Part shown: positions 1-62,283 of the stretch, piece after piece
Position numbering within the stretch: the stretch's first letter is position 1
Layout: the number at the start of each line of letters is the position of its first letter
From: Fibrobacteria bacterium
GTDB taxonomy: Bacteria > Fibrobacterota > Chitinivibrionia > Chitinivibrionales > FEN-1185
Direction of reading: 5' to 3'
Assembly: GCA_037447435.1 (NCBI GenBank)
Contig: JBBIGR010000030.1
Coordinates: forward strand, 1 to 62,283
Length of the DNA: 62,283 bases
Made by a program: the position numbers and the translations under genes
The notes under the pieces: generated by a model
Seen by the model: only the letters and a program-made list of their open reading frames with translations
Databases searched by the model: none
What the model was told of the DNA's origin: nothing

Positions 1-50
1 CAATACACACAATTAAAAACAAAAAACTGTAAACATTTTTTAGGACTTGA

Positions 51-150
51 CCCTTTCAGCCACCCCTCTCCTAAATGAGAGGGGTAAATACAATACAGTA
101 CAAGTTTATATCCCCCTTCTCTTTATAAGAGAAGGGGTTAGGGGTTGAGA
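51..150. repeat. REP-like palindromic element (two GC-rich hairpins)
   Basis: ACCCCTCTC-ctaaat-GAGAGGGGT (62-85) and CCCCTTCTCTT-tat-AAGAGAAGGGG (113-137); related sequence at ~47072-47100 and 48471-48528. Confidence 0.6.
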
Positions 151-218
151 TTATAAAAAGCATTTTCCTTGCGGGACGCTTCGCAGGGGCGGAGCCCTTT
201 CCAGAAGATATTTTATAA

Positions 219-836
219 CTATGTATTTGGTTTAATAATTAATTCTTCGTATTGCTTTCTCAATCCATCCCCGATCTCCGCATTTTCGCCTAAACAATCA
301 AAAGCCATTGCTATTGCTTCGATTGTGGAAAGCCCTTCTTTTTTTGATTGACCCCTGAGCGACTCGTGTTCCGGATTTAAGGTAATCCGATTGAGCTTGA
401 GCAACCAGGGATTTCGCCACCACATTGCCTTGGATTGTTTCCAGGAACCATCCAACACTATGATCCCATCAAACTTAGTCTTAAGAGGCATGAGACATTT
501 TTTAGTGTCAAAAATTTCAATTTTACGAGTTGGATCTACTATTCCGCGAAGATAGAGAACGGCCCAGTTCTTTTTATCTACTTCTTTATCAATGGCTTGA
601 GCTAAATTTTTCCAGGAAAGCCCTACCTTGAGGGAGCAATTTGTAAGGCATAATTGACTTAACTTGGCTGAATTAAGTAACTTATATTGTTCTTGAGGAT
701 GTTGAAGGAGCAATATCCGGGTGGAATTATTGAGGGGCTGAACTTTGTTGCAAAAGCATTGATATAAAGGTCTTAGGCAACTTTTACAGGCATTTGTTTT
801 ATCAATTTTTTCAGCAGACGATATTTTTTCATTCAT
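219..836 (-). CDS. DTW-domain protein, tRNA-uridine aminocarboxypropyltransferase (TapT/YfiP-like)
   Basis: N-terminal CxxCxRPxxxCxC, LLQHPQE, IVLDGSW (DxTW variant), LSTIEA. Confidence 0.88.
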   Translation of the reverse strand: MNEKISSAEKIDKTNACKSCLRPLYQCFCNKVQPLNNSTRILLLQHPQEQYKLLNSAKLSQLCLTNCSLKVGLSWKNLAQAIDKEVDKKNWAVLYLRGIVDPTRKIEIFDTKKCLMPLKTKFDGIIVLDGSWKQSKAMWWRNPWLLKLNRITLNPEHESLRGQSKKEGLSTIEAIAMAFDCLGENAEIGDGLRKQYEELIIKPNT

Positions 837-1641
837 GCGGTTCTAGTGGAGTTTCTGGAACAGGTGATTCGGATTCTATGGGTGGAATTTCGCGATCGGT
901 TTGAGGACGACGTTTAACAAAAATGGTTCCGAATTGCGCTTCCTGGCGAATTTGTATTTCCTGCATTTTGATAAGTTCTAAAATCGCCATAAAAGTCACA
1001 ACAAGTACAATACGACGTTTATCTTCCCGGAACAGTTCTTCAAAAGGAATTTCTTTATCGTTGTCTAAAAATTGGATCACATGCTCGATACGGTCGTCGA
1101 TTCGCACGGTGTCGATTTCGACTCTGTGTTGAAATTCTTCTTCGGTTGAAGCCCGCTCCAAAACGCGCTTGAAAGCGGAGATCAAATCGAAAACGCTGAT
1201 CGCTCCAACGACCAAACCTTCTTCTTCAACGGGCATATCGATCGTTTCGGTTGTACCGCGCGTAAAGCAACCGATTTGCTCGGCCTCGAAATGGCGAAGG
1301 GAATGGGCGGCTTCCTTGAATTTTTTATACTCAAGAAGCTGGGCGATGAGCTGCTCCCTATTGTAAATGCCATCTTCGGCATCCAGGGGCTCCTGTTCGC
1401 TTTGCGGCAGAAGCTCGCGCGCTTTGAGGCGAATCAACGTACTTGCCATATATAAATATTCGGCGGCGATGTCGATATTAAGTTCGCGCATGAGGTCGAG
1501 ATAATCGAGATACTGGCGGGCAATTACCGAAACTTGTATTTGGGTGATGTCGACTTCAGATCTATTTACAAGATATAAAAGCAGGTCGAGCGGTCCTTCA
1601 AATAATTCAAGCTTAACAAGGTATTCCTGTTTCACCGCCAT
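829..1641 (-). CDS. scpA: segregation and condensation protein A (kleisin)
   Basis: FEGPLDLLLYL, AAEYLYMASTLIRLKARELLP, LLEYKKFKEAA, VVTFMAILEL, QEAQFGTI. Confidence 0.95.
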   Translation of the reverse strand: MAVKQEYLVKLELFEGPLDLLLYLVNRSEVDITQIQVSVIARQYLDYLDLMRELNIDIAAEYLYMASTLIRLKARELLPQSEQEPLDAEDGIYNREQLIAQLLEYKKFKEAAHSLRHFEAEQIGCFTRGTTETIDMPVEEEGLVVGAISVFDLISAFKRVLERASTEEEFQHRVEIDTVRIDDRIEHVIQFLDNDKEIPFEELFREDKRRIVLVVTFMAILELIKMQEIQIRQEAQFGTIFVKRRPQTDREIPPIESESPVPETPLEPHE

Positions 1642-2015
1642 GCAATTGCCTCAATTTCGATCATGACGTTTTTAGGGAGGCAAGAGACTTCGACGACGGA
1701 ACGCGCAGGTTTCCATCCGTCAAGGGCTTTTTCATATATAGAATTAATTATTGGAAAATCGGCCATTGATTTGATAAAAATTGTGGCTTTCACAAGGTTT
1801 TGAACAGACAAGGATTGAAAAGCCAAAATTGCCTTAAGGTTATTTAAAGCAAGTTCGGTTTGTTCCTGAATCGTATTACCGGCGATATTCCCGGTAATCG
1901 GATCCAATGGAATTTGGCCGGAAATGAATATAAAAGACCCAGTATCAATGGCTTGAGAATATGGGCCAATGGGAGCAGGGGCATTTGGCGTGAGAACTAT
2001 TTTAAGATTTGCCAT
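1632..2015 (-). CDS. ridA: RidA family enamine/imine deaminase
   Basis: APAPIGPYSQA, FISGQIPLDP, PARSVVEVSCLPKNVMIEIEAIA. Confidence 0.95.
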   Translation of the reverse strand: MANLKIVLTPNAPAPIGPYSQAIDTGSFIFISGQIPLDPITGNIAGNTIQEQTELALNNLKAILAFQSLSVQNLVKATIFIKSMADFPIINSIYEKALDGWKPARSVVEVSCLPKNVMIEIEAIAWR

Positions 2016-2035
2016 TTTTTATCTTTCTTAAATAT

Positions 2036-3868
2036 CTATTCAACTGTTACGCTTTTTGCCAAATTTCTTGGCTGATCGATTTCGCATTTTCTCATCGCAG
2101 CCATATGATATGCAAAGAGTTGCAACGGAATCACCGATAAAAGCGGGCTCAACATTTGAATCGTGTGCGGAATATATATCACATGCTCCGCATACTTTTT
2201 AATGTTTTTGTCACCTTCGGTTGCTATTGCAATAACCTTTCCGCCTCTTGCTCTAATTTCCTGAATATTGGAAATAACTTTGTCGTAAACACTGTCTTTT
2301 AAAGCTATTACGAGGCTCGGCATATTTTTATCGATTAATGCAATTGGCCCGTGTTTCATCTCTGCAGTCGGATACCCTTCGGCATGAATATACGATATTT
2401 CCTTAAGCTTGAGAGCACCTTCTAATGCCACAGGAAAATTATATGATCGACCTAAAAATAAGAAATTTGAATATTTATAATAACTATTTGATATTTCTTT
2501 AATTGCATCATTTTGCTTCAATATCTTTTTTACCTGTTCCGGTATTTTTGCCAATGCCTTTGCGATATCGGTGCCTTCAGTATGCGAAAGGCGTCGAATC
2601 CTGCCTAATAATAATGTAATTAAAGCCAAAACAGTGAGTTGTGAGGTAAAGGCTTTTGTAGATGCTACGCCGATTTCGGGTCCTGCATGCAAATATACGC
2701 CGCCATGGGTTTCACGGGCAATAGAAGAACCTACCGCATTGCAGATACCTAAAACGGTTGCCCCTTTGTTGGCTGCTTCGCGAAGTGCGGCAAGCGTATC
2801 GGCAGTTTCCCCCGATTGACTAATGACAAACACCAACGTATTCGCATCGATAATGGGATTTCTGTATCTGAATTCCGACGCATATTGCACTTCGACGTTA
2901 ATCCCGGCGATGTCTTCTATCATATATTCGCCGACAAGGGCGGCATGCCAGGACGTACCGCAAGCCGCAATGATGATACGATTGATTTGTCGTAATTGCG
3001 GCAATACGACATTAAGCCCGTTCAAACGGGCACTACCCTCTTCTGTCAATAACCGGCCGCGCATTGCATTCTGAATGGTTTCGGCCTGCTCGAAAATTTC
3101 CTTCAGCATAAAATGTTCATAACCGCCTTTAGCGAGAGCTTCGGCCGAATATTCGATTTGTTGAATTTCGTGGGTCATGGGCCTTTTCGCCAAATCCATT
3201 ATCATATGTTTATCGCGGTTCAGCATGACGAGCGTGGAATCTTTAAGATAAATGACCCGTTTCGTATAGCGAACGATTGCGCTTGCATCGGAGGCAAGAA
3301 AAAATTCCCCATCGCCAACGCCGACGACCAGCGGTGAACCGCGTCTGGCGCCGACCAGCAGTTCGGGCTTGTCGTAGGCAATAACCGCAATACCGAAAGT
3401 ACCTTCGACAAGTGCCAATGCCTGCGAAACGGCTTCCACCAAATCGCCTTTGTAAAATTTGCCTACCAGTTGGCTCAAGACTTCGGTATCGGTTTCGGAC
3501 CGGAATTTTATGCCTTCACTCTGCAGTTTTTCTTTTAATTCTGCATAGTTTTCCACAATGCCGTTATGAACAAGCGCTATGGTATTTTTTTCATCGGTAT
3601 GCGGATGGGCGTTGTTTTGCGAGGGAACGCCGTGCGTTGCCCAACGGGTATGCGCGATGCCGAGCGTGGCGCTTTTTTTGAGCATTTTCTTTGCCAGGGT
3701 TTTAAGCTGCTCGACTTTGCCCTTTGCTTTACAGACAACAAGCTTTTTGCCTTCTTCCAATAAAGCAACACCGGAACTGTCGTATCCGCGGTATTCGAGT
3801 CCGGACAGGCCTTCGATCAGTATCGGGAATGCTTCGCGATTCCCTATATATCCTACTATTCCGCACAT
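2036..3868 (-). CDS. glmS: glutamine--fructose-6-phosphate transaminase (isomerizing)
   Basis: MCGIVG start, LEYRGYDSSG, HTRWATHG, SQSGETADT, C-terminal PRNLAKSVTVE. Confidence 0.99.
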   Translation of the reverse strand: MCGIVGYIGNREAFPILIEGLSGLEYRGYDSSGVALLEEGKKLVVCKAKGKVEQLKTLAKKMLKKSATLGIAHTRWATHGVPSQNNAHPHTDEKNTIALVHNGIVENYAELKEKLQSEGIKFRSETDTEVLSQLVGKFYKGDLVEAVSQALALVEGTFGIAVIAYDKPELLVGARRGSPLVVGVGDGEFFLASDASAIVRYTKRVIYLKDSTLVMLNRDKHMIMDLAKRPMTHEIQQIEYSAEALAKGGYEHFMLKEIFEQAETIQNAMRGRLLTEEGSARLNGLNVVLPQLRQINRIIIAACGTSWHAALVGEYMIEDIAGINVEVQYASEFRYRNPIIDANTLVFVISQSGETADTLAALREAANKGATVLGICNAVGSSIARETHGGVYLHAGPEIGVASTKAFTSQLTVLALITLLLGRIRRLSHTEGTDIAKALAKIPEQVKKILKQNDAIKEISNSYYKYSNFLFLGRSYNFPVALEGALKLKEISYIHAEGYPTAEMKHGPIALIDKNMPSLVIALKDSVYDKVISNIQEIRARGGKVIAIATEGDKNIKKYAEHVIYIPHTIQMLSPLLSVIPLQLFAYHMAAMRKCEIDQPRNLAKSVTVE

Positions 3869-3959
3869 AATTTTTTCCTTTCACTAAGGCATGATTTTAT
3901 CGAAGAAAAATAAAAACATAATATACATAATGTCTCTTTGCCTTACGTGCGTCATCAAA

Positions 3960-4847
3960 TCAGTATATCCAGGGTTTAATTTTCCTATTAATAAACGCTT
4001 CGGTTTTAGATGAATTAAGGTGAACGTTGCCGATTCGAGGCGGCCCGTTCACATCGTCGTGACGAGACCAACATTTCAAAGCAGCTTTATTATAATTTCC
4101 CTTTTCCAGGATTTTTCTGCCGATTTCATAGAGGCTTACCGGTTTGGTGCCCCCGCAATGGAATAAGCCGCGGGCGTTTTTAAAAACCATTTCAACAATA
4201 AAATCCGCCAATTCATCACAATCGATGCAGCTTCGCCATTCATCATGGAAAAGCGACATGGGTAAATTCCGTTTCAACCGGTTTTCAATGAAATCCACTG
4301 CGCCTTTTTCTCCCTGAATCGAATCTCCCATGGGAAGCCCGATGCGGACAATACAATGGTTCGGGCAATGCACAAATTCTTTTTCTGCAAGCAAATATGT
4401 TTTCCCGACAACGCTTTTAGGATCGGGCGTATGGGTTTCATCGTATCCATTCTCCGGGGGATTATCACCCGAAAAAACAAGATCGGCGCTCAAATAGGTT
4501 ATATGGCAAGATTGTCCGAAAATTGCGGCGATATTTTTGGCTCCGCAAACGTTGATGGCATGGGCATAGGCGGGTTTGGCTTCGCCAATATCAAGATCGC
4601 ATACGCCGGCGGCATGAATAATATGCGTTGGCCGAAAGGAATTTTTTATTTCATGCAATTTTTTTTCATCGGTCATGCAGACGGACGCAACATTACTTTG
4701 GGCGGGAATTTTCATTTGCGGAGGACGAATGCCGAAAAGGGTATCAGGCGCGAGTACGGATTGCAGCTTTTTAAAAATTGGCCAACCATGTATGGACGTG
4801 ATGCCGGTAATGAGGATTTTATGAGTTAAAAAATTTGGGCTAGTCAT
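3960..4847 (-). CDS. extended SDR / dTDP-4-dehydrorhamnose reductase (RmlD)-like oxidoreductase
   Basis: ILITGITSIHG Rossmann variant, IIHAAG, YLSADLVFSG, PKSVVGKTY, FHDEWRS; start moved to ATG 4847, which overlaps the nitroreductase stop. Confidence 0.78.
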   Translation of the reverse strand: MTSPNFLTHKILITGITSIHGWPIFKKLQSVLAPDTLFGIRPPQMKIPAQSNVASVCMTDEKKLHEIKNSFRPTHIIHAAGVCDLDIGEAKPAYAHAINVCGAKNIAAIFGQSCHITYLSADLVFSGDNPPENGYDETHTPDPKSVVGKTYLLAEKEFVHCPNHCIVRIGLPMGDSIQGEKGAVDFIENRLKRNLPMSLFHDEWRSCIDCDELADFIVEMVFKNARGLFHCGGTKPVSLYEIGRKILEKGNYNKAALKCWSRHDDVNGPPRIGNVHLNSSKTEAFINRKIKPWIY

Positions 4848-5439
4848 GAAACAGGGGCGTGCCCCAACTGCCGCTAAAAACGAATTGCGATTGCGGCCTG
4901 CGTTTACGTTCGGCTGTTTCCCTTTCAGCAAGGTCCGCAGGAAGGATCGAGGCCTCGCCGGCATATCCCATTGCAATCGCCGTGAGCGGAAAAAAGCCCG
5001 GGGGAATGGAAAATTCCGCTATTGCTTTATCCGGCTCGAAACCCGCCATTTGATGGACAAAAACACCTTCGGAACAGGCTTGAAAAGTTAAATGGCCGAT
5101 AGACTGACCGCAGTCGTAGGCATACAATTTATTTTCCGATTTCCCGGATAAAAACGACGACCTGCCGCATAACAGGGCAAGAACATTTGAATTACAAGCC
5201 CAACGCCGATTGTTCTCTTTAAGCACTGAACAAATACGGTCGAAATCGGAACCCTGATTTTTTTGGCCGACGATATAAAACCATTCCTGATCGTTCATGC
5301 AGGACGGAGACCAACGGGCTGCTTCAAATAAACGCTGCAAAACGTCTGCGGGTATCGATTTGTCCGTAAAAGCCCTCGGACTATATCTGTTTTTGAGCAG
5401 AGGAGATATATCAAAATCGGTTTTTGCAGGATTTGCCAT
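4840..5439 (-). CDS. nitroreductase family protein
   Basis: RYSPRAF, FEAARWSPSCMNDQEW, YDCGQS, HQMAGF, AIAMGY. Confidence 0.93.
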   Translation of the reverse strand: MANPAKTDFDISPLLKNRYSPRAFTDKSIPADVLQRLFEAARWSPSCMNDQEWFYIVGQKNQGSDFDRICSVLKENNRRWACNSNVLALLCGRSSFLSGKSENKLYAYDCGQSIGHLTFQACSEGVFVHQMAGFEPDKAIAEFSIPPGFFPLTAIAMGYAGEASILPADLAERETAERKRRPQSQFVFSGSWGTPLFHD

Positions 5440-5460
5440 AGTTTTTTAGTTCGATCGGTT

Positions 5461-6333
5461 TCAGGCGACGATTTTTTTAATATATACCGGTAGTAAAAAA
5501 GAACCTCGATGAATATCGGCATTATAATACAAACATTCCGATGAAACCGATGCATAACGTTTATCGTTAAACGCATCGAGGCTCACGCCTTCCTTTGCCG
5601 AAAGGACGAAACTGCATATTCCTTCGGGAAAAGAGGGAATGGTGCAAATATACGGTTTATAGCTTGCAAAAAGAGAAGAAATCGTGGATACCGTAGAACG
5701 AAGATATTCGCTGCGAATAGTTGGCGAATCGGTTTGAAAAACCGCAATTCCGCCTTTATCGAGACGTTGATGTACCAGTTTGTAAAACCCGGTGGTTTCC
5801 AAAGATTGAACAGGCCCACCCGGATCATAGGAATCCACAATTATAACATCGAAAGTATCTTTTGTTTTTTCAAGAAAAGAACATCCCTCTGCGAAAACAG
5901 TCTTGGTGCGCGGGTCGCTGAAACCGGCAGCAAGTTGCGGATAATGTTTGGCGACCGCGTCTTTGACCTGTTTATCGATTTCAACAACCCGGACGGATTC
6001 CACTTCCTTGTATTTCAGCACTTCACGAAGGCAACCGCCGTCTCCACCGCCGATTATACAGACTCGAGACGGGTTTGTATGCAAATTCATTGCAGGATGG
6101 ACAATTGCTTCGTGAAAAATGTACTCATCGCGCTCGGTAAGCACGATATTATCGGCGAGCATGAGAACTTTGCCGAAGGCATACGATTGGAATATTTCGA
6201 TTTTCTGAAATGGGCTTGAACCGTGATGCAGGGCATGCTTTGCGCGTATGGTGATTCCTGCCAAACCATTGACAAGGTTTTCGAGCCAGAGTGAAGCGTT
6301 GCTCCCAGATTCGTATCGAGGCGTATTTTCCAT
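5461..6333 (-). CDS. speE: polyamine aminopropyltransferase (spermidine synthase), copy 1
   Basis: SPFQKI, TERDEYIFHE, IIGGGDGG, VEID, DVIIVDSYDP; ATG 6333 preferred because AAGGGA lies 8 nt upstream. Confidence 0.9.
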   Translation of the reverse strand: MENTPRYESGSNASLWLENLVNGLAGITIRAKHALHHGSSPFQKIEIFQSYAFGKVLMLADNIVLTERDEYIFHEAIVHPAMNLHTNPSRVCIIGGGDGGCLREVLKYKEVESVRVVEIDKQVKDAVAKHYPQLAAGFSDPRTKTVFAEGCSFLEKTKDTFDVIIVDSYDPGGPVQSLETTGFYKLVHQRLDKGGIAVFQTDSPTIRSEYLRSTVSTISSLFASYKPYICTIPSFPEGICSFVLSAKEGVSLDAFNDKRYASVSSECLYYNADIHRGSFLLPVYIKKIVA

Positions 6334-6349
6334 AAATGTCATCCCTTAA

Positions 6350-7450
6350 TTAGTCGATTAAAACGATTTTTGCTTTTGGAAACCCGTTAAAATTGCTTGC
6401 GCTCGCCGTTGTATACGATCCCATTGAATCAAACATCAGTAAGTCACCGATTTCAAGGCTCGGTAAAGCAATGTTTTCGTACAGAACGTCTATCGAATCG
6501 CATGTCGGCCCTGCAAGAACGGAATTGAAGGTTTCTCCGCTCCTGGGTGTAAACAAGGGGTACTCGGCATGATCGTAAATTTTTCCCGAAAACGACCCAT
6601 ACACCCCTTCGTCAAGATAATACCACCACACGCCGCTGCGCAAGGATTTCCCCATTACTTTTGTTCCCAACACCATGCTTGGCCCCGACAATACGCGCCC
6701 GGGTTCGGCAATGATGCGGTATTTTGAAAAATAGCGTTCAAGATATTCGTTGATCGGCTGGCAAAACGGTTGAATAGGCAGAACCGGATTTAAATAATTG
6801 ATCGGAAAACCGCCGCCGATGTCGATAATATCGAGATTGATACCGTTAAGCGCTGCTTTGCGGCAAATGTCCCGGCAAAAATCCAAGGCCTCTATATATT
6901 TGAGGGAACTTTCGTTTTGAGAACCGACATGGAAGCTTATACCGACCACGTTTAATCCCTTGCTGTGTGCCTTTTCAATGAGAGAATACGTTTGAGTAGG
7001 GGCACAGCCGAATTTATGCGATAAATTCACGAGGCACGTGGGATTTTGTATGCTCATACGAACCAGCAGTTTTGCTTTGTCGGCATAGGGAAGAAATTTA
7101 TCGAGTTCGTATTCATTGTCGACTACAAACAAATTGATTCCGAAATCGAGTGCATAACGGATATCGCCGTCACGTTTGATCGGGTGCGTATGCAGGCATT
7201 TTTTCGGGCCGATTCCGCATTCCTTAACTATATCGATTTCTCCATTCGTGCACACGTCGAATAAGCATCCTTCTTTTGCCAGAATCGAGATTATAAGCGG
7301 ATTCGCATTTGATTTTACTGCATAAAACAGTTCTACCCCGGGAAGGGCATACGAGAGCGAATGATAGCTGTCGATTAATCTGCTTTTTGATAAAAACAGG
7401 GTCGGCGTACCGTGTTCCGCAACCAATTTTGTGATTCTTCCAAAGTCCAT
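6350..7450 (-). CDS. fold-type III PLP ornithine/lysine decarboxylase
   Basis: YAVKSN (PLP Lys), KFG, SFHVGSQ, DIGGGFP, IAEPGR, GPTCDSID, MGSYT. Confidence 0.93.
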   Translation of the reverse strand: MDFGRITKLVAEHGTPTLFLSKSRLIDSYHSLSYALPGVELFYAVKSNANPLIISILAKEGCLFDVCTNGEIDIVKECGIGPKKCLHTHPIKRDGDIRYALDFGINLFVVDNEYELDKFLPYADKAKLLVRMSIQNPTCLVNLSHKFGCAPTQTYSLIEKAHSKGLNVVGISFHVGSQNESSLKYIEALDFCRDICRKAALNGINLDIIDIGGGFPINYLNPVLPIQPFCQPINEYLERYFSKYRIIAEPGRVLSGPSMVLGTKVMGKSLRSGVWWYYLDEGVYGSFSGKIYDHAEYPLFTPRSGETFNSVLAGPTCDSIDVLYENIALPSLEIGDLLMFDSMGSYTTASASNFNGFPKAKIVLID

Positions 7451-7628
7451 ATGCCTCTTTCTTTAGAATAGATAAAATAAAATGTTTTCAAATATACAAT
7501 ACATGGAATAGCGTAAGGGAGAAAACAACCGGGTACAGGAAAAAAGTGGGATTTTTTTTCTTGATGCGCCTTGGCGGCTTAGAGGTAATAAAAACACGTT
7601 TAGCATTGATTGTATTAAGATCTATCCT

Positions 7629-8561
7629 CTATTTGTACACGATTTCATCGGGAATATCGGGTCGATTATCGGTAAGAACACGGCATTTTTTTTTCAATAA
7701 CTTGGTAAGACAAGGCCAGGCAGCTTGCGAGGCCGTATGAATTTGGCCATTATAATACTCAAGGCCTGAAATAGCATTCGCTTTAAGTGTTTTATCGATG
7801 GACAAAGCTTGCATGGCAGATATGTTCGATTTATTTGAGCACACGGTTATTGACCATAATACGGCGTACATCGGTATGTAAGTATACATCGGGCAAGTGT
7901 GGGCAAATACCGATTTTAACGTATGCTGAATGCACGAAAAGGTTTTCGGCCTTGCAACCGGCGATTCGGTATGCATGGCAAAAATGCCGTTTGCATTACG
8001 AAACGAATTACTTACTAAGGAAAAAAACTCTTTCGTGTATAAATATTTCGATGGCCCGAATGGATCGGTCATATCCATAATAATCACATCGAAAGTCTTA
8101 GGGTTTTCCTCGACGAATTTTCTTCCGTCAATTAAATGCACGGAAAGCCTCGGGTCGGAAAAGGCTCCTTTATGAACCGTGGGAAGAAATTTCTTCGAAA
8201 ACGCGATTACGCCTTTATCGAGTTCCGCAAGGGCAACCGATTTGACGCATGGATATTTAAGCACCTCCCGGATGATGCCGCCGTCTCCGGCACCGATGAC
8301 GAGAATGTTTTCGGGTTTCGGATGCGTGCACATTGCCGGATGGACCATAGGTTCATGATAAGCGGCTTCACTTTTTTGCGCGATTTGGGTTATTCCGTCA
8401 AGAATTAACACACGGCCGAATTCGGGTGTATCCACGAGGTCGAGTTTTTGAAAGCCAGTTTTACAGGAATGGATATGCCGGGAAATCGTATAAAAATATC
8501 CTGACCGGGCGTTTAGCCATTCGGTATGAATGGTTTTTTTTGGTTTTTTTGTTTGTGGCAT
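7629..8561 (-). CDS. speE: polyamine aminopropyltransferase, copy 2
   Basis: LILDGITQ, YHEPMVHPAM, VIGAGDGG, AELD, DVIIMDMTDP. Confidence 0.88.
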   Translation of the reverse strand: MPQTKKPKKTIHTEWLNARSGYFYTISRHIHSCKTGFQKLDLVDTPEFGRVLILDGITQIAQKSEAAYHEPMVHPAMCTHPKPENILVIGAGDGGIIREVLKYPCVKSVALAELDKGVIAFSKKFLPTVHKGAFSDPRLSVHLIDGRKFVEENPKTFDVIIMDMTDPFGPSKYLYTKEFFSLVSNSFRNANGIFAMHTESPVARPKTFSCIQHTLKSVFAHTCPMYTYIPMYAVLWSITVCSNKSNISAMQALSIDKTLKANAISGLEYYNGQIHTASQAAWPCLTKLLKKKCRVLTDNRPDIPDEIVYK

Positions 8562-8575
8562 GATTCCCGATAAGG

Positions 8576-9358
8576 CTAAATATCATACGTATAAATATTT
8601 TTACATTGGTAAATTTCAAGCATTTCCTTGCGAAGAAGGCTCGAAATTTTAGTCCGTGCGGACGGCGTCAAAGATTCATTTTCGGGCCCGAAAAGATAAT
8701 TTTCCTGTTTGAATTTTTTCAGCATCATCTTGGTGTGGAAAATATTGTCTGAAACGATATTGATATCGTAAGCCGAATAGCGTTCCAGGATTTCGTCGGA
8801 AATGTAATCTTGAATCGAAGTGATGTCGTGATCCAAATAAATTTTTTGGCCGTGAACGTCCCGGGTAAATCCGCGGATTTTATAGTCCATGAGGACGATG
8901 TCGGAATCGAAACTGTCGATAAGAAAATCCAAAGCGCGCAAGGGAGAAATCATTCCGCAGGTCGACACATCGATATCGACGCGAAAGGTGGAAATCCCGG
9001 TATTGGAGTTGGTTTCGGGAAACGTGTGGGCCGTAATATGGCTTTTGTCAAGATGGGCCGCGGCGCCGGTTTGTATGGGATTATGCCCCTCATTGATAAG
9101 CACGGTCACCGAGGCGCCGCGCGGTTCATAGTCCTGGCTCGACATATTGATGATATTCGCTTCGATGATTTTGGTGACTTCTTCGAGAATGCTCCGGATT
9201 TTTTTCGAATTGTAAACTTCGTCGACATAGTCGAGATAATCGTTTTGCGAGGCTTTGGAGCGGGCATAGCAAATATCGTAAATATTGAAGCTCAGGGATT
9301 TCGTCAGATTGTTGAAGCCCTGCAGCTTGATCTTTCTACCGCGGCACCTGTTAATCAT
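8576..9358 (-). CDS. speD: S-adenosylmethionine decarboxylase proenzyme (E. coli-type, long form)
   Basis: KLQGFNNLTKSLSFNIYDICYA, HLDK|SHITAHTFPE pyruvoyl cleavage site, DVSTCGMISPL. Confidence 0.96.
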   Translation of the reverse strand: MINRCRGRKIKLQGFNNLTKSLSFNIYDICYARSKASQNDYLDYVDEVYNSKKIRSILEEVTKIIEANIINMSSQDYEPRGASVTVLINEGHNPIQTGAAAHLDKSHITAHTFPETNSNTGISTFRVDIDVSTCGMISPLRALDFLIDSFDSDIVLMDYKIRGFTRDVHGQKIYLDHDITSIQDYISDEILERYSAYDINIVSDNIFHTKMMLKKFKQENYLFGPENESLTPSARTKISSLLRKEMLEIYQCKNIYTYDI

Positions 9359-9395
9359 TACGCATTTCCTCTTTCATTAAAACGCATATTGAACC

Positions 9396-10292
9396 TTAAA
9401 GCTCATTTATATACAGCGGTTTGTAACCCCGATACTTATGGGAAAAATAATTAATGAGTATGACTTCGGTTTTTATTTTTGGTTCTATATTGATAATCAT
9501 GCGATCGGAAAACAAACGGCTCATATGCAATCCGCGGCCCGAATCGTCCAAAACGCCCTCACCGCTCATTTGTCTTTCTATTTTGTACAGTACCGTGTCT
9601 TTGGTAAGGCGGCCCATATTGTCCACAACGGTTAAGCCGTATTTTTCGGGATCGAACCCGCATTCAAGATACACGTATTCATGCGGTTCCAAATTAACTT
9701 CGGTGAATTCCTCGTATTTCTCCGTGCCGTCCGGGAACGATGGCGCATGGTAGATCGCATTGGTGACGATTTCATCGACAAGGAGCCTCATATCGCCGGC
9801 AACGCCGAGTTTGCTCAAAAGTAAATCAACACACGCTTCGCGGACTTCTTTCGCGTCCCGGGACGACCGGATGCAAAATTCTCCCAAATGCGTATATTGC
9901 GGAAGCATATACCGTTTTAAGCCGAATATGTTTTTGGTGAGCAGGCCGGAAATAAGCGAATCGAGTTCGGCAAAATTGAACGGCGATGTTTTGGGAATGA
10001 TGTTCGAAACATTCGATTTGCGGGCGAGCCGGATGTAATCGTCGACATTATACGCGGTAATTAATACGGTACAGGTCGACGGATGCATTTTTTTAATTTT
10101 GGATAATAAATCCGGCCCTTTCATGCCCGGCATATTCACGTCGGAAATAACCAGGTCGAAATTTTTATTGTCGCAAAGACTCAAAGCCGATTCGGCATCT
10201 TCCGCCGTGGTGACGGCATACTTTGATTCCAAATAATCAAGCAACATGTTCCGTATGCCTGCCTCGTCGTCCACAATCAGTATGCTATGCAT
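9396..10292 (-). CDS. response regulator: REC domain fused to RsbW-like HATPase domain
   Basis: ILIVDDE, SDVNMPGMKG, ITAY; C-terminal DEIVTNAIYH and SGRGLHMSR; ATG 10292 follows GGAGGAGGAG. Confidence 0.85.
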   Translation of the reverse strand: MHSILIVDDEAGIRNMLLDYLESKYAVTTAEDAESALSLCDNKNFDLVISDVNMPGMKGPDLLSKIKKMHPSTCTVLITAYNVDDYIRLARKSNVSNIIPKTSPFNFAELDSLISGLLTKNIFGLKRYMLPQYTHLGEFCIRSSRDAKEVREACVDLLLSKLGVAGDMRLLVDEIVTNAIYHAPSFPDGTEKYEEFTEVNLEPHEYVYLECGFDPEKYGLTVVDNMGRLTKDTVLYKIERQMSGEGVLDDSGRGLHMSRLFSDRMIINIEPKIKTEVILINYFSHKYRGYKPLYINEL

Positions 10293-11571
10293 GGAGCTCC
10301 TCCTCCTGAGTCGTGTGGAAGGGCAACAACACGGAAAACGTCGTGAAATTTTCCGCACTTTCAAAGAAAATGCGGCCATTGTGTTCGTCTACTATTTTTT
10401 GACAAATTGAAAGACCCAAACCTGTCCCCTCTCCCGGCGGTCGCGTGGTGAAAAACGGATCGAAAATTTTATCTTTGATTGCCTCAGGAACACCGGTTCC
10501 ATTGTCCATGATGTCGATGCGGACATGTCCGTCCTGCGATTGGGTGGCAATGAGTACAAGTCCTGAAAATTGTTTTCCCTCCCGGGAGTATGCCGCTTTT
10601 TTTTCCAGAATCGATTGAATTGCATTGGTTAATAAATTGATGATGATTTGCTCTATTTTAATGGGGTCGCACAAAACGCGGCCGATTGTCGGATCGGTAT
10701 TTATCTTGTGCTCGATGATTGGAAAGCCCTTCAATTGTACCGAATCTATGGCTTTAAGCACAAGGGAATTGATATCGATGAGCATCGACGTGCCTTCCTC
10801 TTTGCGCGACAAATGAAGCAGGTCTTTGACTATTGCGCTTGCGCGCGACGACGATTCCAGCATGGTCATAACCCGGGAAACGCCTTTTTCGTTTAGCCCG
10901 TATTTTTCGGGCATTTGCAACATGTTGGCTGCAGTGCCTGCGATTCCCGATAGCGGGTTGATCATTTCGTGGGCGATACCGGCAGTCATGGTTCCGATAG
11001 AGGCGAGCTTTTCGGAACGGATAAGTTGTTCCAAAATAGCCTTTTCTTCGGTACTGTCGCGAATGTGTTCGATTACATTGGTGGTCTTGCCGTCGCTACC
11101 GAAAACCGGGTACGAGGCAATGGTAAAAAACAACGGCCGGTCTTTACCCGGCATTTTAAACGTCCGTTTATGAACGGGTTTGCTATTTGCAAAAGTCAAT
11201 AAAGCGGGACAATGCTCGCAGGGCGAAGAGCGTTTCCAAAAAACTTCATAGCAATGTTGCCCTAAAAGCTTGGGAATCGGGATTTGAACAAATTGCGAAT
11301 AACTTTTATTGACCCGGGTGATGATGAGATTTTCATCAAGCGCGCAGATAAAATCGGTAATTGCGTCGAAGGTTGTTTCAAGCTGATTTTTCGACAAGGT
11401 GATTTTATCGGTAATCACCGTATCGTGACGCTGGTTTTTCATTGTCAAAGACCGCTTGAAAAATAGAGCGTCTTTGCGGGCAACAAAAAACAAAACGGCA
11501 AAACCGATGCAAACCACGAGGACGATAAAGAGAAGTACTGTTAATAAAATTGGAAGCATACAAGATACCAT
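10285..11571 (-). CDS. membrane-anchored PAS sensor histidine kinase (NtrB-like)
   Basis: N-terminal TM, PAS (GQHCYEVF...CEHCP), [12 protein letters not shown]-box, NLLTNA, DNGTG, FDPFFTT, GTGLGL. Confidence 0.95.
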
Positions 11572-11614
11572 AATGATAGATTATTACCGCACAAAATACA
11601 AATTACTTCCATAA

Positions 11615-14341
11615 TTAGGGCCCGGTGGAAAATTGCCACAACGGTCCGGCTGTTTGCGATTTCCAATCTTTGCCGATTATTTGCCAATAATAGGTTGTTG
11701 ACGGAGTAAGACCATATAATGAAAAACTCGTATCCGAAGCGGTTCCGACTTTCATCAATCCGAGCGGATTCGTGCCGGCATAAATATCGTAAGTCAATGA
11801 ATCGCCGTCGATATCGGAACACGAATATTTCACGGTAACGTTACTTTGTGATATTTTTGTAAAATTAAGCGGGTATATTTGTTGCGGCGTACCCGGGGAG
11901 GCGCCGTAGTAAAGCCGCACCCGTACGGTATCGGACGTGGTGGGATCATGGACCATTGCCGTGATGGTATCGAAACCCAGCAAGGTCGTCGGGTCGACCG
12001 TATACCCGAACGTGTCGACCACCGCGGAATCGAATGAACTTGTCGTGTGCGTACGGGATTGGAACAATTCGACGTTATGCCGTTGCACCAGCGGATCATC
12101 GGGATCGAAAATTTTAAAAACAATCCTGAACGGTCCTTTTATTGAATTAAGATTGAGAGCGCCGTTTGAAAAACTGTCTGTGGGCGAGTGATAGGCAACG
12201 GCAATCGAACAGGGTCTGTTTTCAGGAACGACAAGAATACGCGGATACAGTGTGTCGGTTGCGGGAAAATTGTCTTTTACAATAATTATAAACTGGCGGT
12301 ATCCGGTATCGCTTGGGGAAGGTTTCCAGAAAACAATATTATCTGCACTGTTTTCGAGCAAATCGGTTTTTTTCCCTATGATGCGGCAGGAATAGGAAAA
12401 CGGCGCTACGCCGGTATTTGTTTTTATTTTCAAGGCCAAATTAAGAGAATCTTTTCCCGCGGTTAAATAAACGGGGAAATCGCTTTCGCGCGTTGCGAAC
12501 GAAACCGGTTGCGGCAAAGGCTTTCCGGGCAAATTGACGAATAAGGTAAAGCCTGCGAAAACAGGTTGATATCCGTCCCAAACGCGAATGGTCACGTTAT
12601 TGGCGCCGCTGTCGGCCTGCGAGGGAGTCCAGACGATTTTTCCACTCGGCAAAACGGAAAGGTTGGGCGGGCCTAAAACCCGTTGATAGGATATCGAATC
12701 GTTATCGGAATCGAACGCAAATATAGAATCGGAATAAATGCTGTCGGCAAACACATACATTGATTTTGGGCTTTTTAACACAACCGGAACTTGGTTTTTA
12801 TAAATCACCGCCGATTGAAACGCTTTGTTTTTCTTTTTGTCTATTGCCGAAACGGTTATTTCGTTGCCCCCGGTTCCATGCCGTAAGGCGATCGTATCGT
12901 AGTACCAGAAACCGCCGGCACTGTTTTGGGCGATGCCGTTCACCAGCAGGGTGTCTATGCCGCTTCCTTCGTCGAAGGCCCGAATAGCGACAATAATCGT
13001 CGGCTTATCGGTATATTGGCCCTGTACGGCTTTTCCGTCGGTGATAACATCGAGGATTCGCGGCGGTACCGTGTCGATAGTGTCGGAAACCAAAAACACA
13101 TTAGTTTCCTTTTGATCGAAAATAACGCCGGTCGCATTGTCCATTGCAATAATACGCAAGACGTTTTTTCCTGTTTGCAAACTGCAATTCCAGTCCCACG
13201 TTTGCGAATTGGTTCGAAGCAGTTTTTCCTGGAGCAGAGCGGTGTTGTTGACATAGGCGCGGAGCCTGACGTCGAATGAATCGAGGGAATAGTTACGTAT
13301 CGAGCCGCTGCACAGAAAAAGCGGGTTGGTCACGATTAAAGAATCGCGATTCGGCGAGGTGAAAACGATATCCAACTTTTTGGAATGAGGGACACTGTTT
13401 GAATAAACCAGCCAAAAGATTTTTTTCGTTGAATTACCGTTTTGGAAATGGTCCTGCGCGAAAATCGAAATGACAAGGGGATTTGATTGCGACTTCGTGA
13501 ATACTCTGTCGAAAAGCCTGTAATAGGAATCGCTGCTTTTGCCGTCGAAAGCCTGGCCGTTTACGGATGCCGAATCGACAAATCCGTTGAAATCGTCCGT
13601 GATTTGTGCGCGAAAGGTAAACAGTGAATCGCTTGTGTAAATGGTATCGTTGCTGATGTAGTTATCATTGAGGCAACGGATGATCGGCGCGATGGTATCC
13701 CACAATATGAACGGAAAACTGTCTTTGGGCGACGAGAAACGGCCGTCCCATACCCATAAGCGCCCGAATCCGCTGACGATTGGGGCGACGATGCCGGCTT
13801 TCGTACTGCAAACGGGCGAAACCACTGCGGACTGATTACCGAACGACCAGAAATAAGACACGTCCTTGTCTTTTACTTTTGGAGTTTTTAAAACAACGGA
13901 ATCTCGCGCGACAAGGGAAATGAGGTTTTGATGCAACGGTGACTTTGCATACACCGACAGGGTTTCCCGATAAAGAGAGCCGTTCTTTTTATATACCGTG
14001 AAAATGATCGAATGCGAACCGGTATCGTACCAGGAAACCAAAACAGGAAAAGGCGCCTGGAAAAAAGAACCGGGAAAAAACATGGTGTCGTCTTTTTGCC
14101 AAAGCCTGTTTCCCACAGAGGATATTCGCATGCTGTCGACCAATTCTTTTGCGGTTATATCGACAAAAAGGCTCTCGGTGGAAAAAATCCATACCGTATC
14201 GTTATTCCGGATGCTTTGGCTCGTCAGGTATAATTGGGCATTAGAAAAATCCTGAAACGGGTTATAATCTTTGGCGCAATGCATGCTAAAAGTCAGGCAT
14301 ATGAAAAACGCAAGCGATAGTTTGATAAAGGTTTTTTTCAT
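11615..14341 (-). CDS. large secreted/lipoprotein with Ig/cadherin-like and C-terminal Fn3-like domains
   Basis: signal peptide ending FSMH-C, repeated DT(I/V)xP domain starts, DSDNDSISY...WTP and DIDGDSLTY motifs, LTPSTTYYWQI. Confidence 0.7.
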   Translation of the reverse strand: MKKTFIKLSLAFFICLTFSMHCAKDYNPFQDFSNAQLYLTSQSIRNNDTVWIFSTESLFVDITAKELVDSMRISSVGNRLWQKDDTMFFPGSFFQAPFPVLVSWYDTGSHSIIFTVYKKNGSLYRETLSVYAKSPLHQNLISLVARDSVVLKTPKVKDKDVSYFWSFGNQSAVVSPVCSTKAGIVAPIVSGFGRLWVWDGRFSSPKDSFPFILWDTIAPIIRCLNDNYISNDTIYTSDSLFTFRAQITDDFNGFVDSASVNGQAFDGKSSDSYYRLFDRVFTKSQSNPLVISIFAQDHFQNGNSTKKIFWLVYSNSVPHSKKLDIVFTSPNRDSLIVTNPLFLCSGSIRNYSLDSFDVRLRAYVNNTALLQEKLLRTNSQTWDWNCSLQTGKNVLRIIAMDNATGVIFDQKETNVFLVSDTIDTVPPRILDVITDGKAVQGQYTDKPTIIVAIRAFDEGSGIDTLLVNGIAQNSAGGFWYYDTIALRHGTGGNEITVSAIDKKKNKAFQSAVIYKNQVPVVLKSPKSMYVFADSIYSDSIFAFDSDNDSISYQRVLGPPNLSVLPSGKIVWTPSQADSGANNVTIRVWDGYQPVFAGFTLFVNLPGKPLPQPVSFATRESDFPVYLTAGKDSLNLALKIKTNTGVAPFSYSCRIIGKKTDLLENSADNIVFWKPSPSDTGYRQFIIIVKDNFPATDTLYPRILVVPENRPCSIAVAYHSPTDSFSNGALNLNSIKGPFRIVFKIFDPDDPLVQRHNVELFQSRTHTTSSFDSAVVDTFGYTVDPTTLLGFDTITAMVHDPTTSDTVRVRLYYGASPGTPQQIYPLNFTKISQSNVTVKYSCSDIDGDSLTYDIYAGTNPLGLMKVGTASDTSFSLYGLTPSTTYYWQIIGKDWKSQTAGPLWQFSTGP

Positions 14342-14343
14342 AG

Positions 14344-15222
14344 CTAAAACCTATATGACCAGAAAAAGCCGACACCGCCGATTACGGCGATTCCCGAACT
14401 TGCAATAAAGCAGGAAAAATCCCTGTCGCGAGCTATTTTACTGTTTGTCCAGTCCTGGGTCGAATTTTTGGTAAGATTAGCTTTAGAGGTATTGCTGATT
14501 GCCGAAAAGCCGTTTTGCGACTCCTGTAACCGTACGGCGAAAACCAATGCGGCGATACAGCCGATGCCGAAAACGGTAATTCCGCTTTTCCGCAAGACTT
14601 GCCGGGAAGATTCCAAAGGATCTTTTTTCAGAACGGAAAACGGGGAATTGAGGTCCGGACCGGAAAGAGCGTATTCGAACGGTTGATCCGAAACCTGCTG
14701 GACAACGCCATCTATGGTAAGGTTTGCCCTCCCGTTTTTTAAAAACACGCACGGCGATAATTTAAAAAATTTTGTTTGTGCGGTGATTCCTTCGACCGAA
14801 TACAAAACCGCACAATAGGATAATTGCGTTCCGATACCGTCTTCATGAATGTAAATTCCGTTCCAGTCGTAGGGTGCGGCATCGACCGCGCTTTTTTTAT
14901 TGTAATCCTTGTCGTTTTCGGAGGTAAAAACAATAGGCATTGTTTTAACTCCTTTCGCGATCAACGTACCCATAATATGCAAACCGGTGAAATTTTTAAA
15001 ACATAACACCGCTCCGGCGGAAATGGTCACCGTTTTACCTTGCGGCACATAAATATCTCCCGAAACATAATACGGCTGTTTTTTTGCCATAAGCATGGGA
15101 GGAAGATCGCCGGCAATGGTATCGAAGGCGGCGGAATCGGCGACGGTCTTTGCAAAAGGGAACTCGGCCGCAGCAACGTTGCACGCAGCATTCATAAGAA
15201 ATAGTAAAATAAATAGTCGCAT
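14344..15222 (-). CDS. exported hypothetical protein with beta-helix-like N-terminal part and C-terminal hydrophobic helices
   Basis: signal peptide, PYYVSGDIYVPQGKTVTI, GTLIAKG...PIVFTS...WNGI; 2-3 bp gaps to both neighbours. Confidence 0.65.
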   Translation of the reverse strand: MRLFILLFLMNAACNVAAAEFPFAKTVADSAAFDTIAGDLPPMLMAKKQPYYVSGDIYVPQGKTVTISAGAVLCFKNFTGLHIMGTLIAKGVKTMPIVFTSENDKDYNKKSAVDAAPYDWNGIYIHEDGIGTQLSYCAVLYSVEGITAQTKFFKLSPCVFLKNGRANLTIDGVVQQVSDQPFEYALSGPDLNSPFSVLKKDPLESSRQVLRKSGITVFGIGCIAALVFAVRLQESQNGFSAISNTSKANLTKNSTQDWTNSKIARDRDFSCFIASSGIAVIGGVGFFWSYRF

Positions 15223-15225
15223 AAT

Positions 15226-17217
15226 TTATTTATTTGCCAAGGTCGCGCTTATCCGGCGAATTTCACTGTCGGCCTTTTGAAAGTATTTATGGTCCGGTGA
15301 ATTTCTAAACATGGATTTAACTTCGAACCATGCCTCCATGGCGGCTTTCCTCGTATCCGATCCGGGTTTTTCGTCGTATAGGGCGCTTTGGCAAAGTCCC
15401 CGCGAATACAAAAGCAATTCCCTGTATTGGCGCTGATCGAGATATTGACTCGGGGAAGTGGAAGCCCGTTTGATAAACTCTTCCGCTTTCAAATAATCTT
15501 TTATATTGAAAAACCACCGGGCTTTTTCCAGATAAAATTCACCGTCGTAAACATCATTCGAAAAAAGGAATTTTTTTAATCCGTCATTGTCGCCCATAGC
15601 CTTTAAAATCCGCAAACGGTAAATTTTGGCCTTTTTTGAATTCGACTGGTCTGGGGGAAGCATTGCAAATAATTGCGCCGCGTCGTTGACTTTTCCGGAT
15701 TCAACCGCCAAAGAAAACATGGTCATCAAATCGGACGTGCGATATTGCATTTTCATTTTTTCGTAAAAAGAAATTGCAGGGGATTCGTCGCTTTGCTTGG
15801 GCTTGGTTTCATTGGCAGGTATTGTTAGATTTTTTTTAATGGAAGCGGCCACCGGGACTATGGCTTTTTTTGCGGAAACCTTGAGTTTCGGTTTTGGCGC
15901 GGGCGCCGCCGGCCGAGTAGGGGTCTCATTTACAAAAGCAATTGAATCGTTGATGGTCTCTGCGGGTTTTTGCGCCGGGGTTTTGTCCTGGAGCATTGCT
16001 TTTTGCGTGTTGAGAACCGAATCGATTCGCTTAATTATTGCCGCCTGATTTGCCTGCTCATCTACAATGGGCGGTTTGTTTTTGGCAAACAAGGCCGAAA
16101 GGACGGTCAAATTTTTAAGAGAGGGCATCGATATGGATACGTATGCGATGCCTGCGGTAATAACCAGAAAAAGTGATGCAGCCAAAACAAATGCCGGTAC
16201 TTTGCTTTTTTTCTTTTTCAGCAAAACGAGGCGTTTGGGCCGCGACGGGGCGTTTAAAAAATTCTCTATGACTTGTTCGGGGGAACGGAGGGTCAGGGTT
16301 TTGTGGATCGCGCAGAGGGAGCGTAGAAATTCCAGAACATCCTGAACGCGTTTTTCTTTTTCACAACGAATGAGCCGGTGAATAAGGTTGCAAAAAGCAG
16401 GCGGAATTTTGGTTGAGAATTCCGTCAATTGAACGTAGTTGTTGTTGAGTTTATCGGTCACGAGTTTTCCCAGGTTTTGTTCGGGAAACGCCCGGGTACC
16501 GGTGAGCATTTCATACAAAACCACTCCGAGCGCATACAAGTCGGCCCGGGCATCGACTTCGTTTCCGTCAAGTTGCTCCGGGGCCAGGTATTGCATGGTG
16601 CCCATGATCACGCCTTCGATGGTATGCTTGCTTGCCGTCATGGGTTTGGCAATGCCGAAATCCATCAGCTTGACCGTACCGTCTTTTGCGACCATGATAT
16701 TGCCCGGCTTCAGGTCCCTGTGAATGACGCCCTGATACCGTTTTCCGTATAGCATATAGCTTTGATTATGCGCGTAATTCAAAGCTCTGCCGACCATTAT
16801 GCCAATTGAAGTCACGACTTCGGGCGGAAGACTACCCGCATCCGCGATGAGCGTTTCGAGGGTGGCGCCGTCGATCAATTCCATTTCAATATAGGGCAAT
16901 TGCTCGTTCCATTTTCCGACGGAGTAAATTTCTACGATATTGGGATGATGCAGTTTGGCGGTAATTTTCATTTCCAAATGAAAACGGTCTTCGCTTTCGG
17001 CAGTGTGGTCGGGTTTTAATAATTTTACCGCGCGTCTTACTTCAAGTTCGGCATTCCAAATTTCGTACACAATGGCCATACCGCCGCTGCTTATAAGCGA
17101 GGTAATCGTGCCCGAGCCGAGCTTCAGAGGCTTTTTACCGTCCGGTAAACTTACAACGCCGGGTAATTGGATAGAGGTAATTTCCGGGCGTTTTATGATG
17201 ATTTTTTTATCATCCAT
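15226..17217 (-). CDS. Hanks-type Ser/Thr protein kinase with TM segment and helical/TPR-like C-terminus
   Basis: SGGMAIVY, AVK, HPNIV, HRDLKPGN, DFG, YLAPE, DLYALG; TM after the KKKK cluster. Confidence 0.95.
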   Translation of the reverse strand: MDDKKIIIKRPEITSIQLPGVVSLPDGKKPLKLGSGTITSLISSGGMAIVYEIWNAELEVRRAVKLLKPDHTAESEDRFHLEMKITAKLHHPNIVEIYSVGKWNEQLPYIEMELIDGATLETLIADAGSLPPEVVTSIGIMVGRALNYAHNQSYMLYGKRYQGVIHRDLKPGNIMVAKDGTVKLMDFGIAKPMTASKHTIEGVIMGTMQYLAPEQLDGNEVDARADLYALGVVLYEMLTGTRAFPEQNLGKLVTDKLNNNYVQLTEFSTKIPPAFCNLIHRLIRCEKEKRVQDVLEFLRSLCAIHKTLTLRSPEQVIENFLNAPSRPKRLVLLKKKKSKVPAFVLAASLFLVITAGIAYVSISMPSLKNLTVLSALFAKNKPPIVDEQANQAAIIKRIDSVLNTQKAMLQDKTPAQKPAETINDSIAFVNETPTRPAAPAPKPKLKVSAKKAIVPVAASIKKNLTIPANETKPKQSDESPAISFYEKMKMQYRTSDLMTMFSLAVESGKVNDAAQLFAMLPPDQSNSKKAKIYRLRILKAMGDNDGLKKFLFSNDVYDGEFYLEKARWFFNIKDYLKAEEFIKRASTSPSQYLDQRQYRELLLYSRGLCQSALYDEKPGSDTRKAAMEAWFEVKSMFRNSPDHKYFQKADSEIRRISATLANK

Positions 17218-17457
17218 GATTCATTCGTTTGTAAAAGTCGTTACCAACGGAAAGGCGGGTTTCACATTTCCGTTTTAAGGAAGCCGTAATTTCGATCAAT
17301 TAATATTGTACAATTATGATCAATTATTGGGAAGTGGCGTCGCAACATCGTATTTTGCAGCATACTACGGTAACCCTTTTCGTTTTTTGCAATGAGACGT
17401 CGGGCGCTGTGTCTTTACAAATTTTTGCCGATAACAAAGGCCTACAAGGAGAAGAAA

Positions 17458-18657
17458 ATGAAACCGTTAAGACAAATAATTGCAATCGTGTCGTTGGCGA
17501 ATATTTTATTAATTGCAAATGCGGAGCCTTCGGTTTCGGACATCGCATCCGCAAATAATCGTTTTGCCCTAGATCTGTATAAGCAATTGAAAACAACTTC
17601 GGGAAACGTTTTCTTTTCTCCGTACAGTATTTCTACGGCGTGCGCGCTGACGTACGCGGGGGCAAAAGGAAATACCGAAAAGCAAATTGCGGAGACAATG
17701 CATTTTGCCAAGGATCAAAAAAGCTTTCATACCGATTTCGGGTCATTGCAAAAGCAAATCATCCCGGACCAACCGAAAAGCACTATCCAACTCAACGTCG
17801 CAAACGGTTTATGGATGCAAAAGGATAATCCTTTTTTACCCGCATTTACCGATGTGGTCAAAACCGACTATCAGGCAAACCTGCAACCGGTAGATTTCAA
17901 AAAATCATCGGAAAAGGTCCGTGCCGAAATCAATGACTGGGTCGCGAAAGAAACCAATGATAAAATTACGGACCTGATTACGGGAAACGCGGTGAATCCG
18001 CAAACGAAGCTGGTGTTGATAAATGCAATTTATTTTAAGGGGCTATGGGAAGAGAAATTCGATTCGACGAGGACCTTTAATAAATTGTTCTGGCCGCAAG
18101 GATCCGATTCAATAGCGGTACGGATGATGACTATAAGCAACAAGGAATTTTTATATACGGCCAACGATGAAATGCAGGTTCTGGGTCTGCCGTATGCGGG
18201 AAGCGAATTAAGCATGATCATCATATTGCCGAAAAAGAAACGGGGCCTTTTGGAAATCGAAAAAACAATCGACGCCGATTCGATTGACGCTATTGTAAAA
18301 AGAATGCAAAAAACAAGAATAGAAATAATGATACCGAAATTTAAGGCAACGCAGGAATATGAACTAACCGGCGCGCTGTCCGCAATGGGAATGAGGGACG
18401 CTTTTTCACACAATGCCGATTTTTCCGCAATGACGGGAAATAAGGACCTTCGCATTTCTGCAATACTGCATAAAGCTTTTATCGAGGTCAATGAGCAAGG
18501 TACCGAAGCGGCGGCGGCCACCGCGATTGTAATGCGTGCGACAAGCATTGCCGTAAAGCCCATGCAATTTATTGCAGACCATCCGTTTTTATTTATGATT
18601 CGGCAAAACAGTTCTGGAAGTATTTTGTTTATGGGAAGGATAAATAACCCGAAATAA
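17458..18657 (+). CDS. secreted serpin (serine protease inhibitor)
   Basis: NVFFSPYSI, NAIYFKGLW, hinge EQGTEAAAAT, FIADHPFLF, ILFMGRI; ATG 17458 follows AGGAG; signal peptide. Confidence 0.96.
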   Translation: MKPLRQIIAIVSLANILLIANAEPSVSDIASANNRFALDLYKQLKTTSGNVFFSPYSISTACALTYAGAKGNTEKQIAETMHFAKDQKSFHTDFGSLQKQIIPDQPKSTIQLNVANGLWMQKDNPFLPAFTDVVKTDYQANLQPVDFKKSSEKVRAEINDWVAKETNDKITDLITGNAVNPQTKLVLINAIYFKGLWEEKFDSTRTFNKLFWPQGSDSIAVRMMTISNKEFLYTANDEMQVLGLPYAGSELSMIIILPKKKRGLLEIEKTIDADSIDAIVKRMQKTRIEIMIPKFKATQEYELTGALSAMGMRDAFSHNADFSAMTGNKDLRISAILHKAFIEVNEQGTEAAAATAIVMRATSIAVKPMQFIADHPFLFMIRQNSSGSILFMGRINNPK

Positions 18658-18662
18658 AAAAA

Positions 18663-19901
18663 ATGCAATACAGAAAAAACCCTTACGATTTTACCTATCT
18701 TGATACGGTGCAGCACGCAGCAGGAGAAAACCTGCCTATCAGGGGCGTTGCGCCGCTGGCGGCAATACCTTATGCCGATGAATTGGCTTTAAAACAGAAA
18801 GCATTTGCCGAATATATCCGGCTGTCGAAGGTCGAAGGCAATTATGAAGACATCACGCCTTCACCGTTTAAACGGCATTATCGTACGACAACAAAACGGC
18901 GAGTGGTTTTTTCAACCGGCTCAATTCAATTCCGCTTTGGAGAAGGATCGGGCGATTTTCCCGATCAGGACAGGAACGAAGCTCTCTTAGAACCCAAGCA
19001 GCATACCATCATCTATTCGTTTTTGCTCGATATTTTGAACGATAAATTGTACGTTCCCGTGGGCAAGCGATGCAATTACATAGTCATTCGGGGTTCTTAT
19101 AAGGAATTCTGCGTGATTTTCAACATGCATCAGCTCGACGGCACCGTCGTACGCCGCATCAAAACATTGGCGGAAAAGCTTTCGAAACTCGAAGTCAACG
19201 TTATTTCGAGTTTCATCGTATCGAATCCTGCGAGGTCCCGGTATTACCTCGACAGCAAGAACAACGACTCGAAACAGGTTGTTAAAAAATTGTACGGTCC
19301 GGAAACGTTGCGGTTTACTTCCGATAACCTGACCTATTTATACGATGCCATGTCATTTTCTCAGATAAACCAGTCGATGGTACCGCTTATGATGAAAAAG
19401 GCCGGAATACTTCTCGATATGCAAAACCCTGTCCATAAAGGGATGCGTCTGATCGATTTGTATTGCGGTTACGGGCTTTTCACCATGTATGCGGGCAGAT
19501 ATTTTTCCGAAGTCTTCGGCATAGACGGCGACCAGGCGTCGCTGGACCGGGCAAACGATTCGGTAAAACATTGTAAAGATTTTTCAAAAGCGATAAAGAT
19601 CAGATTTACAAGCGGTCAAATTACCGCACATGTTCTTGAAACCGTATTGCCGATTAGCGGCGATAAGCCCGAAATCGTTATTTTGGACCCGCCGCGCATG
19701 GGGGTGGAAAAAGGCGTAATCGGTGCGATTGCTTTTCGCAAGCCGGTAAAAGTATTGCATATTTTCTGCAATGCGGATTTAATTCCGTCGGAACTTGAAC
19801 AGTGGAAAAAACTGGGCTATATAACCAAGAAAATCGTTCCCCTGGATATGTTTCCGGGCACCGCGCATCTTGAAGTCATGGTGTTATTGGAGAGACGCTG
19901 A
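18663..19901 (+). CDS. RNA uracil-C5 methyltransferase (RlmD/TrmA family), no TRAM domain
   Basis: SFSQIN, DLYCGYGLF, ILDPPR, IFCN, DMFPGTAHLE. Confidence 0.87.
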   Translation: MQYRKNPYDFTYLDTVQHAAGENLPIRGVAPLAAIPYADELALKQKAFAEYIRLSKVEGNYEDITPSPFKRHYRTTTKRRVVFSTGSIQFRFGEGSGDFPDQDRNEALLEPKQHTIIYSFLLDILNDKLYVPVGKRCNYIVIRGSYKEFCVIFNMHQLDGTVVRRIKTLAEKLSKLEVNVISSFIVSNPARSRYYLDSKNNDSKQVVKKLYGPETLRFTSDNLTYLYDAMSFSQINQSMVPLMMKKAGILLDMQNPVHKGMRLIDLYCGYGLFTMYAGRYFSEVFGIDGDQASLDRANDSVKHCKDFSKAIKIRFTSGQITAHVLETVLPISGDKPEIVILDPPRMGVEKGVIGAIAFRKPVKVLHIFCNADLIPSELEQWKKLGYITKKIVPLDMFPGTAHLEVMVLLERR

Positions 19902-19914
19902 TCGCATATCGGTT

Positions 19915-22131
19915 TTATATCATGCGGCTTTTAATTTCCCTAGCCAACGTTATAAATGCGTGCGATTCGGCACGGTTCTGTTTGATAAAAGTATCATTTT
20001 CCGCAAGCACCACGGTTGCTTTCATTTCTTCCGCATTTCTGTAGGTTGCTTTCCGAAATTCGTTTTCGTCGTCTTTTTTCCGGGTCTTAAACACCTGTTC
20101 GCATTTGAATTCCCGGATTCGCATCACTTCGTCTAAAGCTTTTGCCCATTGTGCGGGAGAGACGGTATCCGATTCCAGCAGAAAACATAAAACGGCAAAA
20201 GCATGCTTTTGTTTTTGCAACGGATAGGTATCCCATAATTCATCGTATCGCTTATGAATGCTGTCCCAAGAGTCAAGAATACCTTCGGAAATATCGCGCC
20301 GCAGCGCATCGGCCTCCTTTGTCGTTACGATTTGGCCGCCTAAATTAGACCAATACATTTCCCGTTGCCCGGAAGCGGCAAGGGCTTTTGACATTGACGC
20401 TAAGGAATATTCCCCCCGGAATTTTACATATTGCATGCAGTTTGAAACCGCATAATAAAGCAACATTTCGGAATATGCCCGATAGGCCTTCGGCGCAGAA
20501 GCGACAAGACATTCTCTTTTTGATTTTTCGACGTTTTCGGCAAATATTTCAAGATCGGAACCGTTTGTATCGGCAGTATCGGACAAAAACTTTTTGCCCG
20601 CGGCACGCAATTGGGCGGTATTGCGTAAGTCAAGATCCGTTTTTTGGAGTTTTGCCAACGCCTTTCCTGCCCAGAGTTCCATATTGGCGCGCGCTGCAAT
20701 GATTTCTTCAACGCTATCGGGGGCCAAGGGGTCGAATTCGACGTGTTGCGTCTTGTTTTTCCGTTTGTCGCGGGTCACGAATTTCCAGGAATTTCTTTCA
20801 AGGGCGTACATGTCGTGCATCCACCAAAAGGCGGGGATGATTTCCAGGCGGTCTTTAAAAACGTTGTTATTGACAAGTGAAAACGGGAAACAGACGTTGA
20901 GCTCGTGCGGATAATCGGCTTTTGCGAGCAGCACGAAAGAGGCGAATTTGCTCGAATGCTTGAGGCTGGTACAGAGTCCGGGCCAAAAACCCCTGCCCGC
21001 CTGGATTTCATTGTCGTTTGCGCGCGTATTGTGATTGGAGCCGATCGTTGCGCCGGCCGCGATATTGCTTTGCCCCATGACAAGGGACGCTATGAGGAAT
21101 GAATTATTATGATGCTGTTCGTGCGCGGGGAAAATGAGATTGTTGAGAACTTCGCAGCAGGAAATGGTCGAATTTTCCCCCAGAAAGGAATTAATGAGCC
21201 GCGCGCCGTATTTGAGATTCGAATTGTTGCCGAGTATGAACCGGACCGCTTTGCATCCGTAGAAAATCTTGCACCCGTAGCCGATGATTCCGTTGACAAG
21301 CTCCACGCCTTCGCCGATTTGCGTCGGCTCGCTTGCCGAGGAATTGATGGAAACGTTTTTGATTTTGTTGGCGCCTTTGACATACGCATGTTCCCCGATT
21401 TTCGTGTCTTTGATGATCCGCGAGTTTTTTACCACCGACTGTTCGCCCACGACGCCGTAAAAGCCCCGGCGGGAATCGAAACGCTTTTGCGTAATGGTTT
21501 TTAAGGCGTCGAGGAGTTTTGTATCGTCGCGGTATTTTGCCCAGATATAGGCGTCGGCGGGGATCATGCCGTCGAACGGCAACACTTTTCTGCCGCCGCT
21601 TTCATTCATGAGTTCCATCCAGACGCGGACATCCTCGGATTCGCCGTCTTTTAAAATTCCGTTGCCGAATTTCGCGTGGTTCGACGTATGCATTTCGTCT
21701 ATGTTCGCCAGGATGCAACGATTACTTATGATAAAATGCGAAAGATACCGGACGTTATGGATCGCGACGTCGTCGCCGATGTCGCACGAGATGATTCTGC
21801 TCTTCGAAATGCCCGCCGGGATTTGCATGTCGTGATGCTGCAAAATCACGTTCCGAAGCGTTCCGATTCTGACAAGCCCGAAAAAGTCGTTATCTCTCAG
21901 TAAATTAGGATCAAAGTCGTCGCTGACGAGCAAATCGTTCCAATTGTCGGACGTGTTGTTGTTGCGGATGAGCACCTCGATTTCATTGAACCGCAGGTTC
22001 CGCCATTGTTTGCGGCCGTTTTGCTCCTGTTGATTCCGTATGTAATATTCATCTTGACCTGCGCCACAATATTCTTTTGGTATGAAATTTCTTCCGATGC
22101 TTATTTTAGGCAGAATGACGACATTATCCAT
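19915..22131 (-). CDS. DUF4954 family protein
   Basis: NHAKFGNG, NESGGRKV, central hexapeptide-like stretch, TISCCEVLN, EQHHNNSFL, GSNHN. Confidence 0.82.
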   Translation of the reverse strand: MDNVVILPKISIGRNFIPKEYCGAGQDEYYIRNQQEQNGRKQWRNLRFNEIEVLIRNNNTSDNWNDLLVSDDFDPNLLRDNDFFGLVRIGTLRNVILQHHDMQIPAGISKSRIISCDIGDDVAIHNVRYLSHFIISNRCILANIDEMHTSNHAKFGNGILKDGESEDVRVWMELMNESGGRKVLPFDGMIPADAYIWAKYRDDTKLLDALKTITQKRFDSRRGFYGVVGEQSVVKNSRIIKDTKIGEHAYVKGANKIKNVSINSSASEPTQIGEGVELVNGIIGYGCKIFYGCKAVRFILGNNSNLKYGARLINSFLGENSTISCCEVLNNLIFPAHEQHHNNSFLIASLVMGQSNIAAGATIGSNHNTRANDNEIQAGRGFWPGLCTSLKHSSKFASFVLLAKADYPHELNVCFPFSLVNNNVFKDRLEIIPAFWWMHDMYALERNSWKFVTRDKRKNKTQHVEFDPLAPDSVEEIIAARANMELWAGKALAKLQKTDLDLRNTAQLRAAGKKFLSDTADTNGSDLEIFAENVEKSKRECLVASAPKAYRAYSEMLLYYAVSNCMQYVKFRGEYSLASMSKALAASGQREMYWSNLGGQIVTTKEADALRRDISEGILDSWDSIHKRYDELWDTYPLQKQKHAFAVLCFLLESDTVSPAQWAKALDEVMRIREFKCEQVFKTRKKDDENEFRKATYRNAEEMKATVVLAENDTFIKQNRAESHAFITLAREIKSRMI

Positions 22132-22249
22132 AAGAGGTGCGTTCCGTTGAAGAAAAAGAAAAAGGAAAAGAATGAATATAAAATAAATATGTGTGGCAAC
22201 TATATATAAAATATCTACGCTTTTTGCGTAGAAAGTACTCTAAATCGAC

Positions 22250-22279
22250 AGCAATCCGCGAGCAAGCAGGCGGATTGCT
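22250..22279. other. perfect 10-bp inverted repeat in a divergent intergenic region
   Basis: AGCAATCCGC-N10-GCGGATTGCT followed by ATTTT; terminator, operator or REP unresolved. Confidence 0.4.
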
Positions 22280-22370
22280 ATTTTAAACACAGGAAAAACA
22301 ATCTTTTGGGAAAATGGTTGCAGGATAATAATAAAACCGGCTAAAGAGGATATCTTATATATTTAATGAT

Positions 22371-23861
22371 ATGAAAAAAACAGCCATTCTGCTAATCCTT
22401 TTGTTGTTCGGTATGTTCGAACCCGGCATTGCCGCGTCGGAGATCAAAGAGAATGCAAAAGTAAAGGTCTTCGTCATTCCGGTGGAAGGCGACGTGGAGC
22501 CGGCAATGGCCGTTTTCATTGCCCGTGCGATCCATGACGCGTCCCGGTATCCCGATGCGTTATTCGTCCTTGAAATGGACACCTTCGGCGGCAGGGTCGA
22601 TGCGGCGTTTCAAATTGTCGATACCATGCTCAATGCCCCGCGCAACCGGACGATTGCATTTGTCAAAACAAAGGCTATTTCCGCAGGCGCGCTCATCGCG
22701 CTGTCGTGTTCCAAACTCGTAATGAGGCACAATACGACCATTGGCGATTGTGCGCCCATTTCGATTTCGCAGGAAGGCGGGCCGCAAATGCTCGGGGAAA
22801 AATTCCAATCCCCTTTGCGCGCCAAATTCCGCACAATGGCAAAACGAAACGGTTTTCCCGAAAAGCTTTCCGAAGCCATGGTCACGACCGGCATGGTGGT
22901 GTATGAAGTGAAATTTCCGGACAGTACCGTGTATTTGGATTCGACCGGGCTTGCGGATTTGTCGAAACAGCAAGCGGGGAAAATTCTTTCCAAAAAAACG
23001 ATTGTTGACAAAGGTCAATTGCTCACGATGGACGACGTCGAGGCGCAAAAGCTCGGGTTTTCGAAAATGAGCGTAAACACCATTGAGGAAATGCTCGAGA
23101 ATTTAGGGATAAAAAATTTTGAAATTATCCGGGTCACGCAAAATTGGTCGGAAGTGTTTGTCCGTTTTATAGCGACAATAGCGCCGATTTTGCTGATCAT
23201 CGGGTTTGCGGGTATTTACATAGAATATAAGCATCCGGGACTTATTTTACCCGGCGTCGTGGGCGGTTTATGCCTCGGATTGGTATTTTTCGGTCAATAT
23301 TTGGTCGGTTTGGGTTCTCATACGTCGCTTTTGTTGATAGTGCTGGGCATCGTATTGCTCGGGGTGGAAATGTTCGTGCTGCCCGGATTCGGCATTGCGG
23401 GCATAGCCGGCATTGGCGCCCTGGTTATCGGCATGATCTTATCGTTGCAGGGATTTGTCTTGCCCAATCCTTCGATGCCGTGGCAGAAATTGCAAATGAC
23501 TTCGAATATCGGTATGGTGGTCGGCAGCTTTGTTGCGGCGTTCATCGCATCGATACTTTTCATACGATTCGTCATTCCGAGGTTTTCGCAAGTTGTAAAG
23601 GGTCCGTATTTGACGGAAACTTTGTCGGGTGGCCGGGCGGATTCGGAAGCGGGCAAAGGAATTGCCGTCGGAGACAGCGGCATCGTGGTGAATCCCCTTC
23701 GACCGTCGGGAAAAGTGAAAATAGGGGAAAAGGTGGTTGACGTCGTTGCTGAAGGCGATTTCGTTGAAAAGGGTGCCGCGGTTATCGTCACATTCGTCAC
23801 CGGAAACAAAATTACCGTTTCCCGAAAGGTAAACGATGACCCCATGCTTCCCATGGGATAA
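22371..23861 (+). CDS. nfeD: long-form NfeD (ClpP-like serine protease domain + TM bundle + OB fold)
   Basis: MDTFGGRVD, AISAGALI (Ser), EK (Lys), LLTM, multi-TM core, LRPSGKV...DVVAEG. Confidence 0.9.
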   Translation: MKKTAILLILLLFGMFEPGIAASEIKENAKVKVFVIPVEGDVEPAMAVFIARAIHDASRYPDALFVLEMDTFGGRVDAAFQIVDTMLNAPRNRTIAFVKTKAISAGALIALSCSKLVMRHNTTIGDCAPISISQEGGPQMLGEKFQSPLRAKFRTMAKRNGFPEKLSEAMVTTGMVVYEVKFPDSTVYLDSTGLADLSKQQAGKILSKKTIVDKGQLLTMDDVEAQKLGFSKMSVNTIEEMLENLGIKNFEIIRVTQNWSEVFVRFIATIAPILLIIGFAGIYIEYKHPGLILPGVVGGLCLGLVFFGQYLVGLGSHTSLLLIVLGIVLLGVEMFVLPGFGIAGIAGIGALVIGMILSLQGFVLPNPSMPWQKLQMTSNIGMVVGSFVAAFIASILFIRFVIPRFSQVVKGPYLTETLSGGRADSEAGKGIAVGDSGIVVNPLRPSGKVKIGEKVVDVVAEGDFVEKGAAVIVTFVTGNKITVSRKVNDDPMLPMG

Positions 23862-23912
23862 GTTTATTTTATATATTATATACGCTAAACGCGTATATAA
23901 TTCAGAATATAG

Positions 23913-24392
23913 GTGCTAATGCTTAAACTTGTTTTCCCGATAATTCTGCAATTGCTCGGAACGCTTGTCGTCATTGCCGAATTTTTCATTCCGTCGGGCG
24001 GGCTTATTTCGATTGTTGCGATAGGATTATTCGGATATTCGTTATATTTGGTGTTTGCGACAGTCTCCGCTGCGGCCGGCTTTTGGTTTGTCTCCGCCGA
24101 CATTCTTCTTATTCCGGTTTTAATCGTTGTCGGGCTTCGAATTGTAGCCCGATCTCCGGCTTCACTTAAGAAAACATTATCCAGCTCGGAAGGCGTTTCA
24201 TCGCAGTCGGAGCATTTGGCTTTGTTTATTGGAAAAGAAGGTCACACTGTTTCGCCATTGCATCCCTCCGGTATCGCTCTTATTAACGGCCAGCGGGTCG
24301 ATGTTGTTTCCTCGGGCGAATTTATAGACAAAAATACCCCGGTAACCGTCATTGCGGTTACTGCCAATCAGGTCGTTGTCAAAAAAAAGTAA
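23913..24392 (+). CDS. short-form NfeD family membrane protein
   Basis: AEFFIPSGG TM segment, GKEGHTVSPLHPSG...RVDVVSSGEFI. Confidence 0.88.
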   Translation: MLMLKLVFPIILQLLGTLVVIAEFFIPSGGLISIVAIGLFGYSLYLVFATVSAAAGFWFVSADILLIPVLIVVGLRIVARSPASLKKTLSSSEGVSSQSEHLALFIGKEGHTVSPLHPSGIALINGQRVDVVSSGEFIDKNTPVTVIAVTANQVVVKKK

Positions 24393-24548
24393 CATAAAAA
24401 ATTTGTAACAAAAATCATAACGGAAAAGTCAAACCGTAATATAAAACCAATAAATCTCAAATAATCCGGATTTATTTTAAAAGGCCCTCTTTTCACATTC
24501 GCTTAAAAAAGGGCAGAGCGAGAATTTTCACTTGTTTGAAATCAAAAT

Positions 24549-25598
24549 ATGAAAAAAAAATTATTTGCACTGTCGTGCGTTGCTAGTGTGGCCGTAATGC
24601 TTTGCGTATGTTCCAAAGGCCCGAATAAAAACGTGCCTGCCGTTTCCGTAAAATCGGTACCGGTCGTGGAAGGATTCGTCGTACGGCCGAGCGTCATACA
24701 ACAAGCCATAACCATTTCGGGTACTTTGAAACCGTTTGAAGAGACCGTTCTCATGCCGGAAGTAACGGGACGCGTTACAAACGTTAATTTACCGGAAGGA
24801 AAATTCGTACAACAAGGGACCTTGCTTGTTAAATTGTACGACGGCGATTTGCAGGCAGGTCTTAAAAAGGCCCAGACGCAACTTGACATTGCGGAGCAAA
24901 CCCAAAAAAGGCAAAGCGAGCTTATAAAAATAAACGGCATCAGCCAATCGGATTACGATCAGGCCGTACTGCAGGTGAACTCGATAAACGCGGACATTGA
25001 AATTTTGAAAGTGCAAATACGTAAAACGGAAGTGCGGGCGCCGTTCGACGGTGTCATCGGACTTCGCAATATCAGTCTTGGCGCCGAAGTTACTCCTACC
25101 ACATCTCTTGCAACAATACGGTCTCTGCAACAGCTCAAATTGGATTTCAGCGTTCCGGAAAAATACAGCGGCGATGTGAAAGCGGGTATGAAAGTAAGAT
25201 TTTCCGTACAAGGAAACGATACAAAGTACGATGCGACGGTCATGGCAACTGAAGAGGGAATCGATGTGACGACCCGCAATCTGAAAGCGCGTGCGGTTGT
25301 GAAGAATAAAAATGCGGTACTAAAGCCGGGCGCATTTGCAAATGTGGAGCTCGAATTGAAAGACATAAATAATGCCCTCATGGTCCCGACACAGGCTATT
25401 ATTCCTCAGGACCTGAATAAACAGTTGATTGTGGAAAAAGACGGAAAAGCAAAATTCGTCACCGTGCAAACAGGAGTACGGCAGGCTTCAAATATTCAGG
25501 TTTTAAACGGCGTAGCTGCCGGGGATACTATTGTTACAACTGGAATTCTTTTCTTAAAACCCGGAGCAGCCCTGAAATTTTCCAAGGTAAGCCAATAA
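24549..25598 (+). CDS. RND efflux periplasmic adaptor (MFP)
   Basis: EVTGRV...EGKFVQQGTLL, VRAPFDGVIG, LKPGAFANV, VPTQAI. Confidence 0.95.
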   Translation: MKKKLFALSCVASVAVMLCVCSKGPNKNVPAVSVKSVPVVEGFVVRPSVIQQAITISGTLKPFEETVLMPEVTGRVTNVNLPEGKFVQQGTLLVKLYDGDLQAGLKKAQTQLDIAEQTQKRQSELIKINGISQSDYDQAVLQVNSINADIEILKVQIRKTEVRAPFDGVIGLRNISLGAEVTPTTSLATIRSLQQLKLDFSVPEKYSGDVKAGMKVRFSVQGNDTKYDATVMATEEGIDVTTRNLKARAVVKNKNAVLKPGAFANVELELKDINNALMVPTQAIIPQDLNKQLIVEKDGKAKFVTVQTGVRQASNIQVLNGVAAGDTIVTTGILFLKPGAALKFSKVSQ

Positions 25599-25605
25599 CG
25601 ATAAT

Positions 25606-25750
25606 AGGAAAATCCCCTTGTCGTTAGCGACAAGGGGATAAATAATTTTTAAGGAAACATCCCCTCGTCAAAGCACGAGGGGATGAAATTTCTTTAAGGA
25701 AACAAATAACAATAGGGCTTGCTCTTCCGGCATTAGCCGGAAGAGCAAGC
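25606..25750. repeat. cluster of three hairpins (REP/BIME-like)
   Basis: ATCCCCTTGTCG/CGACAAGGGGAT (25612-25639), CATCCCCTCGT/ACGAGGGGATG (25658-25685), GCTTGCTCTTCCGGC/GCCGGAAGAGCAAGC (25717-25750). Confidence 0.75.
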
Positions 25751-25760
25751 GAGAAATTTC

Positions 25761-28700
25761 ATGAATCTTTCCGAATTCTCTCTTCATCGTCCCGTTGCTT
25801 CTATTGTAATGAGCCTGGTCATCGTATTATTCGGTGTCGTGGGCTTTAATTTTTTGGGAGTCCGTTTATACCCTGCAATTGATCCGCCGGTTATTTCCGT
25901 ACGTACGAATTATACGGGTGCGAGTGCCGATATAATAAAATCACAAATTACCGAACCGCTCGAAAAAGCAATCAACGGTATTGAGGGCATCAGGACGATT
26001 TCATCGTCTTCGGCAACGGGATCCAGCAATATCACGGTCGAATTCAATGTCGGGGCAGACCTGGAAAAAGCGGCAAACGACGTTCGCGATAAAACAACTG
26101 CCGCAGTCAGAAGCCTTCCGCAGGACATAGACGCACCGCCTGTTGTCAGTAAGGCGGATGCAAACAGCGATCCGATCGTTACCCTTGCCGTGCAAAGCAC
26201 GACTATGAACGCGCTTCAACTGAGCGATTATGCCGAAAATATCCTGCAGGAAAAATTGCAAACAATACCCGGCATAAGTTCCGTGGCGCTGTACGGTCAA
26301 AAAAGACCTGCCATGCGATTATGGTTAAATCCGGATAAAATGGCGGCCTATAGCATTACGCCCGAAGACATAAATATCGCACTTGACAAGGAAAACGTCG
26401 ACCTGCCGGGCGGAAAATTGACCGGAAAATCGACCGAGCTCATTGTAAAAACGTACGGACGGCTCGTTACCGAACAGGATTTCAATAATCTTATCATAAA
26501 GCAAACAAACGACCAGATCATCCGGTTCAGCGATATCGGCGAAGCGGTATTAGGTCCGGAAAACCCCGAAACCGGGGTGAAACTGAATGGCGCCGAGGGG
26601 ATTAACCTTGCTCTTATACCGTTGCCGGGTGCCAATACCATCGATATCGCGAATGAATTTTACAAACGATTCGATGAAATTCAGAAAACCCTGCCTCCAG
26701 GCTTGAAATTGTTTATCGGGTACGATAAATCCGTTTTCGTACGGCATTCGGTCGAAGATGTCAGAATGACTATCGGCATAGCGCTGTTTCTGGTCATCCT
26801 GATCGTATTTTTATTTTTCAGAAATTGGATTTTAGCCCTTCGTCCTTTAATCGATATTCCCGTGTCCCTCATCGGCGCGTTTTTCATAATGTATCTATTC
26901 GGGTTTTCAATCAATGTGCTGACATTGCTCGCCATAGTGCTTGCTACAGGGCTTGTCGTGGACGACGGCATTGTCGTAACGGAAAATATTTATAAAAAAA
27001 TCGAACGCGGCATGGATGTTTGGACCGCGGCCATTCAAGGGACGCGTGAAATTTTCTTTGTCGTCATTGCCACGTCGATGACGCTTGCCATCGTTTTCAT
27101 ACCCGTGATTTTCCTGCAGGGTTTTACCGGGAGATTGTTTCGCGAATTCGGCATCGTGCTTGCCGGTGCAGTGCTTATTTCCGCGTTCGTGTCGTTGACG
27201 CTCACACCCGTCCTGAACCTGAAACTCGGAAAAATCAATACGCAACATTCCCGCTTTTACACTGCGACCGAGCCCTTTTTTGTCGGCATGGAAAATGGGT
27301 ACAGACGGCTTCTAAAAGCCTTTATGAACCGTAAATGGTTATCGTTTGTCATATTGGGCGTTTGCGTCCTCCTGATTTTCACTTTATCGAAAACGTTGAA
27401 ATCGGAATTGGCGCCGCTCGAAGACCATAGTCTCATACGTGCGTCGGTGACGTTGCCCGAAGGAACCGGTTTCGATTATACGATGAACCTCGTTGACCGG
27501 ATTGCGCAATTGCAAATGGACAGTTTTCCCGAAACACGGCTTTTATTCTCGGGTGCCGGCCTGGGAGGCGGCAATACGAACGCAGGCGTTGTCCAGGCAT
27601 TCCTTGTCGATCCCAAGGAGCGAGTCGCATCGCAACAACAAATTTATGACCGGTTGACGAGAATGTACAAACGATTTCCTGCAGCGCGGATTATTCCGAA
27701 CCAGGAACCGACCATTTCCACGTCGCTTGCCGCAGGAAGACAATTGCCCGTTCAATTCGTGGTTCAAAATCTGGACTTTAAAAAGTTGCAGGAAGCGCTC
27801 CCGAAATTTTTTGAAGAAGCCCGTAATGACCCGACATTCGGTAATATCGATGTCGATTTGAAATTCAACAAACCGGAATTAAATCTTACGATCGACAGGC
27901 TGAAGGCAACCGATTTGGGCGTCAACGTTGTGGATGTGTCGAATACCTTGAACTATGCTTTAAGCGGACGCAGATACGGGTATTATTTACGGGATGGAAA
28001 ACAATACCAGGTCATCGGCCAGGTCGAGCGGGAAGAACGGAACAAACCCGCGGACATTGCTTCGCTCTACGTTCGCAATAATGTCGGCAATTTGATTCAA
28101 CTCGACAATTTAGTAACAATGAAGGAAAGCAGCAGTCCGCCGACGCTCTATCATTTCAACCGTTTTGAATCGGCAACGGTTTCGGCGACGCTTGCTCCGG
28201 GAAAAACATTGGGCGAAGGTATCGCGGCTATGAAGAAAATTGCAAAGAAAAATCTGGATGAAACGTTTCACACCGAACTTGCCGGGTCGTCTCGGGATTT
28301 TGCGGAAAGCAGTTCGAATACGTTGTTTGCCCTGATACTTGCCTTATTGCTTATCTATCTGATTCTTGCGGCTCAGTTCGAAAGTTTTCGGGAACCGTTT
28401 ATTATTATGCTCACCGTACCTTTGGCATTGGCCGGAGCAATGGTTTCGCTCTGGGTTTTCGGCATGACGCTCAATATCTTTTCGGAAATCGGCATGATCA
28501 TGCTCATCGGCTTGGTTACCAAAAACGGCATCCTCATCGTGGAATTTGCAAATCAGAAACGTAAGACCGGGCTTGCGAAAGCGGAAGCCGCTTTCGAAGG
28601 AGCGGTGGCGAGGCTCAGGCCGATTCTCATGACGTCTCTTGCAACGATTTTCGGGGCCATGCCCATTGCACTCGGGCTGGGTGCGGGAGCGGAAAGCCGC

Positions 28701-28838
28701 ATGCCGCTGGGGATCGTCGTTGTCGGCGGCCTTTTATTCGCTTTGATTCTAACGCTTTTCATTATTCCGGTCATGTATATCGTATTGGCAAAAAACAAAA
28801 CCCCTCAGGTGCATACAGCAGAGGCAACGGTCAAATAG
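25761..28838 (+). CDS. RND efflux permease (AcrB/AcrD/AcrF family)
   Basis: 1025 aa, RPVAS, GLVVDDGIVVTENI, GRLFREF, KNGILIVEFA, RLRPILMT. Confidence 0.97.
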   Translation: MNLSEFSLHRPVASIVMSLVIVLFGVVGFNFLGVRLYPAIDPPVISVRTNYTGASADIIKSQITEPLEKAINGIEGIRTISSSSATGSSNITVEFNVGADLEKAANDVRDKTTAAVRSLPQDIDAPPVVSKADANSDPIVTLAVQSTTMNALQLSDYAENILQEKLQTIPGISSVALYGQKRPAMRLWLNPDKMAAYSITPEDINIALDKENVDLPGGKLTGKSTELIVKTYGRLVTEQDFNNLIIKQTNDQIIRFSDIGEAVLGPENPETGVKLNGAEGINLALIPLPGANTIDIANEFYKRFDEIQKTLPPGLKLFIGYDKSVFVRHSVEDVRMTIGIALFLVILIVFLFFRNWILALRPLIDIPVSLIGAFFIMYLFGFSINVLTLLAIVLATGLVVDDGIVVTENIYKKIERGMDVWTAAIQGTREIFFVVIATSMTLAIVFIPVIFLQGFTGRLFREFGIVLAGAVLISAFVSLTLTPVLNLKLGKINTQHSRFYTATEPFFVGMENGYRRLLKAFMNRKWLSFVILGVCVLLIFTLSKTLKSELAPLEDHSLIRASVTLPEGTGFDYTMNLVDRIAQLQMDSFPETRLLFSGAGLGGGNTNAGVVQAFLVDPKERVASQQQIYDRLTRMYKRFPAARIIPNQEPTISTSLAAGRQLPVQFVVQNLDFKKLQEALPKFFEEARNDPTFGNIDVDLKFNKPELNLTIDRLKATDLGVNVVDVSNTLNYALSGRRYGYYLRDGKQYQVIGQVEREERNKPADIASLYVRNNVGNLIQLDNLVTMKESSSPPTLYHFNRFESATVSATLAPGKTLGEGIAAMKKIAKKNLDETFHTELAGSSRDFAESSSNTLFALILALLLIYLILAAQFESFREPFIIMLTVPLALAGAMVSLWVFGMTLNIFSEIGMIMLIGLVTKNGILIVEFANQKRKTGLAKAEAAFEGAVARLRPILMTSLATIFGAMPIALGLGAGAESRMPLGIVVVGGLLFALILTLFIIPVMYIVLAKNKTPQVHTAEATVK

Positions 28839-28839
28839 C

Positions 28840-30141
28840 GTGAAAATTACTACCATGAAATCACTTTTGTTATTAGTGCTTGCCGCAGTGGCCGCATTTG
28901 GTCAGCCGATGCTTACTTGTGAGAATGCGATTGAAATCGCACTGAAAAACAATTACGATATACTTATTGCACACAACGACGCCGATATTGCCAAAGTCAA
29001 TAACACCCTCGGAAATGCCGGCGTGTTGCCGACCGCGGCAATAACAGGGTCCGATAATTATTCCCTGAACAATATCGATCAGAAGCTCCCGGGCAAGGTT
29101 TCCGATACGGCATATAATTCCCAGTCCAACTCCTTAAACATCGGCGCCGTTTTCAATTGGACATTGTTCGACGGCGGTAAAATGTTCGTGACCAAACGAA
29201 AATTGGGTGAAATTGAGGCCTTGGGCGGTGTTCAATATAAAGATAGAGTGCTTCAAACGATTTACAATGTGACAATAGCCTATTACGATGTGGTGCGCCA
29301 GAAACAGCAATTGGCATCTTTTAACGACGTCATCGCCTATAATCAGGAACGGGTAACAATCTTTCAAACAAGTTTCGACGCGGGTCTGTCTCCTAAAACT
29401 AATATTTTACAGGCAAAAATAGACTTGAATGTCAATAAAGAAAGCGCGATGCGGCAGAAAACGGTGATAACCCAGGCAAAAAGGACGCTGAACCTTTTGC
29501 TCGGCAGGGACGCAAATACGTTGTTTGAAGTCGCGGACTCCATACCGAATACGTTTACACCCGACAGAAGCAAGTTGTTGGAGAGAATCAATACAAGCAA
29601 CACGAGTATACTGGAATTGCAGAAACAGCTTTCGATTGCAAAAATGACCGTTGAGGAAACCGGGACGCTTGGATTGCCGAAGCTTTCCGTGAGCGGAGGA
29701 TATTCGTTTTCGCAAGGCGATAATACGGCCGGAAGCGTATTGACGAACCGTGCGAACGGACCAATGATCGGCGCAGCGGTGTCAATTCCTCTATATCAGG
29801 CAGGGAACGTGGTACGGCAAATTTCCACGGCAAAGCTTCAACTTAAATCGACCGAAATCGAACTCGATAACGTGAAACTGCAAATAAACATTTTGCTGCA
29901 AAACACGTTCGATGATTTCGAGAACCAGCTCCAATTACTTTCCATTGAAAAAGATAATGTCACGCTCGCTAAGGAAAACCTCGATATTTCGTTGGCCAGA
30001 TTAAAACAAGGTCAATCTACCTCGCTTGAACTAAAACTTGCAGAACAAAGTTATGAAGATGCTTTGACCCGGCTTATTTCGATACAATTCAATTGTAAGG
30101 CTGCTGAAACCAAATTAAAACAGCTTTTAAATTTGTTTTAA
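28840..30141 (+). CDS. TolC family outer-membrane efflux protein
   Basis: AIEIALKNN, WTLFDGG, VTIAYYDV, SIPLY; third gene of the RND operon. Confidence 0.93.
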   Translation: MKITTMKSLLLLVLAAVAAFGQPMLTCENAIEIALKNNYDILIAHNDADIAKVNNTLGNAGVLPTAAITGSDNYSLNNIDQKLPGKVSDTAYNSQSNSLNIGAVFNWTLFDGGKMFVTKRKLGEIEALGGVQYKDRVLQTIYNVTIAYYDVVRQKQQLASFNDVIAYNQERVTIFQTSFDAGLSPKTNILQAKIDLNVNKESAMRQKTVITQAKRTLNLLLGRDANTLFEVADSIPNTFTPDRSKLLERINTSNTSILELQKQLSIAKMTVEETGTLGLPKLSVSGGYSFSQGDNTAGSVLTNRANGPMIGAAVSIPLYQAGNVVRQISTAKLQLKSTEIELDNVKLQINILLQNTFDDFENQLQLLSIEKDNVTLAKENLDISLARLKQGQSTSLELKLAEQSYEDALTRLISIQFNCKAAETKLKQLLNLF

Positions 30142-30197
30142 TATTTCATATTGCCGCAATCGGTTGCTCCCCCTAATTTTATCTCACAAACCATCTC

Positions 30198-30226
30198 TTG
30201 CCAGTCATTAAGGCCAATGATATTTT
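30198..30226 (+). promoter_or_regulatory. putative sigma70 promoter
   Basis: TTGCCA-17 nt-TATTTT, ending 27 nt before the kinase ATG. Confidence 0.4.
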
Positions 30227-30253
30227 AGGGAATAGAACATAAGGCGGTCTACA

Positions 30254-31348
30254 ATGGATTCATTAGTAGAAAAAATCGGTAATAAAATAGCAAAAAGCCC
30301 TTTTCGCATTACGATGCAGGTTTTTTCGCGGTCGACCACAGGTTCCGTGGTTCACCGGCAGTTTGAGCGAATCAGGGAAACGTTCAAGCATCACACTCCC
30401 CCTATTATCATTGGCGAGCATATCGGGTCGGGAGGGTTTGCCGACGTATTTTTGGCCACATCAAATTACGATGGCGTCACCGATTTTGCCATAAAAATAC
30501 TGCGCAGCGATTTATTGGCCATTCGGAAAAGCCAGCTCCGCGATCCGGTAGTGGAGGAAATGCGCGTAAAAGACGTGAAAAAACGGTTTACAAACGAATC
30601 ATACGTGCAATGGGACTTGAGCAAAAGTTTGTCGGACACCGTGTCGCGCAGCGTCGTGAAGGTATTTGATTTCGGTGAATTCGACAGCAAGAACAATTTC
30701 CGTTTTATTCTCATGGAGCAAATGGGCAAGACCTTGCGCCATTTTTTAAGCGACAAAGACAATATGGTCGAATCGTGGGACATGCTCATGTACAAAACCC
30801 GCATCATGATAACCATAGCCGAAATCATTTCGAACGTGCATACCGAAGGGATTTTTCACCGGGACATCAAGCCCGAAAACATCCTTTTTCCCAAAGGTTT
30901 CGTTCAGCCGCAACTCGGAAATCCGCAGTTATGGAGAAAAGGCACGGACAATAAAATCGAGCTCAAACTGGCGGATTTCGGGACGGTACGATGGGTAAAA
31001 TCGTATACCGCGCAGTATGACGCGGTCATCATCGGCTCGCAGTTTTACATGTCTCCCGAACAAATTTACAATCCGGAACATATCGACGTGCGTACCGATA
31101 TTTATTCTTTTGGCATCGTTTGTTTCGAACTATTGTACGGCAAGCACCCCAAAAACATCGGCAAGAACACGACGAACGTTTTGTCGAAACTGGCGGAGGA
31201 AAAGCCGATATCGAAAAACCCGCCCAAAGGATTCGAAGGCCTGAATGACATCATTGTCAAATGTATGGGAGAAATAAACCAGCGGTATCAATCGATGGAA
31301 GAGGTCGTGACGGACCTTCGATCGTTTTTCGACAATACGGTAAATTGA
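30254..31348 (+). CDS. cytoplasmic Hanks-type Ser/Thr protein kinase
   Basis: IGSGGFADVF, AIK, HRDIKPEN, DFG, YMSPE, DIYSFG; no TM segment. Confidence 0.93.
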   Translation: MDSLVEKIGNKIAKSPFRITMQVFSRSTTGSVVHRQFERIRETFKHHTPPIIIGEHIGSGGFADVFLATSNYDGVTDFAIKILRSDLLAIRKSQLRDPVVEEMRVKDVKKRFTNESYVQWDLSKSLSDTVSRSVVKVFDFGEFDSKNNFRFILMEQMGKTLRHFLSDKDNMVESWDMLMYKTRIMITIAEIISNVHTEGIFHRDIKPENILFPKGFVQPQLGNPQLWRKGTDNKIELKLADFGTVRWVKSYTAQYDAVIIGSQFYMSPEQIYNPEHIDVRTDIYSFGIVCFELLYGKHPKNIGKNTTNVLSKLAEEKPISKNPPKGFEGLNDIIVKCMGEINQRYQSMEEVVTDLRSFFDNTVN

Positions 31349-31398
31349 TTTTTTTGCAAAAGTTATGCCGTCTAATAAGGCTATGCCCTATCTTCTAC

Positions 31399-31427
31399 TT
31401 GTCAATGAACCGTTTTTATTGTATAGT
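31399..31427 (+). promoter_or_regulatory. putative sigma70 promoter
   Basis: TTGTCA-17 nt-TATAGT upstream of GAGGA RBS and ATG 31456. Confidence 0.55.
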
Positions 31428-31455
31428 TAATCGTATAAGCAACGAGTGAGGAATA

Positions 31456-32976
31456 ATGGATACGAAAGCGTTTTTACGAACAGGGATTGTGTTGGTTGCT
31501 TGTGTTTTACCTGTTTGCTATGCTTCGGTGGTCACCATACAAAAAAACGGTACTGCCTGGCAGCTTCTCAAGGACGGAAAAGCATACTATGTAAAAGGCG
31601 CCGGCGGCGGCGCATATCCCGAAAAGCTCGTTGCGTGCGGCGGCAATTCCATACGGACCTGGTCGCCCGACAAATCGACTCTTGACAAAGCACAAAGTCT
31701 GGGTCTCACGGTTTGTTTGGGCATATCGGGCTCCGATATTACCTCTGCGCAGCAATCGGTAACCGCCTATAAAGACCATCCGGCGCTTCTCATGTGGGGT
31801 CTGGGCAATGAGATGGAATCGAGCGTTACCGATCAGGTCGCGTTATGGCAGAAACTGAATTCGATCGCGCTTATGGTGAAAAGTATGGATCCGAATCATC
31901 CGTGCATTACCGCTGTTGCGGACATCGGCGGAACCAAACTCCAGAACCTCGCGCAATACGCACCCGCACTCGATGCGGTCGGAATCAATACCTACAACGG
32001 GCTATCGACATTAAAAACCCGGGTGACCCAAACCGGCTGGACAAAGCCGTATTTTGTCACGGAATTCGGGCCGGTCGGCTGGTGGGAATGTCCAAAAACT
32101 CCCTGGGGCCTTCCCCTGGAACAAACGAGTTCCGAAAAAGAAAGCACCTACGTCGCAAACTATCAAAAAAGTATTGCGGGAAACGACCAATGCCTGGGCG
32201 GGTATGTTTTTTTATGGGGCAATAAGATGGAAAAGACCCATACCTGGTTCGGCATGTTTTTGGCCGACGGCAGCCCTACGAATACCGTTGACGGAATGCA
32301 GTATGTATGGACCGGCGCCTACGGAACGAACCGAAGTCCCCGAATCAAATCGGGAAAGATCAAAGTTGGGCGTGTCGAGGCGTTCAATGACGGGGCCGAC
32401 CGATATTTTAGGCCAAGCCAACAGGTCAAATGCGTGGTCGACGCCGATGATCCCAACGGCGATTCCATCATCGTGTCCTGGGACTTGCGAGTAGACGTAT
32501 CTGACAATACCGCAACGGGCGGCGCGTATGAAACGCCTTCGACCCCTATTGCAAACGCGGTGATATCGTCGAGCGGATCGACGGCGGTGATACAACTTCC
32601 CGCCGAAGCCAAAAATTACAGAATTTTCTGTTATGTTAAAGACCCGAAAGGCTCGGTTGCCACTGCCAATTGCCCCATCGTCGTCGATCCGAACGCGCCG
32701 ATGGGTATACACGGCGCCGTATCGTCAATGCCGAGTGCTATTTCGTACGATCTTTTTTCGAAAGACGGATCTATAGCCGTTGCCGTTCGGCTTCAAAATA
32801 CGGAAAACATCTCTATTGCGGCGTATAATGCGAACGGACGGAAAATTAAAACCATTAAAAGCGGATTACAAAATGCGGGGACGGATACCTATTATTATAA
32901 GGTAAAAACGTCGGGTGAATATTTCATAAAATTATTTTCAAAACACGGCCTTCAAGTAAAAAAGATTGTCTTATAA
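31456..32976 (+). CDS. secreted clan GH-A glycoside hydrolase (GH2-TIM-like) with T9SS/FlgD-like C-terminal domain
   Basis: signal peptide, GGNSIRTW, HPALLMWGLGNE (acid/base), VTEFGP (nucleophile); tail YNANGRKI...SGEYFIKL...KKIVL. Confidence 0.85.
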   Translation: MDTKAFLRTGIVLVACVLPVCYASVVTIQKNGTAWQLLKDGKAYYVKGAGGGAYPEKLVACGGNSIRTWSPDKSTLDKAQSLGLTVCLGISGSDITSAQQSVTAYKDHPALLMWGLGNEMESSVTDQVALWQKLNSIALMVKSMDPNHPCITAVADIGGTKLQNLAQYAPALDAVGINTYNGLSTLKTRVTQTGWTKPYFVTEFGPVGWWECPKTPWGLPLEQTSSEKESTYVANYQKSIAGNDQCLGGYVFLWGNKMEKTHTWFGMFLADGSPTNTVDGMQYVWTGAYGTNRSPRIKSGKIKVGRVEAFNDGADRYFRPSQQVKCVVDADDPNGDSIIVSWDLRVDVSDNTATGGAYETPSTPIANAVISSSGSTAVIQLPAEAKNYRIFCYVKDPKGSVATANCPIVVDPNAPMGIHGAVSSMPSAISYDLFSKDGSIAVAVRLQNTENISIAAYNANGRKIKTIKSGLQNAGTDTYYYKVKTSGEYFIKLFSKHGLQVKKIVL

Positions 32977-33002
32977 ATTAAGAATTAAACAATTGGATTG
33001 CC

Positions 33003-36000
33003 ATGATTAAAAACCGCATTTTTCGGCGAAAAGCGATTTTGTTTTTCGGAATTTCCGTTTTCATTTTTTTCAAAAGCAATGCAGCGGAAAACGATCTTTT
33101 TGCCTTATCGCCTGAACAAGTTTCGGCAACCTTAGACACCTATTTTAAAAAAGCGGAATCGGACCTGGAAAGCGGGAAAATCCGGGATGCACGGCAGGGA
33201 ATTTCTCTGATTGAGTTTAAAATTCTTAAGTATAAAAAAACGATTTCGAATGAAGAAAAAAAGAATTATGAAGTAAAAATAACCGGTATTAAAACTGCGA
33301 TTAAACAGAAAATAGATTCTTTAATAAATGTTAATTTGGCAATAATAAAGAAAAGCGGAAGAAATGCGGGAAATGAGTACCGGCAATTTTTATCCGCGCA
33401 ACAAGGACTTTCGGAATCGGAACTCGCAATAGTCGACGACGCGATCATGCAAAGTCCCGTTTCCGAAGAAGAGTACAAACCGGTTCAGCAACCATCGGCT
33501 CCAGTGGAAAATCAGCCTGTTTCATCCGTGCAGCCCCCTGTTTCACAACCGCATGTTTCCGTTTCGCCGGCGCAGCCTTCCGTATCGCAAACACAACCGG
33601 TTGTTTCACCCAAACAACCTCCGGTATCGCAAACCCAGCCGTCCGTTTCACCCAAACAACCCCCGGTATCGCAAACGCAACCGTCGATACCTGCCGAAAA
33701 ACCGGTACAGCCGTTGATTGTCAAAGAGACGCCCAAACCGATTTCTTCGGAACCCCTTGTAGCCCAGACACCCGCGAAACCGCTTGAAATATTCAGAGAA
33801 AAACCCGCGCCGGAATCGAAGGAGGAACAACCTCAAATCAATTACAACGAGGAATTTGAAAAAAACAGGGTTAAGGCAATGGCGACGGCGGCGAAAATCC
33901 GTGCGCTTTTGGAAGATAATAAAACCGATGAAGCGAAGACGGTGTTTCAAATTTATCAGGTCAATATGTCCAGGTTTTTAGAAGCGAAAACTTTTTCCGA
34001 TCTAAAAACAACGGTGGAATCGAGGGTGGCGAAAGAAAAAGGCGACAAGGCCCGCATGTGGGAGGTTTTCCTCAAGATCAATAAATTGCTCGATCAGAAT
34101 AAAGCGGCCGAAGCCTATGGAACGCTCAAAGGGGAGCGCGAGAATTTAAAAAAATATATCGATGAAAAAGATTACAAGGACCTCGAAACGCGCACGTTCC
34201 GTGCACAGTCGGACTATAACAGGGTACAATCGACCGCCCATACCGTCATGGCCGAAATAAAGGCCGATATCAAAGACAAAAAAATCGAACAGGCCTACAA
34301 GGTATTCGAAAAGAACAACCCCGTCCTTGAGGATGGGTTGACAAACGATGAATTGGCGGAATTGAAAAAAGAGGTCGTTGCCTCGCAATCGGATTTCAAA
34401 GACAAAAAAAAGCTGGCCGAGATCGGTAAAAAGGATATCCTAACCCTCATTCACGATAAAAAAGGAAATGAAGCCGAAGCCCGGTTCAACGATAACAGGG
34501 TTTTATTAAAAGAATATCTTTTTGAAAAGGATTTCGAGGCATTGGCCGCAGACGTCGAAAAAGCCAAAAGCAACTATGCGGCCGACCGGGTACGGGCTCT
34601 AAAAACATTGGACCGGATCGATTCGTTGCTGGGAAAAGGCAAGGTACAGGCTGCCAAAGATCTGTTCGACGCGACAAGCGCCCGTGTAAAAACCGATTGC
34701 GCAAACGACAAGCGGTTTTTTGAAACCAAGGAACGGCTGGATCTGGCGTACGGTCTTTTGCGCGCGCAAAAGATGCAAGCCGAAGAGACTTCCCGGAAAA
34801 TCGATTTCCTCATTGTAAAAAAGGAAGGGAAAAAAGCGTATGAATTGTTCCTGCAGGAAGAATCTCGGTTAAAAGAATTTCTCGATAATGCCGGTTTCGA
34901 CAAAATTAAGCAAGCGGCATTGAAAGCGAAAAATGAGTACGATAAAAATGTGGCGAACGCGCAGGCCACCGTGAAACGGATAGAAGGTCTTTTGAACCTT
35001 AATAAAACGGAACAGGCGTTTTCGGCATTTAAGGATGCGGAAGACGATCTGTATACGTATTACGAAGACGAAAAATATTTACAAATATTACAGAAAAAAA
35101 CCCGCAACGCGTATGACGACCTCCAAAACAAAAAGCAGAAAGCCGAATCCGTCGTCAAAGACATCAGGCGCCTGGTAGAAAAAGATAAAGGGAGAGAGGC
35201 ATTGGACGAATTCCAGAAAACGAAACCCGACCTGAGTAAATATTTGGATGCGAAAACGGTTTCGGCTTTGGAAATACTGGTTAAAAAAGCAGGGGCGAAA
35301 TTTGCCGGGTATAAAGCGAAAATGGAACAGCAGGCCGGCCATATCCGAACGTTAATTACGCAGAAAAAGATCGAGGACGCCTACGACGCATTTGATTCGT
35401 TGGAAACGCAATTGCGGACCTATTTGGACGAAAATACGTTTACAAGCCTGAAAACGACCGTTGAAAAATTCAATAATGCGCTCTTGGACAATAAAAAAGA
35501 AGCGATGAAAATAATCGGATCCGTAAACCGTTTCATCGATAAAAACCAGGGTGATTCGGCATATATCCTTTTCATGCAACGGGATCCGTATCTTTCCAAA
35601 TATTGTGCGCCGAAAACATATACCGCCGTATTGGGACGCGCCGCGCATGCAAAGGCGGAATTCGAAAAAAACTGCAAAATTGCCTTGGATATTTCGGCGA
35701 AACTAAAGGCGATGATCGCCAAAGACAATCCGGAAGGCGCATATGGGTTGTATGACGACAAAAAGGATTTTCTCGAACATTATATGGACAACGTTACGTT
35801 CAAAAGAACGCAAACGCTGGTTTTTGTCCCCTATGATTTTTTCATGGACAAACGCAAACAGGCCCGAAGCGGCGTCGCCATGCTCAAACGCATGATCGGG
35901 CAGGATAAATGCGTCGAAGCCAAAACCGAGTTTTTAAGCCGCGATAAAGACCTTACGAAATATCTTCCGAAAAAGGAATACGACGATATCAGGGACAAAG

Positions 36001-36404
36001 TGTATGTCGCATACGACAAGACAATAAACGGGAGGAAGGAAGCCAATCAAACCGCGACGAAAATCCGCGCGCTTTTGGCCGACGATAAGATCGCCGAGGC
36101 CTATAAAGCATTCAAGGACGCCAAATCGATTTTAGAAACGTATTTGTCGAAAAACGAATATACCGGATTGCAGTCGGAAGTCATTTCGACCTACGATGAA
36201 CAGGAAGACAAAAGAAAACAGGTAAAAGACTATGCGCAAAAATTACGGCAAATGGTTTCGCATAACAAATTGTGGGATGCCTATAAGGGTTTTACAATGA
36301 ATAAAAAAACGTTGAACGACTATTTGGATGCGGAAACATATGCGGATTTGGAAAAAACAGTGATCGGCACGTATAATAAAGCACGGGAAAAATCGGGAAA
36401 TTAG
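33003..36404 (+). CDS. exported 1133-aa protein: helical N-domain, PQSV-rich linker, 14 x ~60-aa helical repeats
   Basis: long uninterrupted ORF, signal peptide, clear 60-residue periodicity from residue 299 to the C-terminus. Confidence 0.85.
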   Translation: MIKNRIFRRKAILFFGISVFIFFKSNAAENDLFALSPEQVSATLDTYFKKAESDLESGKIRDARQGISLIEFKILKYKKTISNEEKKNYEVKITGIKTAIKQKIDSLINVNLAIIKKSGRNAGNEYRQFLSAQQGLSESELAIVDDAIMQSPVSEEEYKPVQQPSAPVENQPVSSVQPPVSQPHVSVSPAQPSVSQTQPVVSPKQPPVSQTQPSVSPKQPPVSQTQPSIPAEKPVQPLIVKETPKPISSEPLVAQTPAKPLEIFREKPAPESKEEQPQINYNEEFEKNRVKAMATAAKIRALLEDNKTDEAKTVFQIYQVNMSRFLEAKTFSDLKTTVESRVAKEKGDKARMWEVFLKINKLLDQNKAAEAYGTLKGERENLKKYIDEKDYKDLETRTFRAQSDYNRVQSTAHTVMAEIKADIKDKKIEQAYKVFEKNNPVLEDGLTNDELAELKKEVVASQSDFKDKKKLAEIGKKDILTLIHDKKGNEAEARFNDNRVLLKEYLFEKDFEALAADVEKAKSNYAADRVRALKTLDRIDSLLGKGKVQAAKDLFDATSARVKTDCANDKRFFETKERLDLAYGLLRAQKMQAEETSRKIDFLIVKKEGKKAYELFLQEESRLKEFLDNAGFDKIKQAALKAKNEYDKNVANAQATVKRIEGLLNLNKTEQAFSAFKDAEDDLYTYYEDEKYLQILQKKTRNAYDDLQNKKQKAESVVKDIRRLVEKDKGREALDEFQKTKPDLSKYLDAKTVSALEILVKKAGAKFAGYKAKMEQQAGHIRTLITQKKIEDAYDAFDSLETQLRTYLDENTFTSLKTTVEKFNNALLDNKKEAMKIIGSVNRFIDKNQGDSAYILFMQRDPYLSKYCAPKTYTAVLGRAAHAKAEFEKNCKIALDISAKLKAMIAKDNPEGAYGLYDDKKDFLEHYMDNVTFKRTQTLVFVPYDFFMDKRKQARSGVAMLKRMIGQDKCVEAKTEFLSRDKDLTKYLPKKEYDDIRDKVYVAYDKTINGRKEANQTATKIRALLADDKIAEAYKAFKDAKSILETYLSKNEYTGLQSEVISTYDEQEDKRKQVKDYAQKLRQMVSHNKLWDAYKGFTMNKKTLNDYLDAETYADLEKTVIGTYNKAREKSGN
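33510..33690 (+). repeat. intragenic tandem repeat, 21/42-bp period (VSQTQPxVSPKQPP)
   Basis: repeated GTATCGCAAAC-CA-CCG and GTTTCACCCAAACAACC units. Confidence 0.85.
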
Positions 36405-36528
36405 CGAGCACATTCGGCGGGTAGCCGTGGCGCTTTACTTTACCGTTCGCACGCACATATTTTGAGTACCGTCTTTGGCTTGGCTCCATGATTTTTTTTA
36501 ACAACAATAGTTTTTAAGAGGAGATATA

Positions 36529-36984
36529 ATGAAAGACGAAGTTATTGAAAACCCCATTCCGGCACCGATCCGGGAATTACTAAAAGTGTTCAAGGAAGAA
36601 TTATCGGCGGTCGCATTTCCCGACGTAAGTTTTAAGGTTCTTGAATCGTTATCGCAGGTCGTTGAAAATAATGCGAAAGAACTGGAAAAAGCCCAGGAAG
36701 CGGCCAAAGCAGCCGAAGAGGCGCTGGAAAGCAGCCAGAACGAACTGCTTTTAAAATCGTCCAGGGCAATAGCATATGCAAAGGTGTTTGCAGAAGATAA
36801 AGCGGAACTGCTGGACAAACTTTCGCAAATCAATGTAGGCAAGGCGGGCCGCGCCGCCAAGAAAGCGGGAGGCGAAAAGCCGAAAGCCGACGATCCCGAT
36901 GCTTTGGAAAAAGCGGAAAAGAAAAGCGCAAAAGCCGCTAAAAAAGCCGAGCAAAAGCCCGACGCCGAAGTTCCGGCGATCTGA
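36529..36984 (+). CDS. hypothetical protein, coiled-coil core with Ala/Lys-rich tail
   Basis: GAGGAG RBS, 151-aa ORF, AAKKA-type C-terminus. Confidence 0.75.
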   Translation: MKDEVIENPIPAPIRELLKVFKEELSAVAFPDVSFKVLESLSQVVENNAKELEKAQEAAKAAEEALESSQNELLLKSSRAIAYAKVFAEDKAELLDKLSQINVGKAGRAAKKAGGEKPKADDPDALEKAEKKSAKAAKKAEQKPDAEVPAI

Positions 36985-36987
36985 TAG

Positions 36988-37584
36988 TTATCCTAAATAC
37001 AATTCCGAGCGCGAGATGGTGATTGCATTTCCCGAAAGCGTTTTGCAATCGCCATCGAGCGTTGCTTGCCCCGGACCGAAATTTCCCGCATAACAATACC
37101 CGGTGCTTTCTTGACAAACCGATATCGGATACTTGCCGGTTTTCAGGTTAATGACGATTTCTTTCCGATTCGTTTTCGAGAGTTCGGTGTTTATGATATG
37201 GGCGGCGGCAAACAAAGAACGGCCTGCCTTCCATAGTTCCGATTTGGCGGTGAAAATACGGATATCATACCCAAAGTCGCGCATTTCATCGAGCATTATG
37301 AACACCGTTTCGGAAAAACCCGTTTCTTTTGCAATACGCTGCATATCGGAATCGAAAAGCATATAGCCTGATAAAAAAACGCCGAATAGATTTTCGTACA
37401 AACAGTGTTCGCTTAAAACCGCTACTTCAAAAAACGGAACGGTATTGAACGGCGAGGCCTTTTCCGCTGTGTTGACAGTGGAACAAGACTCCATATCGGT
37501 CCATAAAGAAGGGTACAAACCCATATTGGTTTTCGCCGTAGGTACGAAAGATTTTGCCGATAAAACAGCCGATGAATTTTTCAT
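36988..37584 (-). CDS. divergent, half-length PhzF-like protein
   Basis: MQRIAKETGFSETVFI...YDIRIFTAKSEL resembles the PhzF N-domain; the GH motif and second domain are missing. Confidence 0.6.
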   Translation of the reverse strand: MKNSSAVLSAKSFVPTAKTNMGLYPSLWTDMESCSTVNTAEKASPFNTVPFFEVAVLSEHCLYENLFGVFLSGYMLFDSDMQRIAKETGFSETVFIMLDEMRDFGYDIRIFTAKSELWKAGRSLFAAAHIINTELSKTNRKEIVINLKTGKYPISVCQESTGYCYAGNFGPGQATLDGDCKTLSGNAITISRSELYLG

Positions 37585-37610
37585 AAAAAATTTCTTTTTT
37601 TAGAATGTGT

Positions 37611-37853
37611 TTAATCGGCGTGCTTTTTACAATGATGATAATGACACGGAAAAAGCACGGTTTTTAAAATCCCTACGACAAAAAACAGGCCGACGCAATT
37701 CCAAAACCCGATCGATTGAAATACCTGAGGCAAAAAATAAAAGAAATGCTGTCCGATATGACAATGGGTCCAGATAAACCAGAACGGAATTGCGAGCGAA
37801 ACATTGAGAAAAAGGGAAATAAGCCAACCGACAACCGGAATATGATTAAACAT
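37611..37853 (-). CDS. small membrane protein
   Basis: AAAGGA RBS before ATG 37853; two hydrophobic helices; His/Cys-rich tail. Confidence 0.65.
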   Translation of the reverse strand: MFNHIPVVGWLISLFLNVSLAIPFWFIWTHCHIGQHFFYFLPQVFQSIGFWNCVGLFFVVGILKTVLFPCHYHHCKKHAD

Positions 37854-37885
37854 AAAAAATCCTTTCTGTGGAGCGGACTTTGTAA

Positions 37886-38308
37886 TTATTCCCCGCAATA
37901 AACGCGTACCGTATCGCCGTTTTTGGATTTCACATTGATTTCCATATCGGCAAGGTTTTTGATGAGTTCTTCGATATCATCGGGCTTTATATTGTTCAAA
38001 TCGAATTTCATGCCCTTTTCATGCATCGTACTGTTGATATGTTCCATTGCCTGTGCGGGAATGAGCGCGGTAAGGCGCATGCCCGCCCGGATAAGCCCGA
38101 GCGGAACCCGGACATCGACATTGTCGTTTTCACTGCTGAGCACCTTGACATATATATATTTGATGTTTTTTGGAACTTTGCGTTCGAACGAACCGCCTTC
38201 GGACGATTGGTTTGCTTTTCCCATTGCGTCGAGCAATTCTTCAGCCTCGGCAGCCGAAATTTTGCCTTCGGCAAGCATTTTAAGTATCCTTTTTCTTTCT
38301 TCGCTCAT
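37886..38308 (-). CDS. SHOCT-like (YvlB/LiaX N-terminal type) domain protein
   Basis: MSEERKRILKMLAEGKISAAEAEELLDAM, VDVRVPLGL; GGAGG RBS. Confidence 0.85.
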   Translation of the reverse strand: MSEERKRILKMLAEGKISAAEAEELLDAMGKANQSSEGGSFERKVPKNIKYIYVKVLSSENDNVDVRVPLGLIRAGMRLTALIPAQAMEHINSTMHEKGMKFDLNNIKPDDIEELIKNLADMEINVKSKNGDTVRVYCGE

Positions 38309-38379
38309 ATATTCCTCCGGATTTCAATGTTTACAATAGTTAATGATAAAATCGGGCCGCCCTTAAAATGAAAAGCCGA

Positions 38380-38661
38380 TCACGATATTTTCACCTGCAC
38401 GACCGTATCGCTTTTCGGGCTGTTTACCTTTACCAGAGTTCCCCGCAGCGATGAAAACACCATAAATACGCCCGAAAGTATATACCATAATTTTATTCGC
38501 ACGCCGGTCATTCGAATTATGAGATCCGCAAGAAGCAAAAACGGTAATGCGAGAATAAACAATACGATAAAAATCGGCCACAATATAAAGAGCGGTATCC
38601 ATAAGGCCAACTTAAAACGCGTGCCCGTGCGGATTTTTATATAAATGATACTCGGTATCAT
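38380..38661 (-). CDS. small membrane protein
   Basis: LWIPLFILWP TM segment, LRGTLVKV tail; GGGAGAG RBS. Confidence 0.75.
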   Translation of the reverse strand: MIPSIIYIKIRTGTRFKLALWIPLFILWPIFIVLFILALPFLLLADLIIRMTGVRIKLWYILSGVFMVFSSLRGTLVKVNSPKSDTVVQVKIS

Positions 38662-38763
38662 ACGAACTCTCCCTTAGTGCCGATATTTGAATTATACGCT
38701 CGAAAAACCTTTGTTCCATTGCCTTTGCTTTTTGCGTATATACGGTAAACAAATCCCACGGGC

Positions 38764-39129
38764 TTATAATTCCTTCAATTTTTCCGTTGCTTCTTTTGCC
38801 GAAATTTCGCCGCGTTCCAATTGACCGAGAATTTCTTCGCGCTGCGATACAGGCATGACTTCGACCAATTGAAGCTGACTTGCAATTTTATTGAGCCGCG
38901 CTTTGATGGTGGGATAGCTGACACCGAAAGCCTGTTCCATTTCTTTAATGGATCCGTGCGTGCGGATGAAATGCGCGACAAAAACCTGGTCTTCATCGGA
39001 TAATCGGGCTATAGGCGTCAATTCAAATTCGCCTTGTATTGCAATACCTGTTTCTTTCATTTTAATCGAAGTTACGACAAACTCTTTTTGCCCGGTTAGG
39101 GCTGTTAATTCATACCATGCTGATGCCAT
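38764..39129 (-). CDS. DUF2089 family HTH protein with C-terminal SHOCT-like helix
   Basis: LSDEDQVFVAHFIRTHGSIKEMEQAFGVSYPTIKARLNKI, ILGQLERGEISAKEA; GGAGG RBS before ATG 39129. Confidence 0.9.
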   Translation of the reverse strand: MASAWYELTALTGQKEFVVTSIKMKETGIAIQGEFELTPIARLSDEDQVFVAHFIRTHGSIKEMEQAFGVSYPTIKARLNKIASQLQLVEVMPVSQREEILGQLERGEISAKEATEKLKEL

Positions 39130-39158
39130 AAAAGCCTCCAAATTTATTTTCTTAATTA

Positions 39159-39187
39159 AATATACGGCGATTTATTAATTAAATCAA
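39159..39187 (-). promoter_or_regulatory. putative sigma70 promoter of the DUF2089 operon
   Basis: minus strand TTGATT-17 nt-TATATT. Confidence 0.5.
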
Positions 39188-39296
39188 TATTTTTTTTAAT
39201 TTTTTTAATTTTTTAACGCGAAATAGTAAGTTTTATTACGGCAAACCTTAAAAAATGAAGGGATTGAAGCGTTTTTTGGAAAGTTATTTTGATTTA

Positions 39297-39779
39297 TTAG
39301 AGGCTTTTTTTATGCTTTTTGGGGAGATTTTTTTTAATAAGCATTTCGGCATCGGCAAGATCTTTTAAGCGGGAAGATTTTTTTTTGCATTGAAGCAAAT
39401 CCATATAAGAAATAATATTTAAAGATAATTTTTTGAATAAAATTTCTTTTTTATGTGCGAAAATTAAGCGATTTGAAACGCCTTTTAATGAAGTCAGAAT
39501 ATCAATTCTGTTAGGTTCGGCACCTAGATGAATAGCGCTGCCCTTTTTTTCGAAAACTGCTTTTGAAAAACCGATATTACCAAATCCGAAATCATTTAAA
39601 ACCGCGAGCATTTTCTCCGCATTTTCAGAAGAAGGGAATATTAAAAAATCAATATCTTGCGTTGTCCGAACATAGCCATAATAAAAAACTGCAAATCCTC
39701 CAACTAAAACGTATTCCACCTTATGCTTTTTAAGCAATCGGATAAAATCTTTCATGTCTTGAGTAATTAGCATTGACAT
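39297..39779 (-). CDS. minimal nucleotidyltransferase-fold protein
   Basis: YVLVGGFAV..YG..RTTQDIDF, RIDIL, K..SSRLKDLAD. Confidence 0.88.
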   Translation of the reverse strand: MSMLITQDMKDFIRLLKKHKVEYVLVGGFAVFYYGYVRTTQDIDFLIFPSSENAEKMLAVLNDFGFGNIGFSKAVFEKKGSAIHLGAEPNRIDILTSLKGVSNRLIFAHKKEILFKKLSLNIISYMDLLQCKKKSSRLKDLADAEMLIKKNLPKKHKKSL

Positions 39780-39781
39780 TA

Positions 39782-40006
39782 TTACCAGGAAACTTTTTCA
39801 TAGGAAATGATTTTTTTAATAGGAGTTTTGGTCCATTTATCGCCCCATGTTCGTTTTTGAAGAATAGCGACTTCGTCGAGACGTTGGGAAGGGGTCATTG
39901 TTTGCATCCGAAGAATTTCAAATTGATTTTCTTCTTCAAGAGAAGTAAACACTCTTATCTTAAGGGATCGTTTATGAGGAATATGCTTTTTCATAGCCTT
40001 AAACAA
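39782..40006 (-). CDS. small hypothetical protein coupled to the nucleotidyltransferase
   Basis: FTSLEEEN...MTPSQRL motif; stop is 2 nt before the downstream ATG. Confidence 0.65.
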   Translation of the reverse strand: MFKAMKKHIPHKRSLKIRVFTSLEEENQFEILRMQTMTPSQRLDEVAILQKRTWGDKWTKTPIKKIISYEKVSW

Positions 40007-40263
40007 ACCGTATTTGAGGTATTCTCATTTTTTTGATTTTAAAAATATAATTATCGCCCGAACCCGCGTTTCCCCATCGCCATAGCCTTGGATGACATGT
40101 TGCTGCGGCATTTTATAAAAAGATACAGGCTTGCCTGGAAAGCATTTAAATTTATACTTATGGTAATCCGTGCTTCCCAACTGGATAATTTTAGCTGAGA
40201 TCATATCTTTGCGCGGATATTTTCTATAGGTACTAATTTAAACCGGATTAATCGGGAGTGACA

Positions 40264-43200
40264 ATGAAACGCATTGCATCATGCGTCCTCGTCTTCATAT
40301 TTGTTAACATTGCAGTTGCCTTTAATCATCCTGAAATCAAATGGCGGTCGGTATCGACGGCGCATTTCATCATTAATTATTACGATAGAACCGAGCCTGC
40401 CGTTTACGCGACCTGGAAAATTGCCGAAGAGGCGTATGCGTCGTTATCGTCTTTATACGACTATACCGAGAAAGATAAAATTGCCATTTCGCTTGCCGAT
40501 TACGACGATTACGCCAACGGGTTCGCATCATGGACCAACGGCAGTATTTTAATTTGGGTCACCGATATCCGCTTCGATTTGCGGGGAAACAATACCTGGC
40601 TCAACAATGTCGTCACCCATGAATTGTCCCACATCATGACCCTCGAGAAAACGCAAAGAAAACAATTATTGGACTGGGTCTTTTCTTTTGCCTATACCTC
40701 GCCCGGGGTTTCGGTAGACCTTTCGGAACCGTTTGCCACAACAAGGTTTTTCCCCGAATGGGTCACGGAAGGAATTGCTCAAAGAGAATCGGAACGGCGG
40801 GGCAACGATTGCTGGGACACAAAACGAGATATGTTGCTTCGCGACGCGGTACTGTCGAACAAGGCATTATCGCTTGCGGAAATGGGGCATTTCAATCATA
40901 ATTCGACGGGCAACGAATTGGTGTATAACCAGGGATTTTCTTTCATCCGATACATCGAAGATAAAATCGGCATCGCCGGCATAACCGCAATATTCAATAA
41001 CGGCCGCAAAGGCGCCTTGATATCGGATAATTTTTATTCAGCGTTCGAAGACCAGACCGGACGATCGCTCGACGGTTTATACGTGAAATGGATGGATAGC
41101 CTGAAAGCGGTATACAAAAAGCGGATTCCGCCAAACCCCACGCAAACACAAACGGTTTGGAACAGGGGTTTTATCAATGCAATGCCGAAAATATCTTCGA
41201 ACGGAAAGTATTGGGGATGGCTGACCAACGACGGCGACGACGGATCCAGGACCGACCTGGTGATAGCCGAATACGGAAAATCCGAACCGGTAATGACCGT
41301 CGAATGGGCGTTGACATCATGGGATTTTTCGGCAGACGGCAAACGGGTGTACTTCGTCAAATCGCATGAGACATCGGACAACGGTTCCTATTTTAACGAC
41401 CTGTATGTCGCGGACATAAATGACAAATCCGAAAAGCGACTGACCCGCGGGGCAAGGATTTATGATATCGCAGCCTGTCCGGACAATCAACGGCTTGCGG
41501 CGGTGCAATACGGAGACGGCGCTTTTTCGATCGTCACGATGGGCTTAGACGGATGCTGCCGGGAAACGGTGGCAAAGGGCGTTATCGGGCAGCCGTTCGT
41601 CGGGCTTTCTTTTTCTCCGGTAAAAAGCGCGTTCCCCGCACCGGTTATGGCTGCAATGCCCGACGGCGCAAAGCAGGACAGCACAAAAGCGAACCCGACG
41701 GCTCCTTTACAAAACAGTACGGAAGAGACCCGGGAATTTTTGCTCGCGACGAGTAAATTCATCAACGGAAAAGCGACGCTGCAGATCATAGGATATGCAA
41801 GCAAAAAGGTGCTGTCTATAGGCTCCGGCATCGCGCAGGAAGAATATCCGCAATGGTCGAAAGACAATCGGATTTACTTTGACGCGGATTACGACGGGAC
41901 ATTCAATATTTATTCAATTTCAAATGACGGATCCGATTTACGCAAACATACCGATGCCCGCATAGCAATGACCTATCCGTTCATAGACAATAACGGCAAA
42001 ATCCTGAGCGCGGAATATAGCAATTGCGCGTTTTCCATTGTTTCGACGCCGCTTACCGCCGGGACCCCGGTTTCGGTGGCCTCCAAACAATACGGCTGTA
42101 CCTATCAGGACCTTCCCAGGCCCAAAGGGGAAGTTACCATAAAGAGCAGGCCCTACGAAGCAAAATTGCTGCGAAGCGTATGGGAGTTGCAAAGTGCGCT
42201 CCAAATAACCGATCCGTACGGGACAATGGGCAAGGCCATACAAAAGACAAGCATCGACAAATGGTTCGACAGCACCGATGTCACGGCGGTGACGGGTTTT
42301 GCCATGAGCAGGTCCGACGCGTTGGAAAAGAAATCGCTTACGTTCGGAATAATGGGCGCCGCTGTCCATTCCGGATTTGTCCGGGACTCATCGAAGGATT
42401 CGGTAGGCAATAATTTTTCGGCCTTGGGAAAGTACAATAAATACGAATATCTTTCACTGTTGACGGGAAATAATAAGGAAAACCTGGCGCAAACCACCGG
42501 GAGAAGCTTTTCCAAAAGCCTTCCCGTTGCGGAATACCTTTTGCGCAATAGTCGCTTTAGTCAAAATGCGTCGTCCGATTCGGGCAGTTCCGCAAAGCAA
42601 AGCTGGCTGCCTCTTTTAGGCCCTTCCATAAGCTATTTGAATAATAAAACAGCGGTCAGTTTCGGTTTCAATGCGAATGTGACCGTTCTCTATTTTATTC
42701 CGTATATTTTCCAATTGCAAACTTTGGCGACATGGCAAATCTCCCGCGATTTTTACGCAGGCATTTTCCCGTCTATCGAGGTTATTCCCATAATGGGATT
42801 TTTGGTGCCGCAGGCCATGCTTCCCGTTGTCGTCGCCTATTCCACTTCCGGTTATGTCAATACCGACGAAAGCTATAACCTTGCCGATATTTCGCAAGTG
42901 CAATTGGCATTGATCCCCGAATCGTTTATGTACAGTGTTTCCACCGGTATCAAAGATTCCACGGAAACCAGACAAGGAAGCGGAACAACGGTTTCGCTAT
43001 CCGCAATGCACGGATTCGGCATATTGAAATATTCATCGATAGTGGTGAGTACCGAAGACAGCTATACCGGTCTTTCGGAAAAGTTAAACGATCCGCAAGG
43101 GTTGTTGCCGGGATATTCGAACGAATATTATTCGATGAACGCCGGAGTTTCGCTGGTGTTTCCGTTGTGGCGACAAATTAATGCAGGGCCTGCCTATGCC

Positions 43201-43449
43201 GATGCTTTGTACGGCGACATCGGCTACGATCTCCAGGTGTATACGAATTCCTCCACGCAAAAAGAGCCGTTTTCAAAAGCATTTACGAATTCGAACTGGG
43301 ACACTAACCATGTTTATGTCGGTCATGTATTTTCTGCAGGTGTAAAATTGGGATTTTTCAAGTCCTTTATTTTTGGACGCTTATTATCGGCACGAACGTA
43401 TTGGGATGCTTTTAATAAGAAGTATGGATTTAAATTGTCGGTAAATTAG
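40264..43449 (+). CDS. exported protein: gluzincin-type peptidase domain + TolB/WD40-like propeller + probable C-terminal beta-barrel
   Basis: WRSVSTAHFIINY, VTHELSH, PEWVTEGIA, FSADGKRVYF and PQWSKDNRIYF repeats, beta-rich C-terminus; ATG 40264 follows GGGAG. Confidence 0.8.
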   Translation: MKRIASCVLVFIFVNIAVAFNHPEIKWRSVSTAHFIINYYDRTEPAVYATWKIAEEAYASLSSLYDYTEKDKIAISLADYDDYANGFASWTNGSILIWVTDIRFDLRGNNTWLNNVVTHELSHIMTLEKTQRKQLLDWVFSFAYTSPGVSVDLSEPFATTRFFPEWVTEGIAQRESERRGNDCWDTKRDMLLRDAVLSNKALSLAEMGHFNHNSTGNELVYNQGFSFIRYIEDKIGIAGITAIFNNGRKGALISDNFYSAFEDQTGRSLDGLYVKWMDSLKAVYKKRIPPNPTQTQTVWNRGFINAMPKISSNGKYWGWLTNDGDDGSRTDLVIAEYGKSEPVMTVEWALTSWDFSADGKRVYFVKSHETSDNGSYFNDLYVADINDKSEKRLTRGARIYDIAACPDNQRLAAVQYGDGAFSIVTMGLDGCCRETVAKGVIGQPFVGLSFSPVKSAFPAPVMAAMPDGAKQDSTKANPTAPLQNSTEETREFLLATSKFINGKATLQIIGYASKKVLSIGSGIAQEEYPQWSKDNRIYFDADYDGTFNIYSISNDGSDLRKHTDARIAMTYPFIDNNGKILSAEYSNCAFSIVSTPLTAGTPVSVASKQYGCTYQDLPRPKGEVTIKSRPYEAKLLRSVWELQSALQITDPYGTMGKAIQKTSIDKWFDSTDVTAVTGFAMSRSDALEKKSLTFGIMGAAVHSGFVRDSSKDSVGNNFSALGKYNKYEYLSLLTGNNKENLAQTTGRSFSKSLPVAEYLLRNSRFSQNASSDSGSSAKQSWLPLLGPSISYLNNKTAVSFGFNANVTVLYFIPYIFQLQTLATWQISRDFYAGIFPSIEVIPIMGFLVPQAMLPVVVAYSTSGYVNTDESYNLADISQVQLALIPESFMYSVSTGIKDSTETRQGSGTTVSLSAMHGFGILKYSSIVVSTEDSYTGLSEKLNDPQGLLPGYSNEYYSMNAGVSLVFPLWRQINAGPAYADALYGDIGYDLQVYTNSSTQKEPFSKAFTNSNWDTNHVYVGHVFSAGVKLGFFKSFIFGRLLSARTYWDAFNKKYGFKLSVN

Positions 43450-43456
43450 TGCCGGT

Positions 43457-43524
43457 AGGGGCTCTGCCCCTAAGACCCCGTAGGGAAAATGCTTATTATA
43501 GCCACGGGCCGCTAACGCGGCCCT
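43457..43524. repeat. short intergenic hairpins (REP-like)
   Basis: AGGGGC-tct-GCCCCT, similar in inverse orientation to AGGGGCGGAGCCCT at ~185-198, and GGGCCGC-taac-GCGGCCC. Confidence 0.45.
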
Positions 43525-43574
43525 GGAAGAAATAAAATCAATTACAACGAATCAAACTTTTGGGAGAAGGTTGC

Positions 43575-44774
43575 TTGAAATTCTTGCTTGTTTATCCGAA
43601 ATGGCCCAAGTTACCGTATCAGACCGAATTCCATTTGCCGCCGCACGGGCCGGTTGTCATGGCGGCCGAAATTCCCGCATGGGCGGATGTTACCTTTGCC
43701 GATGAAAATGTCGGGGAAATTCCATTCGACAAACAATGGGACTTTGTCGGGATATCGGTCATGTTAACCTGCCAAGTGGCGCGCGCGCTTGAAATCGCCG
43801 ATGCCTTTCGCGCTAAAAAAGTACCGGTCATTTTCGGCGGAATATCCACCATGCTTCACAGTGAAGAAATGATAAAACACGGGGACAGCGTTTTTTTGGG
43901 CGAAGTCGAAGGCCGATTGGAACAGGTGTTTACCGATGCGGCGAATAAAGCATTAAAACCGATGTACAATTACCTTAACAATTTCCCCGATATATCCCTT
44001 GTCGGCCCTGCGCGCCGGAGCATTTTGGACCATAAGAAATACGAATATAAAGGCACGCGCATGGTCGATTTGTTCCATGCATCGCGCGGCTGCAAATTCA
44101 ATTGCTTTCCCTGCTGCACGCCGTATCTCGGCGGCAGGCAATTTAGGCCCCGCCCCATAGACAAAGTCGTCGAAGAGCTTGCGACAATAGATAATGACGG
44201 GCTCTTTGTGGTGGACAATTCCCTGGCCCAGGACAAACAATGGGAACTTGACCTATTTAAGGCCATGGTCCCTTTTAAAAAGCATTGGTGCTGCCATCCC
44301 ATTGAAGATGACGACGCAGTTTTAAAGGCCGCGGGCGAAGCAGGGGCCTGGTACGTGTATCAGGCGGTGTTCGACACATCGGATTATATCCGCAACAGGG
44401 TGAAACGATATAGAGACCACGGCATCGGCGTCGAAGGCACCATTATCCTCGGTACGGACGATCATACCGAAGACAGCATCAAACGGCTGGTCGATTTCCT
44501 TTTGGAAATAGACCTTGATTTAGCGGAATTTACGGTTCTCACGCCGTTTGCACATACTCCCATCCGTGCGGAGCTCGAAGCGTCGGGTAGGATACTTACA
44601 AACGATATGTCGCGCTATACGGCAGGCGAAGTCGTATTTAAGCCGAAAAACATGAGCCCCGAAAAACTGCAGTCCCTGTACGAGTATGCCTGGACCACCT
44701 TTTACAAAGACGAACCCCAGCGTTATAAAATGTATAAGCTTTTTAAAAGGGTGATGGATAAAAAGGCGGCATGA
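43575..44774 (+). CDS. cobalamin-binding radical SAM enzyme
   Basis: N-terminal B12 domain (DEN, VGISVM, VIFGGIS, FLGEVEG), SRGCKFNCFPC = CxxxCxxC, RPRPIDKV; probable TTG start at 43575 after GGAG. Confidence 0.92.
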   Translation: MKFLLVYPKWPKLPYQTEFHLPPHGPVVMAAEIPAWADVTFADENVGEIPFDKQWDFVGISVMLTCQVARALEIADAFRAKKVPVIFGGISTMLHSEEMIKHGDSVFLGEVEGRLEQVFTDAANKALKPMYNYLNNFPDISLVGPARRSILDHKKYEYKGTRMVDLFHASRGCKFNCFPCCTPYLGGRQFRPRPIDKVVEELATIDNDGLFVVDNSLAQDKQWELDLFKAMVPFKKHWCCHPIEDDDAVLKAAGEAGAWYVYQAVFDTSDYIRNRVKRYRDHGIGVEGTIILGTDDHTEDSIKRLVDFLLEIDLDLAEFTVLTPFAHTPIRAELEASGRILTNDMSRYTAGEVVFKPKNMSPEKLQSLYEYAWTTFYKDEPQRYKMYKLFKRVMDKKAA

Positions 44775-45973
44775 AACCCCTCGATGTTTGCATAAGCGGA
44801 ATGGGCATAGTTTCGGCGCTGGGAAGCGGTTGTACCGATCATGTCGATGCGATCGTTCAATCGAAAACAGGCTTATCGAAACAATCGTTTTTTGAAAATG
44901 CATATGCCGCCGAATTTATTTGCGGTCCGGTTTCCCAAAAAATCTGCACGTATTCGATAGAAGAAAGCGCTGCGGACAGGGCAAATATTTTTTGCGAAAT
45001 CGCAAGCAGGCAGGCGCTGCATCAAGCTTGCGTAACAAACGCTGCAAAAGAAAAAGTCGACGTCGTCATCGGCACCACCTCGGGAAATTTTCACGGCGCA
45101 AGCCGATATTATGCGCAAAAACGGAGCAACGGTAATCCGAATGTTTCGCTGGTCGCGAATTTCGTGCCCGCCTCGGTCGCCGATCGTACGGCAGCGGCAA
45201 ATTCGCTATTGGGAAAATTGCTCACCGTGTCGTCGGCATGCGCATCGGGAACGACGGCAATCGGCCGCGCTTTCAGAATGATAAAAAACAAGCGCGCGCA
45301 ATGCGTTTTGGCGGGCGGGGTAGACGTACTGTGCCCGTTCATTGTCGCGGGCTTCAATTCCTTGCGTTTACTTTCGAAAAAGCATTGCAGTCCGTTCGAT
45401 GCGAACAGAGACGGGTTCAATCCCGGCGAAGCATGCGCAATGGTCGTGGTGGAAACCGTCGAATCCGCACTGTCGCGCGGGGCGGTTCCGCTGGCGCGTA
45501 TTTGCGGGTACGGCGAAGGGCTCGAGGCTTTCCATCATACGCGATCCAACCCGGACGGTACGGGCATAGCCTCCGTCGTGAAAAAAGCGATCGAAAGCGC
45601 GGACATGTCGTTGGACCGCATAGACCACATTCATTGTCACGGGACCGCAACGCAGTTTAACGATATGTCGGAATACAACGGATTAAAATTGCTGTTCGGA
45701 GATTCCCTGAAAAACATTCCGGTATGTTCTTCAAAATCAATGACCGGCCATACGCTGGGAGCGGCAGGAGCATTGTCGGCCATTTTGGCGATTCTTTGCA
45801 TGCAAAACAGCATTGTACCCGCAACATTGTTCCATAACGACCTCGATCCGCAATTTGCGGATTTGTTCGTACAAAAAACCCCTTTGAAAAAAGATCTGCG
45901 CCGCGTTTGCACGACATCGCTGGGCTTTGGCGGTGAAACCGCTTCATTGATTTTGGAAAGGGCCGATCTATGA
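44771..45973 (+). CDS. beta-ketoacyl-ACP synthase (FabF / type II PKS KS)
   Basis: SSACASG (Cys), HCHGTAT and GHTLGAAG (His, His), SLGFGG; ATGA overlap with the radical SAM stop. Confidence 0.95.
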   Translation: MKPLDVCISGMGIVSALGSGCTDHVDAIVQSKTGLSKQSFFENAYAAEFICGPVSQKICTYSIEESAADRANIFCEIASRQALHQACVTNAAKEKVDVVIGTTSGNFHGASRYYAQKRSNGNPNVSLVANFVPASVADRTAAANSLLGKLLTVSSACASGTTAIGRAFRMIKNKRAQCVLAGGVDVLCPFIVAGFNSLRLLSKKHCSPFDANRDGFNPGEACAMVVVETVESALSRGAVPLARICGYGEGLEAFHHTRSNPDGTGIASVVKKAIESADMSLDRIDHIHCHGTATQFNDMSEYNGLKLLFGDSLKNIPVCSSKSMTGHTLGAAGALSAILAILCMQNSIVPATLFHNDLDPQFADLFVQKTPLKKDLRRVCTTSLGFGGETASLILERADL

Positions 45974-47028
45974 ACGCCGTCGCGATAACCGGCATTGGCC
46001 TTATCGTTCCCGCAGGAACGGATTTGACCGCTTTACAAGGGCCTATGCAGCAAAACGGACAAATTGCCGCAATCCCGCAGATCGACGGGTTGTCGAGAAA
46101 CGATGCGCGGAGAATGTCGAAGCTTACCAGGTATTCGATATTTGCGGCGAATGCCGCGTTGCGCATGAGCGGCAATTCTTCCGAAGCAATGAGCATTTAT
46201 GTCGCCTTGACTCATGGATCGGCATCGCTGCTCGAAGAATTCCATAATTATTTATTCGACTATGGGCCCGATATGGCTTCACCGAATACCTTTTCGAACG
46301 GCGTTACCAATGCGCCGCTATCCTCGGTTTCCGCATTTTCTCAAATCAAGCAAGGCGGGACCACGATTTTAGGGTATGAAAACGCGGGCCTCGATGCGCT
46401 TACCTATTGCGCCAATGCAATAATCGATAACGAGCACGACGCATGCATTGTAGGAGGGTCGGAAGAATATTCGGAAACCGTTTTAGATGCATATAAAAGA
46501 TGCGGATGGTATAACACATTGAATCCCGAGTATTTACCGTATGAATTAAAAACCGGAGACCATAAAACCGGCTTTGGCGTGAGTGAGGGAAGCGCTTTTT
46601 TTACCATCGAGTCTTTATCTCATTGTAATAACCGTAATGGCAAGGTATTATGCCATTTTATGCCCATAAATCTTGAAAAAGATGATGTAACTGCGGATAT
46701 CGTTATTTGCGGGTGCGGCGCCGGTCCTCAAGACGGATATGAACTTGATATTCTTGAGGATATAGCAATAAAAAATAACGGAAACAAGCCTGTCTTGTTG
46801 TTTTCGAAGCCGTTTTTTGGAGAATCTTTCGCTTTGGGCTCACTGTTGTCGTGTTGCATGGCTGTGGATGTTTTAAAAAACAACTCGGAATATGCATCGT
46901 ATGCGATGAACCCCGATATTATTCAACAGTTTAAACCGAAAAACGATTCACGCCATAAAAACGTTTTAGTAATTGCAGCTGGAAAGAACGGGCAGATTTC
47001 CGCAGGAATGTTTTTTAAGGAAAAGTAA
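45970..47028 (+). CDS. catalytically degenerate ketosynthase paralogue (chain-length-factor-like)
   Basis: RRMSKLTR, SPNTFSNGVTNA, SEGSAFF, KPFFGESF; Cys position reads ENAG and both His are absent; ATGA overlap. Confidence 0.85.
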   Translation: MNAVAITGIGLIVPAGTDLTALQGPMQQNGQIAAIPQIDGLSRNDARRMSKLTRYSIFAANAALRMSGNSSEAMSIYVALTHGSASLLEEFHNYLFDYGPDMASPNTFSNGVTNAPLSSVSAFSQIKQGGTTILGYENAGLDALTYCANAIIDNEHDACIVGGSEEYSETVLDAYKRCGWYNTLNPEYLPYELKTGDHKTGFGVSEGSAFFTIESLSHCNNRNGKVLCHFMPINLEKDDVTADIVICGCGAGPQDGYELDILEDIAIKNNGNKPVLLFSKPFFGESFALGSLLSCCMAVDVLKNNSEYASYAMNPDIIQQFKPKNDSRHKNVLVIAAGKNGQISAGMFFKEK

Positions 47029-47105
47029 GCTGTATGGATCCAATTTCCGAAGCTTGTTTCTGCGCTTTCGCCTCACCCCGGCTTTCAGCCACCTCTCTGC
47101 GCTTG

Positions 47106-47357
47106 TTATGCCGCTCTAAGCTTTTCCTTAATCCATTCGTGAACAAGATCAGAGTCTGAAAGCCCTTTTTTACGGGCGATTTGTTCGATGGATTCAAATT
47201 CATTTGAATCGAGGTTTACATTTACGCTTATATGTTGTTCGAAAACAGATTCCTTTACTTCTTCAAGTTCATTTTCAAAATCAGTTAAATCGTGTTTGTC
47301 CCAAAACTCGGCTAATTCGCGAATTGAATCTGTTGTGGGTAATTCTGTTTTTTTCAT
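47106..47357 (-). CDS. BrnA/CopG-like (ribbon-helix-helix) antitoxin
   Basis: DSIRELAEFWDKHDLTDFE, IARKKGLSDSDLVHEWIKEKL. Confidence 0.85.
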   Translation of the reverse strand: MKKTELPTTDSIRELAEFWDKHDLTDFENELEEVKESVFEQHISVNVNLDSNEFESIEQIARKKGLSDSDLVHEWIKEKLRAA

Positions 47358-47495
47358 GATTCTCTCCATTTTTTATATCGTTTCTTTTCTCCCTCAGTCA
47401 TATCTCGAGCTGTAACAGGATATCCTTTACCATCAGGAAATTGAATAATAATGCAAAGAAGAAAGCATCCTAATCAGCACCGTTTTCCCAAACAA
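47354..47495 (-). pseudogene. 3' remnant of a BrnT-like toxin gene
   Basis: manual translation gives GCFLLCIIIQFPDGKGYPVTARDMTEGEKKRYKKWRES*, stop overlapping the antitoxin ATG (ATGA); in-frame TGA just upstream and no 5' half. Confidence 0.75.
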
Positions 47496-47524
47496 CGGTC
47501 TGGAGTTCCGGATCACTTTTTTTC

Positions 47525-48439
47525 TTATTTAGCCTTATTCTTAATAAACGTACCGTTATTGAATTCTTCAAAAGCTACTTCGAGTTCCTCGCGGGTGTTC
47601 ATGACGATGGGCCCGTACCAGGCAACGGGTTCACCGATCGGTTTACCGGAAATCAAAAGAAAACGCACCGGTTCGCTATCGGTAGACACATAGAATTGGT
47701 CTCCGTCGCCCAAAAGAACCAATGTTCCGTTACCGAGAAAAGGGTCCTGCGCAAAGTCGAAATAATTCTCGCCTTCAATATCGTATGCAAAGGGACTTTT
47801 TTCGGAACAAAACGATCCCTTTCCTTCTATAACATAGGCAAAAACGGTATGCCCTCTGGTCGTCGCATGAGAAAATTCGGAATGAGCGCCTACGGTAACG
47901 TCCAGATATTCCGGGGAAGTTACGATATCGGTTACCGGACCGGTCGTACCGTTTACTGTTCCCGCAATGACCTTGATCTTGACATTTCCCGGTACCGTGA
48001 CCGAAGGGATTTGTGCAGCGGTCAAGCCCCGATATCGCGGGTCCATCATTTTGTGGGAAGCGGGAAGATTCGCCCAAAGCTGAAAGCCGTACATATGACC
48101 GCTTGCATCGCCTTTCGGCATTTCCTGATGAATGATGCCGCTGCCGGCAGTCATCCATTGCACATCGCCGGTGCCGATGACGCCGGAATTACCCATACTG
48201 TCTCCGTGTTCGACATCGCCCGAAATAACATAGGTGATTGTTTCGATTCCGCGATGCGGATGCCAGGGAAATCCTTTGAGAAAATAACGTGGTTCCGAAG
48301 AACGGAAATCGTCGAACAAAAGAAACGGATCAAACAAAGGTACTTCGGCATTGCCGAAGGCCCGATGCAAATGAACTCCCGCACCTTCGATTGTGGGTTT
48401 GCTCCGAAAAACTTTTTTGATTTTCCTGATTTCCTTCAT
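47525..48439 (-). CDS. pirin family protein
   Basis: EGAGV, DPFLLFD, GFPWHPHRGIETITY, QWMTAGSGIIHQE, QLWANLP, YGPIVMNT. Confidence 0.97.
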   Translation of the reverse strand: MKEIRKIKKVFRSKPTIEGAGVHLHRAFGNAEVPLFDPFLLFDDFRSSEPRYFLKGFPWHPHRGIETITYVISGDVEHGDSMGNSGVIGTGDVQWMTAGSGIIHQEMPKGDASGHMYGFQLWANLPASHKMMDPRYRGLTAAQIPSVTVPGNVKIKVIAGTVNGTTGPVTDIVTSPEYLDVTVGAHSEFSHATTRGHTVFAYVIEGKGSFCSEKSPFAYDIEGENYFDFAQDPFLGNGTLVLLGDGDQFYVSTDSEPVRFLLISGKPIGEPVAWYGPIVMNTREELEVAFEEFNNGTFIKNKAK

Positions 48440-48470
48440 GGCATGTTCCTTTGTTGTTAAAAATTGTTAG

Positions 48471-48528
48471 ACCCCTTCCGCCTCCGGCACCTTCCCCTTA
48501 ACCAAGGGGAAGGGAAGGGTAGGGGTGA
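48471..48528. repeat. REP-like palindromic element
   Basis: CCTTCCCCTT-aacc-AAGGGGAAGG (48490-48513) followed by GGGTAGGGGTGA, resembling 113-150. Confidence 0.55.
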
Positions 48529-48771
48529 ATTTATCTTTTAATTATTGGGCTAATTAGTTAGCAACAAATACGCCAAACAATAATTTTGTAATGAAATAAT
48601 TATAACTATCGCCGATTTGTATTAAAAATTATTAATTCTGAGAAAATCCATTTTTAATTATAGGAATTCCTAAAGGCGCCGGTCCCATCAAAAAAAATAA
48701 TAATTGTTTATTCTTTTCCCGTTTATCATATTGAAATTATCATTCCCCTCTTAAAATAAGGATGCTCTATC

Positions 48772-49551
48772 ATGACGATATCAATAGAAGTATTATTGGT
48801 AATTGAATCGGAAATAGCGGCATTAACTCCTGAAAAATATCGCCGCCCGGCCATAAGGTTTGACGTTTTTATGGACGAATATGGAAAAAATCTTATCCAG
48901 GCGGAACGGGATAAAGATAAACTTATTGCAACGCAATTCGATTGGACAAAAATGGAAAAGTTCCGCGGTTATTCGGAACTATTAACCATTGCTCATGGAG
49001 AACGAATAGGGTGTGGGGCGGCAATTATTAAAAAACCGCCCGAATATTCGGCAAAAATGGCGGTGGTGAAGGCCGACAGGCGATACCTGTTTCGAATTGC
49101 CAGGCATATTGCGGACATGAGCAACGATAAAAACGTGAAACAATCCTATAGTGCCATAAGTAAAGGAACCGGCGAACTTGATATCCTCAACGACATTCTT
49201 TCTTTAGTGCATTTTATACGCAGGTTTCCGGAATATGCCCAAGAGATATCGCCTAGCGGCATAAAAATCAACGAGGAGTATATGGACAAAGCAATAGGCC
49301 GCGCCAAAGAAGTATTTGTATTGCGCGGTGATGTGATAAAAAAAGGCGAGCTGAGAAATAAGAATACAGACCGACAAAACCGGATTCTTACCCTTTGTCT
49401 TAATGCGCAATCCGAAATTAAAAAATTCGCGGATTTCGCGTTCTATGAAAATCCGGAATATTACAGGACTTATTATGCAAGCAAAGCGCGCAAACAATCT
49501 AAAGCATCGGTACCCGTACCGATGGCAGAATCCGTTGTCGCGGCAAAATAA
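48772..49551 (+). CDS. hypothetical helical protein
   Basis: 259-aa ORF with AAGGA RBS; no motif recognised. Confidence 0.75.
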   Translation: MTISIEVLLVIESEIAALTPEKYRRPAIRFDVFMDEYGKNLIQAERDKDKLIATQFDWTKMEKFRGYSELLTIAHGERIGCGAAIIKKPPEYSAKMAVVKADRRYLFRIARHIADMSNDKNVKQSYSAISKGTGELDILNDILSLVHFIRRFPEYAQEISPSGIKINEEYMDKAIGRAKEVFVLRGDVIKKGELRNKNTDRQNRILTLCLNAQSEIKKFADFAFYENPEYYRTYYASKARKQSKASVPVPMAESVVAAK

Positions 49552-50059
49552 TAATTTTTAGTACTGGGCTCCGGCAGAGATGTGTTTCAGGGTGCGTTTG
49601 GTTTCTTCCGCTTTAAAAGGCTTTGTAACAAGAGCCAATTTCCTTGTAACGGCCATAAAAAAACGCTTCAAAATCAAATAATTCTGTAACAGAGTTTCTT
49701 TTTTAGCTTCAGTTAGAAAATTTAATGTAACAGGATTCTTTTTTTCTGTAACAATGTCACAATGACTTAATAAAACCTTTGTCAATGAATTTTTAACCTC
49801 CGTTACAAAGATTTTTGAATAAGTTACATATTTTTTATACTCCGTTTCATCTTTTTTTCCTATTGTTTCATAAAAATTCATATGTGTCACATTACTTTTG
49901 AGCATTGTTAGCCGTCTTTTGCCCGCTGTTTGTTATTCTTCAACTTCTGTTAGCTAAGTTTTTTAGCCTGCAGGTGATCTTTTTACCCTTTTGCTTCGCC
50001 ATGAAGGCATGTTTTTGATTTTTTTCCATTTTTCATAATGCATTGGTATTGCGTGAGTT

Positions 50060-50106
50060 AAGGTGTAATCAACGCTTGATTACACCTTGGCTTGACATGC
50101 TATAAT
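50060..50106 (+). promoter_or_regulatory. 13-bp perfect inverted repeat plus extended -10 promoter element
   Basis: AAGGTGTAATCAA-cgc-TTGATTACACCTT (50060-50088); TGcTATAAT (50098-50106). Confidence 0.55.
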
Positions 50107-50249
50107 AACGGGATTTATTTGACTTTTAAGGTATTGAAGGACGATATTAACAAGAGGTAGGGATGTTTTTTGATTTGGTGAATATGCATAATACGCTCCG
50201 TCCTGTGGCGAGAAATAATATGCTCAGTATAAAAAGGAGGTTTATATAT

Positions 50250-51536
50250 ATGGACAACGTTCAAATAACTGATGTAAATAAATTATTACAGGAAAAGGTA
50301 TTTAACGATAGCTTTTACCAATTTCAAAGAGTTTTCCAACCAAGCATGCAAGATTCACCAATTATTGATTTGTTTGGCGATTACCAAGACGGGAATCTTG
50401 ACCATGAACCCGAATATCAACGAAAGTTTGTTTGGGATGACGAAAAGCAATCTCGCTATATTGAAAGTATAATGTACGGTATAGATACACCAATAATTTA
50501 CTTCATCGAATCTCAACGAGAAAAAAATGGAATAGTCAAGCTTGTGAAGGAAGTGATTGATGGTCGCCAACGACTTAGCACTATATTTAAATTCTACCAA
50601 GACAAATTAAAACTTACTGGTTTAAAGCAAAAAACACCTCATTATGAAGCACTAGAAGGAAATACTTTTAAAATTATTCCCAAAAAATATCAAAACATAT
50701 TTAAAGCATATAGCATACGTACCGTAACTTTTAAATTGATAGATACTAGCATTGATATGGACACACAGTTAAAATTTAAATATCAACTCTTTTACCGGTA
50801 CAATTCAGGGTTAACTGCACTAAACCAACAAGAAGTTCGTAACTGTACTTATCATAATGACAGTTTTCTTATAATGTTTAAAGAAACCGCAAGCACATCA
50901 TCCTTCTTAAAAGTCTGTCCATTTTTTAAAGATGAAGTCAGGATGGCTGATACAGAATTTGTTTCTCTTTTATACTTTTTAACATCCTTTGATGACGGCT
51001 TAATAATTTATTCAAAGAAATGGAAGAACGCATTCATTGACCAATGTTATAAAAGGTTAAGTTCTGAAATTTATTCTTTCGAAAGCTATTTTGAAAACAA
51101 TGAGAAAATTGATGTGGACGAACAAGACGAAGAAGCAGAGGAAAGCATTGACGAAGAAACAGGTCACAATGCTTCCCATATTTTCTTCGAAAACACAAAG
51201 AATGAAATTATTGACAATTTAAATAAAACATATGCGATATATGGCGATTATTTAACTGGCGCACGTTTAGAACGGTATATAATTGAAACTTTGTTCTATA
51301 ATATCTACCACTTAAAAAGTAAACTAACACGATCATTCCTTGACCAGCATGCTACCCAACTAGGTAAATATATTTATGATTTTATTGAGCAATCTAAAAG
51401 CAAAGAAAAACAAGGGGACCAAGCCTTTGGCCTTTGGGATGCATTTAATGATCGTGTCCAGGATACATCAAGAATACAATATCGTTTCAATAAAATCGGG
51501 GAATTAATTGAAACATACATCACAACCACAAAGTGA
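50250..51536 (+). CDS. DUF262 (ParB/Srx-like, GmrS-type) domain protein
   Basis: PEYQRKFVW, YIESI, EVIDGRQRLST, LFYRYNSG...LNQQEVRN; ATG 50250 follows AAGGAGG. Confidence 0.9.
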   Translation: MDNVQITDVNKLLQEKVFNDSFYQFQRVFQPSMQDSPIIDLFGDYQDGNLDHEPEYQRKFVWDDEKQSRYIESIMYGIDTPIIYFIESQREKNGIVKLVKEVIDGRQRLSTIFKFYQDKLKLTGLKQKTPHYEALEGNTFKIIPKKYQNIFKAYSIRTVTFKLIDTSIDMDTQLKFKYQLFYRYNSGLTALNQQEVRNCTYHNDSFLIMFKETASTSSFLKVCPFFKDEVRMADTEFVSLLYFLTSFDDGLIIYSKKWKNAFIDQCYKRLSSEIYSFESYFENNEKIDVDEQDEEAEESIDEETGHNASHIFFENTKNEIIDNLNKTYAIYGDYLTGARLERYIIETLFYNIYHLKSKLTRSFLDQHATQLGKYIYDFIEQSKSKEKQGDQAFGLWDAFNDRVQDTSRIQYRFNKIGELIETYITTTK

Positions 51537-51543
51537 GATCACC

Positions 51544-53412
51544 ATGGATGAAAACAATACTACATTAGCTGTTGATACCATTGACAATTCATTGTTATCA
51601 TTGCGCCAAGGGGTTAGCTCAGACATTCGTATTAAAACCTTTGTGCGTTATTACATGGAAAGCAACCTCAATCTTCGTCCTACTTACCAAAGAAACGAGG
51701 TTATTAACCGTACAAAAGCCAGCAGAGTAATTGAGAGTGCAATTCTAGGGATTCCCTTACCTCCTATTTATTTATTCAAAGACCAGAATGGTCTTTTTGA
51801 GGTGATTGATGGCCAGCAACGGTTAATATCCTTTTTAGGCTTTCTTGGTATTCTAACCATTCCAACTAAATTAAACAAATTTTTATTAACCGGTTTAGAA
51901 ATATTAACCAATCTAAATTGTAAGAATACTGATAGTGATGAATTTAAAATATTTCTTAATGAAAAAATTCGCGATTACACTCTTAGATCAATAGTATTTG
52001 AAGAGGAAAAAGGGTTTTTGTCAGAATTGAAATACGAAATATTTGAGCGCCTTAATAAAGATCCTTACCCCATTAAAGCTAATAGCTTTGAATTGTGGAA
52101 CTGTATTTACCTTAGTAACTATACAAGAATGATTAAACAAATAGCAAGAGATGATGATTTTTTACAAGTGCTTTCTAGAAAAAGTACTCCCGAAAAAGAT
52201 TTAAGAATGGATAACGAAAATGATATTTTGAGATATTTGGTTTTATTAAAAAACTACAATGACTTGAAAAACCGGGTGGATATCCCCCGAGAATTACTTT
52301 TAAATGAAGTAAAATATCATTTTGAACAAAAAACATCCGCAGAAGATTGCGAAAATATCAAACGTGAATTCTTGTCGGTTTTAAAGAATATTAGAATTGT
52401 ATTTTCAGACAGAATTACACTTGGTAATATGTCCAACAAATCAACCCGTATAAAATATCCAAATTTGACAGTTGTAGATGTGTTGTTGTTATCCTTCCGA
52501 AATGAGCAGCCCAAATTTCTAACCAAATATCGTGACGAATTATTAGAATCGTTCAAATTATTTTTCGAAGACGATATAAATCGCGCATTTATCCAAAATG
52601 CTAAAAGGGGCAACAATAAGGCCAGTTCCCCTTTAAATGATCGCTTTGAATTTTTAAAACTTCAAACTTCAGATTTAATTAAAAGGAAATACGGTCTTGA
52701 TGATTCTATTCGTATTAAAATCAGGGACCTAGATTTAGAGCATCGCCTTCTACTCAAACAAAACAACATTTGTCCTTATTGCAACAATATTATTAAACCT
52801 GGTGATACAATCCATATTGATCACATGCAATCTATCTATAACGGCGGTGGCAATGAAGAAGGCAATCTAGCAATAATGCATAGCCTTTGCAATCTTGAAA
52901 AAGGTAAAAAGAACCTTCGAAATTGGAAAGATATTATTAAATCCGGCGAAAGCGCTATTTTGGAATTTAAATCTTCCTTTAGGTGGGATTTAAAGTTGTG
53001 CCAAATCAACAAAAGTCTTGAGCAAGTTTCAATTAAGGTTGTTTTATCATTCTTAAATACCGAAGGCGGAACTTTATTAATTGGTGTTGGCGACGATGGC
53101 TCAATTCTTGGAATAGAAAATGATTATCGCACATTTAGTGGCCGCCAAGATAAAGACGGTTTTTTGCAAAATCTTACAAATGCAATTAACACCTGTATTG
53201 GCAGACAATTTTATGATTTTATTCATGTTAGTTTTGATTTTGTGGATGAGAAAGATATTTGTGTTATTCAAGTTGACCGATCTTACCAGCCCGCTTATTT
53301 AAAAACTGAAAAGGGTCAAGAATTTTATATTAGGGCAAACAATACAACTACGCCTATGAATATGCAGGAGGGAATTGAATATATTCGAGCTCATTTCTCA
53401 GATGCACCATAA
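51544..53412 (+). CDS. DUF262 - HNH endonuclease - Schlafen/AlbA_2 fusion protein
   Basis: PTYQR, EVIDGQQRL, IFERLN; CPYC...HIDH...GG...NL...H..CN..KG; GESAILEFKSSFRW...SFLNTEGGTLLIGVGDDG...FYIRANNTT. Confidence 0.9.
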   Translation: MDENNTTLAVDTIDNSLLSLRQGVSSDIRIKTFVRYYMESNLNLRPTYQRNEVINRTKASRVIESAILGIPLPPIYLFKDQNGLFEVIDGQQRLISFLGFLGILTIPTKLNKFLLTGLEILTNLNCKNTDSDEFKIFLNEKIRDYTLRSIVFEEEKGFLSELKYEIFERLNKDPYPIKANSFELWNCIYLSNYTRMIKQIARDDDFLQVLSRKSTPEKDLRMDNENDILRYLVLLKNYNDLKNRVDIPRELLLNEVKYHFEQKTSAEDCENIKREFLSVLKNIRIVFSDRITLGNMSNKSTRIKYPNLTVVDVLLLSFRNEQPKFLTKYRDELLESFKLFFEDDINRAFIQNAKRGNNKASSPLNDRFEFLKLQTSDLIKRKYGLDDSIRIKIRDLDLEHRLLLKQNNICPYCNNIIKPGDTIHIDHMQSIYNGGGNEEGNLAIMHSLCNLEKGKKNLRNWKDIIKSGESAILEFKSSFRWDLKLCQINKSLEQVSIKVVLSFLNTEGGTLLIGVGDDGSILGIENDYRTFSGRQDKDGFLQNLTNAINTCIGRQFYDFIHVSFDFVDEKDICVIQVDRSYQPAYLKTEKGQEFYIRANNTTTPMNMQEGIEYIRAHFSDAP

Positions 53413-53557
53413 TTTCTATAACGGCGCTGTCGCTCATCCTCCGCTCCGGCGCTGGAAACAAACACAAAGAGGGGCGCTACAATAAAAAGAAATATGAAAA
53501 CAAATAGAAGCGGCGGCGGAAAGACATCAAATAATAGTAGCATTCCAATTTATGTGC

Positions 53558-53695
53558 CCACAACACACGCATGCGGGGCGCAAAGCCGCCCCAAATTGCC
53601 GCATTGAAGGCTCCGTCACCGTCTTCGCTTCGCTCGCGGTGTCATGTCGCCAATGCGGCAAGGCGGGCATAGCATATGTTTAGCAAACGTTGTGT
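53558..53695. repeat. attC-like imperfect palindrome 1
   Basis: ends CACAAC...GTTGTG; internal stems GGGGCG/CGCCCC and TTGCCGCATTG/CAATGCGGCAA. Confidence 0.5.
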
Positions 53696-53813
53696 CAATA
53701 AATTTGAATGGATAGAATTGATAGCCGCCGCCGAATCAAAAGGCGAAAGAAAGAGTGGCATGCAAAAAGTCAACACAAGCCGCCTTCAGGGGCGGCGTTA
53801 ATTAGGAGAAACA

Positions 53814-54389
53814 ATGTTGCCGACCGACCTTAAAGAGAAATTTGATTTGATTCATGCTGCAGCCAATTTATTCCTTCATAATTTTGGCCCGCAATTTACG
53901 AAAACCCCAGAAGGACATATTGAAACTGATATTATAGGAGCAAGCTCTATTGCGGGTACACTTATTCTTCGGGAAACTGTAAAGGATTTAGATAAATACA
54001 CCCCAGGAACCGCAATCCTTTCTGAAGTTTATGATGATCAAAACGAAGTACTTAAATTTGTTACTGGTGTTGCGTTAACATTTGGTGTGAATTTGATGGA
54101 ACACAAAAAGAAAAAACACAATTTTGAGAAAATTATTGATTCCCACCAACCCTTGATAACGCCATTGGAAATGACACGGATATTGGAGCCGAAACTAGTA
54201 AAAGCATGTAACGATAATAATTTATCAACAGATTATGGGGCTTTTGTTGCAGGTTTGACCGCTGGTAAATTAATTGGTGTGGCTATTGAATATGGGATGC
54301 TTGATTCAAACGTTTCCAATGAATTACTTACTTATTATGTAATTGCTGGCAGCAAAACGGTTCCCTATCCATTTCACAATGATAATTAA
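53814..54389 (+). CDS. hypothetical protein (possible gene cassette)
   Basis: 191-aa ORF, AGGAG RBS, flanked by attC-like elements. Confidence 0.8.
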   Translation: MLPTDLKEKFDLIHAAANLFLHNFGPQFTKTPEGHIETDIIGASSIAGTLILRETVKDLDKYTPGTAILSEVYDDQNEVLKFVTGVALTFGVNLMEHKKKKHNFEKIIDSHQPLITPLEMTRILEPKLVKACNDNNLSTDYGAFVAGLTAGKLIGVAIEYGMLDSNVSNELLTYYVIAGSKTVPYPFHNDN

Positions 54390-54464
54390 AAAGAGCGCAT
54401 ACAATGCGCTTAAGAAAATGCATGCCACGAAAACAAAAAGAAAGAGCGGTAGTTTACAAACAAC

Positions 54465-54641
54465 ATACAACAGCCAAATGAATGCTGCGTCCGGGCAGAC
54501 CAGCCTAGGCCTTTGAAGGCTTTCTTTAATTTGTCTGTCGGCAAATTGCCAGCGTTTTAAAGCCGACACGTCATGTCGGGCATAACGCCCTTCGTCGCAC
54601 GGTTGTCGCTGACAACGTCTTGCGTTTGTTGAACGTTGTAA
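54465..54641. repeat. attC-like imperfect palindrome 2
   Basis: ends TACAAC...GTTGTA; shares CAAATTGCC, GTCATGTCG and AACGTTGT with element 1. Confidence 0.5.
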
Positions 54642-54942
54642 GAAATGCTGCCCGGCTGAATGAAATTATAGTCGGCGGCGGGAAGACAAGAAATTCAAAG
54701 ACATAATCAAGGCTGAAAGCTATTTTTAATCCATGCTTCGCATTGGATAGGTTAAAATATGTATTATCTACGCAAAATACGTAGATAATGCTGATATAGG
54801 TGCTAATCGATAAAGCAAAAGAAAGCGCCCCCCCCCCTAAGACAGGCCGCCCCCGTCTGTCGCACAGGGATGTGCCAATGTCAGACGAGGCAGGACGCCG
54901 GAAGCCTGATCTAAGGGCGGCAAAACAAAGAAATATAATAAT

Positions 54943-57807
54943 ATGAATTTTACTGATTACCATGCTAAATATTTTGCCTATGAACTTACTAAAAGGTTTT
55001 CCTCCGATGATATTGGCAAACTTGCCGGCATTTTGGTTGATGCTCAAGTTGACCTAAACCCACACCAAGTTGATGCCGCTCTTTTTGCATTTCATTCTCC
55101 TCTTGGTCGTGGAGCGCTTCTCGCGGATGAAGTCGGCCTTGGGAAAACAATAGAAGCTGGCTTGGTAATTTCGCAGAAATGGGCAGAGCGCAAACGGCGA
55201 ATATTAATTATTACTCCGGCTAACCTCCGCAAACAATGGCACCAGGAATTGCAGGAAAAGTTTTTCCTTCCTTGCCGCATCTTTGAAACAAAATCTTATA
55301 ATGCAGAAGTTAAAAACGGTAATCCAAAACCATTCGAGACCACCGATCTTATAACAATTTGCTCTTATCAGTTTACAAAGACTAAAGCAGCCGATGTCCT
55401 ACAAATTCCTTGGGATCTTGTTGTAATTGACGAAGCCCACCGCCTACGGAATGTTTATAAGCCAACCAATGTAATTGCTAACACTTTGAAACTTGCCCTT
55501 GCAAATGTGCCTAACAAGCTTTTGCTTACTGCTACACCATTACAAAATTCGCTTTTGGAATTATTCGGCCTAATCAGTTTTATTGACGAACGTGTTTTTG
55601 GCGATTTAAAAAGCTTTCGTGAGCAATATTCCCGCCTCAATGACAACCATGTTTTTGACAGTCTGAAAGTTCGGTTGCGCCCGGTTTGCCACCGTACTCT
55701 TAGACGGCAAGTAACAGCATATGTCCCCTATACAAAACGGCATCCTCTTGTCCAGCCATTTACACCGGAAGAAAGCGAAGACCGCCTATACAATCTGGTT
55801 TCAGAATATTTACGAAGGGATAATTTGCAAGCCCTGCCGGCAAGCCAACGCTCTCTAATGACTTTGGTATTGCGGAAACTTTTAGCATCTTCTTCGTTTG
55901 CAATAGCTGGTGCATTAGAATCAATTATTAAGCGATTGAAAGGCAAGCTGGCAAAAAATTCTCCCGATGTTGCGCTTGAAGACGAACTGAACAAGGACTA
56001 TGAAGGTCTTGATGAAACTTCCGAAGAATGGTCTGAAGATGAAAATCTCAATTCGCCACTAACAAACGATGAAAGCAAAGCAATTGCAAATGAAATTGCT
56101 GATCTTGAGCAGTTTCGGGAACTCGCCGTATCGATAACAAATAATGCTAAAGGAAAAGCACTTGTAACAGCACTTGAACGTGCCTTTGGCGAAGCTGATC
56201 GGCTAGGAGCTTCTCGTAAAGCAATAATATTTACCGAATCGCGAAAAACACAGCTTTATCTCCTTCGTGTTCTTGCAGACAGTCCTTTTTCAAATGGTAT
56301 AGTGCTTTTTAACGGCACAAATACGGATTCACGGTCTAAAGAAATTTATTCGGAATGGCTTGAACGCCACAAAGGTACCGATAGAGTCACCGGTTCACGA
56401 ACTGCTGATATGCGCTCAGCTCTGGTTGACTATTTCCGGGAACAAGGGCAAATAATGATTGCAACGGAAGCAGGTGCAGAAGGTATAAACCTGCAATTCT
56501 GTTCTTTGGTTGTAAATTACGACTTACCCTGGAACCCCCAACGTATTGAACAACGTATCGGCCGTTGCCATAGATATGGTCAGAAACATGATGTGGTAGT
56601 TGTCAATTTCTTAAATGTGAATAACGAAGCAGACCAAAGGGTATTCACACTCCTTGCGGAAAAGTTTTCTTTATTCGAAGGTGTTTTTGGAGCAAGCGAC
56701 GAAGTCCTCGGTGCTATTGAATCGGGCGTTGATTTTGAAAAGCGGATCGCTGGAATTTACCAGCGTTGCCGAACACCAGATGAAATTAAAACTTGTTTTG
56801 ATCAACTACAGTCAGAATTAAGTGCCCAAATTAGTGATGCCATGACGCGTACGCGCAAACAGCTTCTGGAAAATTTTGATGAAGAAGTGCATGAAAAATT
56901 AAAAATCAACATGCTCAGCAGCAAAGAATATCGTTCTCGTTACGAACAGATTCTTATGGATTTAACTGAGTATACCTTAGGCTCCGATGCAGAATTTAAG
57001 CCCGACCAGTCTTCGTTTATCTTGAAACGAAATCCCTTTGAATATAATGCAAGTATTCCATTCGGCACGTATGAGTTACCAAGACGCACAGGTGAAGCAC
57101 ACATGTATCGCCTTGGGCACCCGCTCGCTCAACAAATACTTCAGCATGCAAAAGAAAAAGAATTGCCTATTGCCGAAATCACTTTTAAATATGATGGCCT
57201 TAAAAAGATCTCAATACTTGAGCCTTTTATTGGTAAAGCCGGCGAGCTGACTTTAACGCAGTTCACCATTGAATCACTCGATCAAATTGAAGATTATCTC
57301 ATTTTTTCTGCGGTTACAATGGATGGACAGTTACTTGAAGAAGATGCCGCCCGAAGACTTTTTTCATTAGTAGCCAATAATATAGTGCCCTTAACTCAAC
57401 TAACCTATGATGACAAATTAAAAGAAGTTGCTGATAAACGTAATGCTGATATTCAGAGGACAATCTCTGAACGAAATGCTCATTTTTTTGAGGCAGAGGC
57501 GGAGAAGCTTGATAATTGGGCAGATGACATGAAGGTAACTCTTGAACGTGAAATCAAAGAGATTGACAGACAAATCCGCGAGGCAAAAAGAAGCACAACA
57601 GTTGCCCTCAGCTTGGAGGAAAAGCTTGCCGGCCAAAAGCAAATCCGAGCCTTAGAGTCTGTTCGGAATACAAAACGAAAAACATTGTTTGAGGCTCAAG
57701 ACGATATAGACAAAAGGCGCGAGGCGCTGATTAATGACATTGAGGGTAAACTTACTCAAAAATCTACGGTTAATGATGTTCTTAAGCTTCGCTGGAGAAT
57801 AAATTAA
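54943..57807 (+). CDS. SNF2-family helicase associated with type III-like restriction-modification
   Basis: LNPHQ, LADEVGLGKT, DEAH, LTATP, ATEAGAEGINLQ, YDLPWNPQRIEQRIGRCHRYGQ; C-terminal coiled coil. Confidence 0.95.
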   Translation: MNFTDYHAKYFAYELTKRFSSDDIGKLAGILVDAQVDLNPHQVDAALFAFHSPLGRGALLADEVGLGKTIEAGLVISQKWAERKRRILIITPANLRKQWHQELQEKFFLPCRIFETKSYNAEVKNGNPKPFETTDLITICSYQFTKTKAADVLQIPWDLVVIDEAHRLRNVYKPTNVIANTLKLALANVPNKLLLTATPLQNSLLELFGLISFIDERVFGDLKSFREQYSRLNDNHVFDSLKVRLRPVCHRTLRRQVTAYVPYTKRHPLVQPFTPEESEDRLYNLVSEYLRRDNLQALPASQRSLMTLVLRKLLASSSFAIAGALESIIKRLKGKLAKNSPDVALEDELNKDYEGLDETSEEWSEDENLNSPLTNDESKAIANEIADLEQFRELAVSITNNAKGKALVTALERAFGEADRLGASRKAIIFTESRKTQLYLLRVLADSPFSNGIVLFNGTNTDSRSKEIYSEWLERHKGTDRVTGSRTADMRSALVDYFREQGQIMIATEAGAEGINLQFCSLVVNYDLPWNPQRIEQRIGRCHRYGQKHDVVVVNFLNVNNEADQRVFTLLAEKFSLFEGVFGASDEVLGAIESGVDFEKRIAGIYQRCRTPDEIKTCFDQLQSELSAQISDAMTRTRKQLLENFDEEVHEKLKINMLSSKEYRSRYEQILMDLTEYTLGSDAEFKPDQSSFILKRNPFEYNASIPFGTYELPRRTGEAHMYRLGHPLAQQILQHAKEKELPIAEITFKYDGLKKISILEPFIGKAGELTLTQFTIESLDQIEDYLIFSAVTMDGQLLEEDAARRLFSLVANNIVPLTQLTYDDKLKEVADKRNADIQRTISERNAHFFEAEAEKLDNWADDMKVTLEREIKEIDRQIREAKRSTTVALSLEEKLAGQKQIRALESVRNTKRKTLFEAQDDIDKRREALINDIEGKLTQKSTVNDVLKLRWRIN

Positions 57808-57811
57808 ACCT

Positions 57812-59638
57812 ATGCCATCAAACGAAGAAAAAATAGCGCAACTTGAGGCTGCTTTTCGCCGTCGTTTCTTTCCTCATGTACCTAAAGTTGAAACGCCACA
57901 ACGTTCACAATGGGATGAACTTAAACATGACAACGACCGCCTTTCGCGAGCGCTAGCAGCATACGCATTGGTAGCACTCATTGACCTTAATGATGTTGAA
58001 GCAGCTGGCGCAATTATTGACGGCGGTGATGATTTTGGAATTGATGCTATTTATTTTGATAAATCACAATATCGTCTTTACATAGTCCAATCAAAATTCA
58101 AGCGAGCAGGGGCAGCGCCTTCTCAAGCAGAAAACCTGAAAACTATAAATGGCATACGAGCATTGCTTAGCCGAAGGTTTAATGAATTTAATGCTACTTT
58201 TCAGCGCAAGCTAGATGATGTTGAAGAAGCACTAGATACACCTGGAATCGTGATCGATCTTGTTTTATTGTACCTTGGCGAGAATTTTTCACCACATGTA
58301 ACGAATGATTTAAATGCACTCCGCGACGAACTAAATGTTCTTGCGCCCAGAATGTCATGGGAACCCAAAGGATTGAATGACATATATAATTGGCTGGTTG
58401 CAGAACAACATCCTGACTCGGTTACTCTTGACCTAACGCTTGAAAATTGGGCGCCAGTGCAATTGCCTCGTAAGGCAATTTATGGCCAACTCAATGCACA
58501 AGAACTCGCTCAATTAGTTCAAACGCATGGCAAAGCTCTTTTTGAAAAAAATATTCGCCATTATCTAGGCACCGTTGGGGTGAACCTTGCAATTACTGAA
58601 ACCGTTCGACGCAAACCGGCTGATTTTTTTTACCTAAACAATGGGCTGACAGCGCTTGCTGAATCAATTACACCGGCAGCTGGAACACCCGTAAGATGCG
58701 TATTCCGGCTTTCAAATGTGTCAATTGTTAATGGAGCACAAACAGCAGGAGCGATAGCAACCGCAGCTGTCCTTGGCACAATTTCCCCAGACGCGAAAAT
58801 TCTCTTAACCATTATAGAAACAGGTACTACACAGGATGATATTGGATTACGCATAACAAAAGCAAGAAACCACCAGAACATTGTAAGGGGTGTTGATTTT
58901 GCCGCACTCGATCCAGACCAAGAAAGACTAAGACAGGAAACAGCAATTGCCGGGTTTACCTATTATTACCGCCCATCGGCTGAAGCGCGTATACGCCGCT
59001 ATGATTCATTTACAATTGAAGATGCTGCTTTGGCAATTTCAAGCCTCAATTTTACCGCTTACACCTCAACTGAAATACTGGCAAACAGGGGTACCGGCCT
59101 TCGATTACAAAATGCCATTGATTTTGTTGTTGTGGCAAAGAAAGAATTAGGGCGCTTATGGGAACAAACTGGTAATATTTACCCTGCACTTTTCCATTCT
59201 GAATTAACCGGAGTCCGTCTTATTAGACTGGTCTCAGCATATAGGTTTATCGACCAAATCCTTGCAAGCACCGAGCAATCGGAAACCAATTATCAGCGAA
59301 GAATGTTTTTTCGCCATGGCCGCTATTTCTTGATGGCCATTATAGGCCACCGTTCTAAAGATGTGTTACAGAAAGCGGCCATAACTATTTCTACTGATGA
59401 CAAAACGCTTCTTTCTCAGCGAGTCAATGAACTTTCCGAAATCGTATACGCCGAATCAGAGCAGATGCAAATAGACAAGGGCTATCTTTCAATATTTAGA
59501 AACTTAACAGATTCACAGCCGCTTGCAGATAGGGTTATTACTCGTCTTTTTGCACGTGATCAAGAGGCCTTAGCTGCACAAGCGCAAATAGCTCAAGTGG
59601 CAACAACGACAACAACCATTACAGGAAATACAAATTAA
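57812..59638 (+). CDS. AIPR family protein (abortive infection phage resistance)
   Basis: DGGDDFGIDAI...VQSK, LFEKNIRHYLG, FFYLNNGLT, SIVNGAQT, ITKARNHQN. Confidence 0.92.
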   Translation: MPSNEEKIAQLEAAFRRRFFPHVPKVETPQRSQWDELKHDNDRLSRALAAYALVALIDLNDVEAAGAIIDGGDDFGIDAIYFDKSQYRLYIVQSKFKRAGAAPSQAENLKTINGIRALLSRRFNEFNATFQRKLDDVEEALDTPGIVIDLVLLYLGENFSPHVTNDLNALRDELNVLAPRMSWEPKGLNDIYNWLVAEQHPDSVTLDLTLENWAPVQLPRKAIYGQLNAQELAQLVQTHGKALFEKNIRHYLGTVGVNLAITETVRRKPADFFYLNNGLTALAESITPAAGTPVRCVFRLSNVSIVNGAQTAGAIATAAVLGTISPDAKILLTIIETGTTQDDIGLRITKARNHQNIVRGVDFAALDPDQERLRQETAIAGFTYYYRPSAEARIRRYDSFTIEDAALAISSLNFTAYTSTEILANRGTGLRLQNAIDFVVVAKKELGRLWEQTGNIYPALFHSELTGVRLIRLVSAYRFIDQILASTEQSETNYQRRMFFRHGRYFLMAIIGHRSKDVLQKAAITISTDDKTLLSQRVNELSEIVYAESEQMQIDKGYLSIFRNLTDSQPLADRVITRLFARDQEALAAQAQIAQVATTTTTITGNTN

Positions 59639-59639
59639 T

Positions 59640-61277
59640 ATGACGAACAAGAAAACGAAACTTGAATTAAATTGGATCGGAAAAGAAAACCGGCCCAAAC
59701 TTGAACCACGAATTCTTATTGAAGATCCCGGCAAAAGCTACCATGCAAAATACCGTATGTCAAAGATGGATTCCTTCGATAATAAATTGATTTTCGGTGA
59801 TAATTTACTTGCATTAAAAGCAATAGAGCAGGAGTATGCGGGTAAGGTAAAATGTGTGTTTATTGATCCGCCATATAACACAGGAAGTGCATTCACTCAT
59901 TATGATGATGGGATAGAGCATTCAATCTGGTTAAGCTTATTAAGGGATAGGCTTGAGCTAATCCGTCAATTACTTAGTATAGATGGTTCAATATGGATTA
60001 CGATTGATGATAACGAAGCACATTATCTAAAGATTTTATGTGATGAAATATTCGGTCGGTCCAATTTTTTATGCGATATTGCATGGGAAAAAAGATATTC
60101 GCCACCACCTGATACAAAAGACTTCGGTTACATTCATGATCATATCTTATGCTATAGAAAAACAAGCCAATTTCAGCGGAACTTGTTACCATTGACAGAA
60201 GATCAAACTGGCCGCTATAAAAATCCAGACAATGACTTAAGAGGACCCTGGAAGGCAATGGACTATACTTGCCGATATACAGCAGATGAACGCCCAAACC
60301 TCTATTACCCTATTACCCAGCCCAACACAGGAGAAACAATCTGGCCTAAAAAAACGCGTGTATGGGCCATGTCAAAAGAAAACCATTTACTTAATGAAAG
60401 AAATAAGAGTATTTGGTGGGGTACTGATGGCAAAAATTCGGTACCGGCATTAAAGAATTTCCTGAGTGAAATAAAGCAAGGCATGATGCCCATGTCTTTG
60501 TGGAAACACACACTCACAGGCCATACTCAGGATGCTAAAAAAGAAATGCTGGCACTTTACGGGAAGGATTTTTTCAGTACTCCTAAGCCGGAAAAATTAC
60601 TGAATGTTATACTCCATATCGCAACTAATCCCGGCGATCTTGTTCTCGACTCCTTCGCCGGTTCCGGCACCACCGGCGCCGTAGCCCACAAAATGGGCCG
60701 CCGCTGGATTATGGTTGAACTCGGTGAACACTGCCATACGCATATAATCCCAAGGCTAAAAAAGGTTATTGATGGCGAAGATAAAGGCGGCATCACCGAA
60801 TCCGTTTCTTGGAAAGGCGGTGGTGGTTTCCGATATTACCGGTTAGCCCCATCATTACTCTTAAAAGACAAATGGGGTAACTACGTTATCAATAAAGAAT
60901 TCAATCCGACTATGCTTGCCGAAGCTCTTTGCAAACTGGAAGGATTTACCTATTCACCATCAGATTCTCTTTATTGGCAGCAAGGCCACTCAACCGAGCG
61001 CGATTTTATTTACGTAACAACACAGACGCTCACGCACGAGCAACTACAACAGTTAAGCGAGGAGGTTGGCACAGACCGCTCCCTTCTTGTTCTTTGCCTT
61101 GCTTTTCGTGGTGCTGCAGACCGTTTTCCCAATTTAACTATAAAGAAAATACCCAAGCAGGTACTTTCGCGCTGCGAATGGGGACACGACGATTACAGTT
61201 TAAAAATAGAGAACCTTCCCAAGGCGCCGAAAGATGTACAACCGCAAACGAGCCTTTTTGAGGAGGAGGAAGAATGA
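59640..61277 (+). CDS. mod: type III RM modification subunit (beta-class adenine methyltransferase)
   Basis: KLELNWIGK, GDNLLALK, IDPPYNTG preceding TPKPE and DSFAGSGTTG, WKGGGGF. Confidence 0.93.
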   Translation: MTNKKTKLELNWIGKENRPKLEPRILIEDPGKSYHAKYRMSKMDSFDNKLIFGDNLLALKAIEQEYAGKVKCVFIDPPYNTGSAFTHYDDGIEHSIWLSLLRDRLELIRQLLSIDGSIWITIDDNEAHYLKILCDEIFGRSNFLCDIAWEKRYSPPPDTKDFGYIHDHILCYRKTSQFQRNLLPLTEDQTGRYKNPDNDLRGPWKAMDYTCRYTADERPNLYYPITQPNTGETIWPKKTRVWAMSKENHLLNERNKSIWWGTDGKNSVPALKNFLSEIKQGMMPMSLWKHTLTGHTQDAKKEMLALYGKDFFSTPKPEKLLNVILHIATNPGDLVLDSFAGSGTTGAVAHKMGRRWIMVELGEHCHTHIIPRLKKVIDGEDKGGITESVSWKGGGGFRYYRLAPSLLLKDKWGNYVINKEFNPTMLAEALCKLEGFTYSPSDSLYWQQGHSTERDFIYVTTQTLTHEQLQQLSEEVGTDRSLLVLCLAFRGAADRFPNLTIKKIPKQVLSRCEWGHDDYSLKIENLPKAPKDVQPQTSLFEEEEE

Positions 61278-62245
61278 AAACCTCGTTTCCTTTTCAGCCT
61301 GATAAACATGCCGACAATCTGTTTGAATCAATCAGCACAATTTGGAAAACTGCCCGAGAATATTCTTCCCGATCAATTAACGCCGCGCATTCCTGCGCGT
61401 GCTGGTTTTCCGGAAGACAAATCGTAGAATATGAGCAACACGGGGCCCGTAAAGGCGCCTACGGTGCAGGTGTTTTAAAGAGTATTTCTGAACGGCTTTC
61501 TAAACAGTATGGCATCGGTTTTTCTGTAAGCGGGCTGCAATATATGAGGGCATTTTATCGTGAATACCCCGAATACTTATCAATTCAACACGCAGTGCGT
61601 GTTAAATCTAACATCGAAACATCGTCGAAGAAACAACACGCAGTGCATGTCAAATCCGGCGATATTAAAGATGTTATTATGGATTTTTCAGCAATTCTCC
61701 ACGCTCCGAGTGAAATTTCCGACGCATTGCCTCGAAATTCTAATAGCGATAGTAGCAGAAAAAATACGGCATGGAAACCTGGGATTTTCAATCCGAATTT
61801 ATCATGGACACATTACAGGCAACTGATTAAAGTAAAAAGAATTGAAGCCCGCAACTTTTACGAAATAGAATCCATAAAAAACGGTTGGTCTGCGCGGCAA
61901 CTCGAACGGCAGATAGACTCTTTGCTCTTTGAGCGGCTGTTGAAAAGCCGGGACAAAAAAGGCGTTCTTGCACTTGCAAATAAAGGGCAGGAAATTTCAA
62001 AGCCAATTGACATTATAAAAGATCCCATTGTTCTGGAATTCCTCGATTTGCCCGAATCTCATCGTCTCAATGAGACACGACTCGAAACAGCCCTGATCTC
62101 AAAATTGAAAGACTTCCTTCTTGAACTTGGGAACGGGTTTGCATATGTTGGCCGCCAAAAAAGATTGACCTTGGAGGGTGACCATTTCTATCCGGATCTC
62201 GTCTTTTACCATATCAAGTTAAAATGTTATAGCCGCATCGCGTGA
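61274..62245 (+). pseudogene. DUF1016/YhcG PD-(D/E)xK nuclease-like gene, C-terminally truncated
   Basis: GRQIVEYEQ, YG, LSWTHY, WSARQLERQI, IKDP..LEFL, FLLELGNGF, DLVFYH; homology ends at KCY and a stop follows before the (D/E)LK motif. Confidence 0.75.
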
Positions 62246-62283
62246 TTTAATGGGTAACCCCAATATATTGTGTTTTAGTATTT

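Follow-up and report, generated by a model that had tools for sequence, protein, structure and literature searches.

Do two adjacent DUF262 genes, the second of which also carries HNH and Schlafen domains, form one anti-phage system, and has such a system been described before? The question was raised by a sequence-only reading of a 62,283-nucleotide stretch of Fibrobacteria bacterium DNA (contig JBBIGR010000030.1; the window, meaning the whole stretch), which had proposed a heteromeric defence system coupled to both a DNase and an RNase. All features described here lie on the forward strand. Gene A (50250..51536; ATG at 50250, TGA at 51536; 428 aa) is preceded by a ribosome-binding site, AAGGAGG (50234..50240), and gene B (51544..53412; ATG at 51544, TAA at 53412; 622 aa) follows after a gap of 7 nt (51537-51543). 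Both genes are AT-rich, as had been noted, with a GC content of 32.3% in gene A, 32.4% in the core of gene B and 34.4% in the part encoding AlbA, whereas that of the genome is 45.6%. A 4665-nt contig of a public run, possibly the source run of the window, matches 50023-54687 with 0 differences. Since a single contig spans this region, the arrangement of A and B is not a scaffolding artefact, and misassembly at the 5' junction was ruled out by the same contig crossing it.

The product of gene A was assigned a ParB-like DUF262 NTP-binding module and a helical ParBDB-like domain that contains an acidic loop, based on Pfam, PADLOC profiles and a structural model. Pfam placed GmrSD_N/DUF262 at residues 39-201 (E 1e-20, above the curated cut-off) and no second domain at E<=0.1, in line with the earlier view that A has no evident nuclease domain. 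The module is of a type (type 1) with the motifs YQRxxVW, DGRQR (at residue 104) and FxRYNSG, and all three are invariant in 29/29 aligned A sequences. Foldseek returned BrxU (E 8e-3, prob 0.95) and SspE as the top matches of the A model, and superposition on BrxU by VIA gave Z 7.2 and rmsd 9.8 over 301 aligned residues; both results are middling. Searching A against the sequences of solved structures gave no matches, and in the ESM Atlas A fell into generic GmrSD_N clusters. The acidic tract that had been pointed out in A (residues 288-303; 51111..51158) was modelled as a loop of low confidence, with pLDDT<50 over residues 274-300 covering most of it. We found this tract in 5/5 A proteins checked (12 D/E in 20 residues), and in a weaker form among 21 single-chain relatives (6-10 D/E in 20).

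The product of gene B carries a DUF262 module, a helical domain, an HNH domain and a Schlafen/AlbA_2 domain. Three Pfam families matched above their curated cut-offs, namely GmrSD_N at 44-172 (E 1e-11), HNH PF01844 at 410-455 (E 6e-7) and SLFN_AlbA_2 at 469-606 (E 2e-17), so that the N-terminal DUF262 read in both proteins and the C-terminal domains of B were borne out. The B module is of type 2, with the motifs YQRxEVIN, DGQQR (at residue 89) and FxRLNxxP. It lacks the motif-I tryptophan, and its NTP site could therefore be structural and not catalytic. The HNH domain (52771..52908) is of the McrA-type, zinc-binding kind, with CxxC at 410, DH at 426-427 and HxxCN at 446-450. Residues C410, C413, D426, H427, N441, H446, C449 and N450 are invariant in 28/28 aligned B proteins, and the motif is present in 30/32 B clusters, the other two being truncated. 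Solved-structure sequences matched B in the HNH alone, and Foldseek of the B model likewise found HNH domains only, at E of at least 0.077. Between the window and L018, a 96.5% identical copy, pN/pS was 0.024 for A, 0.015 for the B core and 0 for the HNH (0/8 changes non-synonymous). Judged from these substitutions, A, the B core and the HNH are under purifying selection.

We then asked whether A and B belong together. Gene A lies directly upstream of gene B in 16/19 close-family loci, which are mostly from Bacteroidota and include some near-duplicates; the remaining three are L006, with an A remnant and no B, and two loci in which B sits at the edge of a contig. Broken copies were found in L002 (A frameshifted) and L025 and L026 (both genes) besides the L006 remnant, suggesting that the system is readily lost. 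Among the related loci there was no conserved third gene. Single-chain relatives also exist, as 22 long relatives among 29 proteins scanned contain two PF03235 stretches. In a tree of 89 modules, built with FastTree from hand-picked subsets (7/29 A, 7/32 B and 21 fused proteins), A is sister to the 21 N-modules of the fused proteins (support 0.98) and B to their 21 C-modules (support 1.0); the same grouping was repeated with 94 modules. Nearly all of the 21 fused proteins that we examined show the motif asymmetry between modules 1 and 2. On this phylogenetic footing, A and B are split halves of a wider single-chain tandem-DUF262 family.

A complex prediction for A and B scored 0.51, compared with 0.00 for the best control, with runs sharing at least 65% of contacts and a partner pLDDT of at least 74. 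The mark it passed is reached by 116/157 solved complexes and 2/215 mismatches, and scores of 0.60 or under comprise just 18/157 solved complexes and both mismatches, so this prediction gives weak support. Together with the pairing, the fused relatives and the tree, it makes an A-B heteromer likely, and of the defensive unit that had been proposed the defence itself is also rated likely, with defence genes near the pair and beside some relatives as further context.

To place the pair among known systems, we compared it with published DUF262 designs. NsnA is the best PADLOC profile (2023 version) of both proteins, matching A over 34-424 (E 1e-45), which is nearly its full length, and B over 27-372 (E 1e-41). 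Both NsnA of Menshen (PMC12065111) and PD-T4-2 A combine a ParB-DUF262 with a ParBDB-like helical domain, as do A and B. However, Menshen NsnA is not a restriction enzyme and acts via a separate ABC ATPase, NsnB, and an effector, NsnC (PMC12065111). The A-B pair comes without either (the next genes encode an orphan protein of 191 aa and an SNF2 helicase), and its module is duplicated, asymmetric and nuclease-fused. PD-T4-2 has a HEPN partner (PMC10952713) that is missing here, and its A profile matches part of the length only. The SspE and HEC-06 profiles matched the motif region only (E 1e-4). BrxU, GmrSD and SspE, which include the best structural matches of A, share a DUF262 NTPase, a helical domain and a His-Me nuclease. 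They are homodimers with two DUF1524 nucleases (homodimeric action of BrxU/SspE-type enzymes is described in 10.1101/2024.01.29.577857), whereas A and B are a predicted heterodimer with a single HNH.

TgvAB of the Vibrio cholerae island VPI-2 (PMC11411939, PMC11014532) has the same gene order, a DUF262 gene followed by a DUF262 and His-Me nuclease gene, and DGxQR is kept in both members of each pair. TgvAB restricts glucosyl-hmC phages and requires both genes (PMC11411939). However, TgvB has DUF1524 where B has the zinc-finger HNH (CxxC/HxxC), and PF07510 (DUF1524) was found neither in B at E<=0.1 nor in the genome. TgvAB is often embedded in type I RM and has no Schlafen tail, in contrast to B of the window. 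We also scored a TgvAB homologue pair against the A and B profiles (L085, one plasmid pair whose N-termini agree with Table S5 of PMC11411939; TgvB 598 of 680 aa). It reached at most 10.6 bits, in the DGQQR motif only, compared with 80-88 bits for an NsnA-like protein, and in the tree the TgvA and TgvB homologues grouped with the GmrSD/BrxU types, apart from A and B. A search of four stretches of one E. coli chromosome found no TgvAB homologue. Membership in TgvAB or GmrSD was rejected, given the missing DUF1524, homology limited to DGQQR and a separate clade; with homology so limited, the modification specificity of TgvAB need not carry over.

GrwAB, from the WASA variant of V. cholerae VSP-II (PMC12137116), likewise pairs two DUF262 proteins, of which one bears a His-Me nuclease; both are required and they were modelled as a complex. 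Its nuclease, a DUF1524, is encoded by the first gene, and GrwB contains additional unknown domains, whereas A and B have the reverse order and no DUF1524, so the two are set apart by architecture. TgvAB and GrwAB each depend on their two genes, on the DUF262 motif of either protein and on the nuclease, and neither behaves like a typical abortive system (PMC11411939, PMC12137116). The tail of B has a precedent in pSlfn7/EcoSlfn7 (PMC13056530), which carries an N-terminal GmrSD_N and a C-terminal SLFN_AlbA_2 with an Ex4(E/D)xK motif on one chain, and such a fusion protects against T7 and others (PMC13056530). However, pSlfn7 is a single-gene class of 109 members with no HNH label in its annotation table, whereas B has a Pfam HNH between these two domains and an obligate-looking partner gene. 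Among the DUF262-AlbA proteins scanned, those nearest to B in AlbA sequence are BrxU/HEC-05-like and belong to a different DUF262 branch.

We found no papers on two, tandem, duplicated or double DUF262 in the literature, and term searches of PMC13069673, 10.1101/2025.02.28.640651 and PMC13092281 turned up nothing relevant. The novelty suggested for the architecture holds in part. Two-gene DUF262 plus DUF262-nuclease systems and DUF262-Schlafen fusions are published, but the NsnA-branch family with tandem DUF262 and McrA-type HNH is not described in the literature that could be searched.

By analogy with these systems, we consider it probable that A and B form an asymmetric heterodimer, a nucleotide-gated DNase directed against phages, for which an RNase would serve as an optional back-up. 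Its core, in which the two proteins dimerise into an NTP-gated HNH clamp with an anti-phage role, is the part we hold with most confidence. A and B would dimerise in the manner of the BrxU and SspE homodimers, with two non-equivalent NTP sites, and NTP binding and hydrolysis would make the clamp shut around DNA and allow the single HNH of B to cut. A single HNH could nick, or make double-strand cuts through A2B2 or neighbouring complexes. The trigger may be a DNA modification or a DNA structure, if TgvAB, GrwAB and BrxU are taken as analogues; that it is modified phage DNA, as had been suggested, we rate at slightly less than an even chance. The function of the whole family is proposed by analogy.

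The Schlafen/AlbA_2 domain (52948..53361) does not have the integral place first given to it. Both of its acidic motifs are intact (ESAILEFK at 469-476, IGVGDDG at 513-519), but the domain occurs in only 2/32 B-family clusters, a count that may overlook tail carriers among more distant members. We therefore rejected it as a defining part of the system, and the core works, if at all, without the tail. The domain is a rare accessory of the family, predicted to cut RNA. Most of residues 459-622 have pLDDT<50 in the B model, and this poor folding is the reason that Foldseek gave no Schlafen match, so the fold of the tail itself is left unjudged.

The chances that the tail is an active, optional back-up RNase seem to us evenly balanced. 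In the mechanism we favour, activated complexes would cluster, bring Schlafen domains together and cleave tRNA, arresting translation when restriction fails. The main competitor, which we regard as possible although less probable, retains the restriction-type core and takes the tail for a passenger without catalytic activity, or for an addition that binds nucleic acid or promotes oligomerisation, in either case with no part as an RNase. The nearest AlbA_2 relatives (50 other matches) are fused to methyltransferases, BrxL, HsdR, kinases and response regulators, and such varied hosts suggest that the tail may be a binding or regulatory add-on. It is also the least constrained part (pN/pS 0.19), and between the two tail carriers AlbA is 69% identical while DUF262 and HNH are 88-90% identical; the helical region, too, is at 71%. 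However, both carriers have an intact Ex4ExK motif (E469, E474, K476), and L018 shows no change in it; this motif is defined for Schlafen domains and was shown to be catalytic in RorSlfn5 (PMC13056530). The AlbA changes between the window and L018 (6 non-synonymous, 8 synonymous; binomial p 0.003 against neutrality) indicate that the domain is under purifying selection. Moreover, 17/50 of the nearest AlbA_2 carriers are other DUF262 proteins, meaning that this pairing recurs; a search with the HNH and AlbA region found no third HNH-AlbA carrier among 52 matches (lengths 342-1089 only).

A mainly abortive output appears unlikely. Here A and B would be a Menshen-like platform that senses infection and switches on a lineage-swapped toxic effector, with Schlafen as a main killer in the window and the HNH also damaging host DNA. 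The near full-length NsnA match fits this, as do the intact, selected Schlafen motif and the outputs of fused relatives without HNH. Some of these relatives have a coupled PIN_8 gene (L030, L033); others, of 1016-1053 aa, bear an extension resembling TaqI_C/type I specificity domains, and at 7 loci an SMC/AAA ATPase gene of ~630 aa comes next. However, the HNH is the invariant element, and an RNase absent from 30/32 split-family B clusters cannot be the main effector of the family; in addition, no NsnB or NsnC genes adjoin the pair, and its architectural analogues TgvAB and GrwAB are not typically abortive. Toxin-antitoxin pairs are frequent as integron cassettes, and the acidic tract of A could mimic DNA, but an addiction module or anti-plasmid cassette in which A inhibits B, with its nuclease domains on the second gene, is very improbable given that the DUF262 motifs of A are invariant, that A has its homologue in the N-module of single-chain proteins, for which an antitoxin function is hard to imagine, and that the acidic tract is not conserved in fused forms.

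The restriction-type DNase that we favour holds no new biochemical principle, as every domain and both pairings have precedents. The A/B family arrived at a TgvAB/GrwAB-like design from a different DUF262 branch. Why two DUF262 proteins are needed is stated as open for both TgvAB and GrwAB (PMC11411939, PMC12137116), and the A/B family, which occurs split as well as on a single chain and whose two modules differ consistently in their motifs, makes this question directly testable. The rarity of the tail likewise offers a natural comparison, with and without Schlafen, for asking if an abortive RNase has been added as a back-up to a restriction-type nuclease. More tentatively, the pair may belong to an undescribed, widespread defence class in which a ParB-like DUF262 clamp has been duplicated, has become asymmetric and serves, on one or two chains, as a shared DNA sensor with swappable outputs, of which the copy in the window would cut phage DNA, stop translation and travel as an integron cassette. 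The outputs in that scheme are an HNH DNase, an HNH with a Schlafen RNase, a PIN partner, and a specificity domain with an SMC-like ATPase.

The surroundings of the pair suggest how it moves. An attC-like site (CCACAAC ... GTTGTGT; 53558..53695) closes the putative A-B cassette with a weak fold (z -1.8), and the same site looks canonical in L018. A second cassette-like gene (53814..54389; 191 aa), outside the A-B system and without a family, is followed by a second attC-like site (54465..54641) with no end-to-end fold. Cassette-type flanks, with a 5' GTTRRRY core site and a 3' inverse core site in narrow windows, were found at 6/12 related loci compared with 5/126 control genes; L018 has them with wider spacing. 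The copy in the window lacks a 5' core site, and the arm spacing departs from canonical attC, the sites having been called by motif and fold. A repeated element of ~190 bp with a palindrome (49984..50169), present at several places in the genome, stands in the position that the 5' core site of the cassette itself has in L018, and is a possible source of the A-B promoter. Another contig of the genome encodes an integron integrase (TIGR02249, 408.6 bits; cut-off 265). Scanning the genome for generic attC sites gave noisy results, from which the window's own sites were absent, and a regular-expression search found none. A search of 80 further genomes from the order gave no A orthologue. From the low GC content, this absence, the cassette flanks and the integrase, we conclude that the pair is mobile; it would add a two-gene defence system to the cargo of integron-type cassettes. 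Viral contigs gave 50 pattern matches, none of them confirmed. Downstream lies a defence cluster (54943..62245; context only) of a DrmD-like SNF2 helicase, an AIPR protein, a type III Mod methyltransferase and a YhcG/DUF1016 nuclease. A tie of the pair to its SNF2/AIPR/Mod genes was rejected, being unseen in related loci, and the L018 flanks differ. Beside some relatives, we found genes for an OLD-type ATPase-TOPRIM, a type ISP RM and Fic.

The two genes of the pair, A (50250-51536, forward strand, 428 aa) and B (51544-53412, forward strand, 622 aa), are separated by 7 nt. Pfam assigned GmrSD_N (DUF262) to A, and GmrSD_N (DUF262), HNH (residues 410-455) and SLFN_AlbA_2 (469-606) to B, all over curated cut-offs. 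Their GC content is 32-34%, compared with 45.6% for the host genome. The sequence-only reading, which had described adjacent AT-rich DUF262 genes 7 nt apart, with an HNH and a C-terminal AlbA_2 domain in the second, was therefore accurate on these points. A and B share 31% identity over 189 residues, which indicates that they are distant paralogues. NCBIfam gave no name to either protein.

We searched with each protein. The search with A returned 73 proteins, including 28 other full-length relatives (48-64% identity). The search with B, in which the top 7999 candidates of 342-1089 aa were scored, returned 106 proteins with a close family of 32 clusters, its own included (51-99% identity). Of these 32 clusters, 30 have the HNH motif, and the two without it are truncated. 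Among the 19 close-family loci, which came from genomes and metagenomes and include near-duplicates (L022-L024, L025-L026) and broken copies (L002, L006, L025, L026), A was located immediately upstream of B in 16, so the proposed check on conservation of the pair gave a positive result. The other three loci hold an A remnant alone (one) or B at a contig edge (two). No conserved third gene was found on either side of the pair in the related loci. Carriers with a taxonomic name belong to the Bacteroidota (Marinifilum, Mariniflexile, Lutibacter, Polaribacter, Saprospiraceae). A search of 80 further genomes from the order of the host, many of them incomplete, turned up no A orthologue (best other score 119 bits vs 643), which is consistent with horizontal acquisition. 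On this sequence evidence, A and B are a real, conserved two-gene defence candidate.

The more distant matches were proteins of 740-1050 aa with two DUF262 modules, and two PF03235 stretches were detected in 22/29 scanned proteins. A FastTree phylogeny built from 186 columns of 89 hand-picked modules placed A as sister to 21 N-terminal modules (support 0.98) and B to 21 C-terminal modules (1.0), indicating that A and B are the halves of a single-chain tandem-DUF262 family. Type 1 modules carry YQRxxVW, DGRQR and FxRYNSG, while type 2 modules carry YQRxEVIN (lacking the motif-I tryptophan), DGQQR and FxRLNxxP; this difference is fixed, alike in split and fused forms. The fused forms differ in their outputs. 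The first is a C-terminal HNH in proteins of 850-870 aa (Clostridioides, cyanobacteria, others), and the second lacks an HNH and has a ~370-aa PIN_8 gene as its coupled partner (L030:5902-9281, L033:70-3419). In the third, found in seven loci (L034, L040, L041, L043-L046), the protein is 1016-1053 aa long, its C-terminal extension resembles a TaqI_C/type I specificity domain, and an SMC/AAA ATPase gene (~630 aa) comes next; this is a candidate two-gene defence system for which we found no description.

We compared the pair with known systems. The top profile in the 2023 PADLOC set was Menshen NsnA for both A (E 1e-45) and B (E 1e-41), spanning almost the entire DUF262-plus-helical region; PD-T4-2 A ranked second, and matches to GmrSD-type profiles were confined to the motif. 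However, Menshen requires NsnB and NsnC (accessible part of PMC12065111). Both are absent beside A and B, so the PADLOC check yielded a best profile but not the system, and Menshen was rejected. TgvAB, as described in the accessible portions of PMC11411939 and PMC11014532, consists of DUF262 and DUF262-DUF1524 proteins, both required. The pair resembles TgvAB, and GrwAB, another two-gene system with two DUF262 proteins (PMC12137116), in design but lacks DUF1524, and a plasmid TgvAB homologue pair scored at most 10.6 bits against the A/B profiles and fell in a separate clade, which rules out membership in TgvAB. The pair is the split form of a tandem-DUF262/HNH family converging on the TgvAB design. 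DUF262-Schlafen fusions are catalogued as class pSlfn7 (109 members, 1.8%); one member, EcoSlfn7, gives protection from T7 and further phages. The annotation table in the available part of that source has no HNH label, whereas B has an HNH (PMC13056530). The pair type is not among the DUF262 systems listed in the accessible parts of PMC10952713 and PMC4619093, and a literature search whose coverage ended short of subscription journals and bioRxiv supplements found no paper on tandem or paired DUF262. The claim that no named system has this architecture holds in that respect, but the TgvAB design and the DUF262-Schlafen fusions were already known. Within the literature covered, the part that lacks a description is the NsnA-branch tandem-DUF262/McrA-type HNH family.

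Conservation of the AlbA_2 fusion, also proposed as a check, was not observed. Within the length range and candidates scored, the domain occurs in only 2/32 close-family B clusters, its own and P0076 (79%), and the majority of the remaining close relatives stop shortly past the HNH, at 454-469 aa. In a comparison with L018, a copy of 96.5% identity, A gave a pN/pS of 0.024, the B core 0.015, the HNH 0 and AlbA_2 0.19. AlbA_2 has 6 non-synonymous changes (two of them the final two residues) and 8 synonymous ones, a departure from neutrality with a binomial p of 0.003, and E469, E474 and K476 are the same in both copies. The tail is maintained, under less constraint than the core. Its nearest relatives, mostly 35-48% identical, are attached to many other proteins: 50 other AlbA_2 matches include 17 DUF262 proteins, and the rest include type IIG methyltransferases, BrxL, HsdR, kinases and response regulators. 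Six scanned DUF262-AlbA proteins are BrxU/HEC-05- or PDC-M55C-like and form a separate DUF262 clade in the module tree, indicating that DNase-plus-Schlafen fusions arose more than once.

The model of A (pLDDT 76.8) best matched BrxU (Foldseek E 8e-3; VIA Z 7.2, rmsd 9.8 over 301 residues), then SspE and ParB; all of these scores are middling. When A was modelled in complex with B(12-460), the prediction scored 0.51 (best control 0.00), in a range (0.60 or under) that holds only 18 of 157 solved complexes but both passing mismatches. Runs agreed in at least 65% of contacts, with partner pLDDT of at least 74. The mark was reached by 116/157 solved complexes and 2/215 mismatches, and a pass can also arise from split-gene halves or likeness to BrxU-type dimers. 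The prediction thus weakly suggests an A-B complex. Most likely, A and B would pair in the intertwined manner of the BrxU and SspE dimers, but asymmetrically (10.1101/2024.01.29.577857, accessible part). The DGxQR sites would bind and hydrolyse NTP, and this would gate DNA engagement and license the single HNH. If TgvAB and GrwAB are a guide, modified phage DNA would be the trigger; this is uncertain, since the family belongs to the NsnA branch. The tail of B carries the Ex4ExK motif, which is catalytic in RorSlfn5, a tRNase purifying as an oligomer (available part of PMC13056530), and could plausibly be switched on by clustering of activated complexes.

Judging from its flanks, the pair probably moves as an integron-type cassette. 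In 6 of 12 loci, GTTnnnn lies 30-46 nt before A and its exact complement nnnnAAC 2-9 nt after B; L018 also has a complementary pair, spaced more widely (168 and 145 nt). Other tested loci showed two mismatches (three loci), three mismatches (one) or no site pair (one). Only 5/126 control genes passed, all in L003, L021 and L024 at identical spacing, which suggests that they are neighbouring cassettes. In the matching loci, the site downstream of B folds into a hairpin, with z from -2.0 to -7.6 relative to mononucleotide shuffles. The cassette-type flanks argue that A and B are a self-contained unit, separate from the downstream cluster of DrmD-like SNF2 helicase, AIPR, type III Mod and YhcG/DUF1016 (54943-62245, reaching the contig end). 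In the window, a ~190-bp repeat present several times in the genome takes the place of the 5' core site, the first attC-like site (53558-53695) folds weakly (z -1.8) and the second (54465-54641) shows no end-to-end fold; this copy may therefore be fixed in place. The host genome encodes a true integron integrase on another contig, at C10:452-1387 (408.6 bits vs the TIGR02249 cut-off of 265). The gene sits at the contig start, its product has additional N-terminal sequence, and the array that belongs to it is probably on the far side of the contig break. The Bacteroidota flanks (L001, L004, L007, L021-L024) hold arrays of attC-like cassettes, including OLD ATPase-TOPRIM and other genes. Their arm spacing is unlike canonical attC, and we noticed no integrase in these fetched flanks.

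The repeat (49984-50169) comprises a palindrome and a promoter-like stretch and may act as a promoter that moves or as an entry site resembling attI. Further copies lie on genome contigs C16 (twice), C93, C58, C26, C15 and C2, with partial ones on C3, C44 and C28; both C16 copies sit among cassette-like genes and attC-like sites. A 191-aa orphan gene (53814-54389), flanked by attC-like sites, has no family in Pfam, PADLOC or NCBIfam. Directly before the SNF2 helicase gene lie the second attC-like site and a REP-like repeat that occurs many times in the genome. A 259-aa gene (48772-49551) has no Pfam family; its Atlas neighbours are unnamed clusters, with DUF6261 a weak lead. It has paralogues on C58, C44 and C93, and on C58 and C44 the paralogue is followed by parts of the repeat region.
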